64,000 nt of DNA from Octopus vulgaris (Eukaryota), in contig OX597843.1 of assembly GCA_951406725.2 (NCBI GenBank), positions 20,274,001 to 20,338,000 on the forward strand, read 5' to 3'. Both the position numbers and the translations under genes were made by a program. Numbering within the stretch: position 1 is the first letter of the stretch; the number at the start of each line of letters is the position of its first letter. Below are positions 1 to 64,000 of this stretch, in pieces. The notes under the pieces were generated by a model. That model was not told the DNA's origin and did no database searches. It worked only from the letters and a program-made list of their open reading frames with translations.

Positions 1-232
1 ATACATCCACCTATATATACCTTATCAAACCCTGATCTATGAACGCACACACTCACTTCCAGCCCTCACATATATTCCCACTTTCTTACACACAGGCAAA
101 CACAAATTGGAAGACAATATGAATTGTAGAAGAATGAGGGTAAATAAAGAAGATAAGAGAGACATTTAGTTTGTGGAAGTGACATTGGATGACATATCGT
201 GATCTTATTATGAAGAAGATGACTAACATAAG
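1..232 (+). repeat. Paralogous block, copy of 63727-63954
   Basis: Near-identical sequence (acatccacctat...gaagaagatgactaacataaga) at both ends of the window. Confidence 0.9.
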
Positions 233-373
233 ATAAAGTTGATGATGCAGAATAAGCCGAAGAAGAAAACAACGATGAAGCAGCAGCAGCAGCAGTAGTA
301 GTGGTAGTGCTAGTAGTAGTAGTAGTAGGAGGAGGAGGAGGAGGAGGAGACGAATAAGAATAAGAAGAAGAAT

Positions 374-405
<32 letters not shown>

Positions 406-545
406 AATGATGATTAGCAACAACAATAGCAACAACATTAATACAACAATAAGAGAAGTGGCAGAAAATGTCGGAGCTGAAGAAAAGAATGATGTAAAAA
501 ATAAGGAGGAAACGAAGGAGTCTGTCATGAAGAAAACTTAAATAT
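233..545. repeat. Mixed trinucleotide low-complexity tract
   Basis: (GCA)n, (GTA)n, (GGA)n and (GAT)n runs. Confidence 0.9.
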
Positions 546-557
546 AATATTTCTGAT

Positions 558-1250
558 CTGATAATAATTCTGCTTGTCATTATGTTAATTAGTCCGTCGG
601 TAACGCTTTCTCGTGATTAGAGAAAAAGAGGGAAAGAGAAATGTCCATGGCCTAAGGTAGAAGGAACGTGACTGTAATGCTTTTAAGTGATTAGTTGAAT
701 GGAATGAGAGACCGAGAGAAAGAAAAAGGAATGAGAAAACGAAAGTAAGTGGAAGAGTGGGGCAGAAAGAGAGGGAGAGGGAGAAAAGGGGAGAGAGAAA
801 AAAGCGAGGGAGAAAAAGAGGAAGAGGACATGTGGTAGGGGGAACGTAATATTTATTACGTGATGAAAAAGTTAGTTGAAGGTCGTGATATTGAGGAGGG
901 TTACGAATACAATTTTAGCAGAGCGGTGATGTTCTGATGGTGAGATTAAAATAAGGCAGATAGGTAGATAAAGAGATAGGTATATAAACTGAGAAAATGA
1001 GAGAAAGGGGGAGTGAGAGACGGTGGTAGTGGTGGTAGTGGTTGTGGTGGAAATGGTGATGATGAGTGCATAATGCAAAGTAACTTATGAATTGAACTAA
1101 GTATTTTATATCCCCTATCACTTAACACATGCTCATAAATATTCACACTTATTTACAGTGTCATATGTACGCCACACATATATATATATATATTACAATT
1201 AAGAAATGTATACATTATAATTAAAATATATATATTTCAATTAAAATGGA
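558..1250 (+). mobile_element. Helitron 5' non-coding block (block Z)
   Basis: Homologous to 29650-30330 and 42040-42350. Each copy lies upstream of Helitron coding sequence or a Helitron-like 3' end. Confidence 0.7.
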
Positions 1251-1431
1251 GGTGGACACAGTAAATTCCATCTCTACAAGATCCCGGTTTATGTTGTTAC
1301 TGCTTCTCATACATTCTGCCGTTGGTTGTGCTTCTGCTACGGCGAGATAGAAATTCGCAGTTTACGGCTATTTGGTCCTCGTTCCAATGCTGTGCTTATG
1401 AAATAATCAAATTACAAAACTTGACTGAACA

Positions 1432-2201
1432 ATGGATAAAGGAGATTAGAAGCTACTCGCGAGAGGGTTAGGCACTACAGGCAGCGGATAAGAGAAGAAC
1501 AGCGGTAAGAATCCAGAGAAAGGGACAAATGGTACCAACAGATGAGACGATCTGCAATAGAGGAAGAGCAACGCAAGGCACAATTGTAGTGAGTGAGAAT
1601 GCGAGACCAAGGTAGAAGACAGGATGAGGAAGAACAAACACAGTACAAGGAACAACAAAGATTGATATTTCTGCGGAGAATGGAAATCATGAATGATATG
1701 CAGTGTGCGCAGTATCAGGACCAACAGAAAAGCGTAATGTAACAGAGAAGGGAGAATATGGATGATTTGGAAAGGGCTGCTTGTCTCCAAGGTCAAACAG
1801 AGAGACATCAAGATGGAGTTGCAAGTATGAATGCTGAACAGGCGTTACGTTTGCGAGATGAACAGGTGCAACGAAAGCGTGAAGGAAGAAATGGACTACC
1901 ACTGAACAAACACAATAATCCTAAACGAACCTATCGTATTGGTGATATTTACTTATATTGCGAGTATTGTGGAGCACTGAACTTTAAATATGAATACTTC
2001 ATTGTTCTGTCACAATAATAAAGTGAATTTTCATTCACTGCAACTAAGCCCTCAGACATTGAAGCGTTTGTCTGAGAAAATTACCAAGAGTCTGCTTCAT
2101 TTCGAAAAAAACATCAGCAATTACAACTGCATATCTTCCTTTACGTTATTTGGTGTGAAACTCTCTGTGCCGCAAGGAAGAGGTCTACATTGTTTCTGTA
2201 T
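1432..2201 (+). pseudogene. Helitron Rep/Hel N-terminal remnant
   Basis: R/E/Q-rich repeats, then CEYCGALNFKYE (Zn finger) and FEKNISNYN...FGVKLSVPQGRGLHCFCI, matching the Helitron FxxNIRxYN..GPYxFRI motif. It has stops and is cut by the Gypsy insertion. Confidence 0.75.
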
Positions 2202-5200
2202 TGTTGTAGAAGGATTTCGACCACCTTCCAATTGACTAAACGCGAACTGACACATTCCTATTAAATAGACTGGACAACTGTCCAGTCTTCAGCAATAAAT
2301 TGGAAAATAGTTCGCTGTGAGCCATTGACAGAGAGCGTTGGGTAATCGATTCGCGTCGTGTAAACACTTCCTTTCCCCCTGATTCTTTAAATCATATGTT
2401 CCAAACCAGGGTATAAAAGTGGCGAAGAGTTCTTCGAACTTTGCGTTGGATGTTTAAATTTGTTTGGGATGGGTATGAAACCAAAGAAAAATCGTTTAAG
2501 ATAGAAGGCTTATTGGCACCTGTGGTGCAGTTGCAACAACAACAATAGTAACAACAACAAGAGCAACTATAACAGCAACAACAAAACCAATAGTTGCTGG
2601 AACTAATGTTAAAGAAGTATAAAAAATGCTTCAGGCGTGAACTTGCCAGACAGCGTACCAATCTCTATTGAAGTATTCAGTTATAATCCAGAAGAAGGGA
2701 TTACCTTCTCTGAATATTTTCGAAGATACGAAGAAATTCTCAAACAAGAATTTAAAAATTGATCTGAGGGGAAATATAGTACGACTACTTGTAAGAAAGG
2801 TATCCCTTGCCAAATACAAAAAATATAGTAATTATATTCTGCCGAAGAAGTCAGGTGAGATTTGTTACAATAAAAACTATTAATATTTTATCAAATGATT
2901 TAGAACAGGACGAAAATTAACTCTACAGACAGAAGCAGAAGAATGCCAGGAAAGACGACGCAGAAAAAAAAAAAAAAAAAGATTGCTCTCATATTCCAGT
3001 GTCTCCACCGTAACGGATAATAAATTTTAAAAGTCACTGCCCATTTCAAAATATAAATGGCGTCAGATGTGGCAAGAGATATCATAAAAATTCACACTAT
3101 AAAACAAACCTGGAAGACCAAAAGATGAACAGCCTCAAAGGAAATTTGTGGACGTAAAGTTCCAACTAGTTAAGGGCAGTGATATCTCGATAATTAACAC
3201 AGATACATAGAAAAAGGACAGAAGACCTAGATTAAAAGACATTTCGAAAATTGCATGTGGTATTTCAGGAAAATAATTACATTTTAATTGCGTAATGATA
3301 AATCACGTTCCATTTCGTGGGAAAACCTTAAAAACCAAAGGTTTTGTGTTGAATAATATCCCAAATTTATTCGGAACACTGAATAGAATTGCTTAACTTA
3401 TGGGAACTCCCCATAAATCTTTTCAGTAAAAATGTGAATGGTTTTCTTGCCAATACAAATGAAACTTCGGACGATTTGTAAAAATAATTTTGAAAGATTT
3501 TTCCTGAAGTTCTCTCTGATAAATTAGAACTCAGCATCACAACGAAAACGAAGTTCCAAGTAAAAGTAAATGTCAAACCGGTATTTAAATATAAACAAAC
3601 TGTAACTTTTGCCTCGTTGGAACAGATAAACTTTTGCAGCGTTAAAAACAAATAAACAAAATCAGAGTGTATGCTGATTTTTTCCACTGGTTTAAAAGAG
3701 TGACTTAAAATGTTCCACTATCCGCTACCTACCCTGGGGGATATATTTGCAAAATTAGACGGTGGCAAGGTATTTTCTTAATTGGATATCTCTGATGCGT
3801 ACCTACATATTAGAGTAGACGTGAATGCTATAAATACCTAAAAATTAACGCACATATATATATACAACAGGTTACTGTATGCCTTTACGTCACACAGGCG
3901 ATTTTTCAAAATATTATGGTTGCAGTGTTAGCGGATAGTGAATTTGCATTTTCATATCTGGATGATATACTCATTAAAAGCGAATCACGGGATCAACATG
4001 TAGAGCATATAATATATATGTTCGAAAAAATTAGGGATTAAATTGAAAAAGAAAGCGTGAATTTTTTTCTTACCGAAAATAAAATTGGACAAACAATTGA
4101 AAGAAATGGACGAGGACCAGATCCGTTGAAGGCAGACGCAATTAAATACATGCCCCCTCCGACAAATATGACGACCTTACATGATTGCTTTGGAGACAGG
4201 CTAATTATTACCAAAATTATATTCTAAATATGCATAGGGTAAGTGTTACAGTAGATTATATATTTAAAAAATGTCAATTGAAATTGCTCTGAAAATTGTC
4301 AAACGGAATTCGACGAAATTTTAAAATATTAACATCTGATTTGTTGTTAGCACGCTTCGATTCTGTAGCGGAGAATGTTGTAACTTCAGATGCCTCTGAA
4401 TACTGAATCGGCGCAGTAATGCTACATAAATAAAAAGATGGTAACATGAAGGCGGTGGTTCTTGATATCAGCAGAAAATATTACAGCCAAATCAAAAAAG
4501 AGGCTCTTGTAATTATTTTTGCCGTAAAAAATTCCATAGATTTTTACACGGCAGAAGTTTTTGAATACAGACAGATCATCGTCCGTTATTATCAGTATAT
4601 GAGTAAAAGAAATAAATATCTAGCCGTACTGCTAATAGGCTGCAACACTGGGGTACTGTATTCTTAAGCTATGAATTTAAGATAGAGTTTATACTATCTA
4701 AAAAATTAGGACAAGCTAATTGTTTATCAAGACCGATTTCAGAAAATGCTGAAGCATTTGAAGATACCGTGATTGCTACTTTGCGAGCGGAAAATGGAAT
4801 TTAAAGCAAACTGTATAACTCCATGCGTGAACTGCTATTTACGTTAGATGACATAAAATTACAATTGGGAAACGATATATTCATTAAAAAATGAAAGAAA
4901 TGCAGAAGTGTTAAAGAGATGAAAAATATTCGAGCCTATCACAAGGTGTGACAATGTGCTGATGTATGCACAAAGAGTCGTAGTGCCAGCCACACTACAA
5001 AAGCAATTACTAAAGGAATTTCATATTGAGTCAAAGGGATTTCGATAATGAAATCGTTAATGAGAATTTAGGTATAGTGGCCACCAACGGACTGTAACAT
5101 TGAAGATATAGTGATAGTATGCAATACGCTGTTCTCTAGCTCATAATACACCCGTCACGAAATGGCACCCGTGGCCAAAATCACTTAAGGTTTCATATCA

Positions 5201-5203
5201 CTT
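2202..5203 (+). mobile_element. Ty3/Gypsy LTR retrotransposon, decayed and 3' truncated
   Basis: Putative 5' LTR starts TGTTGT at 2202, with PBS-like TGGCGAAGAG at about 2420. RT motifs YPLPTLGDIFAKLDGGKVFS*LDISDAY (~3718) and YLDDILI (~3955). RNase H motifs SDAS..IGAV and YSQIKKEALVIIFAVK. Integrase N-terminus RVVVPATLQKQLLKEFH. Confidence 0.9.
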
Positions 5204-5529
5204 TGTTGTGGGGACTGTTTTTCAACGTGGTCTGAAGTGCATAAATGTAGAAAGCCGACATCTCTGGTTACAAAGATATTTGATGTTTGTTAGAATAATC
5301 AGATCCATCTTTGATCAGCCGATAACGAGTGATAATATAAAAAAAAGAAACAATATTTCAAAATATAGGAGTACAAAGTCTGTACTCCTATATAATCCGC
5401 ACCCATTACCGAAAGCTGAACCGTTATCTCGCTTACCCACAACAATAACAATAATAACGACAACCAATAACCGCCCTTTATTTATCCACTTGTAAAGTCA
5501 TTCACTCGTGAATTTCATCAAACACAACA
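5204..5529. mobile_element. Solo LTR-like segment, different from the 2202 LTR
   Basis: Bounded by the 7-bp inverted termini TGTTGTG...CACAACA. No TSD is visible. Confidence 0.55.
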
Positions 5530-5739
5530 TGGACAAACTTTCTTTCTAAGACAAAATATATATTCAAATAAGTAAAATATAATATCATGAATAGCGATAT
5601 CGAAACCGGTCAATATATTAAAAATTATATTAAAACTATGTATGTGTGCGTATTTTCCTTTTTTTAATTTCTTATATACATGACAACTCACCACATGGGG
5701 ATAATCGAAATCCCTCTATTCTATTACTACAACTACTAC

Positions 5740-5804
<65 letters not shown>

Positions 5805-5924
5805 ATATAGGATATGAGAGGTAATGTTGTCAAGGAGACACAAATGTGTCAGTCAAAGCTAAGTAGGTGCTATGGACATGCAAATGAGGAGTCCAACGTA
5901 GGTTATATATTAACATGGATATGT

Positions 5925-6210
5925 ATAAAATTAACAGAAGGAAATAAAGATCCAAGGCTGTGAAAGATTTAAGAACATTTCTAAAGAGAAGACGTTACAG
6001 CTGTTTCCGGGATATTTATGTATCTCTTCAACGGAGACGTTGCGAGAAGATGGTTAAGCAATAGGTATTCTAGAATAACTATTGCTTAACCATTTTCTCA
6101 CACCGTCTTCGATGAAAGAATATATAAAATATCCCTGGAGCAGCTGAAAGACCTCTCTATAAATGTTCTGAAATCTTTCAAAGCCTTGGACATTTATCTG
6201 ATTCATTTAT
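5925..6210. repeat. Degenerate fold-back, probably an inverted Penelope pseudo-LTR pair
   Basis: Imperfect arms centred on about 6071. Each arm has an HHR-like remnant (GAAACAGCTGTA on the minus strand). Confidence 0.7.
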
Positions 6211-6766
6211 ATATATATATATATATACAAACACACGCACACACGTACACACACTCACACACACACACATATATATATACATACAAATACATATATGTAT
6301 GTATAAATGCAAGTGTATGTGGTTATCTATGATTGTTTACGAATTTCATTTTCAAATTTCACAATCTTGAATTATAGGTTGTCCATAAATAGTGGACCTG
6401 GACACCGACATAACCATTTTCTAGTTTCTTGGCCCGAGAAACAGTAGAATTACCCGATCAACAAGTATTACTGCTAGTATATATATATATATATATATAT
6501 AGCAATTAAGGACAACTACTTAATAAGGAAAACTTAACAAGAAATTGTCAGGTAGATAGCGTAAAAACCTCATAAGAGAAAAAATTTCGAAAATAATTAT
6601 TTCTTATTGAACATATTAATTTATATATAGAGGGCATTATACATACATGCCAGGAGGCATTCTACATACACGCCATACGCTAAGAGGGACAATCAGTCAT
6701 TTCTACCAAAAATATTACTAATCCCACCGAATGCAATTTTTCAAAGAAAGACATTTAAAAATATAT

Positions 6767-6814
6767 AGACCTGTATCACAGTGATTTCATACTTACGTAA
6801 TCATCAGCAGGCCT
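6767..6814 (-). ncRNA. Type I minimal hammerhead ribozyme
   Basis: Reverse complement of 7197-7244. Confidence 0.75.
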
Positions 6815-7196
6815 GAATATACTATAAATAAACAACGACCCTGCTTCGCTTAAGCCGATCAGCTAACTGATCAACATCAACGAAGCACATGGGTGGGTTT
6901 ATATATACTATATCCGGATGAATGGCAAACTTTTACGAATTGCATTTCGGGAGAGGAAAAGTTTTTTCGGAATAAAAATTTAGCAATTAAGGACAACTAC
7001 TTAATAAGGAAAACTTAACAAGAAATTGTCAGGTAGATAGCGTAAAAACCTCATAAGAGAAAAAATTTCGAAAATAATTATTTCTTATTGAACATATTAA
7101 TTTATATATAGAGGGCATTATACATACATTAATACATTAATATAATATATTAATATATTTATATTTATAGGGTCGTTGTTTATTTATAGTATATTC

Positions 7197-7244
7197 AGGC
7201 CTGCTGATGATTACGTAAGTATGAAATCACTGTGATACAGGTCT
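7197..7244 (+). ncRNA. Type I minimal hammerhead ribozyme
   Basis: AGGCCTG-CTGATGA-tTACgtaaGTAt-GAAA-TCACtGTGA-TA-CAGGTCT: 7-bp stem I, near-palindromic stem III, predicted cleavage after 7237. Confidence 0.75.
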
Positions 7245-7677
7245 ATATATTTTTAAATGTCTTTCTTTGAAAAATTGCATTCGGTGGGATTAGTAATATT
7301 TTTGGTAGAAATGACTGATTGTCCCTCTTAGCGTATGGCGTGTATGTAGAATGCCTCCTGGCATGTATGTATAATGCCCTCTATATATAAATTAATATGT
7401 TCAATAAGAAATAATTATTTTCGAAATTTTTTCTCTTATGAGGTTTTTACGCTATCTACCTGACAATTTCTTGTTAAGTTTTCCTTATTAAGTAGTTGTC
7501 CTTAATTGCTAAATTTTTATTCCGAAAAAACTTTTCCTCTCCCGAAATGCAATTCGTAAAAGTTTGCCATTCATCCGGATATAGTATATATAAACCCACC
7601 CATGTGCTTCGTTGATGTTGATCAGTTAGCTGATCGGCTTAAGCGAAGCAGGGTCGTTGTTTATTTATAGTATATTC

Positions 7678-7725
7678 AGGCCTGCTGATGATTACGTAAG
7701 TATGAAATCACTGTGATACAGGTCT
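7678..7725 (+). ncRNA. Type I minimal hammerhead ribozyme
   Basis: Identical copy one 481-bp unit downstream. Confidence 0.75.
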
Positions 7726-7872
7726 ATATATTTTTAAATGTCTTTCTTTGAAAAATTGCATTCGGTGGGATTAGTAATATTTTTGGTAGAAATGACTGAT
7801 TGTCCCTCTTAGCGTATGGCGTGTATGTAGAATGCCTCCTGGCATGTATGTATAATGCCCTCTATATATAAA

Positions 7873-7905
<33 letters not shown>

Positions 7906-7906
<1 letters not shown>

Positions 7907-8119
7907 CTAGCAGTAATTGATAAAGGGCGACAACCCTGGAACGTGTCTGCAGCTGTCTGACTAGCAGGATGAAGCGGCTGACCTCCCCTGTGCGAAGGTT
8001 TATAACGGACGCAGTTTGTGTGCCAAGTAGCTAGCTAGAGGCGGTGGCCTCTTGGAGCTAATCAGCGGCAGCTTTAGTCTTATATTTATAAGACTGCCAT
8101 ATTAGTATAGCGATAATTA

Positions 8120-8120
<1 letters not shown>
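7906..8120 (-). mobile_element. Short non-autonomous Helitron-like element
   Basis: Minus strand ends in hairpin AGGG-ttgtcg-CCCT, then ...actgCTAG|T. Embedded in (TA)n. Confidence 0.5.
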
Positions 8121-8152
<32 letters not shown>

Positions 8153-8155
<3 letters not shown>

Positions 8156-8967
8156 GCGGTTGTATCAAAATTTCACGGAAAAACTCTATAGCGCGACCAC
8201 GCTTGGATGCACACATTTGCATGCACGGTGATAGCGAGCAGTGACCTTCATGAAGCAGTATGCTGAGTAACATCGATGTGTATACTTCACACGATGTGGA
8301 ATTTGTATTTTTGTGATGACGTGTATGAACAGGACGGGTATGGATGAAAGAACCAACATGAAATTATATGTAAAAATTGGGAAGTCTGCTTTAGAGAGAT
8401 GGAGCACGTAATATTTCAAGTTCACAGGTTCACGAGAGAATGACAACTTAACCAAGAGCATTTTCAATATTTTTTCTACATCGTCAGCATTGTACATTGA
8501 GAAGTCGACCCCCAAGTCCAAAGGAGCGATCAACTGCAATATTTTAAAGCTTTTCAAGGAGGACATTCCAGAAAAATGACTGGGTTTGTGGTGCGCAAAT
8601 TATTGGATTTTTCACGACGACAATGTACTCTGTCACCACACTCGTGGGTTTCTTGCCAGAAGCAACATGCTATCGCTTCTGTGCATGTCCTTTTTGCCAG
8701 ATTCAGTACCTGGTGTCCTCCATCTCTTCCCCAAGATGAAAATACGGTTCACTGATCGAGATCAATAGGAAATTTAACACCGTTGTTGAGATCAAGACGT
8801 CTTCAAGAGGCCGAATTCCAAAAGTGTCAAGAAAGCTGGATCGGATGTATTCGAAAAGCTTGCCGGTGTATTCCTGCACAAGGTGACTTTACCGAAGGAG
8901 ATGAAGTTAATTTAAGTTAGTGTTATTAAACATAACTCATCCAGGAACATTACGATGCCACTTTGTA
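8153..8967 (+). mobile_element. Mariner-type DNA transposon remnant
   Basis: ERTNMKLYVKIGKSA (HTH start) and WIFHDDNVLCH...FLPDSVP..LFPKMK (HDNAPxH / YSPDLAP motifs). Degenerate TA-flanked TIRs. Confidence 0.8.
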
Positions 8968-8971
8968 TGTA

Positions 8972-9097
8972 TACGATGGGTTTCTTTTAGTTACCTTGAA
9001 CAAATATACACGAGTTTGTTGTGCTGTAAGCCAGAGTACACGCAGTGGGACTGAATACAGTAGAAAATACTATATCACATTCATGCCAACGCCTAAT
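8972..9097 (-). mobile_element. Old tRNA-SINE fragment
   Basis: Similar to the SINE head at 46325-46485. The same mariner-end/SINE junction occurs at about 28200 and 59790. Confidence 0.65.
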
Positions 9098-9117
9098 CGT
9101 ATGTACATATATATATA

Positions 9118-9188
<71 letters not shown>

Positions 9189-9195
9189 AGATATT

Positions 9196-10079
9196 TACAG
9201 GTTGCAATACGAAATTGTCACCAGTACATTTTTAATTTTGCGCATGCGCATTCTTTGTTTTGACTTTGTCGACCACTCAGTATAGTATGATCAGTTGGGT
9301 ACCGTCTGTGAGAAAAACAGCACCATGGCGTAATTCACTCTGCCAGAAATTTTGGAAACGACATGCTGTACTGCTTGGCATCCGTGCCGAAAGATCTAAT
9401 ATGAACATTCCAGAGTGTTTGGGTGTCAGTCTGATGAATGTGCAATCCAAGGACTTGTACTGAGACTGATAAAAATCAAACATCCAGTCAACATCATGGT
9501 GTTTGGAGTGATCACTAGTGATGGTGACATTATGCTTTCATTCACGGTTTCAGACTCAATACCTTGGCCTCGATGATGTGCCTGGAGAAGGTAGTGCTTC
9601 CCTGGAGCAAAGGGGTGGCTGATGGAAGATCCTATCTCTGGCAGCAGGAATCTGTACCATGCCATACAACCAGGAGATCCCAGCCATGGCTGTCAGACAA
9701 ATTCTGCGACCACATCACCCCTAAAATCACGCCATCTAACTCCCCAGACTGGAACACCCTTGATTATTATGCGTGGGGTGCAGTTGACTGAGAGGTCAGC
9801 AAAACCCCTTGTAACATCAAAGATAAACTGAATACAAGAATTATGGCAGTATTCACCAAATTAAACAAGGTGACCGTCGAGAGGAGTTGCAGGTGATTCC
9901 GAAGCTGACCGGAAGACGTGGTTGAAGCCAAGAGCGAATTTATTGAATACATTTGCTTTCAAGATGCTTTTTCTGTTATTTTTGTAACTATACCTGTTAA
10001 AATGGATGTTAAAATGGGATGTCAGTTTTATTTTCATTTTTGCATAATTTAGACGACACTATATTTACGGTACTCTGTA
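9196..10079 (+). mobile_element. Tc1/mariner maT-like (DD37D) transposon remnant
   Basis: KHPVNIMVFGVITSDG, YLWQQESVPCHT and PSNSPDWNTLDYYAWG motifs. TACAG...CTGTA ends. Confidence 0.8.
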
Positions 10080-10083
10080 CAAA

Positions 10084-10149
<66 letters not shown>

Positions 10150-10153
10150 TTGT

Positions 10154-10194
<41 letters not shown>

Positions 10195-10199
10195 GTGTG

Positions 10200-12720
10200 T
10201 CTTGGGTGCTACTGGTAAATCTTCCTATAGATGATACACAAGATAGCAATCCCTCCACACTATCTATCAAAAACCGCATTATCCACATATGGAATAAAAA
10301 ATTAAAGCCAGAAACTTTTATTTCTGCAATACGATTAAAAACAACCACAAGGCAGAAATCTACGAACGCTGGCTAAACTCTACACCAATAATTTTGGCTC
10401 GTAAATTCGAAATTCAAGGTATTCCAAAGAAGCCGACAACGGAAGTGCGGTAGTAGTGATGAATACAGAATACTACAAAAATGTAATACTTTCCATGTTG
10501 GAAAATAATTCTTACCATGAGAAATTAATACATAACAACCCACAGAAAACACTGTAAAACTTGCCCTCCTTACTCCAAATTCATGGAAAGGGTTTCACTA
10601 ACCTTGAAATAGAATTTTTACCCAATTTTAAATACGGTCCTAGTCTTTTCTACGGATTACCCAAAATACATAAAAATCCACACATTTGTGAAGCCTGCAA
10701 AGTCTCTACAAGCCTATGCATTAATGTCCCTTCCCCTACTAACCTCAAACTGAGACCCATCATTGATGGCCCTCCTTGTGAAACCCACCGTTTGAGCAAC
10801 TTCCTCGACATCTTACTCAAAACGTTTTTTAAAAATATGTGAAAAGCTTTATCAGGGATGACCTAGTCATGCCGAACCACTTCCCGAAGACGGTAAAGGA
10901 AGGAACGTTGCTGGTATCTTTCGATGTGGTGAATCTGTACACCAATACCCCACATGACTATGGTATAGAAGCAATCACATTCTGGCTAGAAAAAGACCCA
11001 GAAGAGATCCCAGGACACATTACTCACAGAATCATAATCGAAGCACTCAAATTCATCTTGCTGAACAACTATTTCATGTTCGTTATAATTTACTATCGAC
11101 AAAAATATGGAATTGCAATGGAAACCAGAGCTGCTCCAGTGATTTCAAACCTTGAAATGGGTTACCTAGAACTTAAGTTATACAAATCATCACTAGAAAA
11201 TTATGGCACCTCTTTTAATTGCTATTTAAAGGAGAACTGGATGAGGAATTAGGATGATTGCTTCATACTTAGGAAAGACAGCATGGACAAACTCCTTGAT
11301 TTGAAAGTAATGCTTAACAACATACATAGCAATAGACAATTCACTATGGAACACAACAGTAAACAACTCCCTTTTCTGGACATCTTAATTAAAATAGTTA
11401 ACAACCACATAGAAAGAGACATGTTTTATAAACCCACAGATTCTAAACAATACCTATTGTTTGCCACCCCAAACACATAAAAATTAATACAACTTTTAAT
11501 CTAGCGAAAAGAATCTGTACCAATGTTTCGGATACATATATTCGTGAACAAAGACTCCTTGAACTTAGATCAACACTAACTAAAATATATTACCCAATCT
11601 CATTAATAAATGATGGCATTAAAAGAGCTAAGGAAATAGATATACAAATATTATGGCAAGCCAGCTGAAATATAAAACCAGACTTAAAAGTACTCCCGTA
11701 CATTTCCACACATAACCCTAGAAACAAGGAAGCCTTCAACATTATTACCCAAAATCTTCCCATCCTCACAGGATACAAAACAACGAATGAATTGTTAAGC
11801 TCACAAAATTTAAAAAAGCAAACTGCAACCGAAGTCACTGAAAAATATTAACCAACGCAAGACAATATCCACTAACAACAGAGCCAAAGTGAAGGAATGT
11901 GGTCGTCTCAACTGTGGAACACGCCCCAACCTTTTGGATTGTTCAGAATTCCACTTCAAACAGGGTGAAATATTTAAGATCAAATCAAATTTCACCTGAC
12001 ACTCGGAAAATCTAATCTATGCCATTGCTTACTTAGGATGTGGTAACCACTATCTTGGACAAACAGGAATATCACTCCGTCGAAGACGCACCGTACACAA
12101 GGAACAATTTCGCTACCCACAATACAGTCAATTACAGATTAGTGAACACACAGAAAGGTGTGCTAGGAATCTTAATCCTAATTTCCAGATTTTCCACTTC
12201 TATCAATGTCCACAGAACAGCTCAATGCAACAAAGGTTGAAGAAAGAGGCAATTTTCATCAATAAGTATCTTCCACAACTGAATATAAACACACAACTTA
12301 ATACAGAACACTACTATCCCTTCAATTAACACCATAAACCACTACACATTCCTTACAAAATTCAGATTCAAATTCTATATCTAACCTTACTGCACAAAAT
12401 CCAGAACTACTTACCTCCCTTACAAATAATCTTTTTATTCAGGCACTATTAGACCTAACGCCGTTCATTAGCCGGTGTTCATTCAAAGCAATGAATAGCT
12501 TATGACGAAAGCATGGTATGCATTCTGACTCTTTAAATATCTCATAATAATGACTTTTATAAATCGTATTACTACCTCAGTCCATCTAAATGTATATATC
12601 TGTCATTACCTTTCATAAAAAAATTTTTTTGTTTTATTTACAATGTGCATTTTCGTTGATTTTTCATATTTTCCCCTTACATTTCGACGTGTATTTTCTA
12701 TTTTCTTCTTGTAACATATT
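10200..12720 (+). mobile_element. Penelope-like element (RT + GIY-YIG), decayed
   Basis: FYGLPKIHK, LRPII, SFDVVNLYTN, DDCF and LPFLD motifs. GIY-YIG region NLIYAI..CGNHYLGQTG at about 12010-12290. Confidence 0.92.
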
Positions 12721-12811
12721 TCTAATATATATGTATATACATACATGCATACATACATACATATATACATACAAATATACACACATACATACATACATAC
12801 ATACATACATG

Positions 12812-12867
<56 letters not shown>

Positions 12868-13524
12868 CATATATATATACATACATACACATATATAGAA
12901 ATGCATACGCTATATATACACTATAAAAATGCGGGTGTATGTGGTTTTTTATATGTTTTCAGATCTGCGAGCCTCTGAAACATTGCGTCCTCGAGTAAAA
13001 CGAATTTGCTTTCCGAAATCCGATTCCCAAGGTACACATCGTCCATAAAATATAATAAATATCATAATCCTCCACGTGAAATAACCCAACTTTGAGATCT
13101 CAACCTCCCACTCTATATCTTTCACTACCCATGTATCATATTTGCCATACTATTTGATGCTCTCTCTCTCTCTCTCTGTATGTGAATTAAAAATCAATCA
13201 TTGCTTTCATTTCGTTTAAAATCTCCTACTTCTACTTTATGATACAAGTGTTCAAACACAAACAGCTTAGCTTCGAAATCTTGTTTTCCAATGGGGTAAA
13301 AATGATAAAACTTCGAACCTCTGATGTGTTTTCTAAACTTGTTCTCGAATAAATCAATAAATTTCAAAATTTCCACATAATTTTCAAATTTCAAATTCTG
13401 TGACAGAAGGAGAAAAGTTCGCTCTCTAATTGCTTATTTCTTTCCTTTTCTCATATAAACCTTCCTACACAAGTATATCGATCACACTAAGTGTGTGTTG
13501 TGTTCCGAATGTGTGTCGTGTTCG

Positions 13525-13570
<46 letters not shown>

Positions 13571-13699
13571 GTGTCTGTGTGTGTGCCATTATGTCTGCGT
13601 GCGTGGATGTAAGAATGAGTGCGTATTTTTGTGCGTTATTGTGTGTATACCTATGTGCATAAGAATTATATGCATATATATATATATATATATATATAT

Positions 13700-14875
13700 A
13701 CTAGCTGAAGGTGACCCGCTCTATGCGCGGGTAAGAGTGTGGTTGTTACTTTCTGTTGCTTCCTTTCAGCACGTAAAAAGCAAAATCCGAACGTGGCCGA
13801 TTGTAGCGCCGCCTTGACTTGCTTCTCTGCCGGTGGCACGTAAAAAGCACCAACCGATCGTTGCCGCTGCGAGCCCCCCTGGCACCTGTGCCGGTGGCAC
13901 GAAAAAAGCACCCACTACACTCACAGAGTGGTTGGCGTTAGGAAGGTCATCCACCAGTAGAAACACTGCCAGATCAGACTGGAGCCTGGTGCAGCCTCCT
14001 GGCGTCCCAGACCCCGGTCACACCGTCCAACCCGTGCTAGCACGGAAAACGGACGTTAAACGATGATAATGATGATGATTCTCCGTATTTGTTTCTCTCT
14101 CCTTTCTCTCTAACTTTCCCACTCTCTTACTTTTCTTTTCTCTCGGACTCTCCCTCGCTTTCTCTTACTCTCTATCTTTATCTTTCTCTCTCCCATTTAT
14201 AAACAACGAAAGATCTTGAGTAAGTTTATAAATAAAATATTTAGAAAATCAATCAGAAATATGAGGCAGTGTCAACGGAAAGGTCTGCTTGAAGGCAGAC
14301 AGCAAAACGCTAATATTTAAAAGGGACAGACGAACTTGCAAGCTGAATAAAAATAATAAAATATTGGAAAGCAAAGTTTGAAGGGATAGAATGTGAGGAT
14401 AGTAGAGTCACCATGACTGGCATTTCTTAACGACGGACAGCAACGTTGTGACAGTTTAACGGCTGGCGTTAAATTTTGAACTTGATGTATCAGAAAATTC
14501 GTAAACACCAAGTTTTGAAGTGATTCTTTCTCACGACAGTAGACTCACCATGACAAGCATTCAAAACTTCTTTATCATGGACGGCAACACATTGACGATT
14601 AAAAGGCTGGCGCAAATTTTTTAGCTTGATGTAACAGAGAATTCCTAAACACCCGCTATTGAAATTTTAATCCCCTTCCAGCCCCATTTAGACACCTTTT
14701 CACATTTTGGTCCATATAACCCGATTCCATTCGGGTCTACTGGGGCCACATTTTATAAGATGAGGAATTTTGTCCTAGAGGAAAAAAATAGTTGTCATGC
14801 AAACTTGCCAGCACTTTTAACATAGGTGTGCATATTTTCAGTTGAATCGACCGAATACGTAATGCACACATTATA
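13700..14875 (-). mobile_element. Non-autonomous Helitron-like element
   Basis: Minus-strand 3' end is hairpin CCCGC-gcataga-GCGGG followed by CTAG|T at 13700. Internal ~140-bp duplication at 14400 and 14540. Confidence 0.6.
13763..14080 (+). mobile_element. SINE / RTE-related short retroposon
   Basis: Repeated ggtggcacg..aaaaagcacc, ggcgttaggaagg..atcca, and a (GAT)n tail. Confidence 0.75.
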
Positions 14876-14904
14876 TATATATATGTGTATATATATATAT
14901 GTGT

Positions 14905-14952
<48 letters not shown>

Positions 14953-15239
14953 ACGCATTATATTTACAAATGTATACAAATGAGATATATATCTGTATAA
15001 ATTAAATTAGGGATAAAACAACTAATAGGCAAATCAAACAGTGAAAAACCAAAAACAAAAACATTAAAAGAAATATATAACATATAAAATATATAAAATA
15101 TAAAATTGAAAAATATAAATTATTTAAATTGAAAATAAAATTATTAAATTATATTTATAATTTGTTTAAAAATATATATAACTATGAAAAAGTATGAAAA
15201 GTTTAATATACATAAATAAAGATATATACACTTTGTATA

Positions 15240-15555
15240 TATACATTATAGATACATATTTATATATAGAACACACACACACGCATACATTATTTATACA
15301 TATTTATATATAGAACACACGCACACACACATACATTATATATACATATTTATATATAGAACACACACACATACATTATATATACATATTTATATATAGA
15401 ACACACACACACATACATTATATAAACATATTTATATATAGAACACACACACACACACACATACATTATATAAACATATTTATATATAGAACACACACAC
15501 ACACACATACATTATATAAACATATTTATATATAGAACACATACACACACATATA
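15240..15555. repeat. Minisatellite, ~38-48-bp unit, about 7 copies
   Basis: catacattata..catatttatatatagaac(ac)n repeated. Confidence 0.9.
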
Positions 15556-15949
15556 AATGAACGCAAGAATATCTGATTCATAATATTTGTTCTCATGAGT
15601 GTGTGTTGTTGGTAGCGATGATAATTATCCCTATGAATGCAAACAGATACATCAAAGAAAGCCGCCTGACGAACTTATAAAGTGAAAGTGAAAGGAAGTT
15701 GAGGGGAATGCATTAAATAACTGGAGTGGCATTCTCAAAGTTATTAATGAAGGGAAGTAAGAGAGGGAAAGGAGGAAATAGCGTGAGTGAGGAAGATGGC
15801 CCCGAGCAACCACACCTTTTAAGCTAGGGATTTCTAAGGTAGCCCACGAGCATCGTCACCTCATTCTACATGTCCCTGTAAATTTTGGAGCGAATCGGAC
15901 GGGATGTAGTGGCATTGAAAGCAATCCAAGCTGTAAAAACGCATTTCAG

Positions 15950-15981
<32 letters not shown>

Positions 15982-15983
<2 letters not shown>

Positions 15984-16280
15984 AATTAAGGGGTTAATTT
16001 TGATGTCTTCACTTATGTTGCAAATTTATTTTATGCTATTTAGACCTGAAGAGTAGATATGTACCATTGGTTCGAAGAAATTTTCAGTTTTCAGATTATC
16101 AATTTTGATTAAGTCGATTTAAATATATGGTTACGAAACGCGCCTCGTCGATTTAATGTGCATAATTTAGTATAGTACGTTTTAGTATATTATTAATAAT
16201 ATAATTACATTTATATTTTCTTATAGATAATATCTTTCATTATTAATTGGATTACTTTACGGAGGGTCTATCCCTTAATT
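15982..16280 (+). mobile_element. Penelope pseudo-LTR fragment with degenerate HHR
   Basis: GAC-CTGAAGA-GTA...TAC-GAAACGCGCCTC-GTC. Flanked by (TA)n. Confidence 0.5.
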
Positions 16281-16315
16281 ATATATATATATATATGTAT
16301 GTGTGTGTAAACACA

Positions 16316-16354
<39 letters not shown>

Positions 16355-16774
16355 TAAGCAATTAAGTGTTTAGCAACGAATTGCCTCACCAACACACCGA
16401 ATTTAGAAATAGCAGTCAAAGAGATATAGCTATTCCTTCTACTAAAAGGGAGACATGCATACGTATGCCCATCCATACCAGTATATATCATATATACACA
16501 CTCACACACATAAACTCACACATACATATATATAGAGAGAATATTATCTTCCAATTATTCAAGTCATTAATCAGCAACCATCCTGGCAACCCTCCTAGAA
16601 AGTATTTTATTCGAATATATTCTCCACGGTATTTAGATTTTGAAAGTCTGTTACTTATTATATCGGTTTCTTTTGAGGAACTGTTAAGTTACGTGGACGG
16701 AATATCTCCAGAGACTAATACAACCACAATAATTAAAGCTCACACACACACATACACCCATGTATATACATAAG

Positions 16775-16920
16775 ACAGGCCTCTTTCAGTTTCTGACAAC
16801 AAAATCGACTCATGACACGAGTATATAGAATTGGACACTTGGTGAAGGCAGCATGTAATAACACTGACCCCTACTCCATGTGGTTGGAAATCAAGCTTCT
16901 TATTACGCAGACACGCCATT
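16775..16920 (-). mobile_element. tRNA-SINE fragment
   Basis: ctttcagtttc...ccatgtggttggaaa..aagcttctta matches the SINE family at 46053-46485. Confidence 0.7.
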
Positions 16921-16967
16921 GACTTTATACACACATACACTTATATAGATATACATATATATTTATG

Positions 16968-17004
<37 letters not shown>

Positions 17005-17005
<1 letters not shown>

Positions 17006-17358
17006 TGTATTGTACGCTCAAGTGGTCGCACCTGTTTTATCCTGCTTTATATACCTACATATTGGACTTACTACTGCCTGATTTTTCTGCACCTCTCCGA
17101 TTCTACATAACTGCACTCTACCCAATTGCCACTGGATATACTTATGGATCTCACGGGACTCATCTGTTAATGAAATATCCCTCCAATACACTAGAACATT
17201 TAATCCTTTTTGAACTTCTGTGATTTCCTCATTTTCTTTACTTTTGAAGATCGTAGGCTCGAAACGTAAAGCCCTTTCACACTTTCCGGAGTGTCAAACT
17301 AATACACACCTTTTTCATATATCTGTGTTCGTCTTTTGTTTTTCTGTAAACTTCAACT
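17005..17358 (+). mobile_element. Penelope pseudo-LTR fragment with degenerate HHR (17241-17271)
   Basis: CTT-TTGAAGA-tcgtaggctc-GAAAC-GTA-AAG, with palindromic ACGT stem III. Confidence 0.55.
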
Positions 17359-17374
17359 ATGTATATACATGTGT

Positions 17375-17394
17375 ATAGATAGATAGATAGATAT

Positions 17395-17446
<52 letters not shown>

Positions 17447-17474
17447 GTAGATAGATAGATAGATAGATGGATAG

Positions 17475-17505
<31 letters not shown>

Positions 17506-17530
17506 GATAAATAGATAGATAGTTAGATAT
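17375..17530. repeat. (GATA)n microsatellite
   Basis: Seen directly. Confidence 0.95.
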
Positions 17531-17669
17531 AAATACAGTGTACATTTAAACACATAAGATGTATCCGTCATAGGATTTGCTGCACGCCAGAAGGAACAGC
17601 TAAAATCCAAACCGCAATTAGGGATAATCATCGAAGGGAATGAAAATTATAAAACACTTAACTCTATCT

Positions 17670-17739
17670 CCTAGACAACGGATTCAGACATTTTTGTAGG
17701 AAATAAAATTATTTGCTAGGCGAAGTCCTCATCAGCAGG
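17670..17739 (-). ncRNA. Hammerhead-like motif, probably inactive
   Basis: CCTG-CTGATGA-GGAC...GTCT-GAAT-CCGTTGTC-TAGG. GAAA is mutated to GAAT. Confidence 0.5.
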
Positions 17740-17984
17740 TACGCCTAGATTAAAACATATAAGTATGAGGCAATCCAACAACGCCTATTATGTGATACCT
17801 CTTATGTGTTTAGATATGTTTAAATGTGTTTAAACACATAAGACGAATACGTCTTATGTGTTTAAATGTACGCTGCATTTATATAATTAATATATAGGCT
17901 ATTGACAATTTTTTTTACACGTTAGGCGACTGGTAGTAAAAATTCTAAGCTTTTTATTACCCTGTTATTTTAATTATTGATAGA

Positions 17985-19712
17985 TAGGGACGACATAGTT
18001 GCTTGACAGCAACGCGAAATTCACGGTGCCATTCGTCCATTCTCGGCCCCTTTTTGATCCACGACTGCAGTTCAGTCATGGAGACGAGTTGCGGGAAAGC
18101 GTGCCTCACAAACGGCGACCACACCTGTTCACCGTCGTCTACGTAGAGACTGAGATATCGTAATCTCAGAGCGTATCTGCGCATCATCAACCACGGCATG
18201 CCCAGTCATTATTTTAACGGGTGTTGACTGCAAATGTATCGCTTTATATCGGGACGCATCCTTTCCACAAGAAACGAAAGAGAATGCGGGACAAGGTACG
18301 ACGGTCAGGCGGTAGTAGATGACGTACGTGATGTAAGAGTTCGCCACCTCCACCCGACCTTTTAGGGACAGTTTCCTCTCGGCCCATTGCCGGGCGACAG
18401 TGACGACCCTACTCAATATCTCGTTCCATTTCTTCTCCACTGGAGGTCCGCACCAAACCAGAACCTGAGAAACTCGACCGGACCGTCGGTCCAGCGTCCC
18501 ACGACGGAGGGGCTGGTGGACTGCATGGGCTTGATTCTCCAGGTGCCGAATCGCAAGCCCACTGATTTTTCCCGGTTGATTTACGCTCCTGTCACCGCTA
18601 CGTCGTCTTTCAGTGTCTCGCCGACATGCTCGACATGCTCGTGGCTAGACACTATGACGGTGTGGTCGTCCGCGTATGCCGACACGCTCGTCACGAATCT
18701 CAATTCACGTGGGATGAACCTCATATTTGGCAGCTTCCGTAATAATGGCTCGAGAGTCAATGCCTACGGAAGCGACGAGAGGCGGCATCCCTGACGGACA
18801 TAACGTGCAATGTCGAAAGGTCTCTATAGAAGTCCATTTACGCGAATTACCGTACGGATGCCTGTGTACAAAGCGGCTATCCAGCTGCGGAAGACGGGAG
18901 CGAAACCAGCCGCTCTGAGGACAGCCTCCAAGTATCGATGGTCTACCCTATCGAAAGCTTTCGATTGATCCAAATTGATCTGCGCCCCACCCGTGCCAGA
19001 TTCTTTAACTACCCTGTCTATGATGTAGCGCATCAGGTGGCGGTCATCATGGATGCTCCGGCCCGGCACGGCGCACGTTTGCGCCTTGTCGACCAGTTTC
19101 TCAATGACAAGCGCCAACCTCTTCGCTAAAACCTTGGCCAAAATTTTCAAGTCTGCTTTAAGCAGAGTGATGGGTCTAAAGTTATCTATTACATTCCCCT
19201 TGTTTAGATCTTTCTTCAGCAGTGCTACGTCTCCTCGGATCACAAAACCAGGAATGCTCCCGTTTTTCTGCCAGTTGCAGTACTCCGCTGCCAAGACGTC
19301 TCCAAACTAGTCATGTCCCTCGAGCATTCTGCCATCGCGTCCTGCACTTCCGCAGCTGTGATGGCACCTTCGTTGCGCCCTGCCACTCTTGTCGAGAGTC
19401 GTTGTAGGCTGTGTAGGTTGGCACTGAAGTCCACCATACGTTCTTACCCGCCACTCGTCCCGAACAGTCGGGCAAAATGCTGTTGGAAGTCCACACACAT
19501 TTTACTAGGCTCGAGCAATTCGCGCCACTGTTCATCTACTAGAGAAAGAATTGTGGCTTTGTTGCCCTGTTGCGCCTCTGCCACACGGGCTTCCCTCGCG
19601 GCTCTAACACCTTCGTTCCTTAGAGCACGCATCTTAGCTCTGACAACACACCCTTCGTGTTTGACGTTGAAGTGTTGGTCGAGGGCCAACCTCGCCGCCA
19701 AAACGTCGGGTA
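17985..19712 (-). mobile_element. L1/Tx1-clade LINE ORF2 reverse transcriptase remnant
   Basis: NFRPITLLKADLKILAKVLAKRL, LDQSKAFDRVDH, SAYADDHT and WAERKLSLKGRV motifs, with frameshifts. Confidence 0.92.
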
Positions 19713-20175
19713 GATAGATAGATAGAGCGAGAGAGACAGAGATATACATACATACATACTTATATATACATACATACTTAGATAAAAGGAATAATTTTAA
19801 AAATCGGTATGCCAATCACGTAGGCTCCTTCCGACATAAGAACACAAGCAAAGCTACTAAGGTCGCTACCTATTCTTTATTAACATTTTTGTAATCTTTC
19901 CAGCCCTTTAATTTAAGAGCTAAAAAGGATTACACTTTCACCTTTTTTACTTTTTAATTTTTAGATTTTTGTGTTTTCATTTTCTCTTGTTTTAACTTTC
20001 TACATTTTCTATATGCTGTATTCTCAGTTTTCTCAAGTTTCTTCTCTTATTCATTTTTCTTTAGTTCGTAACGATATGTTGTTTGTGCCTGGTGTATATG
20101 TTTGAGATATCCCTCAACATATGAAACTGAACTTAAAGTCATGTACTGTGTCCATTAGATTAATAAATAGTATAT

Positions 20176-20441
20176 ATATTATTGTTTGTTCATTCTCGAG
20201 CCATGCCTGGCTCATAAGGGACGGAAAGCCGGACCTTTGCCGGTGAGCTGCGAGAAGCAGGAGGAAAGAGTGAGAGAATGTGATGGAGAAAGAGTCAGCA
20301 GAGGTTAACGATTACTTTACGCTGGAGCCGCGTGGAGCTGAGGTGTTCAGCTCATAAACAAACATCGCATAATCTGAGATTCGAAACCGCGATCTCTCGA
20401 GCGCGAGACTGCTGCTCTAACCACTAGAACTTGCGCCTCCA
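20176..20441 (-). mobile_element. tRNA-derived SINE
   Basis: Box A (tagtggttagagc) and box B (ggtttcgaatctc) on the minus strand, with an A-rich end. Confidence 0.75.
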
Positions 20442-20689
20442 TATATATATGCTCATGTGCCTCCATATATATATATATTGCTCGTATTTTCCGTGTTGAA
20501 GTTAAACCCACATCTGGCCTTGTATTGAAATCTTCTACATTCCTTCTACCAACTGTTACCAATTAAGGTGTTATATCTGATTCGGCAGGGATTTTACCCG
20601 CTTAACGCTTTGGACATACTCCTCCATACTGGACCGTCTGAAATCGCATTGAAACGTTTGGGTGTTCGTCGACACATTGCGTGATGTCT

Positions 20690-21853
20690 GTTTAATTCTT
20701 TTCCCTTAATGTCACTCTCGGTACAAAATTGATCATTGTGTCCACTCTCAGCGAAATACGAAGAAATGTGATAAGGTTATGTCATAAAATTGATCCCATT
20801 TGACCATTTACATGAAAATAATCCATTGACGTTTAACTCTCAATACATTGTATAAATAATCGACGTTTTATATGTCGAAGTGCTTAATTTTACACACTGG
20901 TCAATTTAATTCAGAATCAGTTCATTATTTTATTGTGAATTATTTTGACGATTTCTGCCTTTCATCATTTTAATTTTAATTTTACTACATGACTCCGGCC
21001 ATAAACCTTACCTAAAAGTCAAAGTTCATCAAAATCGGATGAATTGTGTAAAAGTTACAGCATAAAATACTAATCCTATGGGTAATTGCATACAAAAAGC
21101 CCATTGTTTTTTTTAAATCTCCCTCTCACTCGCAGTTATCGATTTTTGTCAACTCTTAATGCTGGTGTCAACTAATGGACACGAACTGTAATCACATGTA
21201 AAATTTCTACAAAATCGTTAAAAATGTCTGTATGGAAATGCCTATGCACCTTTATGCCCTTTTCAAGCTCTTTTGAATTAAATAAATACCTTTTACCGTA
21301 TCCCCCACCAAACATTTATCTGCGCTTCATATTTCATTAAAATCGGATGAAAAATATGAAATTTACGGCCAAAAATAAAACCCCTTTGGGTATTTGCACG
21401 CAAAACGTCTATTGATTTTATAAAACCACTGCTCCGGCGCAATTACCAATTTTTTTCTCAACATCATATAATGAAATCAACTCACTGCCATGAGCCTTGC
21501 TCACTCGTCGATTTTCATTAAAGTTGGACAAAAAAGGCAAAAGCTGCTGGGAAACTAACATCGTTATGGGAATATGCGAGGTTAATGAAGAACATTTTAA
21601 AATGTCGCCATTGTTTTCAAATTACGTTTCACATTTTGTTTGATAAAAAAGCGTGGATTATAATGGTGATCACCGATTTCGAAAATTTTTCTGTTAAAAC
21701 TTTCGTTAATGCGTCGTTCAAAAGCATTGGCCAAAATCGTTACCGATTGGGATTGGGGATTCGAAAAAAATCAAAACATTCTCACAATTTTTAAAGACCT
21801 TCCTGCCATCATTTCAAACGTTGAGGTGAAAAAATTTGAAAATCATCACCAGA
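20690..21853 (+). mobile_element. Non-autonomous element with internal subrepeats (Helentron/HINE-like)
   Basis: Colinear with 43480-44645. Recurrent ttcat.aaaatcgg motif and a ~307-bp internal duplication. Confidence 0.6.
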
Positions 21854-21859
21854 ATCAGT

Positions 21860-21894
21860 GCAGGAGTGGCTGTGTGGTAAGTAGCTTGCTTACC
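21860..21894 (+). mobile_element. SINE 5' head, split from its body at 24664
   Basis: caggagtggctgtgtggtaagtagcttgcttacc. Confidence 0.75.
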
Positions 21895-23280
21895 TGATTG
21901 TGCATGTGCGAATCGGAGTTGTGTTTGATACTGAAGCAGTAAAGACGTGTTTTTGAAGCCGTCTTAAATTGAAGAGTTTTGAAACTCAGTTATAAGGAAG
22001 ACTTTTTTGGGGGTCTAGTGGGGGCATGTTGTCTGCCGCAATTATTTTTTGCAAACAAGAAGTCCTCACTGGATTCTAGTCTTCCTGTAGCTGAGTGAAT
22101 ATTTTTTCACTTAACTGCGAAAATTATTGTTTTGGTGGGCGTATCCTGCCTCAAAATTTTGTTTGAGAATAATGTTTGTCCAGGAATAACTCTGCGAATT
22201 TTTAGAAAAGATTTCAACAATATTGTTCCTGTTAAGGATTACCTATGAGAAGAAAATTGGAATGATTTGCGTTAAAATTTTGGCCTGGATTACCGAGTGG
22301 CCTTTGCTGTGTTTTGAACTGTTTCTCTCTCTTCGGCTCTCTTTTATTTAAAAAAGACTCTTTATTGAAATGTTAATTTTTCTCCTTCCTTTTTGTTTAG
22401 CCTTTTTTTCTCTTCCTTCTTTTTCGTTAATTATTTTGTATTTTATGAGGTGTTTTTTGGACTTTTTTTAAAAGAAACATGGCAAAGAACAATGGAATGT
22501 TGGTGGACGCCATTGCCAATTTCAAAAAATATAATCGAAAGAGAGATGGCAGAATTTCAGCCAGCTATTAAGTTTATCACTCGGAGGGTCAAATATGCAA
22601 CCGTGTGGTTGCTGTTTGACTCCCCAGAAATGGATTGTGAATTTGCGAGCCAGCTCCTGGAAGGCAATGAACTTTTGTTTCTTCCTACATATTGTGGGAA
22701 GAAGTTGATGAGGGCTTGGTTTTGCGGCTTGCCACTCGGAGTCTGGGTGGCAGTAGCACCAAGCTCTTCAATGTAAATATTCTGCCTGCGGCTGACTTGG
22801 AGGGGTCAAAAGCTGTTTTGACCCTCTAGATCCTGTCAGCCTAAAGTCTGGTATTTCCAGACTTTTTAAGAATAGGCGGGTCGAAGTATCCGGTGATGCT
22901 TGAGGGAGCCCTCCTCCCCCAAGTGTTATCGGTGCTTGGAGCCTGGCCATATAAAAAAGAACTGTCCTTAACGGCAAAGCAAAGTCCTGGAGCGGCCAAC
23001 TTTGAGCATACCTTGATTTTAAAGCAAGCATGGGCGATGGTGCAGTACACGTACACAAGCGATGATGAGGATTGACAAGTGGTTGAAAAGCCTCAGTGTT
23101 ATAATGTGTAAGAAGCTCAGTGCCTCATTTGTAAATGGACTAGTGTTGATTGTATATTGATTATTTTATTGTATATTATTGTATGTTATTATTTGTTATG
23201 GACTATTAAGTCCAATAATTGTAAAAACTGTAGTGAGAGGTTCAATACCTCGTTATTTTTCTGTTGGGAAAAAAAGAAGA
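21895..23280 (+). mobile_element. ORF1-only L1/Tx1-related retroelement (HAL1-like), decayed
   Basis: KYATVWLLFDS...LPTYCGKK and zinc knuckle PKCYRCLEPGHIKKNCP (~22918-22968). A-rich end with no RT downstream. Confidence 0.65.
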
Positions 23281-23289
23281 ATGTTTTAG

Positions 23290-24660
23290 AGAACCAGAAC
23301 CAGATAAAGTCACGTGCTCTTGTTATCTTATTCCGATTGATAGGTTTATCCGAGTATATAAAGGGTTTTGAAAGTGCATACGGGTGTTGATATCGGCAGG
23401 CAGAAACAGGGTTAGTGTCAAGGGTCACCGAGTGGGGAGATTGTTTGTCAGATCATATACTACTTTAAAATTTGGGAGAGTAGTAGTACGATGGGTTATG
23501 CGTGATATTTTTCGTTTCATCTGGAGGAAGGGTGTATCCTTGGTTCCGTGTTTAGTGATGGGAGGCTTGTCCCACATGGATATATTTGATCAGATTCGTA
23601 TGATCGTCGCGTTGTAGAGCGCAATTATAATATTCAGCGTATTGTTCGAATATTTCCTTACTGGCGGACGGTGATGAACTCCGTTTTGATACGATATCTA
23701 CGATAGAGTTTAGGACAACTGGCGTTGTGGTTGGAGGAAAAGTTGACGTAGTTGAGGTTCTCCTCAAGTTCATGACATGGGTAGAAAATTTGGCTTTGTA
23801 GATCTAGGGTGACATCTAGGAAATTAGAAGTTTTAAGGCTGCTACAAAAAGTGATGCAGAGGCCCACCTTTTTCAAAAGATATCTTAGTCTTTTTCTAAT
23901 CTGTTCGATTCGGCGGTTGCGAGAATCCCGAATGTCTCTATTGGCCCAGAATTACCCAGTTTTATCATATGTCGACGGGCGGCCAAGATGATATCAATAT
24001 CGTCACAAGAGAGGTTAGATAGTATCATTGCAAAAATGAGGACTTTGTTGAGAAGGATAGGAGATACACTAGAGTAATTTGGTCTATGTCGATCTGGATG
24101 AATTTAAAAGTATGTTTAGGGCTTTAGGAATTAAACCACTGGACGGCTTGAGTAATTTCAGTCCATAGGTGTAGTGTGTACGTTGGATGCAGTTGGGGGT
24201 ATAATCCTGTCTGATGAAATCTTGCTAATCTTACCTATATCTGCACTGAAGGGGCAAGTGAGGCGAACGGAAGGGTTCTCGGCAAATTTTATTTTATGGT
24301 CTTCTACGTTAATATGAAGTGAGCGAGTTAAGGAACGTCCGGTCCTATCTTCTAATGCGCGTTTAAGAACGAGATCACGATTCTTGATGTAAATGTCTGT
24401 TAGAACGGAGACTGGTACAATACGGTATCATTTATGTAGTTATTTGTATATTAGCTCTCGGTATTTATCTTGAGGAGCATTATAAAGTTGCCGGGTTTGA
24501 CGGCTTGGAAGAGAATTTCAGAGTATTTTTGAAGACTCTTGAGGATATTATTGATTTTAGTTAGGTGGGGTTTGATTGTTATTTTTCTAGGTTGAAAATT
24601 GATGTTCTAAATCAGATTGGTAAGATGTTGCTCGAAATTATCTAGGTCACGCTTAGGAGG
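23290..24660 (-). mobile_element. Penelope-like RT remnant
   Basis: DHKINFAENPSVRL, NFLDVTLDL and LNYVNFSSNH motifs. Similar to the RT at 54889-55749. Confidence 0.8.
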
Positions 24661-24663
24661 TGC

Positions 24664-25035
24664 CTTGTTTACCAACCACCTGGTTCCGGGTTCAGTCCCA
24701 CTGCGTGCCACCTTGGGCAAGTGTCTTCTACTATAGCCTCGGGCCGAGCAAAGCCTTGTGAGTGGATTTGGTAGACGGAAACTGAAAGAAGCCCTTCGTA
24801 TATATATATATATATATATTCGCGTTTGTGTTTGTGTGTCTGTGTTTGTCCCCCTAGCATTGCTTGACAACCGATGCTGGTGTTTTTATGTCCCCGTAAC
24901 CTAGCGGTTCGGCAAAAGAAACCGTTAGAATAAGTACTGGGCTTACAAAATAATAAGTCCCGGGGTCGAGTTGCTCGATCAAAGGCGGTGCTCCAGCATG
25001 GCCGCAGTCAAATGACTGAAACAAGTAAAAGAGTA
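24664..25035 (+). mobile_element. tRNA-derived SINE body
   Basis: ggttccgggttcagtccc (box B), internal TA/TG tract and a (aaagagt)n tail. Confidence 0.9.
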
Positions 25036-25079
25036 AAAGAGAAAAGAGTATAACAAAAGAGGCGTTGTATTTCCATGCA

Positions 25080-26100
25080 GAAAAGTATATAAGAAAATTT
25101 TTTGTTGAAAATGCCCCTAAATTTGAAAAAAACATGTAATTGTTTTTAAATAAATATATTTATATAAAATGGCGGCGCCCCAGCATGGCCACAGCTCGTG
25201 AGCTGAAACTAGATAATATAAAATAAAACAAATAAAAACAACATACCTACCAAACTAGTTTCAACAATATTTTTTGTTCATGAATGGTAAAAATTTAAAA
25301 TTATGAATTAGAAAAACATGTTTTTATGTTTATAAGTTTCGGTGAAATGAAGTATGATTTTAAATGTTCATAAATTTCAATAATATATAAAAAATGTGGA
25401 TCATTTTGCTGAAATGCACAACATTCAATAGTGTTAGTAGTGATCGATAAGAAATGTGGAGTATCAAAGTTTCGGCCATATTGAGTCAAGAGGGAGAAAA
25501 ACAAGGGAGAAATGAAGATAGTGAAAAAAGGGTTTTTGATTACAGTTTCTGTGATTCTCTTACCGACGTGTACAGGTCTTTTGCTTGTAATGGCGTTTTT
25601 TGGAATCCGGTGTATTTACGATTTTTTCCGTGAACGGATCTGATATTTGTTGATGTCTTATTTTTCTGGTGGTCAAGATTTTCATTCTGCCTGGTTTGCT
25701 TACCTGTGGGGAACGGTCATCAGCCATTCCAGTTGGTTGATTCTCATAAAGGGTAATTATGTTGTATTTGCTGAAGTTCGATTTTGATTGTAAGTCAAAT
25801 TTCATTGTTCTGGATTTAGGTGACGTCAGCAACTGGTATGTGCATGGTGATATTGTATGGCGATTCGGATTTGCGATTTCGAAACCCGCGTGGAAAACTG
25901 CTACTAAAGCGTTTTGAATATCTGTTGTTGTATCTCGTTTGTTTTTTCTTTGTGGAGAAATTGTGTTTCTCTCATTTTTGCTTTCGTGTTTAAACAGAGG
26001 TGAATAAGAGGGAATGAATTAAACGATATTCTATATTCCATAATACTACAATTGTTACTACATGATTTCACAACCATTGTACATGGTTCAGATGATATAA
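25080..26100 (+). repeat. Unclassified paralogous block X, copy of 57780-58680
   Basis: Colinear similarity over about 1 kb. Confidence 0.85.
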
Positions 26101-26377
26101 TTAATAAATTGCGTAATCCTTACCATCTATCAGAGGTGTAAAATATTCTTTTCAGGTGAGTATTTCAATAAGTCCTACGTTCCACCTTTAAGGAATTGTA
26201 GTGATGCCACACGATGTAAATTATATCATCTCATCAAGATCTACGGATGTGATGTGTAGACACAATTGCATTGGTATAGAATAAAGAAAGACGCTGAAAC
26301 CATTCTCTTATACTTCATTAGGTATATATGTATATATGCAAGTATGTATGTATGTAGCAATATTCTCTCTTTTACTT

Positions 26378-28075
26378 GTGTTGTGTGGACGCCCCCAGAC
26401 GATGAAGTAGGCTAGCTCAATACGTAGATATAGAGGGAGAAGTCTAGACGTCGAAGTAGAGTCGAGTTGAGTAGAGAATTTTGTAGTTGTTAGGTGTTGT
26501 TTTTGAGTTCGAGTTGTTGAAGTTGAGTTGTATTTGTGAGTGGAACGTGAATTTATTGTTGGTTGTTGCTGTTGTTGATACCGTTGTTAATATCGTTAAA
26601 GTTTTGTTGAGTTGATTTTTCCCATTGAGGAAAATGGAGAAGGTGCCAGCGGGCGGCCACAGCTGTGCAGCCGCAACTGGAGGAGAAGCGGGGAGAGAAA
26701 CATTGGAGAATTTTGAAGTAGAGGTCGAGGCCAGGAGGATGGAAGCTGGCGAGAGGCTGATTAGTGGGGAAATCGAGAAGATGAAATTGATACCACCCGA
26801 GGAGCTAGTGAACAGTGTTATGAGGCAGACAGTGACATACAGGACTGTGAGGGTCGCTACAGGAAGGATCGAGATAGCAACTGTGGAGGGGATCGAGAGG
26901 ATGTTGGAAGGCATGAAAGGATGATAACCTTCGGAACAGGATGCAGGGAGTATGCAACTGTTGATGTGCGTTTTACATCGGAGGAGGAAGCGATGAGGCA
27001 TGCTACGGAGGCGGTCCGCTCAGAAGAATGGATTCTTCTGCCATCCTGTTGCGGCGGACGTGTGGTGAGGGTTCGGTTGGGCCAGGTGCCACCTGAGCTG
27101 GAGGAGGCATGGCTGATGACGGCCATTGTGTACAACATGGAGGACGAGGCTGGAATATTGAGGGCCACCAGAGTAAACAAGCTGCTGGGGCTGTGGGTTG
27201 GAGCTAACAATCCAGGCTAAAGTGGAGGACTTGAACGGAATGGCCAAGGAGATAGTGTTGCACTGGGAGTGAAGGTGGAAAGCAGGCCACTTGTGTGTTT
27301 CGAGTGTGGCGAGGAGGGACACATGAAGGCGAGATACCCACGGAGGGAGCAGAGAGAGACTGAAGAGGGTGTCGAGCAGGCATTGACAGTAGAGAATAAT
27401 GAGAAACAGCGGAAGAAGAATTCACGCTAGTGGAAAGAAAAAGGAGGAGCGGTAGGGTACGTCCGCCATCGACTAACCAACAAAAGAAGAAAGAAGAGGT
27501 GGGAAAGAAAGAGATAACGAGAAAGAAAGATGATAAAAGTGAAACGGAAAAGGAAAGTGAAAAAATAACTAAGAAGATGTGTGACAATGAGTCAGGGAAG
27601 GGGGAAGCAAGTATGAAGATGACAGGTGAATTGACGGAAGATTCAAGAACTCAACTACAAGAGGGTGAGATGGAGAAACTGAAGACAGAGAAAGAGAAGG
27701 TCTCAGACTCAGAGAAGTGTATAGAGGAACCTATAATAAAAAAGTAGTAAAAGAAGAAAGGAGAAGACCGAAAGGGGGTAAGAAAAAATGGAATTTTGTG
27801 ACGTATTCTAAGAACAAGTAAGTGGAGAAACAAATCGTAAAGTTCAGGCACATCATAAGGGTAAAGTTGTGCAATGACGTGAACCAAGAGAGTGTGAAGG
27901 TCATTGTGGTCGATAGGGAAACCTATAATAAACTTAGAGATATGTGCGGGGATTGAATTGACCCGGCCAGAGCGTTGGTGGCGTTCAACGTGCTGCCACC
28001 AGTAATTGATCTGTTAGAACTGAAGCCGTATATGAGACGTTAAAGGGGAAAAAAGGAAAAAAAAGAAAGGAAAAC
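26378..28075 (+). mobile_element. ORF1-only L1/Tx1-related retroelement (HAL1-like), decayed
   Basis: EYATVDVRFTS...LLPSCCGGRVVRV, knuckle RPLVCFECGEEGH (~27285-27325), K/E-rich tail and A-rich end. No RT. Confidence 0.7.
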
Positions 28076-28089
28076 GTTTCATATTTGTG

Positions 28090-29650
28090 TCTTATTTCGC
28101 AAGGCGACTTTTCCGAAGTAAATGAAGTTATAACTAAGGTAGTATAGGTTACTTTTATTAAACGTAACTCGGCCGGGAACTTTATGATACCACTTCGTAT
28201 ATATACGAAAAGTTACCGTGTACCCAATTAACTAACATACACGGGTTTGTTCGGCTGAAGACCAGAGTACCCGCAGAGGGACAGAATACGGAAGCAAAAT
28301 TGTTTTCACACAGCCATACCAACGTCTAAGCGTATACTCACACATACACACACATACATGACGGAAATGGAAAATTAATTTTACGAGATTCGTCAATCAC
28401 TACGGCCGTTTCAGCCCGTCTTCAATCGGCCACTCACGGATGAGATAATGGTCGATTGGCCACAGTGTATTTTTCTTTGCAGATGTTTCTCGTCAGTTGA
28501 CGTTTCAAAAAGCACCTCGCTCAATAAACTCGGTTTCACTCGGTTCGATTATAATGTATTTCGTTATGTTAAGAAGAAGAACAACAAAACAACAACAACA
28601 ACAACAACACCCACGACATCAACAACAACAAAATCAGTAACAACGAGGAAGTCGATGATGAAGAAAAGATAGTAGCAATAAAACAGACAAGATGGACAAG
28701 CAAAACAATCTGACAATTGCGAATGAGGATAGAAAAGACAATAAAAATATATCAACGTAAGTAATATCATTACACATACACATAAACGTACGAGGGACAC
28801 GCCAAACTTTGTTTTATGTTGTGGAAGACTGACTACACTAACATCCTTCCTAAAGAAATTGAAACGGCATAAGCAGCCATCACAATGGACAGTTTGACCA
28901 AATTGCCCCAGCTGTAGCTCACTGTACAAATAGAAAATGACGACTACCAACTTCAGCACGTCATGTAATTGTAGAGTTTAAAATAATTCATATCAATGAA
29001 GCAGAATCTCAAAAAAAGGGAGAATGAATATATTTCTATACGTTCTTACATTTTCTTGAAGTGTATATAGATTTTTCAAGCGAATTCTGCATAAATATGT
29101 ATTTCATAATATACCCACCTGTAGACGCGAATACAAACATACATATTCTCATTCAATCGTACACTCATACACAAAATATTAGATATCGATGCTGACGCAT
29201 ACAGACACCAACAATTGCAGATACTTTCATACACACGAATATGGTAGCGGAATATGCGTTAGAGATAAAGAGAGAAAAAGAAAGATGAAAAGACATGGAA
29301 TCCCTTGTGGGATGGTTGTGATCTGATTCGACCGGGGATTTCTGAAACATAAAACACGGGTCAAAAGAAAAAGTATTAAAAAGATTTCTGATAAAATATT
29401 AAATCTTGTATCTTTAGAATCATATTAAAAAAAAAGGACGATGAAGAAGAAAATGGCCGAGATGATGTTGATGATGATGATGAGGGGGAGGAGGATGGCG
29501 ATGTTGATGGTAAATGTTGTAATAAGGACGGTGAGGAGGATTCGGGGGATAATGATGATGATGATTATCGAGAACGACGAGAAAGGCTTCGATGAATTGG
29601 TGATGACGATGTTGATTATTGTGATGTCCATAACGAAGGTGATGACGATC
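28090..29650 (+). repeat. Mariner right end + SINE fragment + block Y, paralogous to 59700-61465
   Basis: Colinear identity across unrelated sub-elements. Confidence 0.9.
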
Positions 29651-29986
29651 TTATAATAATTCTGCTTGTCATTATGTTAATTAGTCCGTCGGTAACGCTT
29701 TCTTGTGATTAGAGGAAAATAGGGAAAGTGAAGTGTCGATGATATGAGGTAGAAGGAACGTAACTGTAACGCTTTCACGTGATAGGTGAATGCAAAGAGA
29801 GACCAAAAAGAAGGAGAAAGGAGAGAGAAAAAGAGGAAGAGGGCATGTGGTAGGGGGAACGTAATATTTATTACACGATAAAAAAAGTTAGTTGAAGGTA
29901 GTGATATTGAGGAGGGTTAGGAATATAATTTAGGTAGAGGGGTGACGTTCTGATGGTGAGATTAAAGAAAAACATATATATGTATA

Positions 29987-30033
<47 letters not shown>

Positions 30034-30062
30034 ATATATATATATAGATATATATATATATG

Positions 30063-30095
<33 letters not shown>

Positions 30096-33000
30096 GTATA
30101 TACATATATATAAATATATATATATATAAATATATATATATGTATATATCTATATATCAGTAGATAAAAAGGGAAGCTAAGAGAGATGGTGGTAGGGGTG
30201 GTGGGGGTAGTGGTAGTAAGTATTTTAAATCCCCTATTACCTAACGCATGATGAAATATTCACACTTATATACAGTGTCATATGTACGTCGTATAAATAA
30301 ACTACAATTAAATATATATTATAATGAAAGTACCAGGAGTGTAAATGTACAATTGCGAAATTGTGAACTACACTTCAGAAAAAAGGGGTTATATAAGGCA
30401 TTACAATTTTTCCACAAGCAATGAAATAGCTGCACCGTGAAAACAGAGACATTCTTGTCTATCCATGGAATACACCTGCAGAGCGAATCTCGCAGACATT
30501 GTGCGATCTAGTCCCAATGAGTAATCCACTTCTATTCCCTCATGGAAAGTTCGGATGGCACTGTGAGATTCTACATGTGGCGAAACGCAGAACATCCGCT
30601 CGCAGACGACTCACGATGTAATTTAGGGTTACTGATTGCAGTACCTTGGGGACCATCAATCCCAGTTGCTCGTAGAGCAGTACAGTGGACTTATGGACTA
30701 CCTGCAGAGAGGTGTTGATGAGAATGTTGAGCCAGGAGCTGTCCTCGGAATATGCATCAATATTATCAGGATGCAATGTCAATTGCATCAGAGTATGGTA
30801 AACCTGACCTAATTGTCACATATACATCCAACCCTAAGTGCCATGAAATAGAAAATAATCTGCAGCGAAATGGGACACCAGGGAACTGACCAGATTTGGT
30901 TGCAAGAGTGTACAGGTTGCATCTCACTGAACGTCTGAAGGATATAACGGACAGACACGTATTTGATGTATCAATAGCTCATGCCCATGTCACCGAGTTT
31001 CAAAAGAGAAGGCTTCCACACTGCCATATGCTGGTAGACAAAGTTAAGAAATTCATGATACATGGCCTTTTCATGTAGAATGGCTCTTGCCCCAAAATGT
31101 TTCCCAAGAACTACAGAAATGAGATGCTACTAAATAATAATGGATATCCATAGAACAGGAGGCTCAATAATGGGATCGCAGCACAAGTTGGATGCCATTC
31201 TGTTGAAAACAGGTATGTCGTACCATACAATGCTTACCTATTAAAGCAATTCCGAGCTCATATCAATATAGAAGTTGGCTCCTCTGCAAAAAGTGTCAAG
31301 TACATCTACAAATAAGTCCACAAAGATCATAATAGCGATTCAATTGAAGTAAGGAATGATGCAATGGCGGAAGGCAAACAAATTCAGCAAAACCATGGTG
31401 AAATCAGAAGTTATTTTGCATGTCGATACGTTTCACCTCCTGAAGCGATGTGGAGAATATCTCAGTACAATCTGCATGACTCCTCTCACACTGTTTACAG
31501 TCTAGCAGTTCAATTTGAAGACCAGAAGAGACTGTGCTTTCACAGAGGTAACACTCGGTAACCTTCTCAAGAACAGAGATCGATCGTGACAATACATTCA
31601 AACTGAATGAGCACGATGAAAATTAACGGAAATACTTGTGCCCTGACATTCCTTTACGTTAAGTATTTGCTGTACGTACAAAATCATGAACACACGGGAG
31701 AAGAAACAATAACATCGGCAGCAGAATGAACACAGTGAGTCCTAAGGACGTAGAAACATTTCATTTACGATTGCTATTTTGGATGTTCCAGGTACTAAGA
31801 GCTTTGAGAAGTGAGCACTGTAGGAGGTGAAATCTGTGCAATATTTAAAGATGCGTACATATGACTTGGTCTTCTCCAAAATTATGTGATGTTGGAACAT
31901 GCCATACTAAAGGTGCTGCATATCGGAGGGCATTTCAGCCGCGTATCACGGTTGTTGTCCTTTGCACCTATTCAAATCCTTCAAAGGTCCTTCGCCTGAG
32001 GAACACTCACAAGAATACCATGATGGTAGATTATGCTCAGCGAGGTTTGAATGCATACTCTACACTCTATAAATTCTATGCAAATTGAAACTGGCATTAG
32101 CGGTCTTAATGTTGGCTTGTCTGAACCAGTTCGAGTGTAACGGGTAGGGCATAAACATGACATGAACCACCCCGGCATTGCAACGGTTACCGATGAACAG
32201 AGAGTGATCGCTGATGCAGTCATTGAAGACAGTTGATGATAAAAGGTGAGGTGAGGTGCTGGAATGTTCCTGCTTCTATGCAGAGGTTCCTGGAGGTTGG
32301 GACAAGACTTACATATTTAATACGCTGATCTCACATCTACGAAGGAGAAACTATCAAATGGTGCGTGCAGAGGCATAGCTTCAACATTGATGTCTGGTGG
32401 AAGGACGGTGCACAGTTTGCTCAAATTGCCCGTTCCTCTGTTGGAAACTAGCTTTTGCAGTGTACCACCCATCTCTGACCAGATATTATTTGAGAAATTT
32501 GTATTTGATTATTATAGATCAGGCTTCCATGATCCCTCTGTATGCTTTTCCTGCTAATGACAAAGCTCTGAAAGAAATCACTGGCAACAATGAAGGTTAC
32601 GGTTGAAAAGTTGTGCTCATTGGTAGAGACTTCAGGCAAGTTCTGCCAATATTGCCAAGAGGAACTCGTGAGGCAGTAATTCAGATCTCCATTAAGAACT
32701 CTCCTCTCTGGTTATACTTCAGACATTTATATGTTGAGCCAAAATCGAGCAATAACAGATCGAAGACAATTTGCAGCATGGCCACTACACTTTGACTATG
32801 GCACCACAACGCTTATGCAAGATCCAAGCGAGTCAGTGATGATATAAACGTGCTACGTGATTTATGCTTTAATGGGTCGCTGATAAATGAGGCTTTTTGG
32901 CAATGCCCCTCAAGAACAAATAACAAGTAGAGTGATCCTCTCACCAAAAAGTTCAGACTGCTTAAAGATAAACGAAGGGGTTATGGATAAACTCCAAAGG

Positions 33001-34030
33001 TGACCAGTGCTTTTAATACAGCATGGATAAGGTCTTCACAGATGACCTGCTGAAGCTGAGCGATATTCACTGGAATTTCTGATTTCATGGACACCATCTG
33101 GAATGCCACCTCCTAGATTGCATTTGAAACCTGACTCCATAATCATGCTCCTGAGGAATATTTCAATGAAAATTGTCTCTATAACGGAACAAGACTGAAA
33201 GTGGAGGCCCTCCATCAAAACTCCATTGAAGCCTCAATAATAAGTGGCACATTGATCGGGAGACGTATTCTCATTCACAGAATAAGGCTGGTACTAAGAA
33301 ACCAAATCCCGTTCGCTTGACAATTGCAATGACTATCAATAAATCACATGGGCAGACATTTGATAAACTGGAGCGATCCTTGCCTGAACCTGCGTATTAA
33401 TGGTCAGCTATATGTTGTTTCCCAAAGGGCTCACAAACATTATCTGATTATTTAAGTTAAAGTTATCAACACTGACAAACAAGGGAAAAGAAGAGGGAGA
33501 GGTTACGCGAACAACACAATCTGTAACGAAGTATTGGATTGAAAGGTGTACGCAAATTGAAATATATATAAGCTCTGATGCACCGCCTTTCTTATGAACT
33601 ACCAACGATGTGGCTTTCAGACGATGCCATGTTGCATTAAATTTTCAACCCTATCTTTTACCTATAAAATCATTTTTTTACTACAATATTTTTGTTTTCT
33701 TGATATGAATTTGTGGCCATGTGAAATTTAAAATGCAATTTTTTTCTCTCCATGGGGTAAATGGAAAAAATATTAAATATTTATTTTATGATTGCTGTGT
33801 ATTAAGTCTATAAAATCGTACATGAAGTATATAAAGTACATATATAAAGTGCATTAAGTAATCATCGTATTTCAGTTTCCTTCAATTTTCATTGAATAGC
33901 AGATGAGAAACATTCTTTTCATACACACACAACACAGTCTACGCTTTCAGATTTTTTGGATAAATTTTTCAGGAGTCACCGAAAAGTTTTATTATTAATT
34001 CCTTGGAATATTCATGGAACCCGCTACTGA
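29650..34030 (+). mobile_element. Helitron, decayed autonomous copy
   Basis: Block Z, then Rep/Hel, then a possible degenerate 3' hairpin + CTAC(T) at about 34000-34028. Confidence 0.8.
30400..33543 (+). pseudogene. Helitron Rep (HUH) / PIF1 helicase
   Basis: YGKPDLIVT, EFQKRRLPHCH, YVVPYN, SVKYIYK, RYVSPPEAMWR, IIDQASM, DFRQVLP, AMTINKSHGQT and GQLYV motifs, with many stops. Confidence 0.95.
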
Positions 34031-34329
34031 AATAATAAATGCTGAGTATTAAGAATCAGATGAAGTGAGAAAAGAGGACAATGAGAGAGAAGGGTGAGAC
34101 GATGATGACTATCAATATTATGATCGTGATGATGATGACGAAGATGATGATGATGATGATGACAGCGAATATGTTGATCATAAGTACGATGTTGAAGTTT
34201 GTTATGATGATGAGCATGAATATGACGAGAAAACGGATGAGAATGTTGATATTGATGTTATCACTGAATATTCAAACAATTCAGATGAAAAAGAAGAGGA
34301 GGAGAACAATAGGATGAAGATGAAATGAA

Positions 34330-34860
34330 GAATTCCTGCAGATTACTCAATAGTTCAACGAAGGTATTTTCTTTTTCGTTGATCTTTAGCTTCATGTTAA
34401 CATCCACTGGGCAGCTGATTTCCACAAGTGTACACAGTTTCTCTCTTCAATCCCAAATCACCATGTCAGGTCTATTATGTTTACATTACATTGGGATTTC
34501 CCCTGGGACATTCCGGCAGCGCTCCATTTTATTGGTAGCGGTTTTAGCTCGCACCATATTGTGGGATTATATTTCTTTATATTTGGAATTATCCTTCCGA
34601 CGGATTTCATTATACAGTGTCCTAGCTACATCATGTCACATCGGTAGATAAAATCAAGATGACATTTTCGGACAACTGCTTGTAATATGGGTGATATCTT
34701 CAGTGTTACCGCCACGTAATCTGCATCGGCTGTCACGCTTTACTGTTTTGCCTGCCTCTTTGTCCCTTTTGTGCATCAGGTATTTGTTTGATATTTCCTG
34801 TTCCTTGATTGCAAACGGATACCTTTCAAATTAGGAGATAGTAATCCGGTTGTTGGACCA
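34330..34860 (-). mobile_element. RLE-type LINE C-terminus (R4/Dong-like)
   Basis: FAIKEQEI..RCRL..EDITHITSSCP (CCHC) and PDMVIWD..LVEISCPVDVN (restriction-like endonuclease). Confidence 0.8.
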
Positions 34861-36010
34861 TGTATATATATGTATGTACGGATGAACCTACCTTTTATCT
34901 CTTCTCTGTACTAGCCAGTATACGGCGACCATACTGGAGTATCACATTAAAAAGTATTACTCGAACAAATCGAACTCATTACTTATTTTTATAAAGTTTG
35001 CTACTTATTCTATCACTCCCTTTTGCTGAAGCGTTAATTTGCAGAGACGCAAAGAGACCACCACCTTTGAGCTTGTGTTTGTCCCCTACCATCTCTTGAC
35101 AATATATATGTATATATATCTAATACATCAAATCCATTCTGTCTGTTTGTGCGCTTATAACTCGAGTATTTTTCATCCAATCGCACTGTAATTTTAAACA
35201 TGGACATATGAGAGAGCAGGGCGTTCTGTAATCTGAAATGATTTTCAAAATTGCTGGTTTCAAAATAAGAATCGCTAGTTTTGTAATCTTTTCGTCCTGT
35301 TTTTCCGCCATTAAAAGCAACGAGCTTGTTCAGAGAGCCAGCACATACCATTTAGCTAGCAACAAGTGGCGTACATGATGACAGTCAGCCAAAACCATCG
35401 CTATGCTGTCTCTCTTCGTTCCTCTCTCTGTCTCTCTTATGATGTCCGATTCCACTTGAAGTTGTATATATATTGTGTTAAGATTCGTTTTCAATCATTT
35501 ATCCTTATGGAGAAGAAACAGTCAAAAGTAACCACCACATACAATAAACAAACATCTCCACTACTTTACACCGTCCAAGTTAACCCTCTTCACTTTTGCA
35601 GCTGACATGAAAAACTACGCAAAAAAGAGAAACGATCAATTGCTATTAAAACAGGTAAGATTTTGGTGTTAATAACCTTAACCTTTAGTTAGAGTTTCTC
35701 ATTCAAACTACATAATGGGTAGGGTTTTTGAGGGAGATTTGGCTGCTATTTCCCCTAGCTACATTGTAGAGGTCTGCTTCATTGGCTCATACATAAATAT
35801 ATACATACATATATACATAAAATCGAAATAAAATACTTAAAGCAACAGTCGTCAAATAGAAAAGCCAAGGTCCATGCAGTGTCATGGCCAAAACAATTTC
35901 CAGCCTCTTGCCTAATGCGAGCCCAGAGCAATCTTTTATCTCTTACACTATTTCAGTATTACGTCTGTATTGTAATGCGAGATAATACTTTCAGTTTGAA
36001 AGAAGCCTGT

Positions 36011-36075
<65 letters not shown>

Positions 36076-36594
36076 ATTCCGTATGCATTCCAAAACCGAA
36101 TTACAGATTTTGACGTATGGGGTTACACATGTTACATATAAATTCCTCTATTTACATAATACTGAGGTCCCATTCATTCTTTTGTTGGTATACCGCTACT
36201 ATTAATATATATATATGTAAGAGAAGGGATATAATATCAAAGCAGATAGCGAATGGCAAGGCTGGATCCTTCAGATGGTAGGTTTTACGCTAAATGTCCT
36301 TTAGGTCCCAATCGATGTAACAGTTTCTTTTTTGGCAACGTAGATATACAGTCTAATAATGATAATAATGGGATTGAGTTTGTATATTCAAATTCTTAAT
36401 TCTCTCTGTCTCTCTCTCACTCTTTCTTACTTTCATTCTATCTTTCTTTCTTTCTCCCTTTCGCTTTCTCTCTCACTCTCTCTCTCTACACATATTTACT
36501 TATTAATTGAAGATATACTCATTAAAATGTTATTTGTTATAAACATTTATATATGTATATGTTAGGGTGTGTGTGTGTAAGTACATGTATATAT

Positions 36595-39310
36595 AAAGAA
36601 GAACTGGATGCTCATATCAAGGAAACCTACAACGATCCGCACCGTAACCAGCCGCTGCCACCTCTACATGGGCTAAATCATCTCTCAGGACCTGATATCG
36701 AATTCCAGATTGGGGACATCAGAGAGAGAGAGGTGAATGACTTCGTAAGAAAAGCTAGAGCAAAGAGTGCCGCAGGATGTGATGGCGTCTCATATAAAGC
36801 CTACAAGTACTGCAATCGTCTGCGAAAGAAGCTCTTCGTCCTTCTCCGAAAACTGTGGCGCGAGGAGACTATAGTAGAGGATTGGTGTAAGGCAGAGGAT
36901 TGGTGTAAGGCAGAGGATTGGTGTAAGGCAGAATGTATATACCTGCCGACAGAGGCCAATGCAAAGACCATAAAACAGTTTAGGCCGATATCCCTATTGA
37001 ATGTGGAAGGCAAGATCTTTATGGGAATTCCGTCGAGGAGAACAGTGACATATTTACAGAGTAACAGATATGTTGATGAACATGTTCAAAAGGCCGGAAA
37101 CCCCGGGATCCCTGGATGCGTTGAACACTGTTTTTCGATTTGGAAAGCGATCCAGGACGCCAAACAGAACCTGAAAAGTCTGAACATGGTAAGGCTCGAC
37201 CTAGCTAACGCGTGGTTCAGTGCCACACGAATTACTAATAAGAGCCATGGACCACCTTCATATTCCTGACAAAGTGATCAAAATAATGAGGATGTACTAT
37301 GACAGTTTCGAGGTTGGCATTGCTGCTGGCTGTACAATATCTATCACATTGTTTATCTTGGTCATGGAGTTGATTTTGAAAGGTGTAGATTTTCCGGAAC
37401 AAATCGCCCATGTACAATCGCCTAAGAAAGCCTTCATGGATGACGTGTCATTTCTAGCTACAGATAAACAAATCATGCAGAATGCTCTCTTGAGATTAGA
37501 CGAACTTGTAAGGTGGTCAAGGACGCGATTTAGAGCAAAAAAGTCGCGTAGTCTGACATTTGTTAAGGGAGTGCAGAAAGAATTTAAGTTTCGGATATCT
37601 GAAGAAAGCATTCCAACAGTCAAGGAAGAGCTCGTCAAGAGCTTGGGACGAGTATACGCTGGAACATTGTCAGACAGAAGTCGTGGAATTGAAATTATGA
37701 AACAAGCCGAGGCTGGGTTATCAGCGATTGATAATTCGAAGTTACCAGGTAAATATAAAATTTGGTGCTTGCAGTTCGGCTTGTACCCGCGACTTGCGTG
37801 GCCACTTTTAATATACGAAGTAGCATTGTCACGAGTTGAAAGCATTGAACAAAAATGTAATGTGTTCATTAGAAAGTGGCTAGGCCTAACTCGTATGTTG
37901 AACAGCTCAGCTCTTTATCATAAAAGAGGTTCGTTGCAGCTACCAATAGCATCAATAGTCGAAATATATAAGCTGGGGAAGATACGGACGGTCAGGATGG
38001 TGAGAGAATCGAAGGATATGGAAATCAGGCGTAACCCACCAGAGATGAACACAGCTAGGAAGTGGAAAGCAGAAGCAGAAACTGACGACATTTTGTCTTC
38101 TCTTATACACAGAGATATGGTGGGAGCAACGCAGAATCATCGGAAAGGACTTGGTTTTGGCGCAGATCAATTCAGACCGTTTGCAAGCATGATGCGGAGT
38201 GAACGCAGATCTGTTGTTAGCAACAGCGTCAAAACAAGAGAAGCAGAGAGAAGAGATCTTCATTTGATCCGATGTGTTCATCAAGGTCAGATGACGAGAT
38301 GGGAAGAACATGTTGTTGAGAGGAAGATAAGTTGGGATGAGATGTGAAAGTGGACGACATCTCGGCTGAGTTTCCTGATTCGTTCATCTTATGATGTTTT
38401 GCCATCACCTACGAATTTAGTAAGATGGAACGTCTTAGAGAATGACATCTGCAAATGTGGAAAGGTCGGTACACTAAAACATATTCTTTCCAACTGTTCA
38501 TTAGCATTGAACAGGTATACATGGAGGCACAACTTGGTCCTTAAGGTTATCTTCAATGCTATAAAGAACAAAATTCATCTCAACAACACTGAGGAAAAAC
38601 CGTTGAAAGTACCATCAAGAAATTTCATTACCTTCGTGCGACCAGGTCAGCGGATCCGTTTCAAGAAGAAGATCAAGAAACTTCCTCAGAAAAATGAAAA
38701 GTGGAACGGCTATTAGGAGGTACCTGCAGATTTACCTGGGTGCCAGGTTTTCTTTCCCATCCCAGTTTCGAAAAAACCAGATGTTTTGATGTGGTGTGAA
38801 AGAAAGAAAGTTGTAAATATAGTCGAGATAACGGTTCCTCATGAAGATAATATGGACGCCGCTCGGGTTCGAAAATTGAACCGTTATGAAAACCTCCTCG
38901 AGGAATGTGAAGACGCAGGGTGGAAAGTGGAACATTTTCCTAGCGAAGTCGGATGTAGAGGGTTTGTTGGATACAGCGTGAGACGACTGTTGTTATCGCT
39001 AGGCCTAACTCATCGTAAAGTCAATACCACTATGACTGATATCCAATCTACAGTGGAGAAGGCTAGCCACTGGATTTGGTTAACAAGAGACGATGAGCGA
39101 TGGCTAGAAGTATATTGAGTTTAACTTCATAACCAGCTGATCTAGCAAGCGGGGCCTCATATCAGTGAGGGGGGGCGGTGCGCATTGATGCCGTCGAGAG
39201 GTAGGCCCCGAAACGGCGTGCATTCTCTCCTGATGACCCATACACTTGCTAGCTTCCGGTATACGGAGCTTTCAACTGGTAGCACGAGCATGTGCAAGTT
39301 GTTTGCAAGA
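36595..39310 (+). mobile_element. HERO-clade RLE non-LTR retrotransposon, 5' truncated
   Basis: FRPISLLNVEGKIF, LDLANA, GIAAGCTIS, AFMDD, C-x-C..HILSNC, KPDV..VEITVPHEDN and EVGCRGF motifs. Few stops. Structured 3' UTR. Confidence 0.93.
39142..39252 (+). ncRNA. Permuted/pseudoknotted hammerhead-like RNA in HERO 3' UTR
   Basis: GCCGT-C-GAGAG..GCCCC-GAAA-CGGC..CTCTC-CTGATGA. Helices co-vary with 52614-52722. Confidence 0.6.
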
Positions 39311-39724
39311 CATATATATATTCAAATAAATTCTCTCTCTCTGATTCACAGATCCAGTTCACAGATCCTTGATGATCCTACTAATGGACAGTAAAGACAC
39401 ACGAAACCTAGAAAAAAACCTCTATGAATAAATTATGTAAATGTGACTTTTATTTGTTCCTCAAGATGAAGGAGTTGAAGGGGACTGTAACAGGGGTCCT
39501 GGAGACACTCCCTTTCAGATGAGATTTCAGCTTAGGTCTGTAGATTATTTTCGAAAGCTGCACCGTGAGAGGTTCCACAGTTTAATGTGCCTCTTGGTTA
39601 TCCAAACGATAATCGATGCGAGATGAAGAACTAATTTTAGTATAAATCATTTACGCAATTCGGTAGCTTAATAACACCTACGTTTGATAGGTCCGAAGAC
39701 GTCAGTAGTAATACTGTTTGGAAA

Positions 39725-39847
39725 CATGGCGGTTCTGTCCACTGACATGACAGGGGTTCCTCTGTCATGGCGGTTCTGTCCACTGACATGACAGGGGTTC
39801 CTCTGTCATGGCGGTTCTGTCCACTGGCATGACAGGGGTTCCTCTGT
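39725..39847. repeat. 41-bp tandem repeat, 3 copies
   Basis: catggcggttctgtccactgacatgacaggggttcctctgt, with one substitution in copy 3. Confidence 0.97.
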
Positions 39848-41269
39848 TAAGCATCATGTCTATGTTACCGTTGGTGAATGAATGAGGTTCAAACGAAGAC
39901 TACGCCTGTCATATTGTTTCCTATGCCTTCAACTCTATGCGTAAATTGAATGAAGTATGGGTGCTATTCCTTGCCAAAGTGCAATCCGTGTTTGGTCCAG
40001 TGCAATGTTTTATCCATATTAAGCATACCCAAACCCTAAACCTAACCCTATATTTAGAAGCTCTTACCCATTCTATCGCTTACAGTATACTCATATACAA
40101 CAACAAGCTATAGAAGAGTACCTCTCTGTTAAATAATTTTGCTGAATTCAAATGTGGAATCCATTTTTTAGGATAACGTCTAGATTTCAAGATACCCAAA
40201 CCCTCAACTTTCACTATTTTCCTGATATTTCAGGGAAATATATTGGGAAATGTAGTACGAATGTCTATTATGGCTTATCGATTATTTTATTAAAGGTCTG
40301 GTGTAAACATCAGGTAATGAAATAATGGCCGCAGCGAGCATTAGTCCCAGGGAATTTTAATGTGAATGAACAGACTTTAGTTCAGCCGGAGAAAATCATC
40401 CAACATCCACTTCTTATCAAGGCAGATTGCAATTAAATACGATGCTGGGCTGTTGAGGTTCAGCACTGAAGAAAACCATTCAAACACAAATTCATGAAAA
40501 AATAGGCATGAACAATAACGTAAACTGTCTGTAGATATATTTGCTAGCTTTTCAGTAGAAGTTCAAAAAATCCTAGCTTTGAAGACAATGCAATTTCTAC
40601 GTATATTAGTACGTTCTTCATAAGCTGGTTTATTCGAAAACAAAACAAAGACATTCTGTGGATCCAGTATCTTACAATTCTGATGTGACCGTATTAAATT
40701 GATGTCCTTTTCGGATTCTGTGTGTCAAAAGACTCCCAGTTCGTCACCAGTTATTTCCTTCGCCTGACGATATTTCCAAATTATTGTCTTGAATAAAGTT
40801 CAAATTGTTTATACACCAAGAACGGGGATTTATATTTTCATACCGTTGAATACGGACAGATTTCATATTTTCATTCGAATAGGAGTAAAGCAGGCTTGAA
40901 ACCGATTCGCAGGATGACCAAGTCTAGAGGGAAGGAGAAAAGATGGTATTCTTCAACTGAAGAATGTTTAAGACAATATGGACTTCACCAAAGGCACTTA
41001 AAATTACTAGGTGGTGGTTTTGAACAGAGATGTGGTTTAAGACTACCATTGAAATAGGCCATTAGAGACAGAGAAAGGATACAGTATAGCTGTGGACATG
41101 GTGTTGAAACACGGTCATTTGTAATGGGCTGAAGATTAGACAAGTGTCCCTCACAATGTTACTTGAAAACTTACACTTCGCTGAGCATTATTAGCAGTGA
41201 AGATCTTTCTTGGCGAAAGTAGATCCTTTGCATAGCTAGTACGGTATTTTAAAGTCCAATCCTTCTCTT

Positions 41270-41690
41270 TGCAGCCAAAACTTCAGACCATTTACAATGC
41301 TCAAGTGAAGCACACAATGAAGAAATCTTTCTACACCTGGAACGGTGATACACATCCGGGATTGCATCGAAAGAAGGGTGACGTGGCTAAATTTTACTCT
41401 ATCCCTAACAGACATACTCTAACAGCTATCTCGCAGGCAGGATATCTCTTCTCTTTGTTTTGCCACTGTCACTGTCATGCTACAGATTCTTGTAGGAGTT
41501 GGCTGAGCTCTTGACCCCACCAAGCAGGTACTACCGACTCACACATCTATTCCTTTGCTCCTCGATCTTAAACCTCAGTTCGTTTTCAGTATGAACCACT
41601 GTGCTAAACACTTCAACCCCTTCATCATTCCTGTAAATGTTGGCCTGTAGCAGCTTAAACGGAACGTCCATGGTATCTATCTCAGAATTC
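41270..41690 (+). mobile_element. Old CR1/L2-like LINE 3' remnant
   Basis: LQLSRRQDISSL...ELAELL resembles the LQPLSHRR..SLFY..CS.EL tail. Heavily decayed. Confidence 0.4.
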
Positions 41691-41959
41691 ATTCAATTGG
41701 CGCTTAAATTATGAAAGATGAAAATATCTAACTTATTAAACAGAACATTGACTTTGCTATTCCACATCTTCAGATTTACGAGGTTTAAAGAATAACATTA
41801 ACAAAACATTGCTATTTGCTTTACATTAGGATTTCTCAAATGGTCAAAACGTTCCAAATTTGTTGACAAATGGGACTGATCGAATTAATCGATCCACTTT
41901 AGTATTTGAATATTTGATTAAAACTTGAAGTGATTAATGCTGTGATGCGAAGAGCGAGA

Positions 41960-42187
41960 GAAAAGATGGAGTAGAGGGAAAAAGCGGGTAAGGTGAAGAG
42001 CGAGGGAAAAACAGGCAGAAAAAAAAGAGGGAGACAAAAAGAGGGTAAGAGAAGCGTCTATGACGTGTGGTAGGGGGAACGTAATAGTTATTACGTGGTT
42101 AAAAGTCTTAGTTGAAGGGAGTGATATAGAGGAGAGTGAGAAACAGAATTGTAGCAGAGGATCGATGTTCTGATGGTGAGATTAAAG

Positions 42188-42256
<69 letters not shown>

Positions 42257-42655
42257 GATGATGAATGTGTTGGTGGTGTTAGTGGTGGTGGTGGAGGTTG
42301 CGTTGGTGAGTGTATGCGAAGAGTGTAATGTTTTTAATTGATATATTTTTTTAATACCACCTATTACTTAAAGCATGCGCATAAGCGCAATCGTCTGCTC
42401 GCTTGAAAAATGTTATTTGTTTATAAACCAAAGATGAGAGACGATGTAAGTGAACAACAAAAAGAATGAAACCAAATGGGCAATGGCACCAAGAGAAGCA
42501 GAGGGTCTTATCCAGAAGGACTGAAGGTGTTTTAAAACGACAATTATGTAGAATATACAATTTATAAAGGAGCGCTAATTTTTATGTCTCCACATAAACT
42601 TACAACCATCTAAAAACTTTCGCATTTGCCGCGGAATTGCTACGGGTGCTGCTAA
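41960..42655 (+). mobile_element. Internally deleted Helitron derivative
   Basis: Block Z homology, then hairpin ccgcgg-aattg-ctacgg followed by tgctgCTAA|T (degenerate CTAG end). Confidence 0.6.
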
Positions 42656-43033
42656 TATATTAAATAATTACTCTGTTTATGCTGCTCCATCTCTCCAGAC
42701 GTGAAATCTTTTAAAAACACTTAAAAATTACATAAGTTTTCAGGTGAATCGAGATATATTCATCTGCAGAAACTTCACCTGAACTTGCATAATTCTTTAG
42801 GACTAATAATTGATATGTGTTTATTGTTTGTGATGGTGTAAATTTCACTTATGACATTCTATTACAAATAAAATTTTCTTAAGTTGCTCATACAACACTT
42901 TTTCGCATTCTTCATTTACGTATTTTAAGAATTTGGCAGTTTGAGCGCATCTCTTTATTATCCGCACTTTAAACCGTCTGTATAACTTTTAATTGCATAA
43001 ATAATTATTTCTTCTCTCTCTCTTTGTCTCTCT

Positions 43034-43070
<37 letters not shown>

Positions 43071-43072
<2 letters not shown>

Positions 43073-43470
43073 CGTAAGAATGTCTGTGCGGTAAGTAGCT
43101 TGCTTACGAACCACATGGTTCCGGCTTCAGTCCCACCGTGTGGCACCTTAGGCAAGTGTCTTCTGTTATAGCCTCTGGCCAACCAAAAAACTTGTGAGTA
43201 GATTTGGTAGACGGAAACTGAAAGAAGCCCGTCGTATATAAGTGTATATATATGTATATATATATATATGTGTGTGTGTGAGTGTGTGTGTGTGTCTGCG
43301 CGTGTGTGTGTGTGTGTGTATATGTTTGTGTGTCTTTGTTTGTCTCCCCATCATCCCTTGACAACCGATGCTGGTGTGTGTTCGTCCACGTAACTTGGTG
43401 GTTCGGCAAAAGAAACCGATAGAATAAGTACTAGGCTTACAAAGAGTAAGTCCTGGGGTCGATTTGATCG
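43071..43470 (+). mobile_element. tRNA-derived SINE, 3' truncated
   Basis: Same family as 24664-25035. Confidence 0.9.
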
Positions 43471-43479
43471 ATGTTTCTT

Positions 43480-44748
43480 TATCTCTCTCCCTTAATGTCA
43501 CTCTCTTTATAAAATTGATCAGTGTGTCCAATTTCAGCAAAATCCGAAGAAAAATGGTAAGGTTATATCATAAAACAGAATCCATGTGACCATTTACACT
43601 AAAATATCCCATTGACATTTAAATCTTAGTACATTATATGAATAACAGATGTTTCATACGTCGAAGTGCTTTATTTTGCTCACGGTTAAAATTTTCTTCA
43701 AAATCAGTTCATTATTTTATTGTGAATGATTTGAGGATTTTTGCTTCTCGCTTGTTTATATTTAAATATTTTACATGTCTCCGACATTAAACTTTACCTA
43801 GAAGTCAATGTTCATGAAAATCGGTTGAATTCTGTAAAAGTCACTGTATGAAATATTAATCCTATGGGTGATTACATGCAAAAAGCCTATTGATTTCTTA
43901 AAATCTCCCGCTCACATGCAGTTATCGATTCTTTGTCAACACTTCATGCTGGCATCAACTAATACACATGAGCCAGAATCACGTATAAAATTTCTACAAA
44001 ATCGATAAGATTGTGTCTAAGAAAATGCTTATTTGCATTTATGTCTACTTCAAGGCATTTTGAATTAAATAAATACCTTTTCCATCTCCCCCACCAAACA
44101 TTTTGCTATAACTTAAATTTTATTAAAATCGGATAAAAAATATGAAATTTACGTCCAAAAATACAGCCCCTACTGGTATTTGCACTCTAAACACCTATTG
44201 ATTTTAGAAAACCACTGCCCTGGCGCAATTAGTGATTTTTTTCAACGTCATATACTGAGATCAACTTACTGCCGTCAGCCACGATCACACATCGATTTTC
44301 ATCAGAATCGGACAAAAAATGCAAAAGCTGCAGAAAAGTAACATCAGTATAGGAAAAAGGGAGGACATTGAACAAACTATTTAAGATGTCGCCATTGTTC
44401 TCAAATTACGTTTCACTTCGTTTGAAAAGAAAGAAAGTATGGATTATAATGGTGGTCGCTGAATTCCCAAATTTTTCATTCAAAACTTTTTTAAATGCGT
44501 CGTTCAAAAGCATTGGCCAAATTCGGTACCGATTGGGATAGGGGATGTGAATAAAATCAACACACATTAAAACAATTTTTAAAGAGCTTCCTGCCATCAT
44601 CTGCAACGTTGAGGTGAAAAAAAATGGAAAATCCTCACCAGAACGTAGAAAAGGTATCTTATGAGGGAATGCTGTACCCAAAATGTACCAAAATATTCTG
44701 TTGTGGGATTCGCTCGGCAAACAAGGGATATTTATCTAGAGTATATAG
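43480..44748 (+). mobile_element. Non-autonomous element with subrepeats, second copy
   Basis: Colinear with 20690-21853. Confidence 0.6.
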
Positions 44749-46052
44749 ATATATGCGTATGTGTGTGTAGGGAATAGCGTAGACACAATACAGGCTACAT
44801 AAACTTCATAGCTAAGAGAACCACGAAAGTAGCATATTATCCTAACATGGGGTATACCACAAGCTACTCTTCAGTCAAAGGATATCTTGATTTTGTGAAG
44901 TTTACATTCTCGTTAGAATCCCCGTGTAAACTTGTTGGGAATTTGATCAAAATGTAAAGAAAGGACAGTTCGGGAGGAAAACAGTTGAGCAGAAGGAAAA
45001 TGCAAATAAAATACCAGAAATCCTATGTATAAGAATGAGAACGTTTGTTACTGATTAAGGAGTGTACGAAGACAAGGTTTTATATGGAAATTGGCTGGCG
45101 AGTGGCTTTATGCACGTATTCCGGGGTCATTCACGGGTCCGTTGTAGGATAGATAAGTAAACATATTGTAGCATTATATATAGCCATTTAAAACAGAATT
45201 ATAGGATGAAGATATAGGTGTAGTATTTGAAGTGGATAGAGTGGTGTTTGAAGGAGAGGAAGGCGGAAGATAGTGTATTTACGTTGTAAAATAGTAGACC
45301 ACGGTTTGCTCGTCGAGTTGGTAGAACTAATTTTGCTTTAAAATCTAAGGACGACGAGTGAAGTGGGAGATAGTAGTAGTAGTAGTAGCTTTCATCTGAG
45401 ATTATTATGTGAGAGCGTATTAGTTCACACGCGCGTATATGGTGTGCGTTTGTAGAATCTAGTAGTTGTGTACGCGTGCCAGGGTCTTTGTATATTATCA
45501 TATACTGAGGGATGTGTGTAGAGAGAGGATAGTTAAGAACATTTATGACGTATACACGATAAGGAAAACAGGTTGGGAATTAAAAAATGAAAGAATAAAA
45601 TGTTTAGGAAATGTTTACCAATATGTATGCAGAATAATATTGACATAACTATAATAAATCTATGATATATTGATTGTAAAATTAATATACTTATATCTTT
45701 TATAAACATCTTTTATATATTATATTTATATTCTATATTTTATTTTTCATATACTATCTGTTGTGAATAGCAGAATACACCTAATCTAATATTAATAATA
45801 ATAATATTAGTAATAACTGAATATTATATGTACATATGGATGTAGATGTGTATGTACGTTTCAGTATATATTTATATATATAGAGTGGATGTATACTCAC
45901 AACATGAGGGCTAAACAGCGGTGGTGTAATTCCCTTACGGGACAGTTACGTTATGTTGACAGTATACAACCACACCTTCGCTCCACCACCGCTCATGACT
46001 CTTCGAGACATTTAGAAATTTAATATTTCTGATATATATATGTATATATATA

Positions 46053-46485
46053 CTCTTTTACTCTTTTACTTGTTTCAGTCATTTGACTGCGGCCATGCTG
46101 GTGCACCGCCTTTAATCGAGCAACTCGACCCCGGGACTTATTCTCTGTAAGCCCAGTACTTATTGCATTGGTCTCTTTTGCCGAACCGCTAATTGAGGGG
46201 ACATAATCATACGAGCACTGGTTGTCAAGCGATGTTGGGGGGACAAACACAGACATACAAACACACGCGCGTACACACACACACACACACAAACATACAC
46301 ACACACACATACATATATATATACATATATACGTCGGGCTTCTTTCAGTTTCCATCTACCAAATACACTCACAAAGCTTTGGTCGGCCCGAGGCTATAGT
46401 AGAAGACACTCACCCAAGGTGCCACGCAGTGGACTGAACCCGGAACCATGTGGTTGGTAAATAAGCTACTTGCCACACAGCCACT
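46053..46485 (-). mobile_element. tRNA-derived SINE
   Basis: Near full-length reverse copy of the same family. Confidence 0.9.
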
Positions 46486-46518
46486 ATATATATATATAAT
46501 TATGTATAATCATATATG

Positions 46519-46566
<48 letters not shown>

Positions 46567-46580
46567 TATATATATATATG

Positions 46581-46624
<44 letters not shown>

Positions 46625-46684
46625 TTAATTATGTATAACCATATATGTGTGTATGTATGTATGTATGTATATATATTTATGTAC

Positions 46685-46857
46685 ATGAAGCCCACTTACA
46701 ACTGCAGCCGTCTATTACCAGCAAAGGTTTTAGTTGCCAATTTGGTACAAGACATTGTAGATCTTTAGCTGGGCCAAAAAGTCACATTCGATCACAGAAC
46801 CAGTAACAGTTAAGCTTCGTGTAATGGCCATACTCGATAACGAGGGAGCAGCCATAA
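46685..46857 (+). mobile_element. RTE LINE 3' tip
   Basis: FSCQFGTRHCRSLAGPKSHIRS (terminal Zn-finger-like) plus a terminal ctcg..cgag hairpin. Confidence 0.55.
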
Positions 46858-46929
46858 TATATATATATATATTCAAATGTGTGTATTTTGTTTATTTTAT
46901 ATTCATGTTTATAATTATTATTGTACTTG

Positions 46930-47058
46930 ATAATCTCTGAGGAACCCTGGAGATATATACAAGTACCTCATTGTCATCTGCCTATTACCTCAATACACTT
47001 GATTAATAAAGGCAGAATGAGATACGTTTCTCTATGGGCTGAAACAGCTGCAAGTTAT
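46930..47058 (+). ncRNA. Hammerhead-like motif with ~95-nt stem II, probably inactive
   Basis: ATAATCT-CTGAGGA-ACCC...GGGCT-GAAA-CAGCTG-CA-AGTTAT. U16.1 is replaced by C. Confidence 0.55.
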
Positions 47059-47157
47059 TTTACTAATTTATATTCATGTTGTTCAATAATTACTTGTATC
47101 CTTTTCTTATATGCTATATGTATGTATGTTATTATAATTATGTATGTTATTATAATT

Positions 47158-50100
47158 AGTTTAGTGTTCGATTCGACAGTCTTCCGGCAGCTCCTGCAAC
47201 CAAGCTGGTGCCAAACGTAATGCTCTGCACTCCTTTGAACTACATCAGCAAGGTCGAGAGAAGAATCCTGAAGGTTGGGCTACCCGGGATTTTCTTATTT
47301 CTAGCCTAGGCCTGCGCAAAACTGGAGAAGACCCTTCAGTGCTGCTGTAAAAAGTGGCAGAAAAAATACGGGAGGTAACAGTCACGAGTGATAAGTTCAT
47401 TCAAACTGGCGTAAGATATGGGCGCTACGGGTCACCTCTGACGGTGGGAGGGACCTCCGTGTCCCATTGGTTTGCGACTGCCCTCCTCAAGCTGGACAGC
47501 CCCCAGTTAATAAGTTACTGACCCGCCACAGGCCGCCTGCTTCATTGGGTGCTTGGAGCTAAGAATTTGACTTGAAAAACGGCCTGCAGCCTCTGCACCA
47601 GGCCAGCAGCTAAAAGACAAGAAACCACCCGTCCTGCGGTTAGCAAACTGGAATGCCAGGACTACGTGCCCTGGAATATCTGATGATCTACTCAGGGTTG
47701 AAGACACAAGAAAGACAGCCATCATTAACCGTCAACAAAACAGGCTTAACATAGACATTGCTGGGCTGCAGGAGCCAAGACTCCCTTCAAACGGGAAAGT
47801 CAAAGAACAGGATTTCACCTTCTACTGAGCATCTATGCTCCCACTCTCTACAGCCCAGAGGAGACCAAGGACCAGTTCTACAAAGATCTCAACTGTGTCA
47901 TTAAAAATATACCAACAAATGAAAACATCTACCTTCTAGGAGATTCGTGGCCCATTTGTGTTGGACACCTTGATATTGACAACATGAATGACAATGGTCA
48001 GAGGCTACTTGAATTTTGCACATACCATGCGCATCACTAACACATTCTTTGCCAACAAGACATCACACAAGGCATCTTGGAGAAATCCAAGATCTCACCA
48101 CAGGCATCAGATGGATCTCATCATTGCACGAAGATTCTTTCTGAATTCTGTTCACCTGACCCGTAGTTACCACATAGATCACTCACTAATTGGAAGCATG
48201 GTGATGATCCTGCCTAAAAAGTCCATCACTCCAAGAAAATGGGCTGACCACGCATTAACACTGCTAGAATCTCGGATCCTACACAGCGAAAATGTTTTGC
48301 TGTTTCTATCAAGGTTGCCCTCAGTAGCTGCCCAACCTCCTTTGCTGAAATTAGGTGGAATTATATCAGGGAAGCTTTGTATACCACATCAATAGATACT
48401 TTCGGCATGAGAGAAAGGCAACACCCAGATTGGTTCAGTGATGGGCTCTTAGAGCTGGAACCAGTTATCGAAGCAAAGCATGCAGCTCTGATGCAATGCA
48501 AGAGTGATTCTTCTACAAAATCACTCGAAGAACTCAGAAAGGCAAAACATATAACCCAACTGACAGCCAGATGCTGTGCAAATAGGTATTTGGCAGGAAA
48601 TCTGTCAGAGTATCCAGTCAGCTGCCGACAGTGGCGACACCCGGTGGGTGTATGCCGGTTTGAATAAGGACCCTCGGCCCATCCGCAACCAAGTCAGCCC
48701 CTCTGAAATCAACTACTGGATATCTCATCAAGGACCAAAGCAAGAAAATGGACAGATGGGTGGAGTACTACCAGGTTCTCTACTCACGGGAGACCACGGT
48801 AGCTGAGGCTGCAATCGAGAATGTCAAGATCTTGCAAGTCATGTGAGAACTTCACAGTCAAACATCTATAGCAGAGCTCAACAAGGCTATTGACTCCCTA
48901 GCAAGATATAAGGCTCCGGGAAAAGACGGCATCCCATCAGAGGTCATCAGAGCCGGCAAAAACACCATCCTGCTTCGGCACCATCATGAGCTTCTGTGTC
49001 AGTGCTGGGGAGAGGGTACAGTCCCTCAGGATATGCGGGATGCTAACATCATCACGATTTACAAAAACAAAGGTGACCGTGGTGATTGTAACAATTATCG
49101 TGGACTATCTCTTCCACGCACTGTTGGAAAGACCTTTGCTCACGTTTTCCTGCCCAGGGTACAACTGCTTGCTTCTCGAATCCATCCGAAATCGCAGTGT
49201 GGCTTTAGAAGAAACAGATCAACTATCAATATGATATTCTCCATACGCCAACTTCTGGAGGAGTCCAGAGAGCAGAAAATGCCATTACATATGGCCTTCG
49301 TTTGTAAGTAGAAAATGCCTCTTAATCCTGCTCCAAAAAATCGGATATCCACCAAAGCTGCTGAGGATCATCAAATCTTTCCATGATGATATGCAAGGAA
49401 CCATACAGCACAATGGTTCAACATCAGCCGCCTTCCAAATAAAAAACGGAGTAAAGCAAGGTTGTGTCCTTGCTCCTACATTATTTGGCATCTTCTTCTC
49501 GCTCTTACTTTCACATGCCTTTCAGACATCAGATGATGGAGTGTTTCTGCAGAGTAGAAGTGACGGGAAACTGTTCAATCTCTCGCGCCTGCGTGGTAAG
49601 ACCAAAATCAGAAGCGTCCTGCTCAGGGAAATGCTATTTGCTGATGATGCCGCTCTGGTATCACACACAGAAGAAGCCCTAAAAGGCTCATCAGCTGTTG
49701 TGAGCAGGCATGTAACGATTTTGGCTTAGCTATCAGCCTCAAGAAGACCAACATCATGGGTCAGGCTACTCCGGACATCCCAAACATACATATTGGAGAC
49801 CACAGATTACAGGAGGTGGAGACATTTACCTATCTTGGCTCTACCGTCACCTACAACCTATCCCTTGATGTTGAGCTCAATATACGCATTGGCAAAGCAT
49901 CTGCTGTGATGGCCCAACTCTCGAAACGAGCATGGGTCAACATTAAGCTGACCAAGAACACAAAAATGAAGATTTACCAGGCATGTGTACTTAGCACTCT
50001 ACTGTATGGAAGTGGGACCTGGACGCCATTCACACGCCAAGAGCGTCGCCTAAATATCTTTCACCTGCGCTGCCTCTGGAAAAGCCTTCGCATCAAATAG

Positions 50101-50653
50101 CAGAATCATGTCCCCAACAAAGATGTCCTCAAGCAAGCTGGAATACTAAGCATGTTTGCACTCCTCACACAAAGACTTATGAGATGGCTTGGACATGTTA
50201 GCCGTATGGGAGATGGCAGAATCCCCAAGGACATATTCTACAGAGAGCTTACTAGGTGCACAAGGTCTGCAGGTAGACCGTTCTTACGATACAAGGATGT
50301 TTGCCAAAGGGACATGAAGGCCTGAAACATTAATATTAGCATCTTGGAATCAGTTGCCAGCAACCGTGGAAATTGGTGACGTACCGTAAAAGAAGGAATA
50401 CAAAGTAGTAACGGAGAGTGAGAGAGGAGAAATGGAAAGACAAGAAAAGATGTCAACAAGAAACTATGACATTACAACCAGCCAGGAAAAGTCTTCGCTA
50501 CATTTGCAGCACCTGCCAGAGGAAGTGTTTGTCCAGGATAGGACTACACAGCCATAGCAGGAAATGAATTAGGACATGAAATGTAAAAAGCCGGACTAGA
50601 TTATTTTATGCGCAACTCCATTGTCTCCCGAGACAAAAAAGATGCCAACAACA
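47158..50653 (+). mobile_element. RTE-BovB LINE, near full length, decayed
   Basis: APE motifs LANWNART..IDIAGLQE and RT motifs DCNNYRGLSL, GVKQGCVLAPTLF and LFADD. (CAA) tail and possible 9-bp TSD ATTATAATT (47149 and 50654). Confidence 0.95.
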
Positions 50654-51004
50654 ATTATAATTGTCAGTTTAATAAATAAATAAGTTAACATTTATAATGT
50701 CCTAAATTTGATGAGCCAACTATTGTTCTCCTCCATTTTCTTTTTGATTATATCTTGAGTGACAACAACGCTCAAGATATACAACGGACTGGAAATAGAA
50801 GTGCTCTAATGAGCTGTATACACTTTTCTTATATCCGAGGGGAGGCAATGCGAGCAACAACTACAGGAACATCGCAAAATCCACAGAAACACAAAATACA
50901 TACAAATCTTCATATACTCATTTATATCTCTAAAGACCGGCATTTAAAAATTCAAAAATTTAGTAATGTATAAATATATTGTATACAAATATAAATTTTG
51001 CATA

Positions 51005-52760
51005 TAACACCATGAATCTACGGAGTGGCAACGGCTTGAAATACGTATTGCAGCCGGATGCACGATATCAGTAGTGATAGTCATGGAAATACTACTCAGA
51101 TCTACAAACTGTGAGAAAGCTGTTACTAAGACACCATTAAGGGCTTTTATGGACGACATAACTATATTATCGTAAATATAGAGAAGAAGCAGAGGGAACG
51201 GTAGAGCGGTTGGACGAACTGATTGGATGGGCAAGGATGAAATTCAAAGCCAAAAACTCTCGAAGCGTGACTTTCGTGAAAGGAAGGCAAGAAGTGAAAT
51301 TCAGGATAGGAAGTGAAGGCATACCAACGGTTAAAGAACAACAGGTAAAGAGTCTCGGCAGATGGTATAGAGGTTTATTAAATGATACGAAGCAAGGAAA
51401 AGAAACGCACGAGTTAGAAGAACAAGGATTAAAGGCAATTGACAGAACAACGCTGCCGGGAAAATTCAAATGTTGGATACTGCAATTTGGTCTGTCCCCA
51501 AGAATAATGTGGCCATTACAAATGAACGAAATAGCCTCGAGTAGAATAGAAAGGATGGAGCAAAGATGCAGTGTGTTTATCAGAAAATGGCTTGGTCTGC
51601 GAAAACCACTGAATACAACTGCACTATATGGAAAAGCCGAGCTGCAACTACCAATAACATCAATCGCCGAAGAATATAGGGCAGGAAAGGCAAGGACAGT
51701 AATGATGCTAAGGTATTCAAAAGATCAGAGTATCCGGGAAAACCCTCCAAAGGTACGAACAGGGAGGAAATGGAAGGCGGAAGAGGCAGTAAACAGGGTT
51801 ATCGGAAAACTAAAGCACGCAGATATAGTCGGAGTGACGCAAGAAGCTACAACCAGCCTAGGGTCGCAAAATTTCAGGCCATTTTGCAAGAGCAGTGTAA
51901 AAGAGATGAAAGAGGCAGTGGTATACGAAGTGAGAAAGGAGGAAGAAGAAAGGCAAAATTTACATTTGGTGCCAAACATCAACAGGGACAGTGCCTGAGA
52001 TGGGAGGAATATGTGATTAACCGCAGAATATCATGAAAGGAACTTTGGACTTGGGAACAAGCAAGAACATCCTTCCTGATCAAGTCTACCTCCGACGTTC
52101 TACCCTCACCGGCGAACTTAGTCCGGTGGAACATAAACAAAATTGAAGAGTGTAGATGCGGAGAGAAAGCGACGGTTAGACATGTTATGTCAAGTTGCAG
52201 ACTAGCACTTGAAAGAGATACTTGGCAGCATAATCAAGTCCTCAGCGTCATAAGCGCAGCACTCAAGGAGAAGATCGAGAGGTACAATAGGGGGAGAGTA
52301 CCCAAAAGTAGAAAAGCGCAGGAAAGTATAGAACATCGCAACACGCCGACGGGAAATAACATCAATAGGTGAGACTGGCTGACTGAATCAGCTTCGCTGA
52401 CTGACAGGTGATGGTCGTTAAGAATAAGCGCGGGCTAAAACTACGCGCCTTCTCTAGTCAGTTAAGGTGAGACAGTGTCATGTGACAAGTAGCTGGGGCT
52501 ATGTGGCAGGTATTTAAAGGGAAAATTTGACAAGACAGTCAGTCACCGGCTGACACTCGCTGACGATACATCGAAGAGGCCAGGGAAAAGAAGAACGAAG
52601 ACATGTACCCAACACCAGAGCTGAAGACACTCCGAAAGGGGGTTCCTGCCACGTCAAAACGGTAGAGGAGTAGGGGCCGAAACCGGACGTGGTTCCTCCT
52701 GATGATGTCTTGAGTTAACTGGATCCTATAAAGGAGCTGTTGGGGTAGCAGACCACGAAA
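51005..52760 (+). mobile_element. Second, divergent HERO element (RT C-terminus, no RLE, 3' UTR)
   Basis: IAAGCTIS, AFMDD and LPGKFKCWILQFG motifs. Homologous to 37300-38640 and 39130-39285. Confidence 0.9.
52614..52722 (+). ncRNA. Permuted/pseudoknotted hammerhead-like RNA in HERO 3' UTR, copy 2
   Basis: CGGT-A-GAGGAG-t-AGGGGCC-GAAA-CCG..TTCCTC-CTGATGA. Confidence 0.6.
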
Positions 52761-52769
52761 CACGGTTGT

Positions 52770-55700
52770 AATTCCTAAGTATAAATTTGTTACAATAAGA
52801 GAAATAAATAGAATAATAATAAATAAAAATAAACCATACAATGGCAAATTAAAGGACGAATTAAAATTCTAGCGAAATGTACATAGAAGATAATAATTAT
52901 ACAATTTAAAAAAAATACAAGTTTACAAAGATACACAGAAGTCCCTCTACGGGGGTTTCGGAGACGCGCCAATTAATATTAGTCATATCATATACTTAAA
53001 ATTGGCACTCCCCTCATCAGGATATCCTATACATACAACACATAGTAAACGTGAACAAATACACAATTACATACCGGCCATATTCAGAAACGAGACATTA
53101 CGTACTCCCAAAAATTTTTATCCGATCCTGAATGCTATTTTATATGCATATAATTCGATCCAGCAGCCATTGTAAATTTTATGCACACAGCGCCATCTGG
53201 ACCATTTCAGTTCTGCACTTATTTTATTTTATTTTTCTTCAATCTTATAAGTTCTCACATACATGCAAAGCCACATATTCGGGTTCAAGTCCTTGACACA
53301 TTTTATACTAATAGCTATTTTTTTCTTTTAATAATTACATTACTTTAGTTTTATTTCATTCACTTCTTACTATGCTTACTAAATTTAATTCAATTGTTAT
53401 TGCTTAGCTCTAACTTTTATTGCTATTTCTATTTCTAAATTTCTTATAGAACGTCGAGTGGATCTTATGCGTACACGCCGGTATTGCATCAGTGAACTTA
53501 TTTAACACTGCGTTGTTGTAATTTTTCAATATAGTATATGCTTCCATTATGCATAAACCGCATCTAGTGGACCCAATTCTATAAGGGGGGCATGTGCAAT
53601 GATAGGCCATGATATTTTAAATTCAACATTCCTTTCCTTAAGGTCATTAACATGTAATGCCAATGTTGTAGAGGTCTTATATTTAGGATTGTTGAAAGAG
53701 CTCAGGTGGGATCGATACCTCTCCTTAAAATCTACTGTGCTTCCAACATATATTTTTCTCTGGCCTCCTTGAGCCTCAACACTACATTTATAAACTACAT
53801 TTTCCTGGCGACAATTTCCGCTAATCGGACATACTGATGAGCCCCCTACAATTACATTTCTTCAACCTGCTACGGGGTCTCGTATTACTGATCACTCCGA
53901 AACCATGCCCCCTCCCAGTACTAGGATCCACCATATCATTTACACCATCGTTCCTACTATTTTCCGGTATATGTATTGTTATATGTATATGTATTATTAT
54001 TCTTACTATTACCATCATTCCTATTTTTATTTTTACTAATATTTGTATTACCATTATCACTACAATTAACACTATTATTACCACCCTGATAATCATTATA
54101 ATCACTAATATCATCACCAACATCATTATTATGATTATCTCTACTATTTGTCATTCCAATACGCCCTTCATAATCGATTTCAGAAGACGTACCATTAATA
54201 TTACTACTATCTTCTGTCCTTAATGAATTTTCCATTAAAGCTTCTGTCATCGTTTCTATCATTATAGCGCCTTATTTTACTTCTGTTCAACGAAGCAACA
54301 ATAGATCCGACATTGGGAGTGTCTGAGTAGGCCAACTTGATTGTTGACTTGTTACATATTGAATAGTACTTATGGTGTTTTGGGAAATTTTCCTTCAATA
54401 ACTTTAAAAATAGCTTTGGTAAACCTTTCACCCTTAATGAAAAGGGAGAGACAAACCAAATAACTTGACGAATCCTAGACTTAGTATTAATAATGGGATT
54501 ACAATATGTTGCTCGACTTGACGTAAGGCCACTCCTGTATGTATTAGTAATATTTATATTTTTATTTTTACTACTATTAGTATTATTCTTATTCCTATTT
54601 TCAACTTCACTAGACCTAAGACCAACTTTAAAACTCAATTCACATTTATGACTCCTATTATTTGCAACCCCTTCCCTCCCGTTGCTGTTATCATCCATGG
54701 TATTTTAATCATTACAATTCTCTCATTATTAACCTTATTAACGTGGTTACCATTTACAAAACCAACCACATCACATTTATTTCTCTTATTTCCAAATCTC
54801 ATTTTATCAGCATAAATATTGGTCATTATCAGCTTGTTGCAAGTTCCTTGGGGGTCATGAGGGGAGCCTCTGCTATCCGAAATCCGTTTCATATCGTCGC
54901 TGACCATGCTGGCAATTTAATTTTTAATTTTGTATTGTGTATGTATTCAATATTATCTGTGAACCCACTCAATTTCAAGGCATTGTTGTATATTGGGGCG
55001 TGTTGATTAAAGATGTCTTTATTCGCCGATAGGTTTGAGATTCTGATAGAAATTGCAGTTATAATGCTATTGAAGGTTGATTTGGGATGATTTGAGGAAA
55101 CATTGATATATCGGGAAGTTTGGTTTGGTTTTCGGAAAGGGTAGTGTAAGCTAGTATTCAGATAGAGAGTGATGTCGAAGAAATTTGCCACTTTAGGATT
55201 ATTCTCAAAAACGATGCTCAAATTATAAAGGTCCTTGAGAGATTCTCTAAGGTCCTTTTTCATTTTTTCAATCTGAGGATTTGAATGATTAGAGAAGATG
55301 AATAATGCGTCATCCCAATAAATCCCTTCGGATAGAGATTGGAAAAACCGCTTAAACTTGTCTAACAAAAATAGACCAACAATATCCGTTACTTGAGCCG
55401 AGTCCGATGATCCCATAGTGATGTCGAATAAAATAAAAGAATGCGATTTAGACCAGTGGTGCTTTCCATAATTTATCAGAGTCATTCTTGCTGCTTGAAT
55501 AATATCAATATCTAGATTCGATATTTCAACAAAGTTCCGGGCTAAAATGATTGCTTTATTCAGTAAGATGAGGGAGATCAAGGAGTTGTAATTCGAAATA
55601 TCAAATTGTACAAATGACGATGAGTCATCACATTTAATTGTGTGAAACCTATATAAAATAGCATTGGTAGATTCCCATAAGGGCAACATCGTCCTTTCTC

Positions 55701-55960
55701 TTATCACTGGAATAATTCTATCCAATATGGATTTGCTGATTCTACCCAAGTCAAATTTAGTTGGGCAAATTAATCGTATTTGGCAAGAAAATCTTTTTTA
55801 TGGTCCTCTAGGGTGCAGTGCGATGTCTAAGGATCGTAATGTTGCGTGCGGTCAAGGATTCCCAATTCAGAAATTAAGTCATACTGTCTATTATTAATGT
55901 CGGCAAGAGCCGATTTCTTGGCGATTTTGTATTTAGCGTGCAGCTCTGTGGATATCAATT
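52770..55960 (-). mobile_element. Penelope-like element (RT + GIY-YIG + pseudo-LTR)
   Basis: RT ORF 54889-55749 (FDIS, FDITMGS, YWDD, NFFDITL). GIY-YIG NVVYKC..IYVGST at about 53450-53835. Confidence 0.92.
52941..53027 (-). ncRNA. Hammerhead-like motif in PLE pseudo-LTR
   Basis: CTGATGA-GGGGA-GTGCCAATT...AATTGGCGC-g-TCTCC-GAAAC-cccc-GTA. Stem I is weak (2 bp). Confidence 0.5.
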
Positions 55961-56168
55961 TATCCTAAGTTTCATAAGGCACTGAATAAATATTGCCTGT
56001 TTTATCAGAAAGAATGTGTAGATTAGGATCTAAATGTTGGGCTTTATAGATATAAATGAGTATATGAAGATTTGTATGTGTTTGGTCTTTCTGTGGATAA
56101 AAGTCTTTTGTGATGCTCCTGTGGTTGTTGCTCGCATCTTGCGAGCGCCATCCCCTCGGATCAAAAAG

Positions 56169-56234
<66 letters not shown>

Positions 56235-56254
56235 CATATATATACATATATATG

Positions 56255-57285
56255 TATATATTGTTATATTTCGGAATGGTCATTTCGCCCGTTTAGCCAA
56301 TAAAAACACACGCACTATATATTTGGTGTTACTTTGCTTCAGTGTTATTTATTTTTTTACATTAATCTTAATCTTATTTCGGCCAAAGTTCTTTCGTCAC
56401 ACTCCTGTGACCGCATCAGTGGTCCTTTGTTTTCTTTTTTCTTATTTGTGTCTCTCCTTACTAAACGTCAGTAATTTTGTATTTCTATTGTATGTCTTCA
56501 TTTGTGCATGTTTATATCTCTATGTGCGTCTATGTTTATTTAGTGTGTGTGGGGGGATGCCTGTAATATTTGTATCTTCTGTTTATATACGTTGATGTAA
56601 TTTGTTTTTGTTGTTGTTTTTGTTTATTCTTATTTTGTTCATGTGTTTACACCCACTTATTATCATTACATATGCTTGTAAGTATGTATATATGTATAAA
56701 AACAATACTAGTAATAATAATAATAAATCGAAAAAAAAAAAATTATTTATTTCTATTTGTTTATTCATCTGTGTATTTATTAAGTTTTCGGGATCCTCTA
56801 CCGTCATATATTGTGGTGTGTACTAGTGTTCCATTCTAGTTTTCTATTCAGGCTAGGTTTATTTTCTATTATATGTGTAGCTTCTGTAATTTGTCTGATT
56901 GTTGCATCTGTTCTATGTGTGGACAATATTTTAATTTCTATGTTGTTGTTTGAACCCCTGTGTTCCTGTTCGGCGTGTTGGTACAGAATCGATGAGCTTT
57001 TACCTTCCTTGAGTTGTCTCCAATGACCATTTACCCGCTCTCCTATGCTTATTGCTGTTTCCCCTACGTATGTCGTTGTCTTATTACTGCATCGTCCCTC
57101 TTCACATCTTATACTATAGACACAATTTCTGGCTTTACAGGAGTGTGACGAAAGAACTCTGGCCGAAATAAGATTACGATTAATATAAAAAATAAATAAC
57201 ACTGAAGCAAAGTAACACCAGATATATAGTGCGTGTGTTTTTATTGGCTAAACTGGCAAAATGACCATTCCGAAATATAACAACA
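56255..57285 (-). mobile_element. 5'-truncated Penelope: GIY-YIG + pseudo-LTR, with inverted pseudo-LTR piece
   Basis: NCVYSIRC..YVGET..ERVNGH..RQITEA..PSLN motifs. 57135-57280 is an inverted copy of 56260-56408. Confidence 0.9.
56381..56425 (-). ncRNA. Minimal hammerhead with A9C change
   Basis: GGACCA-CTGATGC-gGTCACAggagTGTGAC-GAAA-GAAC-TT-TGGCC. Confidence 0.55.
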
Positions 57286-57339
57286 TTTGTTTCAACACAC
57301 GACTTCACATAAAAAATCTTGCACAACAAATACATAAAC

Positions 57340-57375
<36 letters not shown>

Positions 57376-57452
57376 TGTAAAATTCGGTAAGATAACAAAA
57401 GAAAGAAAGAGACCTCAATATTATGTAAATAGAGGAAATTTATCTATACAAT

Positions 57453-57640
57453 AATATGTTACATTACTGGATAGTCAAGATAAAACTCTGAGTTTCAGAT
57501 GCCAAAGTGGAAATCCACAACACCATCTCTTCGGTTATCTGGCTATTTTCCAGATAACCGAAGAGATGGTGTTGTGGATTTCCACTTCGGCATCTGAAAC
57601 TCAGAGTTTTATCTTGACTATCGAGTAATAACATATTATA
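57453..57640. repeat. Near-perfect ~90-bp-arm fold-back with mirrored HHR variant
   Basis: Arms 57453-57542 and 57550-57640, with a 7-nt loop. Confidence 0.9.
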
Positions 57641-57647
57641 TATATAG

Positions 57648-57723
<76 letters not shown>

Positions 57724-57779
57724 TATGTATGTATGTATGTATGTATGCATATATGAGGAGGCAAAACTATATAAAAATT

Positions 57780-58680
57780 TGTTGTTCACGATGCACCTAA
57801 ATTTGGATTTTTTTAAAAATAACCTTATTTGAATTGTTTTTAAATAACCTTATTTACATACATACCAAACTAGTTTCAACAATACTTTTTTTAATAGTAA
57901 AAATTTAAAATAATGAACTAGAAAAACATGTTTCAATGTTTACAAGTGTCAGTAATATGAAATATGATTTAAATATTCATAACATTCAATAATATAAAAA
58001 ATGTGGAAGATCTTGTTTGAATGCATAAAATTCAAAAGATCGATAAGAAATGTATATCATCAGAGTTTCGGACATACAGGGTAAAGAAGGAGAAAAACAA
58101 GGGAGAAATTGAGATAGTGGAAAAAGGGAAATCTTTGAGCACAGTCTCTGTGAATCATTGTCCGTCGTGTGCAAGGACTTTTGCTTGTAACGGCGTTTTT
58201 TGGAATTGGATGTGTTTACAATTATTTCCGTGAACCGATCTGGTATTTGATTCATTAAATTACAGGTGACGTCTAATTTTTCTGGTGGGCAAGGTTGTTG
58301 TTCTGCCTGGTTGACTTCCCATTGGGGGACGGGCATAAACCATTCCAGTTGGTTGATTCTCTTAAAGCGTCACTTTGTTGTGTTTGCTCAAGTTCGGTTC
58401 TGATCAGATCTAAAATTTCAATGATTTATGTGACATCAGCAACTGGTGTTTATATGGTGGTATTGTATGGCGATTTGGATTTGCTATTTCGAAACACGCG
58501 TTGAAGACTGGTACTAAAGATTTTTGAATTATGTCTGTTGCATCTCGATTTTTTATTGTGGAAAAATTGTTTCTTTTTCCTTTTTCTGTTTAGTGTTTAA
58601 ACAGAGGTGAATAAGAGAGAATGAATTAAACGATATTCTTTATTCCATAACACTACCATTGTATATTGTTCAGATGATAT
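57780..58680 (+). repeat. Block X, second copy
   Basis: Colinear with 25080-26100. Confidence 0.85.
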
Positions 58681-58691
58681 AAGTAATATAT

Positions 58692-58820
58692 AGTGCATGG
58701 ATCAGTGGTTAGAGCGTGGAGCTTACAATCATGAGGTTGTGAGTTCGAATCCCGGACCGGGCTGGGTGTTGTATTCTTGAGCAAGACCCTTTATTTCGCG
58801 TTGCATCCAGTTCACTCATT
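58692..58820 (+). mobile_element. tRNA-derived SINE head
   Basis: Box A tggatcagtggtt and box B gagttcgaatccc, followed by the SINE core ttgagcaagac. No acceptor stem. Confidence 0.75.
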
Positions 58821-59389
58821 GTACATTTTGTATATACTACCAAGAATGTAACCTTTTTGAACTTATCATTTTCTGTGTGTATATATAGAGATACAATACC
58901 AATTTTCCTCTGAACTTTTTAATAATTCTTTCTGTAAACTGTTTTTAACATACTCTTTTTATTATCAAAGTATGTATATATGTATTGTAATCTTTTGTTC
59001 CAAATATTTTAATGAACTTGTCAAATTTCTTTTATATTTTCCCAAGATTTTCCCTTTTAAACTGTTTTTAACATATTCTTATTATTATCAAAGAACGTAT
59101 ATATGTATTGTAATATTTTGTGACAACCAGTACCTAACACAACAATACTTTTACATATTGCTTTTGACAATTCTTTCTAAATAAGTGAAACCGGTCAAGT
59201 AAATAAACATTTTTTAACATTGCATTTTCAAACCTTCTTTCATATATAATTCCACTCGTGCGGTACCTTACAACTCGAAACATTACGTACGACAGTGGTT
59301 CTTACGTAATGTTTCGAGTGTATGGGCGCACGAATAAATCACAGCTTAATCCAGAGCATGTTCATCATTTTATTCCGACATCCTCGGTA

Positions 59390-59785
59390 TTGTGCATTGG
59401 GAGCTTTTTCGGGGAGGACGTTTGGGGAAAATGACCGGATCTGGATTCGCGAAGTATTGAATTTTTCACGACAAAAATGCACCTATCACCTCACTCGTGA
59501 GTTTCTTGCCAAAAACAACATGCAATTGCTTCCGCATCTGCCCTATTCGCCAGATTTACCACCTGCTGACTTGCATCCGTTTCTCAAGATGAAAAATCAG
59601 CTCAAAGGTCGAGATCAAGAGCAAACATAACATCATTGTCGGAATCTAGAGGTCCTCGACCCGCCTATTGAAAACTACGTCCAGGCCGGATTTCAAAAGT
59701 GTCGGAAAAGCTGGGGCATTTGTATTATTGCTCAGGTAACATGCGTTACTTTTATTAATCATAGCTCGTTCAGAAAATTTATATA
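59390..59785 (+). mobile_element. Mariner remnant
   Basis: REFLAKNNMQLLPHLPYSPDLPPAD..KMKNQLKGR. Confidence 0.85.
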
Positions 59786-59787
59786 TA

Positions 59788-60192
59788 CGACGGGTTTTCT
59801 TCAGTTACTGTGTACCCAATTAATTAACATACACGGGTTTGTTCGGTTGGAAAGAAGAGTACACGCAGAAGGACTGAATACAGAAGCAAAATTCCTATCA
59901 CACAGCCATGCCAACGCCTAAGAATATGCACACACAAACACACACACACACACACACACACATACAAAATACACACACACACGTATGACGGAAATGGAAA
60001 ATGGATTCTACGTGATACATTAATCATTACTGCCGTTTCAACCCGTCTTCAATCGGCCCCTCACGGATGAGATAATGGTCGATTGGCCGCGGTGCATCTT
60101 TCTTTGCAGATGTTTCTCATCAGTTGACATTTCAAAAAGTACTCTGCTCAATAAACTTGGTTTCACTTGGTTCGATTATAATGTATTTCGTT

Positions 60193-60271
<79 letters not shown>

Positions 60272-60331
60272 TTTAGTACGAATAAGGTGAAGAAGAAGAA
60301 AAAGAAGAAAAAGAAGAAGAAGAAGAAGAAT

Positions 60332-60362
<31 letters not shown>

Positions 60363-61465
60363 CTAATAACAACGAAGAAGTCGGTGATGAAGAAAAAGTA
60401 ATATAAGTAGCAAGAAAACAGACAAGATGGACAAGCAAAACAATAACAAGAAAATTTGGGAATTAGTATAGAAATGATAATAAAAATATATCAACATAAG
60501 TAAAATTATCAGACATACACACAGACACAAACGTACGAGGGACACACCAAACGTTGTTTTATGTTGTGGACGAGTAGCTACATTAACATCCTTCCTAAAG
60601 AAATTGAAACGGCATATGCAGCCATCAAACTGGACAGTTTGACCAAATTGCCCCAGCTGTAGCTCACTGTACAAATAGAAAATGACGACTACCAACTTCA
60701 GCACGTCATGTAATTGTAGAGTTTTAAATAACTCATATTATTGAATCAGTATCTCAAAAAATTGAGGATGAATACATTTCTATACTTTCTTCTCTTGAAG
60801 TGAGTATAACTCTGCATAAATATATATTTCATAATATACCCACCTATAGACACAAATGCAAACATACATATTCACGTACAATCGTACACTCATACATAAA
60901 ATGTTAGACATTTATGCAGACACATAGAGACACAAACACTCATTGACATCTTCATACACACTCTAACATGAAAATAGTAGCAGAACATTAGTTAGAGATA
61001 GAGAGAGAAAAAGGAAGATGAGAAGACATTAAGTTCCTAGAAAAATTTCGTAATTAAAATAATATCAAAACACTTTAGCAACTTACATTTCAACTAAACT
61101 TTGAAGGTTTTGAAAGGATCCTTGTGGGATGGTTGTGATCTCATTGTCACTGAGATCTCTGAAAAATAAAACACAATTCAAAAGAATGAGTATTAAAAAG
61201 AATTCTTATAAAATGTTATTTATTCTTGTATCTTTAGAATCATATTAATAAAAAAGAGGACGGTGAAGGAGAAAATGGCCGAAATGATGTTGATGATGAT
61301 GATGAGGAGGAGGAGGATTGCGATGTTGATTCTAAATGTTGTAATAATGACGGTGAGAAGGAAAAATGATGATGATTATTATCTAAAACGATGACAAACT
61401 TTGCCGATTAATTGGTGATGACGACGTTGATTATTATGATGTTCATAACGAAGGTGATGATGATT
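59788..61465 (+). repeat. SINE fragment + block Y, second copy
   Basis: Colinear with 28200-29650, with an expanded (TAA)n/(GAA)n tract. Confidence 0.9.
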
Positions 61466-61597
61466 CTGCATGCTAGAAATAGCAGAGTAAATGAGGGAAG
61501 GAAATAGTTATGATGACAAGATAAATTATAACGATTAGTGAATACGAAAATATGATTAGCAGAAGGACTATGAATATGATAGCGCTGAAGATGATAC

Positions 61598-61633
<36 letters not shown>

Positions 61634-61634
61634 C

Positions 61635-61666
<32 letters not shown>

Positions 61667-62094
61667 CGATGATGATGATGATGATGACGATGATGATGGT
61701 GACGATGACGATCGTGACGATCGTGACGATGATGATGATGAAAGGTGTGATGAAAAATCAGAAATTGATAAGATTAACGAAAAAGGTGAAGGAAAATAAA
61801 TCATCGAATTATAGATATAGAGAAGAAGAAGAAGAAGGAAAATGATTCATGAAGAGAGGAGAAAGCAGTTGATTAAAAGAAGAAGAACCAGAAAATGATG
61901 AACAAGATGAATGTAGATAAAAATGGTGAAGAAGACGATAAATGCAGGAAAAGAAGATATATTAAGACAAGAAAAATAACGTGGAATAGCAGAATGGGGA
62001 AACAAGTGGGAATAAAGGAATATAACTACAAATACTGAAGTCACACATCAAACACAAACATATATGTATGTATATATATATATATCTATATATT

Positions 62095-63093
<999 letters not shown>

Positions 63094-63109
63094 TAGATAT
63101 ATATACACA

Positions 63110-63640
63110 TTTTAAGGATTGGTTTTGCAAGAATTTTGATGTGAAATCGTGTTTTAAAACAGATATTGTTGTATTTTAGGAATGGTCATTTTGCCAGTTT
63201 GACCAATAAGAACGCACGCACTATATATTTGGTGTTACTTTGCTTCAGCGTTATTTCTTTTTTAAATTAATCTTAATCTTATTTCGGCCAGAGTTCTTTC
63301 GTCACACTCTTGTGACCTCATCAGTGGTCCTTTGCTTTTTTCTTTCATATTTGTGTGTCTCTCCTTACTAACGGTCAGTCATTTTGTATTTTGCATTTCT
63401 ATTGTTTGTGTCTTCATTTGCGCATGTGTATACCTCTATATGGGTCTATGTGTGTGTGTGTGGGGAAAGTGCCTGTAATATTTGTATCTCCTGTTTATAT
63501 ATGTTCGAAATAACTGTGGCCGAAATAACATTAAGCTTAATGTAAAAATTAAATAACGCTGAAGCAAAGTAACACCAAAGATATAGTGCGTGTGATTTAT
63601 TGGCAAAACTGGCAAAATGACCATTCCTAAATACAAGAAT
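63110..63640 (-). mobile_element. Penelope pseudo-LTR with inverted piece
   Basis: Homologous to 56260-56590. 63517-63640 is an inverted copy of 63165-63290. Confidence 0.8.
63286..63330 (-). ncRNA. Type I minimal hammerhead ribozyme, intact core
   Basis: GGACCA-CTGATGA-gGTCACAagagTGTGAC-GAAA-GAAC-TC-TGGCC. Confidence 0.7.
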
Positions 63641-63726
63641 ATATATATATATATATATACATATGTGTGTATGTGTGCGTGTGTGTGTGTGTGTGTATGT
63701 ATGTGTGAGTGTGTGTGTGTACATAC

Positions 63727-63954
63727 ACACATCCACCTATATACCTTATCAAACCCTGATGTATAAACGCACACACTCACTTCCAGGCCACACATATATT
63801 CCCACTTTCTTACACACAGGCAAACATAAATTGAAAGACAATATGAATTGTAGAAGAATGAGGGTAAATAAAGAAGATAAGAGAGACATTTAGTTTGTGG
63901 AAATGACATTGGATGACATATCGTGATCTTATTATGAAGAAGATGACTAACATA
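63727..63954 (+). repeat. Paralogous block, copy of 1-232
   Basis: Direct similarity. Confidence 0.9.
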
Positions 63955-64000
63955 AGAGAAAGTCTCCCGCCCCTAAGCCCTAGACCATCACCTAATCACT

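Follow-up and report, generated by a model that had tools for sequence, protein, structure and literature searches.

A hammerhead fold with non-circularly permuted blocks, conserved in two HERO-like LINE families of Octopus vulgaris, and its possible role on a circular template

The stretch of Octopus vulgaris DNA analyzed in this work (hereafter the window; 64,000 nucleotides of contig OX597843.1) holds, between positions 52614 and 52722, a series of short complementary blocks arranged around the core letters of a hammerhead ribozyme. A preliminary description had read this series as the divergent second copy of a permuted hammerhead of a HERO element, maintained by selection on structure, and had pointed out a difficulty: the sequence 3' of the putative cut is retained in the insertions, so that any cleavage would have to be regulated, reversible or bypassed. 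The question that this locus raises is, then, whether the fold is real, which elements carry it, and what a self-cleaving RNA might do in elements that keep the sequence on both sides of its cut.

The elements that carry the motif

The window does contain a second motif with the same build (39142-39252), and both motifs correspond to the 3' UTR of LINEs of the R2 superfamily (HERO-like). They are not, as had been proposed, two copies of one element, but belong to two families with hundreds of copies each, whose proteins are ~51% identical over residues 287-1113. Each motif sits after a broken ORF with RT and CCHC motifs, to which restriction-like endonuclease motifs are added in family A. The two insertions are:

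36594..39312, + strand: family A element, broken and 5'-truncated, with RT, CCHC and restriction-like endonuclease
51020..52776, + strand: family B element, delimited by a blastn search of the window with the family B unit and by the ends of dispersed copies

The family B copy of the window is 5'-truncated, frameshifted and internally deleted, and its 3' end is GTAATTCCT, without poly(A). An intact family A unit found elsewhere in the genome measures ~3737 bp (autonomous units are 3.7-3.9 kb) and has an ORF of ~1115 aa; in a 1115-aa ORF, an N-terminal zinc finger, an RT, a CCHC motif and a PD..D/ExK-type nuclease could be read by eye. The best PDB matches are R2 proteins (E 1e-17), the broken window copy matches RVT_1 below the curated cut-off, and the combination of a telomerase-like RT with a GIY-YIG nuclease, hallmark of the Penelope-like elements, is absent from the family A ORF. 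In the 2.8-Gb genome, exact matches to the core pattern number 624 for family A and 875 for family B, and many of the near-identical family copies have an intact ORF. Dispersed copies have unrelated flanks, and many family A 3' flanks are TA-rich. In most dispersed family B copies the hairpin is preceded by an additional C, and GGCCCC/GGTCCC stands where the window copy has GGTTCCT; the window copy is thus decayed relative to them, and some of its G-U pairs arose after insertion. We take HERO to be the likely clade, in view of target behavior and of motifs that presumably resemble those of HERO; named fish proteins are 59-93% identical to their respective best motif-bearing loci, which is only suggestive of HERO membership.

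Several other features of the window were observed. Both insertions recur many times together with their flanks (36594-39360 and 51020-52830) at ~19.9-21.1 Mb of contig C30, so the window is part of a multi-copy segmental duplication. Immediately upstream of the family B copy lies another broken LINE with an RVT_1 match (48300-50660), which we take to be RTE-like from its motifs. The RT region of family A contains a short tandem triplication (36876-36935), a tandem repeat of ~39 bp lies downstream of that element (39727-39850), and a long near-perfect inverted repeat at 57504-57588 gave weak matches to microRNA families, below gathering scores.

The hammerhead fold and its conservation

All the helices and core motifs that the preliminary description had named in 52614-52722 pair as it proposed, with CCAG/CTGG at 52615-18/52719-22. 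The parts of the motif in both window copies are as follows:

52608..52744, + strand: putative ribozyme domain of family B, with outer helices 52608-13/52739-44, 52615-18/52719-22 and 52619-22/52713-16
52624..52629, + strand: 5' strand of helix X of family B, pairing with 52706-11, directly after CUGAUGA
52630..52641, + strand: hairpin H of family B, with a GAAA loop; fourth arm of the junction
52641..52647, + strand: 5' strand of helix Y of family B, pairing with 52672-78; gives G10.1 of stem II
52649..52670, + strand: stem III extension (52649-55) and block S of family B, comprising a stem III strand, the GUA triplet and a stem I strand (52665-70)
52672..52692, + strand: block G of family B, comprising the 3' strand of Y (stem II), GAAA (52679-82) and a stem III strand with its extension
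52693..52711, + strand: block C of family B, comprising a stem I strand, CUGAUGA (52699-705) and the 3' strand of helix X
52720..52776, + strand: 3' tail of family B, with a TCC/GGA hairpin, an outer-helix strand and the putative priming region
39132..39280, + strand: putative ribozyme domain of family A, the motif itself being 39142-39252
39152-54/39237-39, + strand: helix X of family A, with the extension 39142-49/39245-52
39155-70, + strand: hairpin H of family A
39172-76/39205-09, + strand: helix Y of family A
39190-94/39213-17, + strand: stem III of family A
39196-201/39224-29, + strand: stem I of family A
+ strand: core of family A, with GUC (predicted cut after C39195), GAAA (39210-13) and CUGAUGA (39230-36)

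Both copies have the hammerhead core (CUGAnGA, GAAA and NUH), with the blocks in the order cleavage site, GAAA, CUGAnGA (S-G-C), and in family B the cut is predicted, by analogy, to fall after A52664. A loose S-G-C descriptor applied to the window gave two matches against a shuffle mean of 0.27, although four of the 100 shuffles also reached two. The strong statistics were obtained from relatives: an alignment of 38 homologous proteins led to 79 metagenome loci with 30-53% identity (the best 80 of 168 confirmed stretches), of which 10 had less than 130 nt left behind the match and were set aside, leaving 69 to be scored. Among these 69 loci, from the best 80 of 168 stretches, the strict motif occurs in 42, on the sense strand only and 58-213 nt after the ORF match, versus 0.04 on average, and never more than 1, over 200 rounds of shuffling; the relaxed motif occurs in 56, versus 0-2 in 15 rounds, and 13 loci have no motif match. 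Just five matches were found elsewhere, in the other 602,923 bases, and three of these lie one unit upstream; the position of the motif is fixed. The core letters belonged to the descriptor, and the matches were still about 1000-fold above shuffles. No match with G17 appeared in the scan of the relatives even when G17 was allowed. In a quick tree, the motif-bearing loci are spread over the whole protein tree.

For the pair counts, 44 sequences were clustered at 80% into 25 clusters, and counts were anchored on the core, as a MAFFT alignment of the 25 motifs misaligned their 5' half. The cleavage triplet is GUC in 11 clusters, GUA in seven and GUU in seven. Stems I and III flank the cleavage site (A15.1-U16.1), with 123 and 120 of 125 cells paired, respectively, and two-sided changes; stems I, III, Y and H pair in part by construction, and the column shuffles used for comparison ignore relatedness. 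GAAA lies 12-16 nt from the cut in all 25 clusters, which corresponds to a short stem I-stem II linker. The upstream strand supplies helix X, the partner of the CUGAnGA exit, then hairpin H, and then helix Y, the partner of the letters before GAAA. Helix X, read blind after Y and H had been fixed, pairs in 89 of 100 cells versus 48.6 in shuffles, with 10-13 two-sided changes in each of its columns. The first Y pair is G10.1-C11.1, next to G12, and is G-C in 23 clusters and G-U in the other two, G10.1 coming from the upstream strand. The preliminary description was thus right in bringing the stem II partner from upstream. The stem II of canonical type-SGC hammerheads was also tried and rejected: the position after CUGAnGA pairs with the one before GAAA (C11.1) in no more than 3 of the 25 clusters, and 38 of 100 cells pair, versus 42.1 in shuffles.

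A perfect four-way junction, with all three seams free of unpaired bases, is formed in 22 of the 25 clusters. When the upstream strand was shuffled 60 times, the junction score of the real sequence was never attained in 16 clusters and was attained at most twice in four, the score being non-significant in the remaining five. Helices X, Y and III bridge the cut by 13-24 contiguous bp. The core letters and G10.1-C11.1 are kept across the 25 clusters, in which N7 varies and the helices covary. Compensatory changes were found in all five helices, and selection on the structure, as first suspected, is strongly supported. Single-sequence folding, which cannot show knots, gave a z score of -2.96 for copy B, that of copy A being close to 0.

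Taken together, these results identify the motif as a conserved hammerhead fold whose blocks are non-circularly permuted and whose stem II has a four-way junction at its base; in this junction, we infer, the hammerhead core stacks on helix Y. The motif is real, clade-wide and not explained by known families. Since it has the full hammerhead core without the continuous stem II of all described types, we call it, pending an assay, a new hammerhead variant. With a helix that departs straight from A9, the motif interrupts block C, which Eckert et al. assume to be continuous, so that activity is not guaranteed. Natural hammerheads with an extra base at the position after A9 are known from the available excerpts of the literature, and a helix at that position was not found in the literature searched.

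Comparisons with known families and with the relatives lacking the motif gave the following. No ribozyme family of Rfam was matched in the window or in 13 loci, nor in two relatives without the motif, and simple home-made HDV and twister patterns found nothing in six relatives lacking it; in viral contigs, 79 pattern matches yielded none that could be confirmed. Among the 13 loci with no motif match, L154/L165 and L171 keep the 3'-to-5' contiguity described below and lack the hammerhead fold. Long helices are predicted in the hammerhead slot of L154 (2748-3000), L165 (2656-2900) and L171 (1240-1600), and these might be a candidate for another self-cleaving RNA.

Head-to-tail copies and the ends of the insertions

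A protein search of the genome returned family A matches 3735-3737 bp apart, and 20 long family A loci, chosen for long ORFs or for such pairs, were fetched. Seven of them span 1.06-1.53 units, three of which were not known to be tandem when chosen; in family B, 3 of 20 loci are longer than one unit. The head-to-tail copies, of 1.0-1.53 units, have one common 3'-to-5' junction, without poly(A) and without filler, at which the 3' tail runs seamlessly into the 5' UTR. The 5' ends form a continuum between 0.68 and 1.53 units, with no fixed 5' end, and in the tandems the upstream copy is always the truncated one. Genome-wide, the junction pattern was found in 23 family A loci, all at one point and some internally deleted; none of the 23 matches belongs to a two-junction locus, no two lie within one unit, and no copy reaches two units. 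Of the 47 metagenome contigs with at least 600 nt downstream, eight have the N-terminus of the RT behind the ORF end in the same orientation, an adjacency that collapsed-repeat assembly can create, though only where adjacency exists.

Private variants common to both repeats were found in 5 of the 12 testable loci (five in L091, four in L260, two in L094, and one each in L092 and L262), and none in the other seven; within-locus divergence is clearly below that to the nearest other locus in L091 only. Locus L092, which is 1.45 units long, stops 8 nt inside the next unit. A local tandem duplication of the inserted element was considered and ruled out, as the junctions are all identical and contain no flank. 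These elements do not behave as linear units that have a defined 5' end and are primed where the RNA ends; judged from their sequences, they are genetically circular.

Further observations were made at these loci. A conserved 5' UTR signature lies just past the junction (L092, 5590-5740) and downstream of the motif in L153, L157, L162 and L209; it consists of CAGTGAC followed by a CCAG-GAAAG-CTGG-like hairpin, is repeated in family A and recurs in distant families, and is a candidate priming, promoter or translation signal. L257, L258, L264, L265 and L260 are internally deleted family A derivatives, with units of ~0.6-3.1 kb that keep the 3'-to-5' junction, and could possibly be retrozyme-like non-autonomous circles. 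In L146, two head-to-tail elements (5-2273 and 3735-5995) are 70% alike and one unit apart, with a motif in each. A family B copy in L122 starts with a 51-nt ribozyme fragment fused to mid-ORF sequence (4591-4641), a joint that suggests a template switch.

The ends of the insertions bear on priming and on cleavage. Family A 3' ends match next-unit sequence over at least 2 nt in 29 of 75 cases and over at least 4 nt in 11 of 75 (5.7% and 0.8%, respectively, in the control flank), six nucleotides of next-unit sequence are present in 4 of 24 family B 3' ends, and the overrun into the next unit is variable (0-8 nt). As the 3' ends extend into next-unit sequence, priming is internal, on an RNA that continues past its apparent end. 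At the predicted cut of family A, foreign letters stand just before it at 11 sites, nine of which are short insertions starting exactly there; the same test gave 5, 1, 1, 1, 0, 0, 0 and 0 truncations at offsets -12, -8, -3, +2, +4, +6, +8 and +14. Offset -12 has an ATT microhomology with AT-rich flanks, and 9 versus 5 alone is not significant (p 0.21). In family B, two insertions start at the predicted cut (five candidates, counted without offset controls). This excess of starts at the predicted scissile bond would be an indirect trace of cleavage. The read-through copies (81 sequences of family A and 29 of family B, duplicates included) show an unchanged length at the cut. Four putative RNA runs, available as contigs only, cover the element and are uninformative on ends, strand and circularity; in three of them, contigs begin 26-30 nt ahead of the junction, which falls short of the bridging limit.

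A possible replication cycle and its relation to known systems

We consider it probable, from the sequence evidence, that the fold cuts longer-than-unit transcripts to units, which would be rejoined into circles and copied by rolling-circle target-primed reverse transcription (TPRT). A locus with two ribozymes would be transcribed through and cut at both sites, and the ends of the unit RNA would stay clamped by helices X, Y and III, over their 13-24 contiguous bp, and be ligated by the reverse reaction or by a host ligase. The element protein would then nick the target DNA and prime inside the circle, ~112-117 nt past the cut, via short homology; the RT would cross the sealed cut and sometimes pass its start point, regenerating competent two-ribozyme copies, and unsealed RNA would give rise to ~117-nt insertions that begin at the cut. 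Such a rolling circle with cut monomers would explain why the downstream sequence is retained. The difficulty raised in the preliminary description is probably answered by its own guess of tandem transcripts and reversibility, the elements being circularly permuted and longer than one unit. Counted against the circle model are the absence of copies of two units, the 7 of 12 tandem loci without a private variant, the only two cut-start copies of family B versus 875 intact ones, the L146 pair being only 70% alike, and the contiguity of L154/L165 and L171 without the fold. With more reserve, we favor the wider reading of an autonomous animal LINE clade that would replicate via a protein-coding circular RNA of ~3.7 kb, with a four-block hammerhead as cutter and ligase and rolling-circle TPRT with internal priming; this would be a viroid-like cycle within the R2 superfamily and the first non-circularly permuted ribozyme in animal genomes.

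Other explanations account for part of these observations. The ribozyme might cut and the monomer never be sealed, the fold holding its ends together as a nicked circle and the RT jumping the nick; we regard this as unlikely. The RT of R2 can continue over non-continuous templates, and the insertions that stop exactly at the cut would agree with this reading, as would the 13-24 bp that span it. Template jumps, however, usually gain or lose bases, and no indel was found at the cut in 110 read-through sequences; moreover, run-off is rare (9 versus 624). It is also improbable that the templates are uncleaved linear read-through transcripts of tandem sources, primed internally, with a slow or protein-gated ribozyme that would serve another step such as freeing the 5' end, translation or turnover. 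The Penelope-like element PAc does so in vitro, according to the available excerpts of PMC11167929, and it would agree with this explanation that 1.53 units are never exceeded and that most copies read through the cut. Linear templates, however, can only shorten the extra part, and copies longer than one unit are still present in two families whose proteins are ~51% identical and in the elements of other animals; five loci have shared private variants, and there is no two-junction source in this assembly, in which collapsed arrays are possible. Finally, although RLE elements recognize 3' UTR structures (as established for R2), stem II is not canonical and L146 contains two different elements in tandem, a non-catalytic protein-binding fold that directs priming, with tandems formed by repeated insertion at the element's own end, is very improbable in the face of core letters and a G10.1-C11.1 pair kept over 25 clusters while the helices covary and N7 varies, of insertions that begin at the predicted scissile bond, and of an identical, filler-free junction with the truncation always in the upstream copy.

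If the circle model is true, LINE-type TPRT needs neither a start at the RNA 3' end nor a linear template, and the consensus sequences of this clade have arbitrary ends. There would also be a hammerhead topology outside the six-permutation scheme, missed by Rfam and by published descriptors; the fold itself occurs hundreds of times in the genome of at least one animal. The circular-template model proposed for Penelope-like elements becomes testable in an unrelated, young and intact element with near-identical copies. An RLE protein priming internally on circular RNA would be of interest for RNA-templated gene insertion, and a self-clamping ribozyme for RNA circularization.

Among known ribozymes, the closest are the type-SGC hammerheads, which the available parts of Eckert et al. 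2023 (PMC10085705) describe as validated from metatranscriptome contigs, with none in the genomes of known organisms. As far as those parts go, the motif shares with them the S-G-C order, the core, the pseudoknotted stems I and III and the short stem I-stem II linker (PMC10085705). Their stem II, however, is built by blocks C and G, the former being assumed uninterruptible, whereas in the present motif a fourth strand, lying upstream, provides G10.1, and A9 is followed by another helix of the four-way junction; besides, in contrast to the metatranscriptome-only type-SGC, the motif is found in an animal retrotransposon clade.

Among retroelements, R2 has the same single ORF with zinc finger, RT, CCHC and restriction-like endonuclease, and a self-cleaving ribozyme in a UTR, the one here being predicted (available excerpts of PMC13580325, PMC13708176 and PMC6765202). 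According to the same excerpts, the R2 ribozyme is a 5' HDV-like one that defines a linear RNA with fixed ends, targeted to 28S rDNA, unlike the situation described here. With the HERO clade, as portrayed in the accessible parts of PMC4640811 and PMC7650587, the elements have in common an RLE-type ORF and fish relatives, and perhaps also insertion that is non-specific or microsatellite-leaning. No ribozyme, tandem structure or circular intermediate is mentioned for HERO in the portions of the literature searched. That search covered listings and the starts of abstracts, with subscription papers, Fell et al. 2025 (Nature; including Hero elements), Repbase Reports and bioRxiv supplements outside its scope, and returned no HERO or other RLE LINE with a hammerhead or a circular template.

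In Penelope-like elements, going by the excerpts at hand, hammerheads lie in pseudo-LTRs and a circular template has been proposed for more-than-unit copying (Cervera and de la Pena 2014, PMC4209133), and the hammerhead of one such element was dispensable for insertion in vitro, unprocessed RNA being the main substrate (Frangieh et al. 2024, PMC11167929). Partial-tandem copies, a hammerhead per repeat and an internal RT start are shared with them; they have, by the same partial sources, a telomerase-like RT, a GIY-YIG nuclease and minimal type I hammerheads, whereas the elements described here have an R2-superfamily RT, a restriction-like endonuclease and a knotted hammerhead. Retrozymes, in the available parts of bioRxiv 10.64898/2026.07.22.740005 and 10.1101/2022.07.19.500677, have hammerhead-processed circular RNA intermediates and head-to-tail insertions; the latter are common to both groups, and a circular intermediate is here probable. 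Retrozymes are described in such excerpts as small, non-coding and non-autonomous, in contrast to the ORF-coding, autonomous units of 3.7-3.9 kb reported here, beside which there are the internally deleted longer-than-unit derivatives L257, L258, L264 and L265. Altogether, the mode of these elements resembles the model proposed for Penelope-like elements and retrozymes, and the elements themselves belong to neither group.
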